A stretch of DNA of 64,000 nt from Eledone cirrhosa (lineage: Eukaryota), in contig CAXHJY010000996.1 in assembly GCA_964016885.1 (NCBI GenBank), positions 92,873 to 156,872 of the forward strand, written 5' to 3'. Numbering within the stretch: the stretch's first letter is position 1; each line of letters begins with the position of its first letter. The position numbers and the translations under genes were made by a program. The notes beneath the pieces were generated by a model, which was not told the origin of the DNA, searched no databases, and saw only the letters and a program-made list of their open reading frames with translations. This document shows, one piece after another, positions 1 through 64,000 of this stretch.

Positions 1-735
1 ATTGTCCTTCAGTACATCTTATGCTATACACTACATTTCTAGTTTTACAGTTAATATGGGGGCTTATTTTACAGGTTATACATTTCTTATCTATACATGA
101 GGGTCTTTGAAAAGGGTATGTCTTGCTAATAAGTGTTTTTACGGAGGTACCTGGTCTTTCTACTATCTTAATATTGAGTTTATGTTTATTTAGGGCCCTT
201 CTAAATTTGTAAGCTAATTCACCTCTAGGGGTTGTATCGATGAACATTACACTCTGGTATTTATTGCTATCATACCATGAGTTTATTCTATTAGCCTTGT
301 TCCTAGTTCTTTCTATTCTATTCCAAAATTTGCTCCTATACAAGGGGCAGGTCCCATTTATGTCATTATTTACCATTTTTTCCCATTTGGTTCTGGCTCC
401 TCTATACACTCTGATTTTATCTCTCTGATTGTAGCCAGAGAACTGCATACGGTGGATGAAGTGTTGTATGTGTCTCTCTAGTTCTTCGGGGTTGCACATG
501 CGGGACACATTTCTCATCACCCGTACCAAATCCGCAATCAGTATGTTGATTTGGTATGGTCCGAAACGGCCGAGTTTCGGTGGATCAGATGTTTGGAAGT
601 CATGGGTTTGGCATAATGGGAATGGAGGATTTGTTTTTTGTTGTTAATGGTATCTAACCAGAGCTCTGTGTCTAGTACAGGTAATCGTCGATGGTTGGGG
701 TGTTTACTTGGTAGTCTATAGTAACTCTAATGCTC
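1..735 (-). mobile_element. Penelope-like retroelement (Naiad-like), decayed copy: RT thumb, linker and start of GIY-YIG; runs off the left edge
   Basis: Nearly identical to 12866-13481. Upstream on the minus strand it reads [42 protein letters not shown], with 1-nt frameshifts. Confidence 0.88.
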
Positions 736-1358
736 TGTGTTGGATGTGTCTTTTCATTTCTGTTGGGTCGCACATGCGGGACACATTCTTCATCACTCGT
801 ACCAAGTCTGCGATCAGAATATTAAACTTAGCACTACTGGACATTGCTGAGTTTTTGAGTATCAGGTATTTGGAGGCCATGGGTTTAGCATAGTGTGAGT
901 GGAGAATTTGGGCTCTCTCGTCTATAGTGTTAATCCAGAGTTCTGTGTCTAATACAGGTAGTCTATTGTTAGGGTGTTTGGAAGGGAAGTCGATAGTTAC
1001 AGTTATACTCTGGTGTATGGAATTAGCTATCTGCTGGATGCTTTCCATTGTGCTACGTTCTAAATCAAACTTGTTAGTGCTCACTAGTGGGGATGTTCTT
1101 ATAGCTATATTGATATCGTCTACATAACGAGAGTACATGATGAGGTCTATGGAGCTCTCATTAAGGAGATCTTTAAGTCTCCTTTCCACCATACCATGAA
1201 AAGGTTGGCAACATCACCAGCTATGCAGACGCCAATGGCTGCTCCTTCATTTTGGGTGTAGATCTTCTCGTTGAACTTAAATATGTGGCCCTTGAGGTAG
1301 TTTTGATACTAGCCCCTATTGCATGTGCGATATACCTCCGGTTGGTGCGAGCAACGGC
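733..1358 (-). mobile_element. Diverged paralogous PLE fragment carrying the RT catalytic core, 5'-truncated into (TA)n
   Basis: ORF 716-1192 contains YSRYVDD and RLPVLDTELW. An upstream frame reads [36 protein letters not shown], a PLE RT motif, broken by frameshifts. Confidence 0.88.
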
Positions 1359-3622
<2,264 letters not shown>

Positions 3623-3692
3623 TTATGAAGAGAGAAGAAACATTTAGATATAATTAGTAATAAAATGTATCATACCTAAACTGCTCCTAAAT

Positions 3693-3780
3693 TCCTCGAC
3701 TACGTAGTTTCGTGGCATAAACAAAAACAATATATCAAAGATATAGAGTCCTTGCGAGGTCTGCCAACTTATCAAGAGGA
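3693..3780 (-). ncRNA. Type I hammerhead ribozyme, U3-A8 core
   Basis: Minus strand: tcctc UUGAUAA gttggca...tgccac GAAA ctacgtag UC gagga. Confidence 0.82.
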
Positions 3781-4283
3781 TACCTCATTTTACTAGTCTC
3801 AAGAACGCGTCTACACGACGTGAGAAAGAATCCCAAAAGGCGGAGGGGGAGATAGTCACGCGATATAACGGTCGAGAAACAGAGCTAAGCCTCTTATAAC
3901 CACGAAGAAAATACCACGGCGGCGGAGGGGGTATTCATATCGAGGCCGCAGAAGAGGTAGTGAAGAAGGCGAGAAGTATGAGTAATGGAAGCTTTCCAGT
4001 TGTCCCCACACTTCAAAGATTGCTCGACCAGAGGGAGTTATTAATATATTTAGAAACACACAGATACATGCGGACACACACATATATACATGAATGCATC
4101 CGCACCCAACTGTGAGTTAAGGGTGCCAACTTCACCGATGTTGCTCAATGAATGACTGGGACAGACCAATTCAGTTTGAACCAGACTGAACCAGTATCAG
4201 AGTTAAAAATACATTATGAAGAGAGAAGAAACATTTAGATATAATTAGTAATAAAATGTATCATACCTAAACTGCTCCTAAAT

Positions 4284-4371
4284 TCCTCGACTACGTAGTT
4301 TCGTGGCATAAACAAAAACAATATATCAAAGATATAGAGTCCTTGCGAGGTCTGCCAACTTATCAAGAGGA
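4284..4371 (-). ncRNA. Type I hammerhead ribozyme, second copy in the 591-bp array
   Basis: Same motif as 3693-3780, offset by 591. Confidence 0.82.
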
Positions 4372-4874
4372 TACCTCATTTTACTAGTCTCAAGAACGCG
4401 TCTACACGACGTGAGAAAGAATCCCAAAAGGCGGAGGGGGAGATAGTCACGCGATATAACGGTCGAGAAACAGAGCTAAGCCTCTTATAACCACGAAGAA
4501 AATACCACGGCGGCGGAGGGGGTATTCATATCGAGGCCGCAGAAGAGGTAGTGAAGAAGGCGAGAAGTATGAGTAATGGAAGCTTTCCAGTTGTCCCCAC
4601 ACTTCAAAGATTGCTCGACCAGAGGGAGTTATTAATATATTTAGAAACACACAGATACATGCGGACACACACATATATACATGAATGCATCCGCACCCAA
4701 CTGTGAGTTAAGGGTGCCAACTTCACCGATGTTGCTCAATGAATGACTGGGACAGACCAATTCAGTTTGAACCAGACTGAACCAGTATCAGAGTTAAAAA
4801 TACATTATGAAGAGAGAAGAAACATTTAGATATAATTAGTAATAAAATGTATCATACCTAAACTGCTCCTAAAT

Positions 4875-4962
4875 TCCTCGACTACGTAGTTTCGTGGCAT
4901 AAACAAAAACAATATATCAAAGATATAGAGTCCTTGCGAGGTCTGCCAACTTATCAAGAGGA
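4875..4962 (-). ncRNA. Type I hammerhead ribozyme, third copy in the 591-bp array
   Basis: Same motif as 3693-3780, offset by 1182. Confidence 0.82.
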
Positions 4963-5810
4963 TACCTCATTTTACTAGTCTCAAGAACGCGTCTACACGA
5001 CGTGAGAAAGAATCCCAAAAGGCGGAGGGGGAGATAGTCACGCGATATAACGGTCGAGAAACAGAGCTAAGCCTCTTATAACCACGAAGAAAATACCACG
5101 GCGGCGGAGGGGGTATTCATATCGAGGCCGCAGAAGAGGTAGTGAAGAAGGCGAGAAGTATGAGTAATGGAAGCTTTCCAGTTGTCCCCACACTTCAAAG
5201 ATTGCTCGACCAGAGGGAGTTATTAATATATTTAGAAACACACAGATACATGCGGACACACACATATATACATGAATGCATCCGCACCCAACTGTCGTAG
5301 TCGAGGAATTTAGGAGCAGTTTAGGTATGATACATTTTATTACTAATTATATCTAAATGTTTCTTCTCTCTTCATAATGTATTTTTAACTCTGATACTGG
5401 TTCAGTCTGGTTCAAACTGAATTGGTCTGTCCCAGTCATTCATTGAGCAACATCGGTGAAGTTGGCACCCTTAACTCACAGTTGGGTGCGGATGCATTCA
5501 TGTATATATGTGTGTGTCCGCATGTATCTGTGTGTTTCTAAATATATTAATAACTCCCTCTGGTCGAGCAATCTTTGAAGTGTGGGGACAACTGGAAAGC
5601 TTCCATTACTCATACTTCTCGCCTTCTTCACTACCTCTTCTGCGGCCTCGATATGAATACCCCCTCCGCCGCCGTGGTATTTTCTTCGTGGTTATAAGAG
5701 GCTTAGCTCTGTTTCTCGACCGTTATATCGCGTGACTATCTCCCCCTCCGCCTTTTGGGATTCTTTCTCACGTCGTGTAGACGCGTTCTTGAGACTAGTA
5801 AAATGAGGTA

Positions 5811-5898
5811 TCCTCTTGATAAGTTGGCAGACCTCGCAAGGACTCTATATCTTTGATATATTGTTTTTGTTTATGCCACGAAACTACGTAGTCGAGGA
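5811..5898 (+). ncRNA. Type I hammerhead ribozyme in the inverted arm of the 591-bp array
   Basis: tcctc TTGATAA g ttggca..tgcca c GAAA ctacgtag TC gagga; stem III actacgtagt is palindromic. Confidence 0.85.
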
Positions 5899-6132
5899 AT
5901 TTAGGAGCAGTTTAGGTATGATACATTTTATTACTAATTATATCTAAATGTTTCTTCTCTCTTCATAATGTATTTTTAACTCTGATACTGGTTCAGTCTG
6001 GTTCAAACTGAATTGGTCTGTCCCAGTCATTCATTGAGCAACATCGGTGAAGTTGGCACCCTTAACTCACAGTTGGGTGCGGATGCATTCATGTATATAT
6101 GTGTGTGTCCGCATGTATCTGTGTGTTTCTAA

Positions 6133-6254
<122 letters not shown>

Positions 6255-6408
6255 ATATATAAGATACAAATACTTGAGTGCATTAGAGTTAAACACACTC
6301 GTCGTATTAGAGAAATGACAGTATAAGATATATCTCAATGTTATCCAACAGAGCCGAAAAATTATATAAAATAAACAAAGAAGCCTTTAATTCATCAAAA
6401 ATCTTTAT

Positions 6409-6452
6409 TTGCTGACAAATCTTCGTCCATTAATAAGGACTCATCAGAGCAA
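6409..6452 (-). ncRNA. Hammerhead ribozyme, probably decayed (GAAA to GAAG)
   Basis: Minus strand: ttgct CUGAUGA gtcc ttattaat ggac GAAg atttg UC agcaa. Confidence 0.7.
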
Positions 6453-7049
6453 GGAAAAAGACAAGAAGTATTAACGGCCAGAACAAGCCAAAACTCAGAA
6501 GAACAGCTAATGGATATTTATGAAAATTTGGGAAAATTATCATGGAAAGACATGCTAAATCTAATAGGGTGCATTTGTAAATAAAGACTATAGGGCAAGA
6601 GAGCAGGCAAGACATTAAACAAACCCACGTTAAAAGTACAATATAAGTCTAATACTTGAAATACAACATAGTAATACAATGTGAGAATTATAATATAATA
6701 TACAATACAATACAATAGATAATACAGAAATAAAACTTAATATATATATATATATACATCCACACTCACTCTGACACATATATATACACATTTACACATA
6801 CACATAATAACACAAATATTAATATAAGCATTATAATAGAATAATCACCCTGACGGTGTGATTAAACAATACCAAAATCAATGAAAATAATATATTGACA
6901 TTAAAAAAATATATAAAAATTCATCTTACGTATCATGTAAAGTCAACAAATTGTGTATAAAAACATAATGTATTTCACAGGGTAAAAAATAATAATAATA
7001 CCATATAATAATATAAATTTTTAATTCACATGCTGAATACTATAATAAT

Positions 7050-8736
7050 GCCCTAGCTAACTCTGGTTACTCTGGTAGACTACATTATAAAGATGACAAC
7101 CTTGAAACGACTCCGATTACCTATAATAACGTGATATCCCACAATATGGCCTTTAATGGGGGTAAAAAACATAGGAATCATAGAAATCTTATAGATATAT
7201 CCAAACCGAACCCTATGTATAACAACCACAATAGTAATTATAATCGTGTGTCTAATGGTACACATTTTGAAAAATATTGGATCTTGCAGAATCTTAAATC
7301 ACCAAAGATCTGCCTGAACACAAAGACGGAAATTTTCACCAGTTGCCCACGCATGAAATCACACCTGCTTTCCAGCTCATATAAACTTAACACACTTTCA
7401 GATACTTATCCTCCATAAACTCTTATTATTCTCTTTATAATTACCCTTTCTGATTTACTTTAATTTTTATCCTTATTATTAATTTCATTTATTTTTATTT
7501 TTTTATTTTTATTTTTTTATTTTTATTTTTTTATTTTTACTTCACATCCACCAATAACCCTTTTATTCTCCGATTCACTTACCTAATATCTTCATTTTCC
7601 ATTTTTTACTTCCCTATTTCCTTCACTAACTGATTACTGTGGTCACTTGCGTTTGCCACTCCAGGTATTTTTTATTTTTATTTTTATTTTTTATTTTTGC
7701 GCAGCCAATCTTACAATTTTATAATTTTATATTTGTACTTACTTATCCACAAGTTTTTTACACCCTGTATCTATGTGGCTGAACGCCTTAATGTGTGTAT
7801 ACTTTCTATATATGTACATGAGCGACTACGTATGTGCGCGCGCGTGCGTGTATATATATGTATATATATGTATGTGTATGTGTATGTGTCTTTATATCCG
7901 TGTTTTTACATCTAGGTTTTATGTTTTGTTTCTTTTTTTTTCTCCCCCTTTTTTACATCCTCATTTTTATGCGTGTGCATGCAAACAGGTCAATATGCGT
8001 GAGTGTAAGTATGTGTGTGTATGTGTACGTATCGAACGTATGGATGTGTAAGTGTGCGTGTGTATATAAGCATGTATATTTTTGCGTTTCTTTTGTGAGA
8101 TATACGTGTGTGTGTATGCGTGTACCTTGTTTGTCTTCTTTTCTTAAATTTTTTCTTTCTAAATTATTGTTCCATTTTTATAAATATATCGAGCTTGATA
8201 CTTTCCTTTAATTATTACACTCCCTTACCTCTTTTACTTCCGCATATAAGTGTACGTATCTGTAGGTGTGTTTATGCGCGCGCCTTCATAATCTTATGAT
8301 GTATCTATTCTGTCTGTAGATTACAGATACACAGATACATTTGCCCTAAATTATATATTTACGCACACTTTTTCACTATACGTATACATATGTGCATACA
8401 CATATATGCACATCTGTGAGCGTATATACATACATATACACACACCTAACTATATTTCTTGTAAGATTTTATATATTTCATATTCTAATTCATTTGTCTA
8501 TATTTTTATTTTTTGCTTTTCTTGATGAGACTTTCCAAGTATTTACCCATGTTTTATATTGCCTCGTCTGACGAACGAATGAAGACGTTTCTTTCGTATT
8601 CGCCTCATTCGGGAAACCTCTGGTAATGAGGTAATTATATTGTATTGATTTTTATACATTAAATTTTGCTCTGGTACTTACATAGAGCACTCTTCACTTC
8701 TATGACGTTTTCTGTTTTCAACGGAAATTTCAATAC

Positions 8737-8740
<4 letters not shown>
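7050..8740 (+). mobile_element. Decayed PLE 3' end: GIY-YIG C-terminus plus long 3' UTR with an HHR
   Basis: ORF 7131-7418 ends FEKYWILQ..LNTKTEIFTSCPRMKSHLL, like the PLE endonuclease tail EK..I...LN.R.E....C.H...LL; HHR at 8558-8635; ends in (TA)n. Confidence 0.65.
8558..8635 (+). ncRNA. Type I hammerhead ribozyme
   Basis: attgcctcgt CTGACGA a cgaatga...tcattcg g GAAA cctctgg TA atgaggtaat. Confidence 0.8.
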
Positions 8741-10586
<1,846 letters not shown>

Positions 10587-11074
10587 ATGAACCTCTACTC
10601 CTTGGAGCGAAGACGGGAGAGATACGCAGTGATCTACATGTGGAAAATCCTGGAGGGACTAGCACCAAACTTTGGCATTGGGAGCTGGACCAACCGTCGG
10701 GAGCTGGACCAACCGTCGAACAGGACGTCACTGTGTGGTGCCAAAGGTCCCGTCTTCCACATCTAGAATAAGGAGCAGGTATTGCAATAGCCTGGGATTC
10801 AAGGGCCCTCAACTCTTCAACAGGCTGCCGAGGCATCTGAGAGACTTGCATGACGTGAAGGTGGATGTCTTTAAGAAACATCTCGACAACTTGTTATCCA
10901 GGATCCCGGATGAGCCCACAGCAAGACACGAGGGAAACCTAAGGGCAGCAGCAACAAACTCCCTCCTACACCAGTGGCCAACCTATACAGGCTGGAGATA
11001 AAATGCGTAGCAACAAGGGTGGTGCCCCAGCATGGCCTCAGCCGGATGGCTGAAACAGGTAAAAGAGTAAAAGA

Positions 11075-11077
<3 letters not shown>
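10587..11077 (+). mobile_element. 5'-truncated CR1-group LINE 3' end
   Basis: [24 protein letters not shown] / [28 protein letters not shown] 19-bp duplication at 10681-10718 causes a frameshift. Tail ggtggtgccccagcatggcc...gaaacaggtaaaagagtaaaagag. Confidence 0.85.
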
Positions 11078-11171
<94 letters not shown>

Positions 11172-11212
11172 CATATATATATATACATATATATATATAC
11201 ACATATATATAT

Positions 11213-11252
<40 letters not shown>

Positions 11253-11258
<6 letters not shown>

Positions 11259-11605
11259 ATATAATGTATTTTGCAATACACTTTATGCTTAATTAAAAGC
11301 ATTTTGAAGACCGTATGCTATTGTTTTAGAGTAGTGACAAATTCACTTACTTTAATCTCAGCAAACAGGGGAGATAAGCCGACAAGGCCTTGTTTCGCTT
11401 TTGTTGAAGCTTATCAAGGCTAACTACCCCTCCTGTCTACTGAGATTACTGATGTTATATTCTTATAGAATTCTAGTAAATAATCAGGAACTGATTATAC
11501 AGAGCGATTGTTGGTCAGGCAGAAATTAAGAATTAGAATTGGAGCTCTGAAATAGCAATACATATATGGATGTATATATAATGTATTTTGCAATACACTT
11601 TATGC

Positions 11606-11612
<7 letters not shown>
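11253..11612 (-). mobile_element. 317-bp HHR-bearing monomer with a 43-bp terminal direct repeat; distant relative of the 310-bp array
   Basis: Direct repeat 11253-11295 equals 11570-11612; shares cattttgaagacc, ggcagaaatta and gctctgaaatagc in the same order with the 310-bp unit. Confidence 0.82.
11377..11421 (-). ncRNA. Type I hammerhead ribozyme, U3-A8 core
   Basis: Minus strand: agcc UUGAUAA gctt caacaa aagc GAAA caaggccttg UC ggct; palindromic stem III. Confidence 0.85.
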
Positions 11613-11641
<29 letters not shown>

Positions 11642-11721
11642 AAAATAACAGATTAAAGTTTAAGCAAAGAATCGCTGCTTCCACTCTCTTGGATATTAGT
11701 CTTCAAATTTATTATTATTAC

Positions 11722-11797
<76 letters not shown>

Positions 11798-11839
11798 TAT
11801 ACATATATATATACATATATATATACATATATATATATA

Positions 11840-12103
11840 ATCAACCTCCCCGGAGTTGACTGGTCCACAAACAGCCTGCCACCAGGTTCTTCTGCCTCAA
11901 CCTCTGACAGGGAAACAGACCCTCCATCTCAACTCTACTTTTGAAAAGCAGAAGAACTGCGAAACCGGTAAAGGAACCAAATAAATAAACATATTTAAAA
12001 AAAAAATAAGACTCCAGTTGCATTTTCGATTTCATCTTTTTTTGTTTATACTTTCACTCGTGTAGGACACCACGGTTATTTTTGATTTTGTAAAAAACCT
12101 CAC

Positions 12104-12110
<7 letters not shown>
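11840..12110 (+). mobile_element. Short HHR-bearing element (same family as 16011-16370), HHR at 11938-11973
   Basis: ctt TTGAAAA gcag aagaa ctgc GAAA ccgg TA aag; TA-flanked. Confidence 0.78.
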
Positions 12111-12185
<75 letters not shown>

Positions 12186-12333
12186 ATTGTTATACTTTGG
12201 GAGGGTCATGTTGCCAATAAGAAACACACGCACCAGTTGCTTTCACTTCAATTTATTATAATCAATTCATAGATTAATAAATTTATAAATTTCTGGCTGG
12301 TTGGTTCCACAACCAGATAGTTGTTTATATATT

Positions 12334-12376
12334 GTCATAGTTTTTTCGTATCACACTCTGTGACCTCTTCAGTGAC
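12334..12376 (-). ncRNA. Minimal hammerhead ribozyme in the PLE 3' UTR
   Basis: Minus strand: gtca CUGAAGA ggtcac agagt gtgatac GAAA aaac UA tgac. Confidence 0.75.
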
Positions 12377-12578
12377 TGGGGATTATTTTCTTTGTTTTTT
12401 GTGCCTCTCCTTTGTTCTGTCCTACGCCATTTTGTTTCTGTGTGTGTTTTGTGTGCTCAATCTGCGCATGCGCCACATCCGGGTGTCTGTGTGTGTTTAT
12501 GTTCATTTATTTATTTGTTTATTTACATGTTACTGGTTGGTTGTTTGTTCTATGTGTGTGTGTGTTTTCATTTTGTCC

Positions 12579-13481
12579 TTAATTGTAAGTTGTGATGTTG
12601 CTGTTCCACTCATATTTTCTATTTAATTTTGGTTGTAATTCTTTTATGTTTATTGCCTCTGTGATTTGTCTACACATTGCGTCTTTTCTGTGTGTAGACT
12701 CTATTTTTATTTCTATGTTCTCTAATTTACCCTTGTGTTCTATTTTAGCATGTTGGTAGAGTACAGATGATTCTTTACTATCTTGAAGGTCTCGCCAGTG
12801 TTCATTTATCCGTTCCCCTACACTACGAGCTGTCTCACCTATGTACACTATATTTTTGTCTCTACATTGTCCTTCAGTACATCTTATGCTATACACTACA
12901 TTTCTAGTTTTACAGTTAATATGGGGGTTTGTTTTACAGGTTATACATTTCTTATCTATACACGAGGGTCTTTGAAAAGGGTATGTCTTGCTAATAAGTG
13001 TTTTTACGGAGGTACCTGGTCTTTCTACTATCTTAATATTGAGTTTATATTTATCTAGGGCCCTTCTAAATTTGTAAGCTAATTCACCTCTAGGGGTTGT
13101 ATCGATGAACATTACACTCTGGTATTTATTGCTATCATACCATGAGTTTATTCTATTAGCCTTGTTCCTCGTTCTTTCTATTCTATTCCAAAATTTGCTC
13201 CTATACAAGGGGCAGGTCCCATTTATATCATTATTTACCATTTTTTCCCATTTGGTTCTGGCTCCTCTATACACTCTGATTTTATCTCTCTGATTGTAGC
13301 CAGAGAACTGCATACGGTGGATGAAGTGTTGTATGTGTCTCTCTAGTTCTTCGGGGTTGCACATGCGGGACACGTTTCTCATCACCCGTACCAAATCCGC
13401 AATCAGTATGTTGATTTTGGTATGGTCCGAAACGGCCGAGTTTCGGTGGATCAGATGTTTGGAAGTCATGGGTTTGGCATA
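12579..13481 (-). CDS. PLE polyprotein C-terminal part: RT thumb, C-x4-C-x2-C-x7-C linker and GIY-YIG endonuclease (partial)
   Basis: [89 protein letters not shown]. The first 16 aa of the listed ORF come from the inversion. Confidence 0.9.
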
Positions 13482-13532
13482 ACAAAAAACAAATCCTCCA
13501 TTCCCATTATGCCAAACCATGACTTCCAAACA

Positions 13533-15805
<2,273 letters not shown>

Positions 15806-15807
<2 letters not shown>

Positions 15808-15922
15808 CAAAGGAAATGTGGTAAGGAACCAGATGGACCATAACGCACGAAAGTACTCAATACTTAGGGTCCAGAATTAGCCGTCGAAACGGCTTGAGCT
15901 CAGCCATCGGGGTCTTACTCGT

Positions 15923-15926
<4 letters not shown>
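15806..15926. mobile_element. Short fold-back insert; family also at 19591-19744, 39109-39180 and 47406-47582; holds the 3' half of an HHR
   Basis: Shared end aac(g/a)aaggaaatgtggtaaggaacc; tagccgtc GAAA cggcttgagctcagcc(a/g) TC gggg. Confidence 0.75.
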
Positions 15927-15996
<70 letters not shown>

Positions 15997-16010
15997 GTAT
16001 ATATATATAT

Positions 16011-16370
16011 AAAGAAAACGAGATGAAATCGAAAATGCAACTGGAGTCTTATTTTTTTTAAAAATATATATATTTATTTGGTTCCTTTACCGGTTTCGCA
16101 GTTCTTCTGCTTTTCAAAAGGTGAGTTGAGATGGAGGGTCTGTGGTTTTTCTCACATCTGTGAGAAAAACCACAGACCCTCCATCTCAACTCACCTTTTG
16201 AAAAGCAGAAGAACTGCGAAACCGGTAAAGGAATCAAATAAATATATATATTTTTAAAAAAAATAAGACTCCAGTTGCATATTCGATTTCATCTCTTTTT
16301 CTTTATACTTCCACTCGTGTAGGACATCTCGGTTATTTTTCATTTTGTAAAAAAAACCTCACTTTCTAAT
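16011..16370. mobile_element. Palindromic HHR element with arms of about 140 bp centred near 16157; HHRs at 16084-16121 (-) and 16194-16231 (+)
   Basis: cctt TTGAAAA gcag aagaa ctgc GAAA ccgg TA aagg in both arms. Confidence 0.82.
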
Positions 16371-16396
16371 GTATATATATATATATATATATATAT

Positions 16397-16535
16397 GCAA
16401 AAGTTTTATTTAAGATTGTTGGGTTACAACGAGTAAATATTTTATAACTGATATAAAAGCACTCAACAGTTTCTGGAGTAGGTTTACGATATTAAACAAA
16501 TGGAAACTATATTTATAAAACTATATTTATTTCGT
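16397..16535 (-). mobile_element. 3'-end fragment of the AT-rich HHR family (see 16982-17251, 49813-50110, 55056-55386)
   Basis: Shared aagcactcaaca..aaatggaaactatatttataaaa motifs. Confidence 0.7.
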
Positions 16536-16637
16536 TATATATATATATATATATGTATATATATTTATATATACATATATATATGTATATATGTATATAT
16601 ATTTATATATACATATATATGTATATATATATATATA

Positions 16638-16719
<82 letters not shown>

Positions 16720-16790
16720 CTGTATACATATATATGTTTTAGTATGGTTGCTTGGATGCGTCCATAGGCGGTATGCCGGTTGAGCACACT

Positions 16791-16854
<64 letters not shown>

Positions 16855-16858
<4 letters not shown>

Positions 16859-16954
16859 CTGTCCCTCAAAAATGTGTACACACTTGGATTACCCGTATAG
16901 TCAATATTTATAAGAATGCACTGCCTTTGAGAATAATTTTTTGGGGACACTGTG
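16855..16954. mobile_element. About 100-bp MITE, Tc1/mariner-like
   Basis: Imperfect TIRs cagactgtccctcaaaa / ttttggggacactgtg; related copy at 52136-52239. Confidence 0.6.
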
Positions 16955-17053
16955 TGTGTGTGTGTGTATATACATATATACACAGGAAGCTCCAACAAGG
17001 TTGTCTTTTTTTCAGGGTATGTCAATATTTATTTATAAAACAAATCTGTACTG

Positions 17054-17119
17054 TATTTTATCTGATGAGTGCGCACCATAATTTGCCTTGGTGGCCCTTG
17101 AAATATGTATAATAAAATA
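17054..17119 (+). ncRNA. Type I hammerhead ribozyme in element 16982-17251
   Basis: tattttat CTGATGA g..gcacca..tggtggccctt GAAA tatgta TA ataaaata. Confidence 0.75.
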
Positions 17120-17249
17120 AATATGGTTTTATAAATATAGTTTCCATTTGTTAAATATATTGTATATTTACTCCACAAATGTTGAGTGCTTTATATCAGT
17201 TATAACATTTTTTAAGCTTGTTGAATCGCAACAAATTAAATATAACCTC

Positions 17250-17315
<66 letters not shown>

Positions 17316-17712
17316 TATACATATACAAATATATATATATATATATATATATACTTATATATATATATATATTGATATATATACATACATATATTTGATA
17401 AATATATGTAAAAAGTAAACAGAAATTACAAAACAAACGACTCAGTACATGGGAGAAATATATTAGTTTAACGCTTGAAATATATATACATATATGTGGG
17501 TGTGTGTGTGTGTGTGGGGGGGATCTTATCCAATGTATTCATTTTAAGGGAGGCTTGGCTGCTATTTCTAGTCGGTCGGTCGAGTGACAGCCTACAAGAC
17601 ATCCTATGTTGGTGTCTGAGGTGGATGAGAAAGTTTGTAATATCGTCTTCGTTTGTTATCAACATCATCATCATTAATGTCAGCAACACGACGGTAGAGA
17701 GAGAGAGAGAGT

Positions 17713-17772
<60 letters not shown>

Positions 17773-18008
17773 ATATATGTGAGCGAGAAGTGCTATAAAT
17801 ATATATAGAGAGAAATGTGTTATATATGTTTATAAAGAGGGCGGGAGAAGTGAGAGAGTGATATATTTATGACAGGGAGAAGAATGGGAGTTATATATGG
17901 CCGTGTGATAAACAGGAGAAACTCCTGAGTAACGAGACTTAATATAATGAATATCATAACCCTACTTAGGTATTGAGTACTGTTTTCTCTCAGCTGTCAA
18001 CTTCATAT

Positions 18009-18070
<62 letters not shown>

Positions 18071-18078
18071 CCTGTGTG

Positions 18079-18112
<34 letters not shown>

Positions 18113-18261
18113 AGTGTACATATATGTATATATATATATATGTGTGTGTGTGTGAGTGTACATATATGTATATATATATATATGTGTGTGTGTGTATATA
18201 CATATATGTATATATAGATATATATACATATATATATCTATATCAATATATAAAATATATG

Positions 18262-18305
<44 letters not shown>

Positions 18306-18859
18306 TATATATTATAGACATTGACATATATATATGTATATATATAGAATAAGAGAGAGGAAGAGAGGAAGAGAAAAACGAAAGAAGAGAGAAGAACGTC
18401 GATGATATGGAAAAAGCGAAAGGCTAGTAAAGAGTGAGGTGGAAGGAGGGGACAAAGAGCGACAGAGAGAGAAAAAGAGAGACGGTGGTAGGGAAAGAGA
18501 AAGAGAGAGAAATACAAACAGACTTAGGAAAAGAGAAAGGGATATAGAGAAAGAGGGAAGTAGGAGGTAGGGTTAGGCTGCGGTGGAGGAAGAGGGAGGA
18601 ATGCTACCGGATAGAAGGGAAACAGCCTGAGAGAGAAGCAGTCAATGTGAGAAAGAAAGAGAGGGGGAGGGAGAGAGAGAGGGAGAGAGGGAGTGAGAGA
18701 GGGGGAGTAAAAGAGAGAGACAGAGAGAGTAGGATAAAGAGAGAGAGAGAGAGAGAGAGAGTGAGAGAGTAGCAGAGAGAGATATTTGGATATACAAAAC
18801 GAAACTGTATGTATATTATAACTTTTAGTTGTTAGTTTGAATTTATATTAACTTGCCAC

Positions 18860-36200: not shown

Positions 36201-38823
36201 ACTGTGACATAACACAGGTCTCTACTGTGACATAACACAGGTCTCTACTGTAACATAACACTGGTCTTTACTGTGACATAACACAGGTCACTACTGTGAC
36301 ATAACACAAGTCTTTACTGTGACATAACACAGGTCTCTACTGTGACATAACACTGGTCTTTACTGTGACATAACACAGGTCTCTACTGTGACATACACTG
36401 GTCTTTACTGTGACATAACACAGGTCTCTACTGTGACATAACACAGGTCTCTACTGTGACATAACACTGGTCTTTACTGTGACATAACACTGGTCTCTAC
36501 TGTGACATAACACAGGTTTCTACTGTGACATAACACTGGTCTCTAGTGTGTTATAACACTGGTCACTACTGTGACATAACACTGGTCTTTACTGTGACAT
36601 AACACTGGTCTCCACTGTGACATAACACTGGTCTCTACTGTGACATAACACTGGTCTCTAGTGTGTCATAACACTGGTCACTACTTTGACATAACACTGG
36701 TCTCCACTATGACATAACACTGGTCTCCACTGTGACATAATACTGGTCTTTACTGTGACATAACACAAGTTTTTATTGTGACATAACACTGGTCTTTACT
36801 GTGACATAACACAGGTCTCTACTGTGACATAACACATGTCTCTACTCTGACATAACACTGGTCTCCACTGTGACATAATACTGGTCTCTACTGTGACATA
36901 ACACAAGCTTTTACTGTGACATAACATTGGTCTCTACTGTGACATAACACAGGTCTTTACTGTGACATAACACTGGTCTCTACTGTGACATAACACTGGT
37001 CTCTACTGTGACATAACACAGGTCTTTACTGTGACATAACACAGGTCTCCACTGTGACATAACACAGGTCTTTACTGTGACATAACACTGGTCTCTACTG
37101 TGACATAACACAGATCTCTACTGTGACATAACACTGGTCTCTACTGTGACATAACACAGGTCTCTACTGTGACATAACACGGGTCTCTACTGTGACATAA
37201 CACGGGTCTCTACTGTGACATAACTCTGGTCTCTACTGTGACATAACACTGGTCTCCACTGTGACATAACACTGGTCTTTACTGTGACATAACACTGGTC
37301 TTTACTGTGACATAACACAGGTCTCTACTGTGACATAACACTGGTCTTTACTGTGACATAACACTGGTCTTTACTGTGACATAACACTGGTCTCTACTGT
37401 GACATAACACAGGTATCTACTGTGACACAACACTGGTCTTCACTGTGACATAACACTGGTCTCTACTGTGACATAACACAGGTCTCTACTGTGACATAAC
37501 ACAGGTCTTTACTGTGACATAACACAGGTATAACTGTGACATAACACAGGTCTTTACTGTGACATAACACAGGTCTTTACTGTGACATAACACAGGTCTT
37601 TACTGTGACATAACACAGGTCTCTACTGTGACATAACACATGTCTCTACTGTGACATAACACAGGTCTATACTGTGACATAACACTGGTCTTTACCGTGA
37701 CATAACACATGTCTTTACTGTGACATAACACATGTCTCTACTCTGACATAACACTGGTCTCCACTGTGACATAATACTGGTCTCTACTGTGACATAACAC
37801 AAGCTTTTACTGTGACATAACATTGGTCTCTACTGTGACATAACACAGGTCTTTACTGTGACATAACACTGGTCTCTACTGTGACATAACACTGGTCTCT
37901 ACTGTGACATAACACAGGTCTTTACTGTGACATAACACAGGTCTCCACTGTGACATAACACAGGTCTTTACTGTGACATAACACTGGTCTCTACTGTGAC
38001 ATAACACAGATCTCTACTGTGACATAACACTGGTCTCTACTGTGACATAACACAGGTCTCTACTGTGACATAACACGGGTCTCTACTGTGACATAACTCT
38101 GGTCTCTACTGTGACATAACACTGGTCTCCACTGTGACATAACACTGGTCTTTACTGTGACATAACACTGGTCTTTACTGTGACATAACACAGGTCTCTA
38201 CTGTGACATAACACTGGTCTTTACTGTGACATAACACTGGTCTTTACTGTGACATAACACTGGTCTCTACTGTGACATAACACAGGTATCTACTGTGACA
38301 CAACACTGGTATTTACTGTGACATAACACTGGTCTCTACTGTGACATAACACAGGTCTCTACTGTGACATAACACAGGTCTTTACTGTGACATAACACAG
38401 GTATAACTGTGACATAACACAGGTCTTTACTGTGACATAACACAGGTCTTTACTGTGACATAACACAGGTCTTTACTGTGACATAACACAGGTCTCTACT
38501 GTGACATAACACATGTCTCTACTGTGACATAACACAGGTCTCTACTGTGACATAACACTGGTCTTTACTGTGACATAACACATGTCTTTACTGTGACATA
38601 ACACGGGTCTCTACTGTGACATAACTCTGGCCTCTACTGTGACACAACACAGGTTTTTACTGTGACATAACACTGGTCTCTACTGTGACATAACACAGGT
38701 CTTTACTGTGACATAACACTGGTCTCTACTGTGACATAACACGGGTCTCTACTGTGACATAACTCTGGTCTCTCCTGTGACACAACACAGGTTTTTACTG
38801 TGATATAATACTGGTCTCTACTG
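33204..38823. repeat. 23-bp minisatellite, about 244 copies
   Basis: Consensus actgtgacataacacaggtct(c/t)t; period of 23 checked at 33308, 33331 and 33354. Confidence 0.98.
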
Positions 38824-39003
38824 GCTTTACAGGTCTTAGCTGATCGACAGTGAAACATATGTAATATGTAATTAAATATGTATATAATTCAACACTGATC
38901 GTTTGTTCCCTGATATATTGATATTATTGATACTCTGCTCCCCAACAGCATCGAGTGCTCACTCGGCATACCGCCTAAGACGCAATTAATTTTCACCTAA
39001 ATA

Positions 39004-39044
<41 letters not shown>

Positions 39045-39281
39045 CCGCCTAAGACGCAATTAATTTTCACCTTAATACACACACACACATATATATACAT
39101 ATATATATAGGAAAATGTATGACCCCGACGGCAGGCAGAGCTCAAGCCGTTTCGACAGCTATTTCTGGAAATAGCCGATGTTTAGGTTCACTTCTGTATC
39201 GAGGTATAGAGCTAGACAGAGTGTAGTATAATAAAATAAAACAAGGACGAGTGGTTACTCCTTCATTACGTTTATTGGCTT

Positions 39282-39363
39282 ATGACGTGCATTTCGCCAC
39301 CGGTCAATTCAAGGTTCGATCTGTATTGATCTAGTCCGACTGTAATCCGTGGCTCGTCAGACG
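39282..39363 (-). ncRNA. Decayed hammerhead; family also at 41813-41897, with a 3' end at 44705-44764
   Basis: Minus strand: gt CUGACGA gccacgg...ccggtggc GAAA tgcacg UC at. Confidence 0.6.
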
Positions 39364-39474
39364 CTTTTAGTGGTAATAATAATACATATATATGTATGTA
39401 TATCAAATTAGAAAATATGAGGAAATAATAGACAAAAATATACCTAAGTACCGACTAGTGTTTTGCCGATCCGT

Positions 39475-39527
<53 letters not shown>

Positions 39528-39537
39528 GAGAGAGAGA

Positions 39538-39910
39538 ATAGAACACGAAAAATCAGTGATGCATCTGAACTCAATTTATTGTGTGTTACAATTGTTTCGC
39601 CGGCGGACAGCTCGAGACGCGATCATTGTGTGGATCTGTCTGATTCTGGACCCGCAGGTTCGACGGACACGTCTAATGATTTCGGACCATATTCTCTCAC
39701 TGGGGTATCTGTCAAATACCCCAGAATCAGACTGACCCACACAATGATCGCGTCTCGAGCTGTCCACCGGCGAAACAATTGTAACACACAATAAATCGAG
39801 TTCAGATGCATCACTGATTTTTTTGTTTTCTATTCTATCATACTCTGCTCTGTAAGAGCATAGAGTGCTCAACCGGCATACCGCCTACGGAAGCATCTTA
39901 GCTACCATAA
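39538..39910. mobile_element. Fold-back element (arms about 39538-39649 and 39721-39835) with a decayed HHR
   Basis: Imperfect inverted arms; gt CTaATGA ... ccggc GAAA caattg TA acac at 39671-39787; 3' end shared with 38931-38998. Confidence 0.65.
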
Positions 39911-39980
<70 letters not shown>

Positions 39981-40062
39981 AATTATAAGTTTGAAGAACA
40001 GTCAGATAAAATATATTCAAAATTTCTTCTTAGTCCCTAGAAATTAACTAGATAAATAATCA

Positions 40063-40146
<84 letters not shown>

Positions 40147-40276
40147 TTAGCGAATGCTCTGTTGAGTAATGATCTAACCAGTTTCATAGTGGTTCTACCC
40201 TGATATACATATATAAAGCAGTAAATTTTACTCATTTATGTGTTTTAGAGCTCAATGAGTATTAGTAGCTTAATGA

Positions 40277-40372
40277 AACTCTGATGACACCCACGGACTA
40301 TACTCACTAATTGTTAAAAAATATTGTTTGCTATATGTAGCATACCATCGTGGGAAGAAACAATTGTCAGTT
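40277..40372 (+). ncRNA. Type I hammerhead with a long stem II insert, in TA-flanked element 40141-40421
   Basis: aact CTGATGA ca cccacgg...tcgtggg aa GAAA caattg TC agtt. Confidence 0.72.
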
Positions 40373-40417
40373 ATTAAATGCCCTGAACCTTACATTCTTT
40401 GGCTTGGAAACAAATTG

Positions 40418-40461
<44 letters not shown>

Positions 40462-40463
<2 letters not shown>

Positions 40464-40800
40464 ACGTAAGTCGATCGCGCGTTTCTTTAAAACATCTCTC
40501 TAGGAGAAGGTCACTCTGATATAAGACCTGCGACTTCGGTTGAATTCAATGATGTAGACCAGTTCTTCTTCTGGGCAAATGCATTCGATGTTCAGAGAGT
40601 GGGATTGGCCTTGTGCAATGTTTTTCCTCACTTAAAAAAGCTTCAAGCACAAGCATCGTTTGATATGTGACATTTTTTTACGATGCATGGTATTGCTGGC
40701 TATAGGCAAGTCCCTAGCAGGACTAGGAAGCCACGTCCGTGATGCTCATGCTCATACAATCAAACGATGGCATTACTCGAAATCCAGTTGCAGCCATCAT
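40462..40800 (-). mobile_element. Dispersed repeat fragment homologous to 43668-44017 (probably LINE/SINE-derived)
   Basis: cagagagtgggattggc and ctaggagaagg are reverse complements of motifs at 43833-43849 and 43948-43959. Confidence 0.6.
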
Positions 40801-40836
40801 ATATACATATATACATATATATATACATATATACGT

Positions 40837-40871
<35 letters not shown>

Positions 40872-41040
40872 CACACACACGCATATATATATATATATGT
40901 GTGTATATATATATATATATTATATTATATATTATATATATATATATATAATATACGGCCATTCGCACTCGCAATCATATTTGACCTAGTTGTATATGCC
41001 GCGCTTTCTGAAAATTTCAATTAGACACCTCCTGACTTAC

Positions 41041-41229
41041 CAGATCTTGTTCCTGGGAAACATCTGGAAGCAGGGCAGCGGGCTTGTACCAGTATTGGCC
41101 AGGTTCTTTCTTTTTCAGCTCAGAAATAACCAAAACCCCATTGAGCCTAGTCTTATTATGAAGTGAGAGCGCCGTGGTTATCTTGGCGCAGATGTGCGAA
41201 AGAACACGTCTTTCACCTCTGCACTCCAT
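41041..41229 (-). CDS. Candidate host exon, unidentified
   Basis: Non-repetitive 63-codon open frame from an ATG, ending exactly at a consensus CTG|GTAAGT donor; no recognised homology. Confidence 0.25.
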
Positions 41230-41812
41230 TTATTATAAAGAAGATAAAAAGATATATAGCCTATTGGGTATTGATTATCGACTTTAAACACTATCGTGCA
41301 TAATTTCTGACCACATTTATAAAATGACAATTTCCGGATATTTACCAATATCCAAATAATTCATGGAATAATTGTGAAGACACACCGATTGTTGATTTCC
41401 CGTCGTCTATCTGATGTATGTTGGGGTGGTGGAGAGGTTGGCAACGCTATGGAAGAATTGATGTCAAGAAATAGCAATAAAAAAACAAACATTTTCTTTG
41501 ACTACAATAATTTAAAAATGATAGAAATAATTCAGACGTTGTACTTACTGTGACGTAGGTAAACTATGTGGCGTCCGGCGGCAGCCCTACAGTTTGCCCC
41601 AGCAAAAAATGCATATTGTTCAGTGACTCACTCTTAAATTTATATATATATATATCCAGAGAGTGTTACTTGGAGTTACTGGAGGTTCACCCCGGGTGAG
41701 CACTCGATGTTGAGGTTCACTTCAGTCTCGAGGTGTAGAGTTAGACAGAGTGTATTATAGTGAAATAAGATAACAAGGACGATTGGTTACTCCTTCATTA
41801 CGTTTATTGATT

Positions 41813-41897
41813 GATGGCGCGCGTTTCACCACTGATCAGCTCAAGGTTCGATCTGTATCGATCTGACTCGACTCTGTAATCCGCGGCTCGTCAGACC
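41813..41897 (-). ncRNA. Decayed hammerhead (GUC to GCC)
   Basis: Minus strand: ggt CUGACGA gccgcgg...agtggt GAAA cgcgcg cC atc. Confidence 0.55.
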
Positions 41898-41969
41898 CCT
41901 TGTAATGGTAATTTTTCCATATATATATATGTATATATATATGTATATATATATGTATATATATATGTA

Positions 41970-42900
41970 TGTAAAAGGTAAACAGAAATAACAACACAAT
42001 CGGTACAGTATATGGAAGGGATATATTAGGTTAACGCTTGATATAGCAGGAAGAGGGTCTTAACGTTTCGGACGCTAGTCCTTCATTAGAAGAAAGAATG
42101 AGAAATAAGATAGATTGAGGGGACGGACGGGTTGGAATTGGAAAAAATGTTTTAACATAATTAACTCTATAATATATACTCATTTCTGTGATCAATAAAT
42201 CGTTAAAAATCATAGTGGCGTAGCAGAGTTGTGACAATATATAAAGTGGTGTAGAGGGTCGTATGTTGTTTTATGACCTCTAAGGTGATCTGATATCGAT
42301 GAGATTGTGGACTCTGTAGGAGGAAATGTATTTATATAATTAATTTTCTAATTGTTTTCAGGGCAAGTAGTGTCAAAAACTAGGATGGTCAGCGTAACCA
42401 ACTATATAAGTTGAAAATATATTATTTAGAAGAATCGGGCGCAAAAATGGAATAGGGAGCAAATGGTCTGCTGGTCTGCTGTAGGCTATATGTGTTCTTT
42501 TAATGCTGCAGTATATTATGATTGTACACAGACTAGTTAATACATATATACATAAAAGAACACATATAGCCTACAGCAGACCAGCAGACCATTTGCTCCC
42601 TATTCCATTTTTGCGCCCGATTCTTCTAAATAATATATTTTCAACTTATATAGTTGGTTACGCTGACCATCCTAGTTTTTGACACTACTTGCCCTGAAAA
42701 CAATTAGAAAATTAATTATATAAATACATTTCCTCCTACAGAGTCCACAATCTCATCGATATCAGATCACCTTAGAGGTCATAAAACAACATACGACCCT
42801 CTACACCACTTTATATATTGTCACAACTCTGCTACGCCACTATGATTTTTAACGATTTATTGATCACAGAAATGAGTATATATTATAGAGTTAATTATGT
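41970..42900. mobile_element. PLE-like remnant with a 348-bp inverted duplication and a decayed HHR at 42058-42093 (-)
   Basis: Arms 42155-42502 and 42553-42900; minus strand tctt CUaAUGA aggac tagc gtcc GAAA cgt UA aga. Confidence 0.7.
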
Positions 42901-43017
42901 ATAAAGCTGTAGATTCAGTAATCTACTTTTCTAAGGTCTGCTGCGCCCTTGTCTAGTCTGTCTAATGGATGGGCCAGTCATGCAAGTTTACAAATGAGTT
43001 TGCATAATCTAAAATAG

Positions 43018-43276
43018 TGTAGGTGAGTGGCCTTGTGGTAAGGGTGTTGGACATAGGAACATAATGTCATGGGTTCCATTGAACAAAATACTTCATTTCC
43101 CGTTGCTCCAGTATACTCAGCTGAAAATGAGTACCACCACCAATAGCTGGAATTTTAACCATGTGATGGACTGGTGTCCTGTTCAGGGGAAAGTCTTGTA
43201 CTCTCAGTCGCCTAACGCCAAGGAAACCGGGAGAAGCACTGGCCTGATGAGCCTCCGAGACAGACTTTAGACTTTT
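43018..43276 (+). mobile_element. tRNA-derived SINE, probably MetaSINE-type
   Basis: A-box-like tggccttgtggtaag and degenerate B-box gggttccatt; core ttgctccagt..cagctgaaaatgagtacc..gatggactggtgtcctgttcagggg; short tandem tail agacttt. Confidence 0.7.
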
Positions 43277-43667
43277 AGAAATAGCTGAGGTTAAATCTTA
43301 TTGGAGGCCGGCGAGATTAGAAATATTTCTATCTTGCGGGTGAAGGTGATTAAAAACATGAAACTATAATCATACAAAACTATGGTAACAACTTGTGTGT
43401 TTTTAAATTACTTTTTTTGTGTTTTTCATTATAAGGGTTTGATGTAGAATAAAATAAAGTGTTTCTCACTAGGGATTATAACAGAAATAAACAAGAGAGC
43501 AGACATGTTTTTAGCATTCCACAGTGGTGGCCAGAACTGGACGCCGAAATCATTGGTAGCACATACATGTTAAGTATATGAAACTTTGTCTACTCTAAGC
43601 AAGCTCTCTTCTAACAGATCTTTCATTACAAATGTCTACCAACGATATACACACATACATACATACA

Positions 43668-44240
43668 TGATGGCTGCCCTCTCGTTATCGAGTATAGTCA
43701 TTGCACGATATAACATTATTAATAATTATTAATTAATTCTATCGTACAATGCGAAGATATTTTTAATTTATTAATTAATTCTATCGTACAATGTGAAGAT
43801 ATTTTTTATTGTGAGGAAAGACTGTGCACTGAGCCAATCCCACTCTCTGAGCGACAGTAGCTATAACCCGAAAAGAAGAAAATATCAACATCATCGGTAA
43901 CTACTGACCGCAGGTTTTATATCGGAGTTATCCCAGTTTCCTGAGTTGCCTTCTCCTAGAAGAATGCCCTGACAAAGGCTAGGGGTCCTTCACTCCCAGT
44001 GGTTTAACCACGCGGTACATGTGTATATACATATTTACACACTTTTGGATGGCCGTTGACTCTTATGAGTTCTTCCGCCCTTTGTCAGGTTTTGTTTTTT
44101 GTCCTGCAGGGTGTCCCAGATCACCCTCCTCACCAAGTAAACTTGGTAGGGTTGCCGGTTTAATCGTCGACGACCCGACCATGCGACATGTTGTACTGGG
44201 TTACATGTTACCAGTAGCACTGAAGAATGACCCGACATAA
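43668..44240. mobile_element. Dispersed repeat fragments (probable LINE 5'-UTR/SINE type)
   Basis: Homology to 40462-40800; GC-richer structured sequence; internal duplication of about 39 bp at 43727-43807. Confidence 0.5.
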
Positions 44241-44263
44241 CATATATACATACTTACATACAT

Positions 44264-44296
<33 letters not shown>

Positions 44297-44579
44297 TTGA
44301 AATTTGGACTGTGAACAACAATTATAATTGAGTAGCTATTATTTGCAGTATAGCAATATAAGGGTGCACTTAGCAATGAAACGGTCGTAAATACCTGGAT
44401 AAAATCGTTCCCTCAATGCTTACCTGTGTTTTCCCTTTTATATATATATATATATATATATAAATATAGTTTCCATTTATTATTATCTTGGACTATTTAC
44501 TACAGTAACTTGTTGAGTGCTCTATAACAGTTATAAACATTTATGTTTGTCGGAATTCCAACAAATTAAATACAACTCC

Positions 44580-44611
<32 letters not shown>

Positions 44612-45071
44612 TATATATTTATATTTATATATATATTTATATATATATTTATATTTATATATATATATATATTTATATATTTATATTTATATATATATAT
44701 TTATAATGATACAAGGACAAATGGTTATGCCTTATTTACGTTTATTGGTTGGTGACGCGCGTTTATATATATATTGCAAGTTTGGAGAATTATTAGATAA
44801 AATATTCCCAATTTTTCTTCACCCTAGTCCGTAGAAATCAACTAGATAAATAATGATTTAAATGGAGCTATAAGTTTAAAATGTAACTTCGAAGAAATAA
44901 TAGATAAATGATACAGATTTTTTTCCGCGAGGAACAGTCAGATAAAATTCATCCAGTCTTTCCTCTTAGCCCGTAGAAATTAACTAGACAAATAATCAAT
45001 TAAACGGAGCTAAGCCTAAAATATAAGTTAGTAGAAAAAATGCAAATAAACTTCACCAAAATTTCTCTAGA

Positions 45072-45153
45072 CCCGACTATCTATAGTTCCGCTCGTACTT
45101 TGTGGATATGTCCAATCCTGGTATTATCCATGAGGCTTAGAGCTTATCAAAAG
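45072..45153 (-). ncRNA. Decayed hammerhead, U3-A8 core, GAAA to GGAA
   Basis: Minus strand: ctt UUGAUAA gctc...gagc GgAA ctatagatag UC ggg. Confidence 0.55.
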
Positions 45154-45367
45154 ACCCCTCAGGGTTGGACTAAAATTTCTAGTGATCGCCGCCAGAAATG
45201 AGTTCAAAATGGCTAAGAATCATTACGTGGCCAGCGGTCAAAGTAGAAGGTTGTGAATGGTGGCCAGGTAGTCTGGCTGCTAGAAAGAGCAGTCAGATAC
45301 TACCTAATGTTTACACTACCGAACGGGTGTATATAATAAATTCATAGGGATATATGTATATATATAC

Positions 45368-45450
<83 letters not shown>

Positions 45451-45534
45451 AAAATGTGTGAGATCCTTGGTACAGTTAGGTTTATTTGAAAAAAAAGGAA
45501 AAGAATGACTTCACTTGTGTTAAAAAATGTTTGA

Positions 45535-45830
45535 TTTAATTTTATAATATTATAATATTATAAGTTGGTAGATCCAGTAAGTTCTTTGTTAACTTCGGTG
45601 GGAAGAATTTTATAGATTCCTGGTTAACTTGGGTTGGAGAACATTCGTCTGTCTGTGGCGATTGTCAAACTGAGATCGTCAAGCTGGATTTCAGTTTGAT
45701 AATCGCCACAGACAGACGAATGTTCTCCAACCCAAGTTAACCAGGAATCTATAAAATTCTTCCCACCGAAGTTAACAAAGAACTTACTGGATCTACCAAC
45801 TTATAATATTATAATATTGTAAAATTAAAT
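45535..45830. repeat. Inverted repeat of about 143 bp with a 9-nt loop
   Basis: Arms about 45535-45677 and 45687-45829 with few mismatches. Confidence 0.92.
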
Positions 45831-45849
45831 AAAAAAAATGCTTAACACA

Positions 45850-46195
45850 CAGGGATGCCACTTGCACCGACACTTTCTGCAACCACAACATGGTGCAGTC
45901 TGCGACTGACCCAGGTCCTGCTGCACGTCGGGATGAGGGGGCCAAACTCCTCAAATACCGGTCGCTCTCCGACAGGTTTGCGGTCGTACCCCTGGCAGTG
46001 GAGACTTCTAGTGTCCTCGGATCCAGGGCTACCTCCTTACTCACCACCATAGGCGCTGAGCTGGCCAGCCGCAGGTGTGAGCCCCGCGAGTTGGAGTGGC
46101 TTTTCTAGCGCGTTTCCCTTGCCGTCCTCCGGGAAAACGCCTTCTCCATTCTGTCCGCCGGGGCTGTGGGTGGGCCACATCGCGTACCGTTTTAG
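45850..46195 (+). mobile_element. CRE-clade non-LTR retrotransposon 3' fragment (restriction-like endonuclease)
   Basis: DATCTDTF..SATDPGPAA..E..KLLKYRSL..FAVVPLAVET..VLG..WLF*RVSLAVLRENA matches the D..(E)..K..KY..FxPxAxET..QRxSxAxxRGNA RLE tail; one stop codon. Confidence 0.78.
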
Positions 46196-46480
46196 TTGTT
46201 GTATACAGATATTAACTCATCAATCCCATTGTCCTAATACTTAACAGAAGATACATTTATTGTTACATTGTTTAATATGTTTGAAATAAGATGTGGGTTC
46301 GACTCCCATGTACGGCAACATTCATCTTTTTCCATTTCTCCGAGGGTTATAAACCCCACTATCAGGCTAGAAATTTCTTTAGTCTAAAATACGGTGAAAG
46401 CTTATAATTTTTAATTTCTAATTTCAAAGTCGCGCACCGTTTCAAAAACATACTTACATGTTTACGTTTATAATTTGTTT

Positions 46481-48630
<2,150 letters not shown>

Positions 48631-48935
48631 TGAAACAAAATGAAAACGAAATTTTATTTCTCACTCTTAGTATGGCACTTACTTAAATGTAAGTATGCAT
48701 GTATACGTACATACATATATGTATACAGACGTACAGTAGCATGCACATATATATATATATATATACATATATATATACATATGCATACAGGTACACATAC
48801 ATATATGCACGTATCAGTTTAGCGGCGCTTATTATAACGTCGCTTTGTTCGTTTGTAAACAAACTGAACAGCCTGAATTTATGCCATACGGTGTTAAGGC
48901 AACCACGTCACCTTTTTGTTCAACACTGACACAGG

Positions 48936-48980
48936 AACGATGTACTAGTTTCAAGCTTGTTAGCTATCATCAGCACCGTT
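48936..48980 (-). ncRNA. Type I hammerhead in fold-back element 48625-49090
   Basis: Minus strand: aacggtg CUGAUGA t agct aaca agct t GAAA ctag UA catcgtt; inverted arms 48684-48752 and 49018-49085. Confidence 0.82.
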
Positions 48981-49096
48981 TACCCATCTGCCAGATAGTT
49001 GAACGTTCGAATATATATATATGTGCATGTTACTGTACGTCTGTATACATATATGTATGTACGTATACATGCATACTTACATTTATATATAAATAC

Positions 49097-49181
<85 letters not shown>

Positions 49182-49228
49182 TATATATATACATATATGT
49201 ATATATATATATATATACATATATATAC

Positions 49229-49289
<61 letters not shown>

Positions 49290-49290
49290 T

Positions 49291-49800
49291 AAGAGAGTAT
49301 TGAAGTTTGCTTGAAGCATTGTGGAATAATAAGGTAAATTTGGAAGCCTCGACAATGCAGATGGGTAAATCTCCGGGTAACAAGATCCGGTGGTGGAGAG
49401 AGAGATGTAATTGGGTGTACGTTGAGATGTGTGGCGTGTAGAAGACTGTAGCATGTAGAAGAATGTAGGAAAGAGCGTAAAGGATAACATTAAAAATAAC
49501 ACAAGAGAGAGTTACCTTGGGAGAGATTTAATTGTCCCTATATATTTCGGATTCACATCCATCAACTGGGCTTTTTTTCCGGGGTAAAGGTTGTCTGTCG
49601 GAAAGGTGCGAAACGTGTCCTCCACTGTTCGTTGTTTTGAATATCTGAGGTATTCAGCAGAGCTCCCGTGCGCGTGAAATGGGGACCGCCAGGCAGAGGT
49701 TAGCAGCCGAATTAGTTGTTTCAATTGTGGGAGTGGGGTGGCGCTAGCTGTCAGTCCATAGTATTCTCTGCCTGTTTGGTGAATGTTACAGTGTTTGTGT
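49291..49800 (-). mobile_element. PLE 3'-UTR copy homologous to 52490-52925
   Basis: Colinear shared sequence, for example gggtaaatctccgggtaacaagatccggtggtggagagagagatgtaa. Confidence 0.8.
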
Positions 49801-50008
49801 GTGTATATATATAAGCAATGAGTTATTTAGTTTGTTGGTTATTCAACAAATTTAGTTTATAACAGATTAGAAGCACTCTACAATATTCTTCTGGAGTATA
49901 ATATCAATAATATTAATAAATGGAAATTATCTTTATAAAACTACTCAAACAGAACTCAATACGATAAGTTCTTGTCTGAATATGTCACTATCTATAGAAC
50001 AACTTTTA

Positions 50009-50070
50009 TATTTTATCTGATGAGAGGGTACCAATAATTTTGGTACCCTTGAAATATATCTAATAAAATA
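50009..50070 (+). ncRNA. Type I hammerhead in fold-back element 49813-50110
   Basis: tattttat CTGATGA gagggtacca ataattt tggtaccctt GAAA tatatc TA ataaaata. Confidence 0.85.
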
Positions 50071-50114
50071 AATATGGTTTTATAAAGATAGTTTCCATTT
50101 ATTAATATTATATA

Positions 50115-50488
50115 TATATATTGGTAAACGGAATAGAAAATGCTGACAAATTGTTCACAGTTGAAAAATGGTTTAATCAGGAATAAAAGAGTATTAGTGA
50201 TTGTATGGGTTAGTATTCAGTTGTGGTTTTAAGTTTTTAAGTTTTTACCGGTTGCGCATTTCTAAATGGACACTCTATCTCAAAATTATTTTTGAAAAGC
50301 ATTTAGAAATGCGCAACCGGTAAAAATTTAAAAACTTAAAATCACAACTGAATACTAACCCATACAATCACTAATACTCTTTTATTCCTAATTAAACCAT
50401 TTTTCAACTGTGAACAATTTGTCAGCATTTTCTATTCCGTTTACCAATATATAATAACTTGTGTGTTACACCTCTATTCTTTTAACTA
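50115..50488. mobile_element. Fold-back element (arms about 50115-50269 and 50300-50453) with a variant HHR at 50288-50327
   Basis: ttt TTGAAAA gcattt ag aaatgc GcAA ccgg TA aaa; the arms differ by a few substitutions. Confidence 0.72.
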
Positions 50489-50519
50489 TATATATATATA
50501 TATATATATATGTGCGCGC

Positions 50520-50700
<181 letters not shown>

Positions 50701-51856
50701 ATACACAAGTATCAAAGTTATGTTTAAAACATTTAATTGCTGACAATTGTTTCTTCCAAACTTAGGACTGGAGTCCTCGGAGCATTATCAATGTTTGTAC
50801 ATATAATTCACCTCCTATTCAACTGAAGAATCATACAGATACATATATATTTTACTGCTCTGTAAAACCACTGATGTTCTTACATTGAGCTATTTCTCTT
50901 ACTGGTAATAAGGTAGTAATAAATTACTGGCCTTCCCTGTTTATAGTTGTTTATAGTATAGTATATACATACATAACTATAAATAGTATCTTTAATATTA
51001 TATATGTATATATATATTCGGCTGTAACCGGCGTCCTGATGTTTTTCCATCTTAAAAAAAGAATGTTATGTTCTTTCCCATTTGTTGGAATGAGTATCGG
51101 TGTGAGTGAGATAATCCCCCTCTCTCTCTCTCTGCTTTCCTGTCCGTCTTTCTGTCTGTCTATCTGTCAGTCTGATTTCTGTGTCTATCTGCACTCACTT
51201 CTCTTAGAGGATTATGGGATAAGAGAGAACAAGAGAGAGAGAGAGATAGAGACGGAGGGGGGGGGGGTAGATAGACAGACAGACGGAGCGAGAGAGAGAG
51301 AGAAAGAGAAAGGGGGGATAGACAGACAGGGAGCGTGAGAGAGCTAGACACAGAAACAGTGCGAGAGAGAAAGATAGATAGCAAGAGAGAGAGATAGGTC
51401 TATATTTATATATCTAGAGTCAGACAGACATGGCCAAGTGGTTTAGAAAGAAGTTTCCTTAAATTTCTATGCGACTGCGTGGTGATAAGTTAGACAAATG
51501 TTGCTGTAAATTCAGTAGGTTAGCTCTGTCAGTCACTGTTATGCTAATTATGTTTGAGGATTACGTTAACGATACACATGAGTATAGCGAATATTTACAC
51601 TATTATTCAATATGTAGACATATTAGTTGACCGACATGTAACTATTTAGGCCTCCCACATGAATAAACTTCTACTGGAATTTTAAATTACTTCACCTGCT
51701 AGAAATAGCAGTAAAAACCTCCTTCAAATAACACATATACATATACGATTGTCTAAAGGAAAGACAAACTGGAAAACGTATTTGTAGCTGAATCAATATA
51801 AAAATACAAGATGGCCACGATAGGTCTTGTGTATCTTTGATCATAGGTATGTTTAA

Positions 51857-52066
51857 CCCTTTAGCATTTAAACTGGCCATATCCGGCCAGAATTCTCTCA
51901 CCTCTTTCTGTTCGAACCGGCTGTAACTGGCTGCTCATACTGATGGTAATGTATTTTTCTCAAAATAAATAATAGCAAAGTCTCATAGATTCGATATTAT
52001 GTGAAATAAAGTGTTTACTGTAAAAAAAAACAATACTATATTTAGAGTAATGTAAATGCTAAAGGG
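51857..52066. mobile_element. piggyBac-type MITE
   Basis: TTAA on both sides (51853-51856, 52067-52070); 14-bp TIR ccctttagcattta / taaatgctaaaggg. Confidence 0.85.
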
Positions 52067-52135
52067 TTAAAAGGGTCCCCTACGTGATCGCCGAACCTGC
52101 TAGAAATAGATACCCACACTCCCCCTACACACACA

Positions 52136-52239
52136 TACGTGGTGTTCAAAAAAATGTATACAGACTTGAACAGTATTCTGATATATATTGCCTGTACAAG
52201 TAATCAAAGTGTGTATACACTTTTTGGGGACACCCTATA
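52136..52239. mobile_element. About 100-bp Tc1/mariner-like MITE
   Basis: ggtgttcaaaaaaatgtatacagactt / aagtgtgtatacactttttggggacacc; related to 16855-16954. Confidence 0.65.
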
Positions 52240-52358
52240 TATAATACGAGGGTTCGGCTGAAAGGTTCTTAGGCTGATTTGATAGAGTGATGCTAGAGCT
52301 GTGAAATCATGCATGCATTTATTTCAACTCTTCTCATTAATAACTACATTGTTTCTTT

Positions 52359-52397
<39 letters not shown>

Positions 52398-52417
52398 TAC
52401 ACACACACACATATATA

Positions 52418-52479
<62 letters not shown>

Positions 52480-53352
52480 TCTTTAAGTCGTTTGGAAGCC
52501 TCGACAATACAAATGGGTAAATCTCCGGGTAACAAGATCCGGTGGTGGAGAGAGAGATGTAAGTGGGTGTACGTTGAGATGCGTGGTGTGTAAAGATGTG
52601 TAAATGTGTAGAAGAAAGAAGGGAAGAGTATAAAGGATAAAATAAAAATAACAACACAAGAGAGAGTTACCTTGGGAGAGATTTAATAGTCCCTATATAT
52701 TTCGGATTCAAATCCATCAACTGGGGGTTTTTTCCGGGGTAAAGGTTGTCTGTCGGAGAGGTGCGAAACGCGTCCTCCGCTGTTTGTTGTTTTGAATATC
52801 TGAGGTATTCGGCAGAACGCGCGTGCGTGTGAAATGGGGTCGGTCGGGCAGAGGTCAGCGGCCGAATGAGGGAGTGGGGTGGCGCTAGCTGTCAGTCCAT
52901 TCTCTGCCTGTTTGTTAAATGTTACTGTGTGTGTGTGTGCGTGTGTTGTTGTCTCGCTTGTGTGTGTGTGCGTGTGTAGTTGCCTTGTTCCTCTGTATTG
53001 GCAGTGTAGTATGTTCGTATGGTGGAATGCTACTGTGTGTGTGTAGTTGTCTCGTTTGTGTGTGCGTGTGTTGTGTGTTGCTACATCGTTTGTTAACTTA
53101 AACCAGCCATCTCATTTCGCTTCTTTCTAATCGGTTGTTTATTTGCGGTTGCAGGCGTTTGATAAAAAGTGCTTCCTTGATACGTAACGTGCCGACGTTT
53201 CTTTCAGTCGCTATAATTGTGACAATGGGCCTTCCGTCTTTGTTTCCGCTTTGTCTATGTGTTTCCGGAAAGACGAGGCCCTGGTTTTAGTGTGTTCCTT
53301 GATCCGGATGTGCAAAGGTCGGATTGTGTTACCTATGTAGTATTGGTTGCAT
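52480..53352 (-). mobile_element. PLE 3' end: GIY-YIG fragment (53098-53352) plus 3' UTR
   Basis: CNQYYIGNTIRPLHIRIKEH..SSFRKH, frameshift, then LRIKEALFIKRLQPQINNRLE; HHR-like motif at 52691-52726. Confidence 0.85.
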
Positions 53353-54203
53353 ATATATACGGGTAATATATACTTACCTATGCAAATATATGTTTTGTGA
53401 AGGTACATATACCTTCTCGTACGTATATTCGATTGTTATGGCGTATAATTTTTTTATATATTCTGGTACATATGGTTCGGCTATGTGTATACGGGAGTTT
53501 TGCGTCTGTGTGAGTATGCAGGTTCGTACGTATGTAGGGCGTGTGTATATGTGTACTTCATGTTTTGGTTGACTTACGTCTCCGAACATTTGTGTATTTA
53601 CATGTAGGTATGTGTGTGCGCTTGTTATATACGTATTTATTTACTTATATACGTTTATATAATTATTTATTTATTTGTACACAAGCACACACACACACAT
53701 ATTTATATGTGCGTGGTTTTGTATACCTATGGTAAGGTTATGCGTATGCTTGTGTATGTACGTATTTGTTTACGTGTTTGTATTTATTTATTTCTATTAC
53801 TTCTGTATTGTATTTATTTACTTTGTTCTTAACTCTGTAGCGGAAATTCATTGGGTCTCCTAGTTAGAATTTAGTCTACGACTTCTGCTATACCATTTAC
53901 GTGGTTTTGTCTTTGCGTGCTATTGTTCTCCACGCTCCACATATGACGTAGTTTCTTCGTTTTTTCGTTCATTGCCAGAGAACGTCTCTATGCACCACCT
54001 AAGAGAACATTAGTCTACGACCTCTTTTATACCATAAACGTGGTTCTGTCTTTGCGCGTAATTGCTTAATGACGTATTATATTCGTTTTTTCCCGCTCTT
54101 TGCCAGGGAACGTTTCCACGAACCAAAGTATCGTCTTCCTGTCTTCCTCCGGTTGCAACGTTTTTTGAAATATCCAGTTCTGCGTTTACAGATTGACTTT
54201 GTT

Positions 54204-54254
54204 AGTTTCAGAAGATCCCGTTAAGGGTGAAAGCAGCGGTTCTTTGCTTAAACT
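54204..54254 (+). ncRNA. Hammerhead-like motif with a U4-to-A change, at the 3' end of UTR-like region 53353-54275
   Basis: agttt CaGAAGA t ccc gttaa ggg t GAAA gcag cggttct ttgc TT aaact. Confidence 0.6.
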
Positions 54255-54296
54255 TTAATCTGTTATTTTAATTAATATATATATATATATATATAT

Positions 54297-54356
54297 TGTG
54301 TTTATGTTCATTTATCTATTTGTTTATTTACATGACCCTCCCAAAGTATAACAATA
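54297..54356. mobile_element. 60-bp rearranged relic of the Naiad-like 3' UTR
   Basis: 54297-54334 matches 12492-12529; 54330-54356 is the reverse complement of 12186-12211. Confidence 0.75.
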
Positions 54357-54411
54357 TCGGTTTCAACACACGATTTCAGATAAAGAATCTTGCTAAACAA
54401 ATTCAGAAACG

Positions 54412-57404
<2,993 letters not shown>

Positions 57405-57523
57405 TGTGTCTAAAAACGTCCATAAGTATGTATATATATGTGAAAATGTATATAAATAAGTAAATATATATATATGTTTGATGTGTATAGTTAGATGTAA
57501 GTGTATTCATGTATTAAAGTGCT

Positions 57524-57572
<49 letters not shown>

Positions 57573-58005
57573 AATATAGACATAGAATATTCGAAAATAT
57601 TCTGTATGTTTATAATAAACATTTTGAAGACCTAATCGCTATAGAATAGAATACGTCACGTATTACAATTAGATTCTCGATAAAAGCAAGGGAAGTAATC
57701 TACGCGTTTCATTCTTATTAGAAAATCTTCAGGACCACATATCCAGTGCTTTTATCGAGAATGACACAGCTAGAGACTTATAGAATACTTAGCTGTGTAC
57801 ATGAACTGGTTTGAAAGAGCGGTTGCCGGTCCGGCAGAAATTAGAAATTGGAATAAATGCTCTGAAATAGCGATATATATGTGAATATAGACATAGAATA
57901 TTCGAAAATATTCTGTATGTTTATAATAAACATTTTGAAGACCTAATCGCTATAGAATAGAATACGTCACGTATTACAATTAGATTCTCGATAAAAGCAA
58001 GGGAA

Positions 58006-58048
58006 GTAATCTACGCGTTTCATTCTTATTAGAAATCTTCAGGACCAC
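58006..58048 (-). ncRNA. Type I hammerhead, representative of 19 minus-strand copies
   Basis: Minus strand: gtggtc CUGAAGA t ttct aata agaa t GAAA cgcg UA gattac, closed by a 16-bp helix attctcgataaaagca / tgcttttatcgagaat. Confidence 0.85.
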
Positions 58049-61000
58049 ATATCCAGTGCTTTTATCGAGAATGACACAGCTAGAGACTTATAGAATACTT
58101 AGCTGTGTACATGAACTGGTTTGAAAGAGCGGTTGCCGGTCCGGCAGAAATTAGAAATTGGAATAAATGCTCTGAAATAGCGATATATATGTGAATATAG
58201 ACATAGAATATTCGAAAATATTCTGTATGTTTATAATAAACATTTTGAAGACCTAATCGCTATAGAATAGAATACGTCACGTATTACAATTAGATTCTCG
58301 ATAAAAGCAAGGGAAGTAATCTACGCGTTTCATTCTTATTAGAAATCTTCAGGACCACATATCCAGTGCTTTTATCGAGAATGACACAGCTAGAGACTTA
58401 TAGAATACTTAGCTGTGTACATGAACTGGTTTGAAAGAGCGGTTGCCGGTCCGGCAGAAATTAGAAATTGGAATAAATGCTCTGAAATAGCGATATATAT
58501 GTGAATATAGACATAGAATATTCGAAAATATTCTGTATGTTTATAATAAACATTTTGAAGACCTAATCGCTATAGAATAGAATACGTCACGTATTACAAT
58601 TAGATTCTCGATAAAAGCAAGGGAAGTAATCTACGCGTTTCATTCTTATTAGAAATCTTCAGGACCACATATCCAGTGCTTTTATCGAGAATGACACAGC
58701 TAGAGACTTATAGAATACTTAGCTGTGTACATGAACTGGTTTGAAAGAGCGGTTGCCGGTCCGGCAGAAATTAGAAATTGGAATAAATGCTCTGAAATAG
58801 CGATATATATGTGAATATAGACATAGAATATTCGAAAATATTCTGTATGTTTATAATAAACATTTTGAAGACCTAATCGCTATAGAATAGAATACGTCAC
58901 GTATTACAATTAGATTCTCGATAAAAGCAAGGGAAGTAATCTACGCGTTTCATTCTTATTAGAAATCTTCAGGACCACATATCCAGTGCTTTTATCGAGA
59001 ATGACACAGCTAGAGACTTATAGAATACTTAGCTGTGTACATGAACTGGTTTGAAAGAGCGGTTGCCGGTCCGGCAGAAATTAGAAATTGGAATAAATGC
59101 TCTGAAATAGCGATATATATGTGAATATAGACATAGAATATTCGAAAATATTCTGTATGTTTATAATAAACATTTTGAAGACCTAATCGCTATAGAATAG
59201 AATACGTCACGTATTACAATTAGATTCTCGATAAAAGCAAGGGAAGTAATCTACGCGTTTCATTCTTATTAGAAATCTTCAGGACCACATATCCAGTGCT
59301 TTTATCGAGAATGACACAGCTAGAGACTTATAGAATACTTAGCTGTGTACATGAACTGGTTTGAAAGAGCGGTTGCCGGTCCGGCAGAAATTAGAAATTG
59401 GAATAAATGCTCTGAAATAGCGATATATATGTGAATATAGACATAGAATATTCGAAAATATTCTGTATGTTTATAATAAACATTTTGAAGACCTAATCGC
59501 TATAGAATAGAATACGTCACGTATTACAATTAGATTCTCGATAAAAGCAAGGGAAGTAATCTACGCGTTTCATTCTTAATAGAAATCTTCAGGACCACAT
59601 ATCCAGTGCTTTTATCGAGAATGACACAGCTAGAGACTTATAGAATACTTAGCTGTGTACATGAACTGGTTTGAAAGAGCGGTTGCCGGTCCGGCAGAAA
59701 TTAGAAATTGGAATAAATGCTCTGAAATAGCGATATATATGTGAATATAGACATAGAATATTCGAAAATATTCTGTATGTTTATAATAAACATTTTGAAG
59801 ACCTAATCGCTATAGAATAGAATACGTCACGTATTACAATTAGATTCTCGATAAAAGCAAGGGAAGTAATCTACGCGTTTCATTCTTATTAGAAATCTTC
59901 AGGACCACATATCCAGTGCTTTTATCGAGAATGACACAGCTAGAGACTTATAGAATACTTAGCTGTGTACATGAACTGGTTTTGAAAGAGCGGTTGCCGG
60001 TCCGGCAGAAATTAGAAATTGGAATAAATGCTCTGAAATAGCGATATATATGTGAATATAGACATAGAATATTCGAAAATATTCTGTATGTTTATAATAA
60101 ACATTTTGAAGACCTAATCGCTATAGAATAGAATACGTCACGTATTACAATTAGATTCTCGATAAAAGCAAGGGAAGTAATCTACGCGTTTCATTCTTAT
60201 TAGAAATCTTCAGGACCACATATCCAGTGCTTTTATCGAGAATGACACAGCTAGAGACTTATAGAATACTTAGCTGTGTACATGAACTGGTTTGAAAGAG
60301 CGGTTGCCGGTCCGGCAGAAATTAGAAATTGGAATAAATGCTCTGAAATAGCGATATATATGTGAATATAGACATAGAATATTCGAAAATATTCTGTATG
60401 TTTATAATAAACATTTTGAAGACCTAATCGCTATAGAATAGAATACGTCACGTATTACAATTAGATTCTCGATAAAAGCAAGGGAAGTAATCTACGCGTT
60501 TCATTCTTATTAGAAATCTTCAGGACCACATATCCAGTGCTTTTATCGAGAATGACACAGCTAGAGACTTATAGAATACTTAGCTGTGTACATGAACTGG
60601 TTTGAAAGAGCGGTTGCCGGTCCGGCAGAAATTAGAAATTGGAATAAATGCTCTGAAATAGCGATATATATGTGAATATAGACATAGAATATTCGAAAAT
60701 ATTCTGTATGTTTATAATAAACATTTTGAAGACCTAATCGCTATAGAATAGAATACGTCACGTATTACAATTAGATTCTCGATAAAAGCAAGGGAAGTAA
60801 TCTACGCGTTTCATTCTTATTAGAAATCTTCAGGACCACATATCCAGTGCTTTTATCGAGAATGACACAGCTAGAGACTTATAGAATACTTAGCTGTGTA
60901 CATGAACTGGTTTGAAAGAGCGGTTGCCGGTCCGGCAGAAATTAGAAATTGGAATAAATGCTCTGAAATAGCGATATATATGTGAATATAGACATAGAAT

Positions 61001-63395
61001 ATTCGAAAATATTCTGTATGTTTATAATAAACATTTTGAAGACCTAATCGCTATAGAATAGAATACGTCACGTATTACAATTAGATTCTCGATAAAAGCA
61101 AGGGAAGTAATCTACGCGTTTCATTCTTATTAGAAATCTTCAGGACCACATATCCAGTGCTTTTATCGAGAATGACACAGCTAGAGACTTATAGAATACT
61201 TAGCTGTGTACATGAACTGGTTTGAAAGAGCGGTTGCCGGTCCGGCAGAAATTAGAAATTGGAATAAATGCTCTGAAATAGCGATATATATGTGAATATA
61301 GACATAGAATATTCGAAAATATTCTGTATGTTTATAATAAACATTTTGAAGACCTAATCGCTATAGAATAGAATACGTCACGTATTACAATTAGATTCTC
61401 GATAAAAGCAAGGGAAGTAATCTACGCGTTTCATTCTTATTAGAAATCTTCAGGACCACATATCCAGTGCTTTTATCGAGAATGACACAGCTAGAGACTT
61501 ATAGAATACTTAGCTGTGTACATGAACTGGTTTGAAAGAGCGGTTGCCGGTCCGGCAGAAATTAGAAATTGGAATAAATGCTCTGAAATAGCGATATATA
61601 TGTGAATATAGACATAGAATATTCGAAAATATTCTGTATGTTTATAATAAACATTTTGAAGACCTAATCGCTATAGAATAGAATACGTCACGTATTACAA
61701 TTAGATTCTCGATAAAAGCAAGGGAAGTAATCTACGCGTTTCATTCTTAATAGAAATCTTCAGGACCACATATCCAGTGCTTTTATCGAGAATGACACAG
61801 CTAGAGACTTATAGAATACTTAGCTGTGTACATGAACTGGTTTGAAAGAGCGGTTGCCGGTCCGGCAGAAATTAGAAATTGGAATAAATGCTCTGAAATA
61901 GCGATATATATGTGAATATAGACATAGAATATTCGAAAATATTCTGTATGTTTATAATAAACATTTTGAAGACCTAATCGCTATAGAATAGAATACGTCA
62001 CGTATTACAATTAGATTCTCGATAAAAGCAAGGGAAGTAATCTACGCGTTTCATTCTTATTAGAAATCTTCAGGACCACATATCCAGTGCTTTTATCGAG
62101 AATGACACAGCTAGAGACTTATAGAATACTTAGCTGTGTACATGAACCTGGTTTGAAAGAGCGGTTGCCGGTCCGGCAGAAATTAGAAATTGGAATAAAT
62201 GCTCTGAAATAGCGATATATATGTGAATATAGACATAGAATATTCGAAAATATTCTGTATGTTTATAATAAACATTTTGAAGACCTAATCGCTATAGAAT
62301 AGAATACGTCACGTATTACAATTAGATTCTCGATAAAAGCAAGGGAAGTAATCTACGCGTTTCATTCTTATTAGAAATCTTCAGGACCACATATCCAGTG
62401 CTTTTATCGAGAATGACACAGCTAGAGACTTATAGAATACTTAGCTGTGTACATGAACTGGTTTGAAAGAGCGGTTGCCGGTCCGGCAGAAATTAGAAAT
62501 TGGAATAAATGCTCTGAAATAGCGATATATATGTGAATATAGACATAGAATATTCGAAAATATTCTGTATGTTTATAATAAACATTTTGAAGACCTAATC
62601 GCTATAGAATAGAATACGTCACGTATTACAATTAGATTCTCGATAAAAGCAAGGGAAGTAATCTACGCGTTTCATTCTTATTAGAAATCTTCAGGACCAC
62701 ATATCCAGTGCTTTTATCGAGAATGACACAGCTAGAGACTTATAGAATACTTAGCTGTGTACATGAACTGGTTTGAAAGAGCGGTTGCCGGTCCGGCAGA
62801 AATTAGAAATTGGAATAAATGCTCTGAAATAGCGATATATATGTGAATATAGACATAGAATATTCGAAAATATTCTGTATGTTTATAATAAACATTTTGA
62901 AGACCTAATCGCTATAGAATAGAATACGTCACGTATTACAATTAGATTCTCGATAAAAGCAAGGGAAGTAATCTACGCGTTTCATTCTTATTAGAAATCT
63001 TCAGGACCACATATCCAGTGCTTTTATCGAGAATGACACAGCTAGAGACTTATAGAATACTTAGCTGTGTACATGAACTGGTTTGAAAGAGCGGTTGCCG
63101 GTCCGGCAGAAATTAGAAATTGGAATAAATGCTCTGAAATAGCGATATATATGTGAATATAGACATAGAATATTCGAAAATATTCTGTATGTTTATAATA
63201 AACATTTTGAAGACCTAATCGCTATAGAATAGAATACGTCACGTATTACAATTAGATTCTCGATAAAAGCAAGGGAAGTAATCTACGCGTTTCATTCTTA
63301 TTAGAAATCTTCAGGACCACATATCCAGTGCTTTTATCGAGAATGACACAGCTAGAGACTTATAGAATACTTAGCTGTGTACATGAACTGGATAT

Positions 63396-63438
63396 GTGGT
63401 CCTGAAGATTTCTAATAAGAATGAAACGCGTAGATTAC
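63396..63438 (+). ncRNA. Type I hammerhead in the inverted arm
   Basis: gtggtc CTGAAGA tttctaataagaat GAAA cgcg TA gattac. Confidence 0.85.
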
Positions 63439-63705
63439 TTCCCTTGCTTTTATCGAGAATCTAATTGTAATACGTGACGTATTCTATTCTATAGCGATTA
63501 GGTCTTCAAAATGTTTATTATAAACATACAGAATATTTTCGAATATTCTATGTCTATATTCACATATATATCGCTATTTCAGAGCATTTATTCCAATTTC
63601 TAATTTCTGCCGGACCGGCAACCGCTCTTTCAAACCAGTTCATGTACACAGCTAAGTATTCTATAAGTCTCTAGCTGTGTCATTCTCGATAAAAGCACTG
63701 GATAT

Positions 63706-63748
63706 GTGGTCCTGAAGATTTCTAATAAGAATGAAACGCGTAGATTAC
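63706..63748 (+). ncRNA. Type I hammerhead in the inverted arm, second copy
   Basis: Same motif, offset by 310. Confidence 0.85.
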
Positions 63749-64000
63749 TTCCCTTGCTTTTATCGAGAATCTAATTGTAATACGTGACGTATTCTATTCT
63801 ATAGCGATTAGGTCTTCAAAATGTTTATTATAAACATACAGAATATTTTCGAATATTCTATGTCTATATTCACATATATATCGCTATTTCAGAGCATTTA
63901 TTCCAATTTCTAATTTCTGCCGGACCGGCAACCGCTCTTTCAAACCAGTTCATGTACACAGCTAAGTATTCTATAAGTCTCTAGCTGTGTCATTCTCGAT

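What the first reader, a model, noticed from the sequence alone, without database searches (positions are those of the whole stretch)
11253..11612. A 1.14-mer of a 317-bp HHR element: footprint of reverse transcription around a circle
Seen: a 43-bp direct repeat at both ends (period 317), the HHR in the middle rather than at an end, an extended helix around it (taatctcag..caggggag / ctcctg..ctgagatta), and motifs colinear with the 310-bp unit. Inference: a cDNA that passes the cleavage site and overshoots its own start needs a circular or multimeric template. This gives two diverged members of one retrozyme lineage, one as 1.1 copies and one as more than 20.
Basis: partly seen in the sequence, partly recalled or inferred. 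Interest (0 to 1): 0.72.

Follow-up and report, generated by a model that had tools for sequence, protein, structure and literature searches.

The report
Penelope-copied hammerhead retrozyme insertion
This 360-base stretch is one truncated copy of an abundant non-coding repeat carrying a predicted self-cutting RNA motif, and the ends and shared mutations of its sister copies suggest that a Penelope-type jumping-gene enzyme copied it, likely by running more than once round a small RNA circle.

Summary
Confirmed. 11253-11612 is 1.14 copies of a 317-nt unit, RNA on the minus strand, with an exact 43-bp terminal repeat and a type I hammerhead (U3-A8 core, palindromic stem III; covariation across 15 relatives). 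It is 66% identical and colinear with the 310-nt unit. The repeat is unit sequence, not a target-site duplication. Across 94 sampled insertions, 3' ends fall at two sites about 130-140 and 160-175 nt past the predicted cut, 5' ends vary, and the target is (TA)n. Two-arm insertions carry one end of each kind (44 of 48). Autonomous Neptune-type Penelope elements here show the same footprint (10 of 10). 147 of 165 arms cross the cut site, arms reach 6.5 units, and rare variants are fixed in every pass. This favours Penelope-driven reverse transcription of a continuous template, most likely a circle (about 0.6). An uncut multimer remains possible, as some arrays mix unit types. No RNA data; partner family not identified. 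A new member of the animal non-LTR retrozymes. The scan noted this mechanism before on other DNA of this genome.

The parts
11253..11612 (-). Single-arm insertion, 1.14 units of the 317-nt retrozyme; RNA 5' end at 11612 (unit position 86), 3' end at 11253 (unit position 128; positions counted from the predicted cut)
11253..11295 (-). 43-bp terminal repeat, RNA 3' copy (unit 86-128), ending at the inner start site
11570..11612 (-). 43-bp terminal repeat, RNA 5' copy: the overshoot past the start, like a very short pseudo-LTR
11371..11431 (-). Type I hammerhead: U3-A8 core 11417-11411, stem II 11410-11397, palindromic stem III 11393-11382, predicted cut 11381/11380
11432..11448 (-). 5' strand of the 17-bp helix enclosing the hammerhead
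11353..11369 (-). 3' strand of the 17-bp helix (unit 12-28); excess of arm 5' ends at unit 11-20
11532..11567 (-). Internal copy of the 'tail' (unit 131-166) between the inner start site (AU repeat, 11562-11567) and the outer start site (11532)
11077..11252 (.). (TA)n target tract at the RNA 3' end
11613..11637 (.). (TA)n tract at the RNA 5' end
57562..63391 (-). Sister family: arm of 18.8 copies of the 310-nt unit, inner 3' end in (TA)n
63387..64000 (+). Second, inverted arm of the 310-nt insertion (2.0 units, cut by the contig end)
11915..12111 (+). Separate insertion: 3' end with hammerhead of an autonomous Neptune-type Penelope family (candidate class of mobiliser, no sequence similarity to the unit)
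16008..16375 (.). Separate two-arm insertion of the same Penelope family, one inner and one outer end

Best explanation
The element is a 5'-truncated copy of a non-coding, hammerhead-bearing 317-nt repeat family, likely inserted into a (TA)n tract by a Penelope-type reverse transcriptase/endonuclease that likely copied a small RNA circle for 1.14 turns. Shown from sequence: the family, the two fixed 3' sites, variable 5' ends, the (TA)n target, head-to-head arms with one inner and one outer end, read-through of the hammerhead cut site, and one haplotype per insertion in most cases. Inferred: multi-unit loci are transcribed; paired hammerheads cut (the palindromic stem III suits a dimer); monomers are ligated into circles; a Neptune-type enzyme nicks both strands of (TA)n; each DNA end primes cDNA inside the RNA, one at the inner AU-repeat site and one about 35 nt further 3'; each polymerase runs on through the hammerhead until it stops; the two cDNAs join 5' to 5'. 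The window copy is a single inner-start arm. Odds: retrozyme moved by Penelope-type target-primed reverse transcription about 0.9; monomer circle as the main template about 0.6.
For: Family: 1465 first-look candidates, 39 scored, full-length hits 97-99% identical. Of 165 arms in 94 insertions, 79 end at the outer site, 67 at the inner, 19 elsewhere. Two-arm insertions with both ends canonical are inner/outer in 44 of 48 (317 family; p 8e-10) and 19 of 20 (310 family). An autonomous family with a 938-aa RT + GIY-YIG frame has a U3-A8 hammerhead, (TA)n target and inner/outer ends in 10 of 10 two-arm insertions. 147 of 165 arms cross the cut site, 115 exceed one unit, and 2 of 165 end within 3 nt of the cut. 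In the least biased subset 51 of 57 arms cross. The cut junction is unchanged in 191 of 223 passes, with no recurrent scar. 17 rare variants in 13 insertions are fixed in every pass, 10 of them in both arms, e.g. L205 7/7 and L208 6/6. Multi-site 310 haplotypes are fixed across 15-18 full units and both arms. No inversion junction is inherited between 69 two-arm insertions; the two repeats are independent. Papers: circles shown for coral, mussel and axolotl retrozymes (PMC7229834); two internal start sites and both-strand priming in a Penelope enzyme (PMC11167929).
Against: No RNA data, so expression, cleavage and circles are untested. Some insertions mix unit types: L193 interleaves two haplotypes (AABAB), L203 has two stem III variants in both arms, the arms of L204 differ, L171 and L172 carry an indel in 4 of 18 and 6 of 11 full units, the window's own 310 array repeats one variant 7 units apart, and L117/118 has one variant in 7 of 31 units. 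Arm 5' ends are in excess at unit 11-20 (17 against 5.4 expected) and raised at 311-317 (4.5 against about 2.0 per 1000), which cut, trimmed RNA ends could also give. The autonomous elements show the same two-arm footprint, so two arms do not require a small circle. In PMC11167929 uncut RNA is the main substrate and no reads end at the cut. No sequence link between the units and any of 34 Penelope ends tested (z at most 1.9). 'Rare' means at most 2 of 94 sampled insertions out of well over a thousand.
Confidence: 0.6

Rival explanations
1. Same Penelope-type insertion, but the template is an uncut linear multimer (or a multimeric circle) transcribed from a tandem source locus; the 43-bp overshoot is read-through into the next unit, as in a Penelope pseudo-LTR.
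For: Mixed-unit insertions L193, L203, L171, L172. Source-sized arrays exist: 6.5 units in the 317 family and 30.9 in the 310 family. Uncut RNA is the main substrate in vitro (PMC11167929). Axolotl retrozymes also accumulate multimers (PMC7229834).
Against: Arrays could only shrink from parent to daughter. Many haplotypes are fixed in all units of an insertion, which needs a one-unit bottleneck. Minor variants are rarely shared between arms in the same pass (8 of 211, against 6 of 397 in other passes; unit 112-141 and 304-313 left out). No inherited junctions.
Confidence: 0.27
2. The polymerase copies cut linear monomers and jumps from the 5' end of one to the 3' end of the same or another monomer.
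For: Explains haplotype switches within an arm (L193) and the excess of 5' ends shortly before the cut site.
Against: The junction is exact in most passes (191 of 223 identical, the rest scattered substitutions) and only 2 of 165 arms end within 3 nt of the cut (about 3 expected). Most insertions hold one haplotype. Singletons show no A>G excess on the RNA strand (31 A>G, 35 T>C).
Confidence: 0.1
3. The 43 bp are a target-site duplication or a local DNA-level duplication, and the multi-unit copies arose by satellite-type expansion after insertion.
For: Local expansion probably acted on some long arrays (L117/118), and the preprint 10.64898/2026.07.22.740005 proposes local amplification for retrozyme arrays.
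Against: The 43 bp lie inside the unit at unrelated loci. Non-integer arms with two fixed 3' ends and an inverted second arm occur in arrays under 1% diverged.
Confidence: 0.03

Closest known systems
Animal non-LTR retrozymes (Cervera and de la Pena 2020, PMC7229834; Li, Clavereau and Pollet 2026, bioRxiv 10.64898/2026.07.22.740005)
   Same: Non-coding unit of about 300 nt, low GC, type I hammerhead, self-paired fold, dispersed monomers to multimers, co-occurring with Penelope elements; the circle-plus-Penelope route is proposed in both papers.
   Different: U3-A8 core and a 12-nt palindromic stem III. Insertions are two-armed with inner/outer ends in (TA)n and no discernible target-site duplication. 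No sequence homology to a pseudo-LTR found here, unlike 24 of 57 Xenopus families matched to known elements. Circles not tested.
Penelope-like elements, Neptune clade; structure in Craig et al. 2021 (PMC8557442) and Arkhipova et al. 2013 (PMC3846280); mechanism in Frangieh et al. 2024 (PMC11167929)
   Same: Partial tandem copies, inverted 5'-truncated second copy, a 30-40 bp tail at one end only, microsatellite target, two internal start sites downstream of a hammerhead.
   Different: No reading frame, so non-autonomous. Both arms can be many units long. The inner start is an AU repeat that matches the target, whereas the lizard enzyme starts at non-homologous sites.
Minimal, dimeric hammerheads of Penelope elements (Cervera and de la Pena 2014, PMC4209133)
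   Same: Palindromic stem III suited to dimers; the U3-A8 core variant is described there.
   Different: Here the hammerhead sits at the tip of a long covarying helix in a small repeat unit, with a 4-bp stem II.

Membership tests
Animal non-LTR retrozyme | Type I hammerhead in each unit | tested here: met
   Core, stems I-III present; 93% of cells paired, 18 of 27 pairs change on both sides, C3-G8/U3-A8 covary (structure taken from the window copy, so controls lean towards it); core TTGATAA in 210 of 220 passes. No Rfam match.
Animal non-LTR retrozyme | Tandem unit of about 150-450 bp, low GC, non-coding, no LTR features | tested here: met
   317-nt unit, arms up to 6.5 units; no frame of 120 aa lies within the element. 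PBS and PPT were not searched.
Animal non-LTR retrozyme | Stable self-paired fold as a circle | tested here: met
   Circular fold -79.3 kcal/mol, z -5.9 against 60 shuffles.
Animal non-LTR retrozyme | Self-cleavage and accumulation of linear and circular monomer RNA | not testable with these tools
   Needs bench work or RNA reads; none available.
Animal non-LTR retrozyme | Target-site duplication (reported as present only in some) | tested here: inconclusive
   Both flanks are (TA)n; a duplication cannot be read.
Penelope-like element insertion footprint | 5' truncation, partial tandem, inverted second copy, tail at one end | tested here: met
   69 of 94 insertions two-armed; 44 of 48 inner/outer; tail about 35 nt.
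Penelope-like element (autonomous) | Reading frame with reverse transcriptase and GIY-YIG endonuclease | tested here: not met
   Absent from the element; present in other families of the genome.
Derivative of a Penelope pseudo-LTR | Sequence homology to the pseudo-LTR of an autonomous family | tested here: inconclusive
   None with 34 hammerhead-bearing ends from 44 Penelope loci; only 150 of 10596 endonuclease candidates were scored, so the partner may be unsampled.

The most novel reading that the evidence does not exclude
A Penelope enzyme pair loads at two fixed sites on one 317-nt ribozyme RNA circle and rolls round it from both ends of a DNA break, so each insertion is a readable record of rolling-circle reverse transcription with built-in inner/outer asymmetry.
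Probability: 0.4. Interest if true: 0.72.

Novelty: new member of a known kind. Interest (0 to 1): 0.5.

Why it matters
How animal retrozymes are copied into new sites has been proposed (circle plus a borrowed Penelope enzyme), but the papers read here give co-occurrence and phylogeny, not the insertion footprint. These families supply that footprint with counts: two mapped start sites, a (TA)n target, strict inner/outer pairing shared with autonomous elements, and per-insertion haplotypes. That defines a 317-nt substrate for an in vitro test of circle against multimer, and makes the one-ended Penelope 'tail' a testable consequence of two priming events. The single window copy is an ordinary truncated member.

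Tried and rejected
RNA evidence: no RNA holder listed; contigs of three runs of unrecorded kind only show that the family is present. Rfam: no match. Classical twin priming on one linear RNA: rejected, since only 3 of 44 outer arms end at unit 125-141 and the outer arm is the longer in 25 of 44. Inherited junctions: two repeated pairs among 69 (more than the permutation mean of 0.12 at exact match) proved independent, one pair from different subfamilies and one with different crossover points in the helix. Chimeric retrozyme-plus-Penelope insertions as a pointer to the partner: L071/L246 rejected, because the Penelope part is old (best other copy 91%, frame broken) while the retrozyme arm is 98.6% identical to the window unit; L063/L247 is ambiguous, 1 case in 94. 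In-register sharing of variants between arms: weak. Sequence homology to Penelope ends: none. Sequence look-up in earlier findings: nothing. The window ends at the contig end, so the 310 array could not be followed.

Full report
Observation. The 360 bp at 11253-11612 lie between two (TA)n tracts and carry an exact 43-bp repeat at both ends, period 317. The minus strand holds a type I hammerhead with a U3-A8 core, 4-bp stem II and a 12-nt palindromic stem III; the predicted cut is between 11381 and 11380. The strand folds better than all 100 shuffles (z -5.9). The minimum-energy fold pairs the core away; the hammerhead fold costs about 5 kcal/mol more as a monomer, and stem III self-pairs as a dimer at -19.5 kcal/mol. 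Among 15 chosen relatives the long helix, stem II and the 3-8 core pair covary (18 of 27 pairs change on both sides; slid controls 2-5). Rfam finds nothing at gathering score. The 310-nt unit is 66% identical and colinear.

Family and sampling. The genome holds many copies: 1465, 497 and 2154 first-look candidates in three searches, 38-40 scored each. I analysed 94 insertions; nine loci fetched twice and L191 (same as L030) were dropped. The sample is biased: select long copies, selects an exact 63-nt match on two contigs. In the subset, 24 of 32 insertions have an arm longer than one unit and 51 of 57 arms cross the cut site, so a 1.14-unit copy is typical.

Ends. Counting from the cut, 79 of 165 arms end at the outer site (159-176), 67 at the inner site (125-141) and 19 elsewhere; 62 of 79 outer-type end motifs are followed by (TA)4 within 16 nt. 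The inner site is an AU repeat that merges with the target. 5' ends are spread over the unit, with excess at 11-20 and 81-90; 2 of 165 lie within 3 nt of the cut. 69 of 94 insertions have two head-to-head arms. With both ends canonical, 44 of 48 pair an inner with an outer end; in the 310 family 19 of 20 do. The window copy is a single arm with an inner end at unit 128 and a 5' end at unit 86.

Mobiliser. The genome has many GIY-YIG matches (150 of 10596 candidates scored). L173 holds a 938-aa RT + GIY-YIG frame between two hammerhead-bearing pseudo-LTRs. Its CX4CX2C linker fits the Neptune clade as described in a passage of PMC8557442; no tree was built. This family ends 82 or 150 nt after its cut in (TA)n, and 10 of 10 two-arm insertions among 35 loci are inner/outer. 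Two of its fragments lie in the window (11915-12111, 16008-16375). So the footprint is that of Penelope-type target-primed reverse transcription, matching the tail and inverted copies in PMC8557442 and PMC3846280 and the two internal start sites in PMC11167929. Which family moves the retrozyme is open: there is no sequence similarity and the apparent chimeras did not hold up.

Template. Arms run through the cut site without a recurrent scar and reach 6.5 units (317) and 30.9 units (310), so the template is continuous. For a monomer circle: passes within an insertion agree at subfamily sites (26 of 452 same-arm and 48 of 763 cross-arm pairs differ, against about 154 and 263 expected), 17 rare variants are fixed in all passes, and 310 haplotypes are fixed across whole arrays and both arms. 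Against a pure monomer circle: L193, L203, L204, L171, L172, L117/118 and the window's own 310 array mix unit types. These need template switching, multimeric templates or later DNA-level exchange. I put the circle at about 0.6, an uncut multimer at about 0.27, jumping between cut monomers at about 0.1.

Comparison and novelty. It meets the sequence-testable features of animal non-LTR retrozymes and works like a non-autonomous Penelope passenger; it is not an autonomous element. PMC7229834 proposes circle plus Penelope enzyme and the 2026 preprint adds co-occurrence and phylogeny. In six paper searches and the texts read I found no count of inner/outer pairing or of per-insertion haplotypes in retrozymes. 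Seen: preprint 10.64898/2026.07.22.740005 parts 1-3 of 5; PMC11167929 parts 1-2 of 4; PMC7229834 parts 2-4 of 6; passages only of PMC8557442, PMC4209133 and PMC3846280. No supplements were read; a model figure in the supplement of PMC7229834 and the preprint's tables may bear on novelty. Earlier notes of this scan describe the same mechanism for the 310 family and others on other DNA of this genome; my reading was formed before that call, and none matched this sequence.

Verdict. Observation confirmed, interpretation supported with the circle still inferred. New member of a known kind; interest 0.5, because it makes a proposed copying step directly testable.

Noticed in passing
window 11915-12111 and 16008-16375; L173: Ends of an autonomous Neptune-type Penelope family with a U3-A8 hammerhead; a full 938-aa frame with both pseudo-LTRs in L173; its tail is about 68 nt, longer than the usual 30-40.
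   Followed up: yes
window 48973 (minus strand): Another minimal hammerhead with a C3-G8 core and palindromic stem III, from a different family.
   Followed up: no
window 57562-63391: The 310 array repeats one substitution 7 units apart, and units with 1-nt insertions also fall 7 units apart: possible higher-order duplication or multimeric template.
   Followed up: partly
L193; L203; L171; L172: Insertions that interleave two unit types, in L171 and L203 in both arms and partly in register from the 3' end.
   Followed up: partly
L063/L247, around 960-1120 of L247: A retrozyme arm joined head to head, without a TA tract, to the 3' end of the L173 Penelope family; possible co-insertion or deletion beside an older copy.
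   Followed up: partly
L036, L132, L161-L168: Older sister subfamilies (65-85% identical over the ribozyme region) with switched core pair and changed palindromic stem III; the lineage has several subfamilies between the 317 and 310 units.
   Followed up: partly
L131-L186: At least four Penelope families, each with its own minimal hammerhead about 75-210 nt upstream of a (TA)n junction.
   Followed up: partly
window 31909-33139: Three tandem copies of a 405-bp unit, 97% alike; not examined.
   Followed up: no
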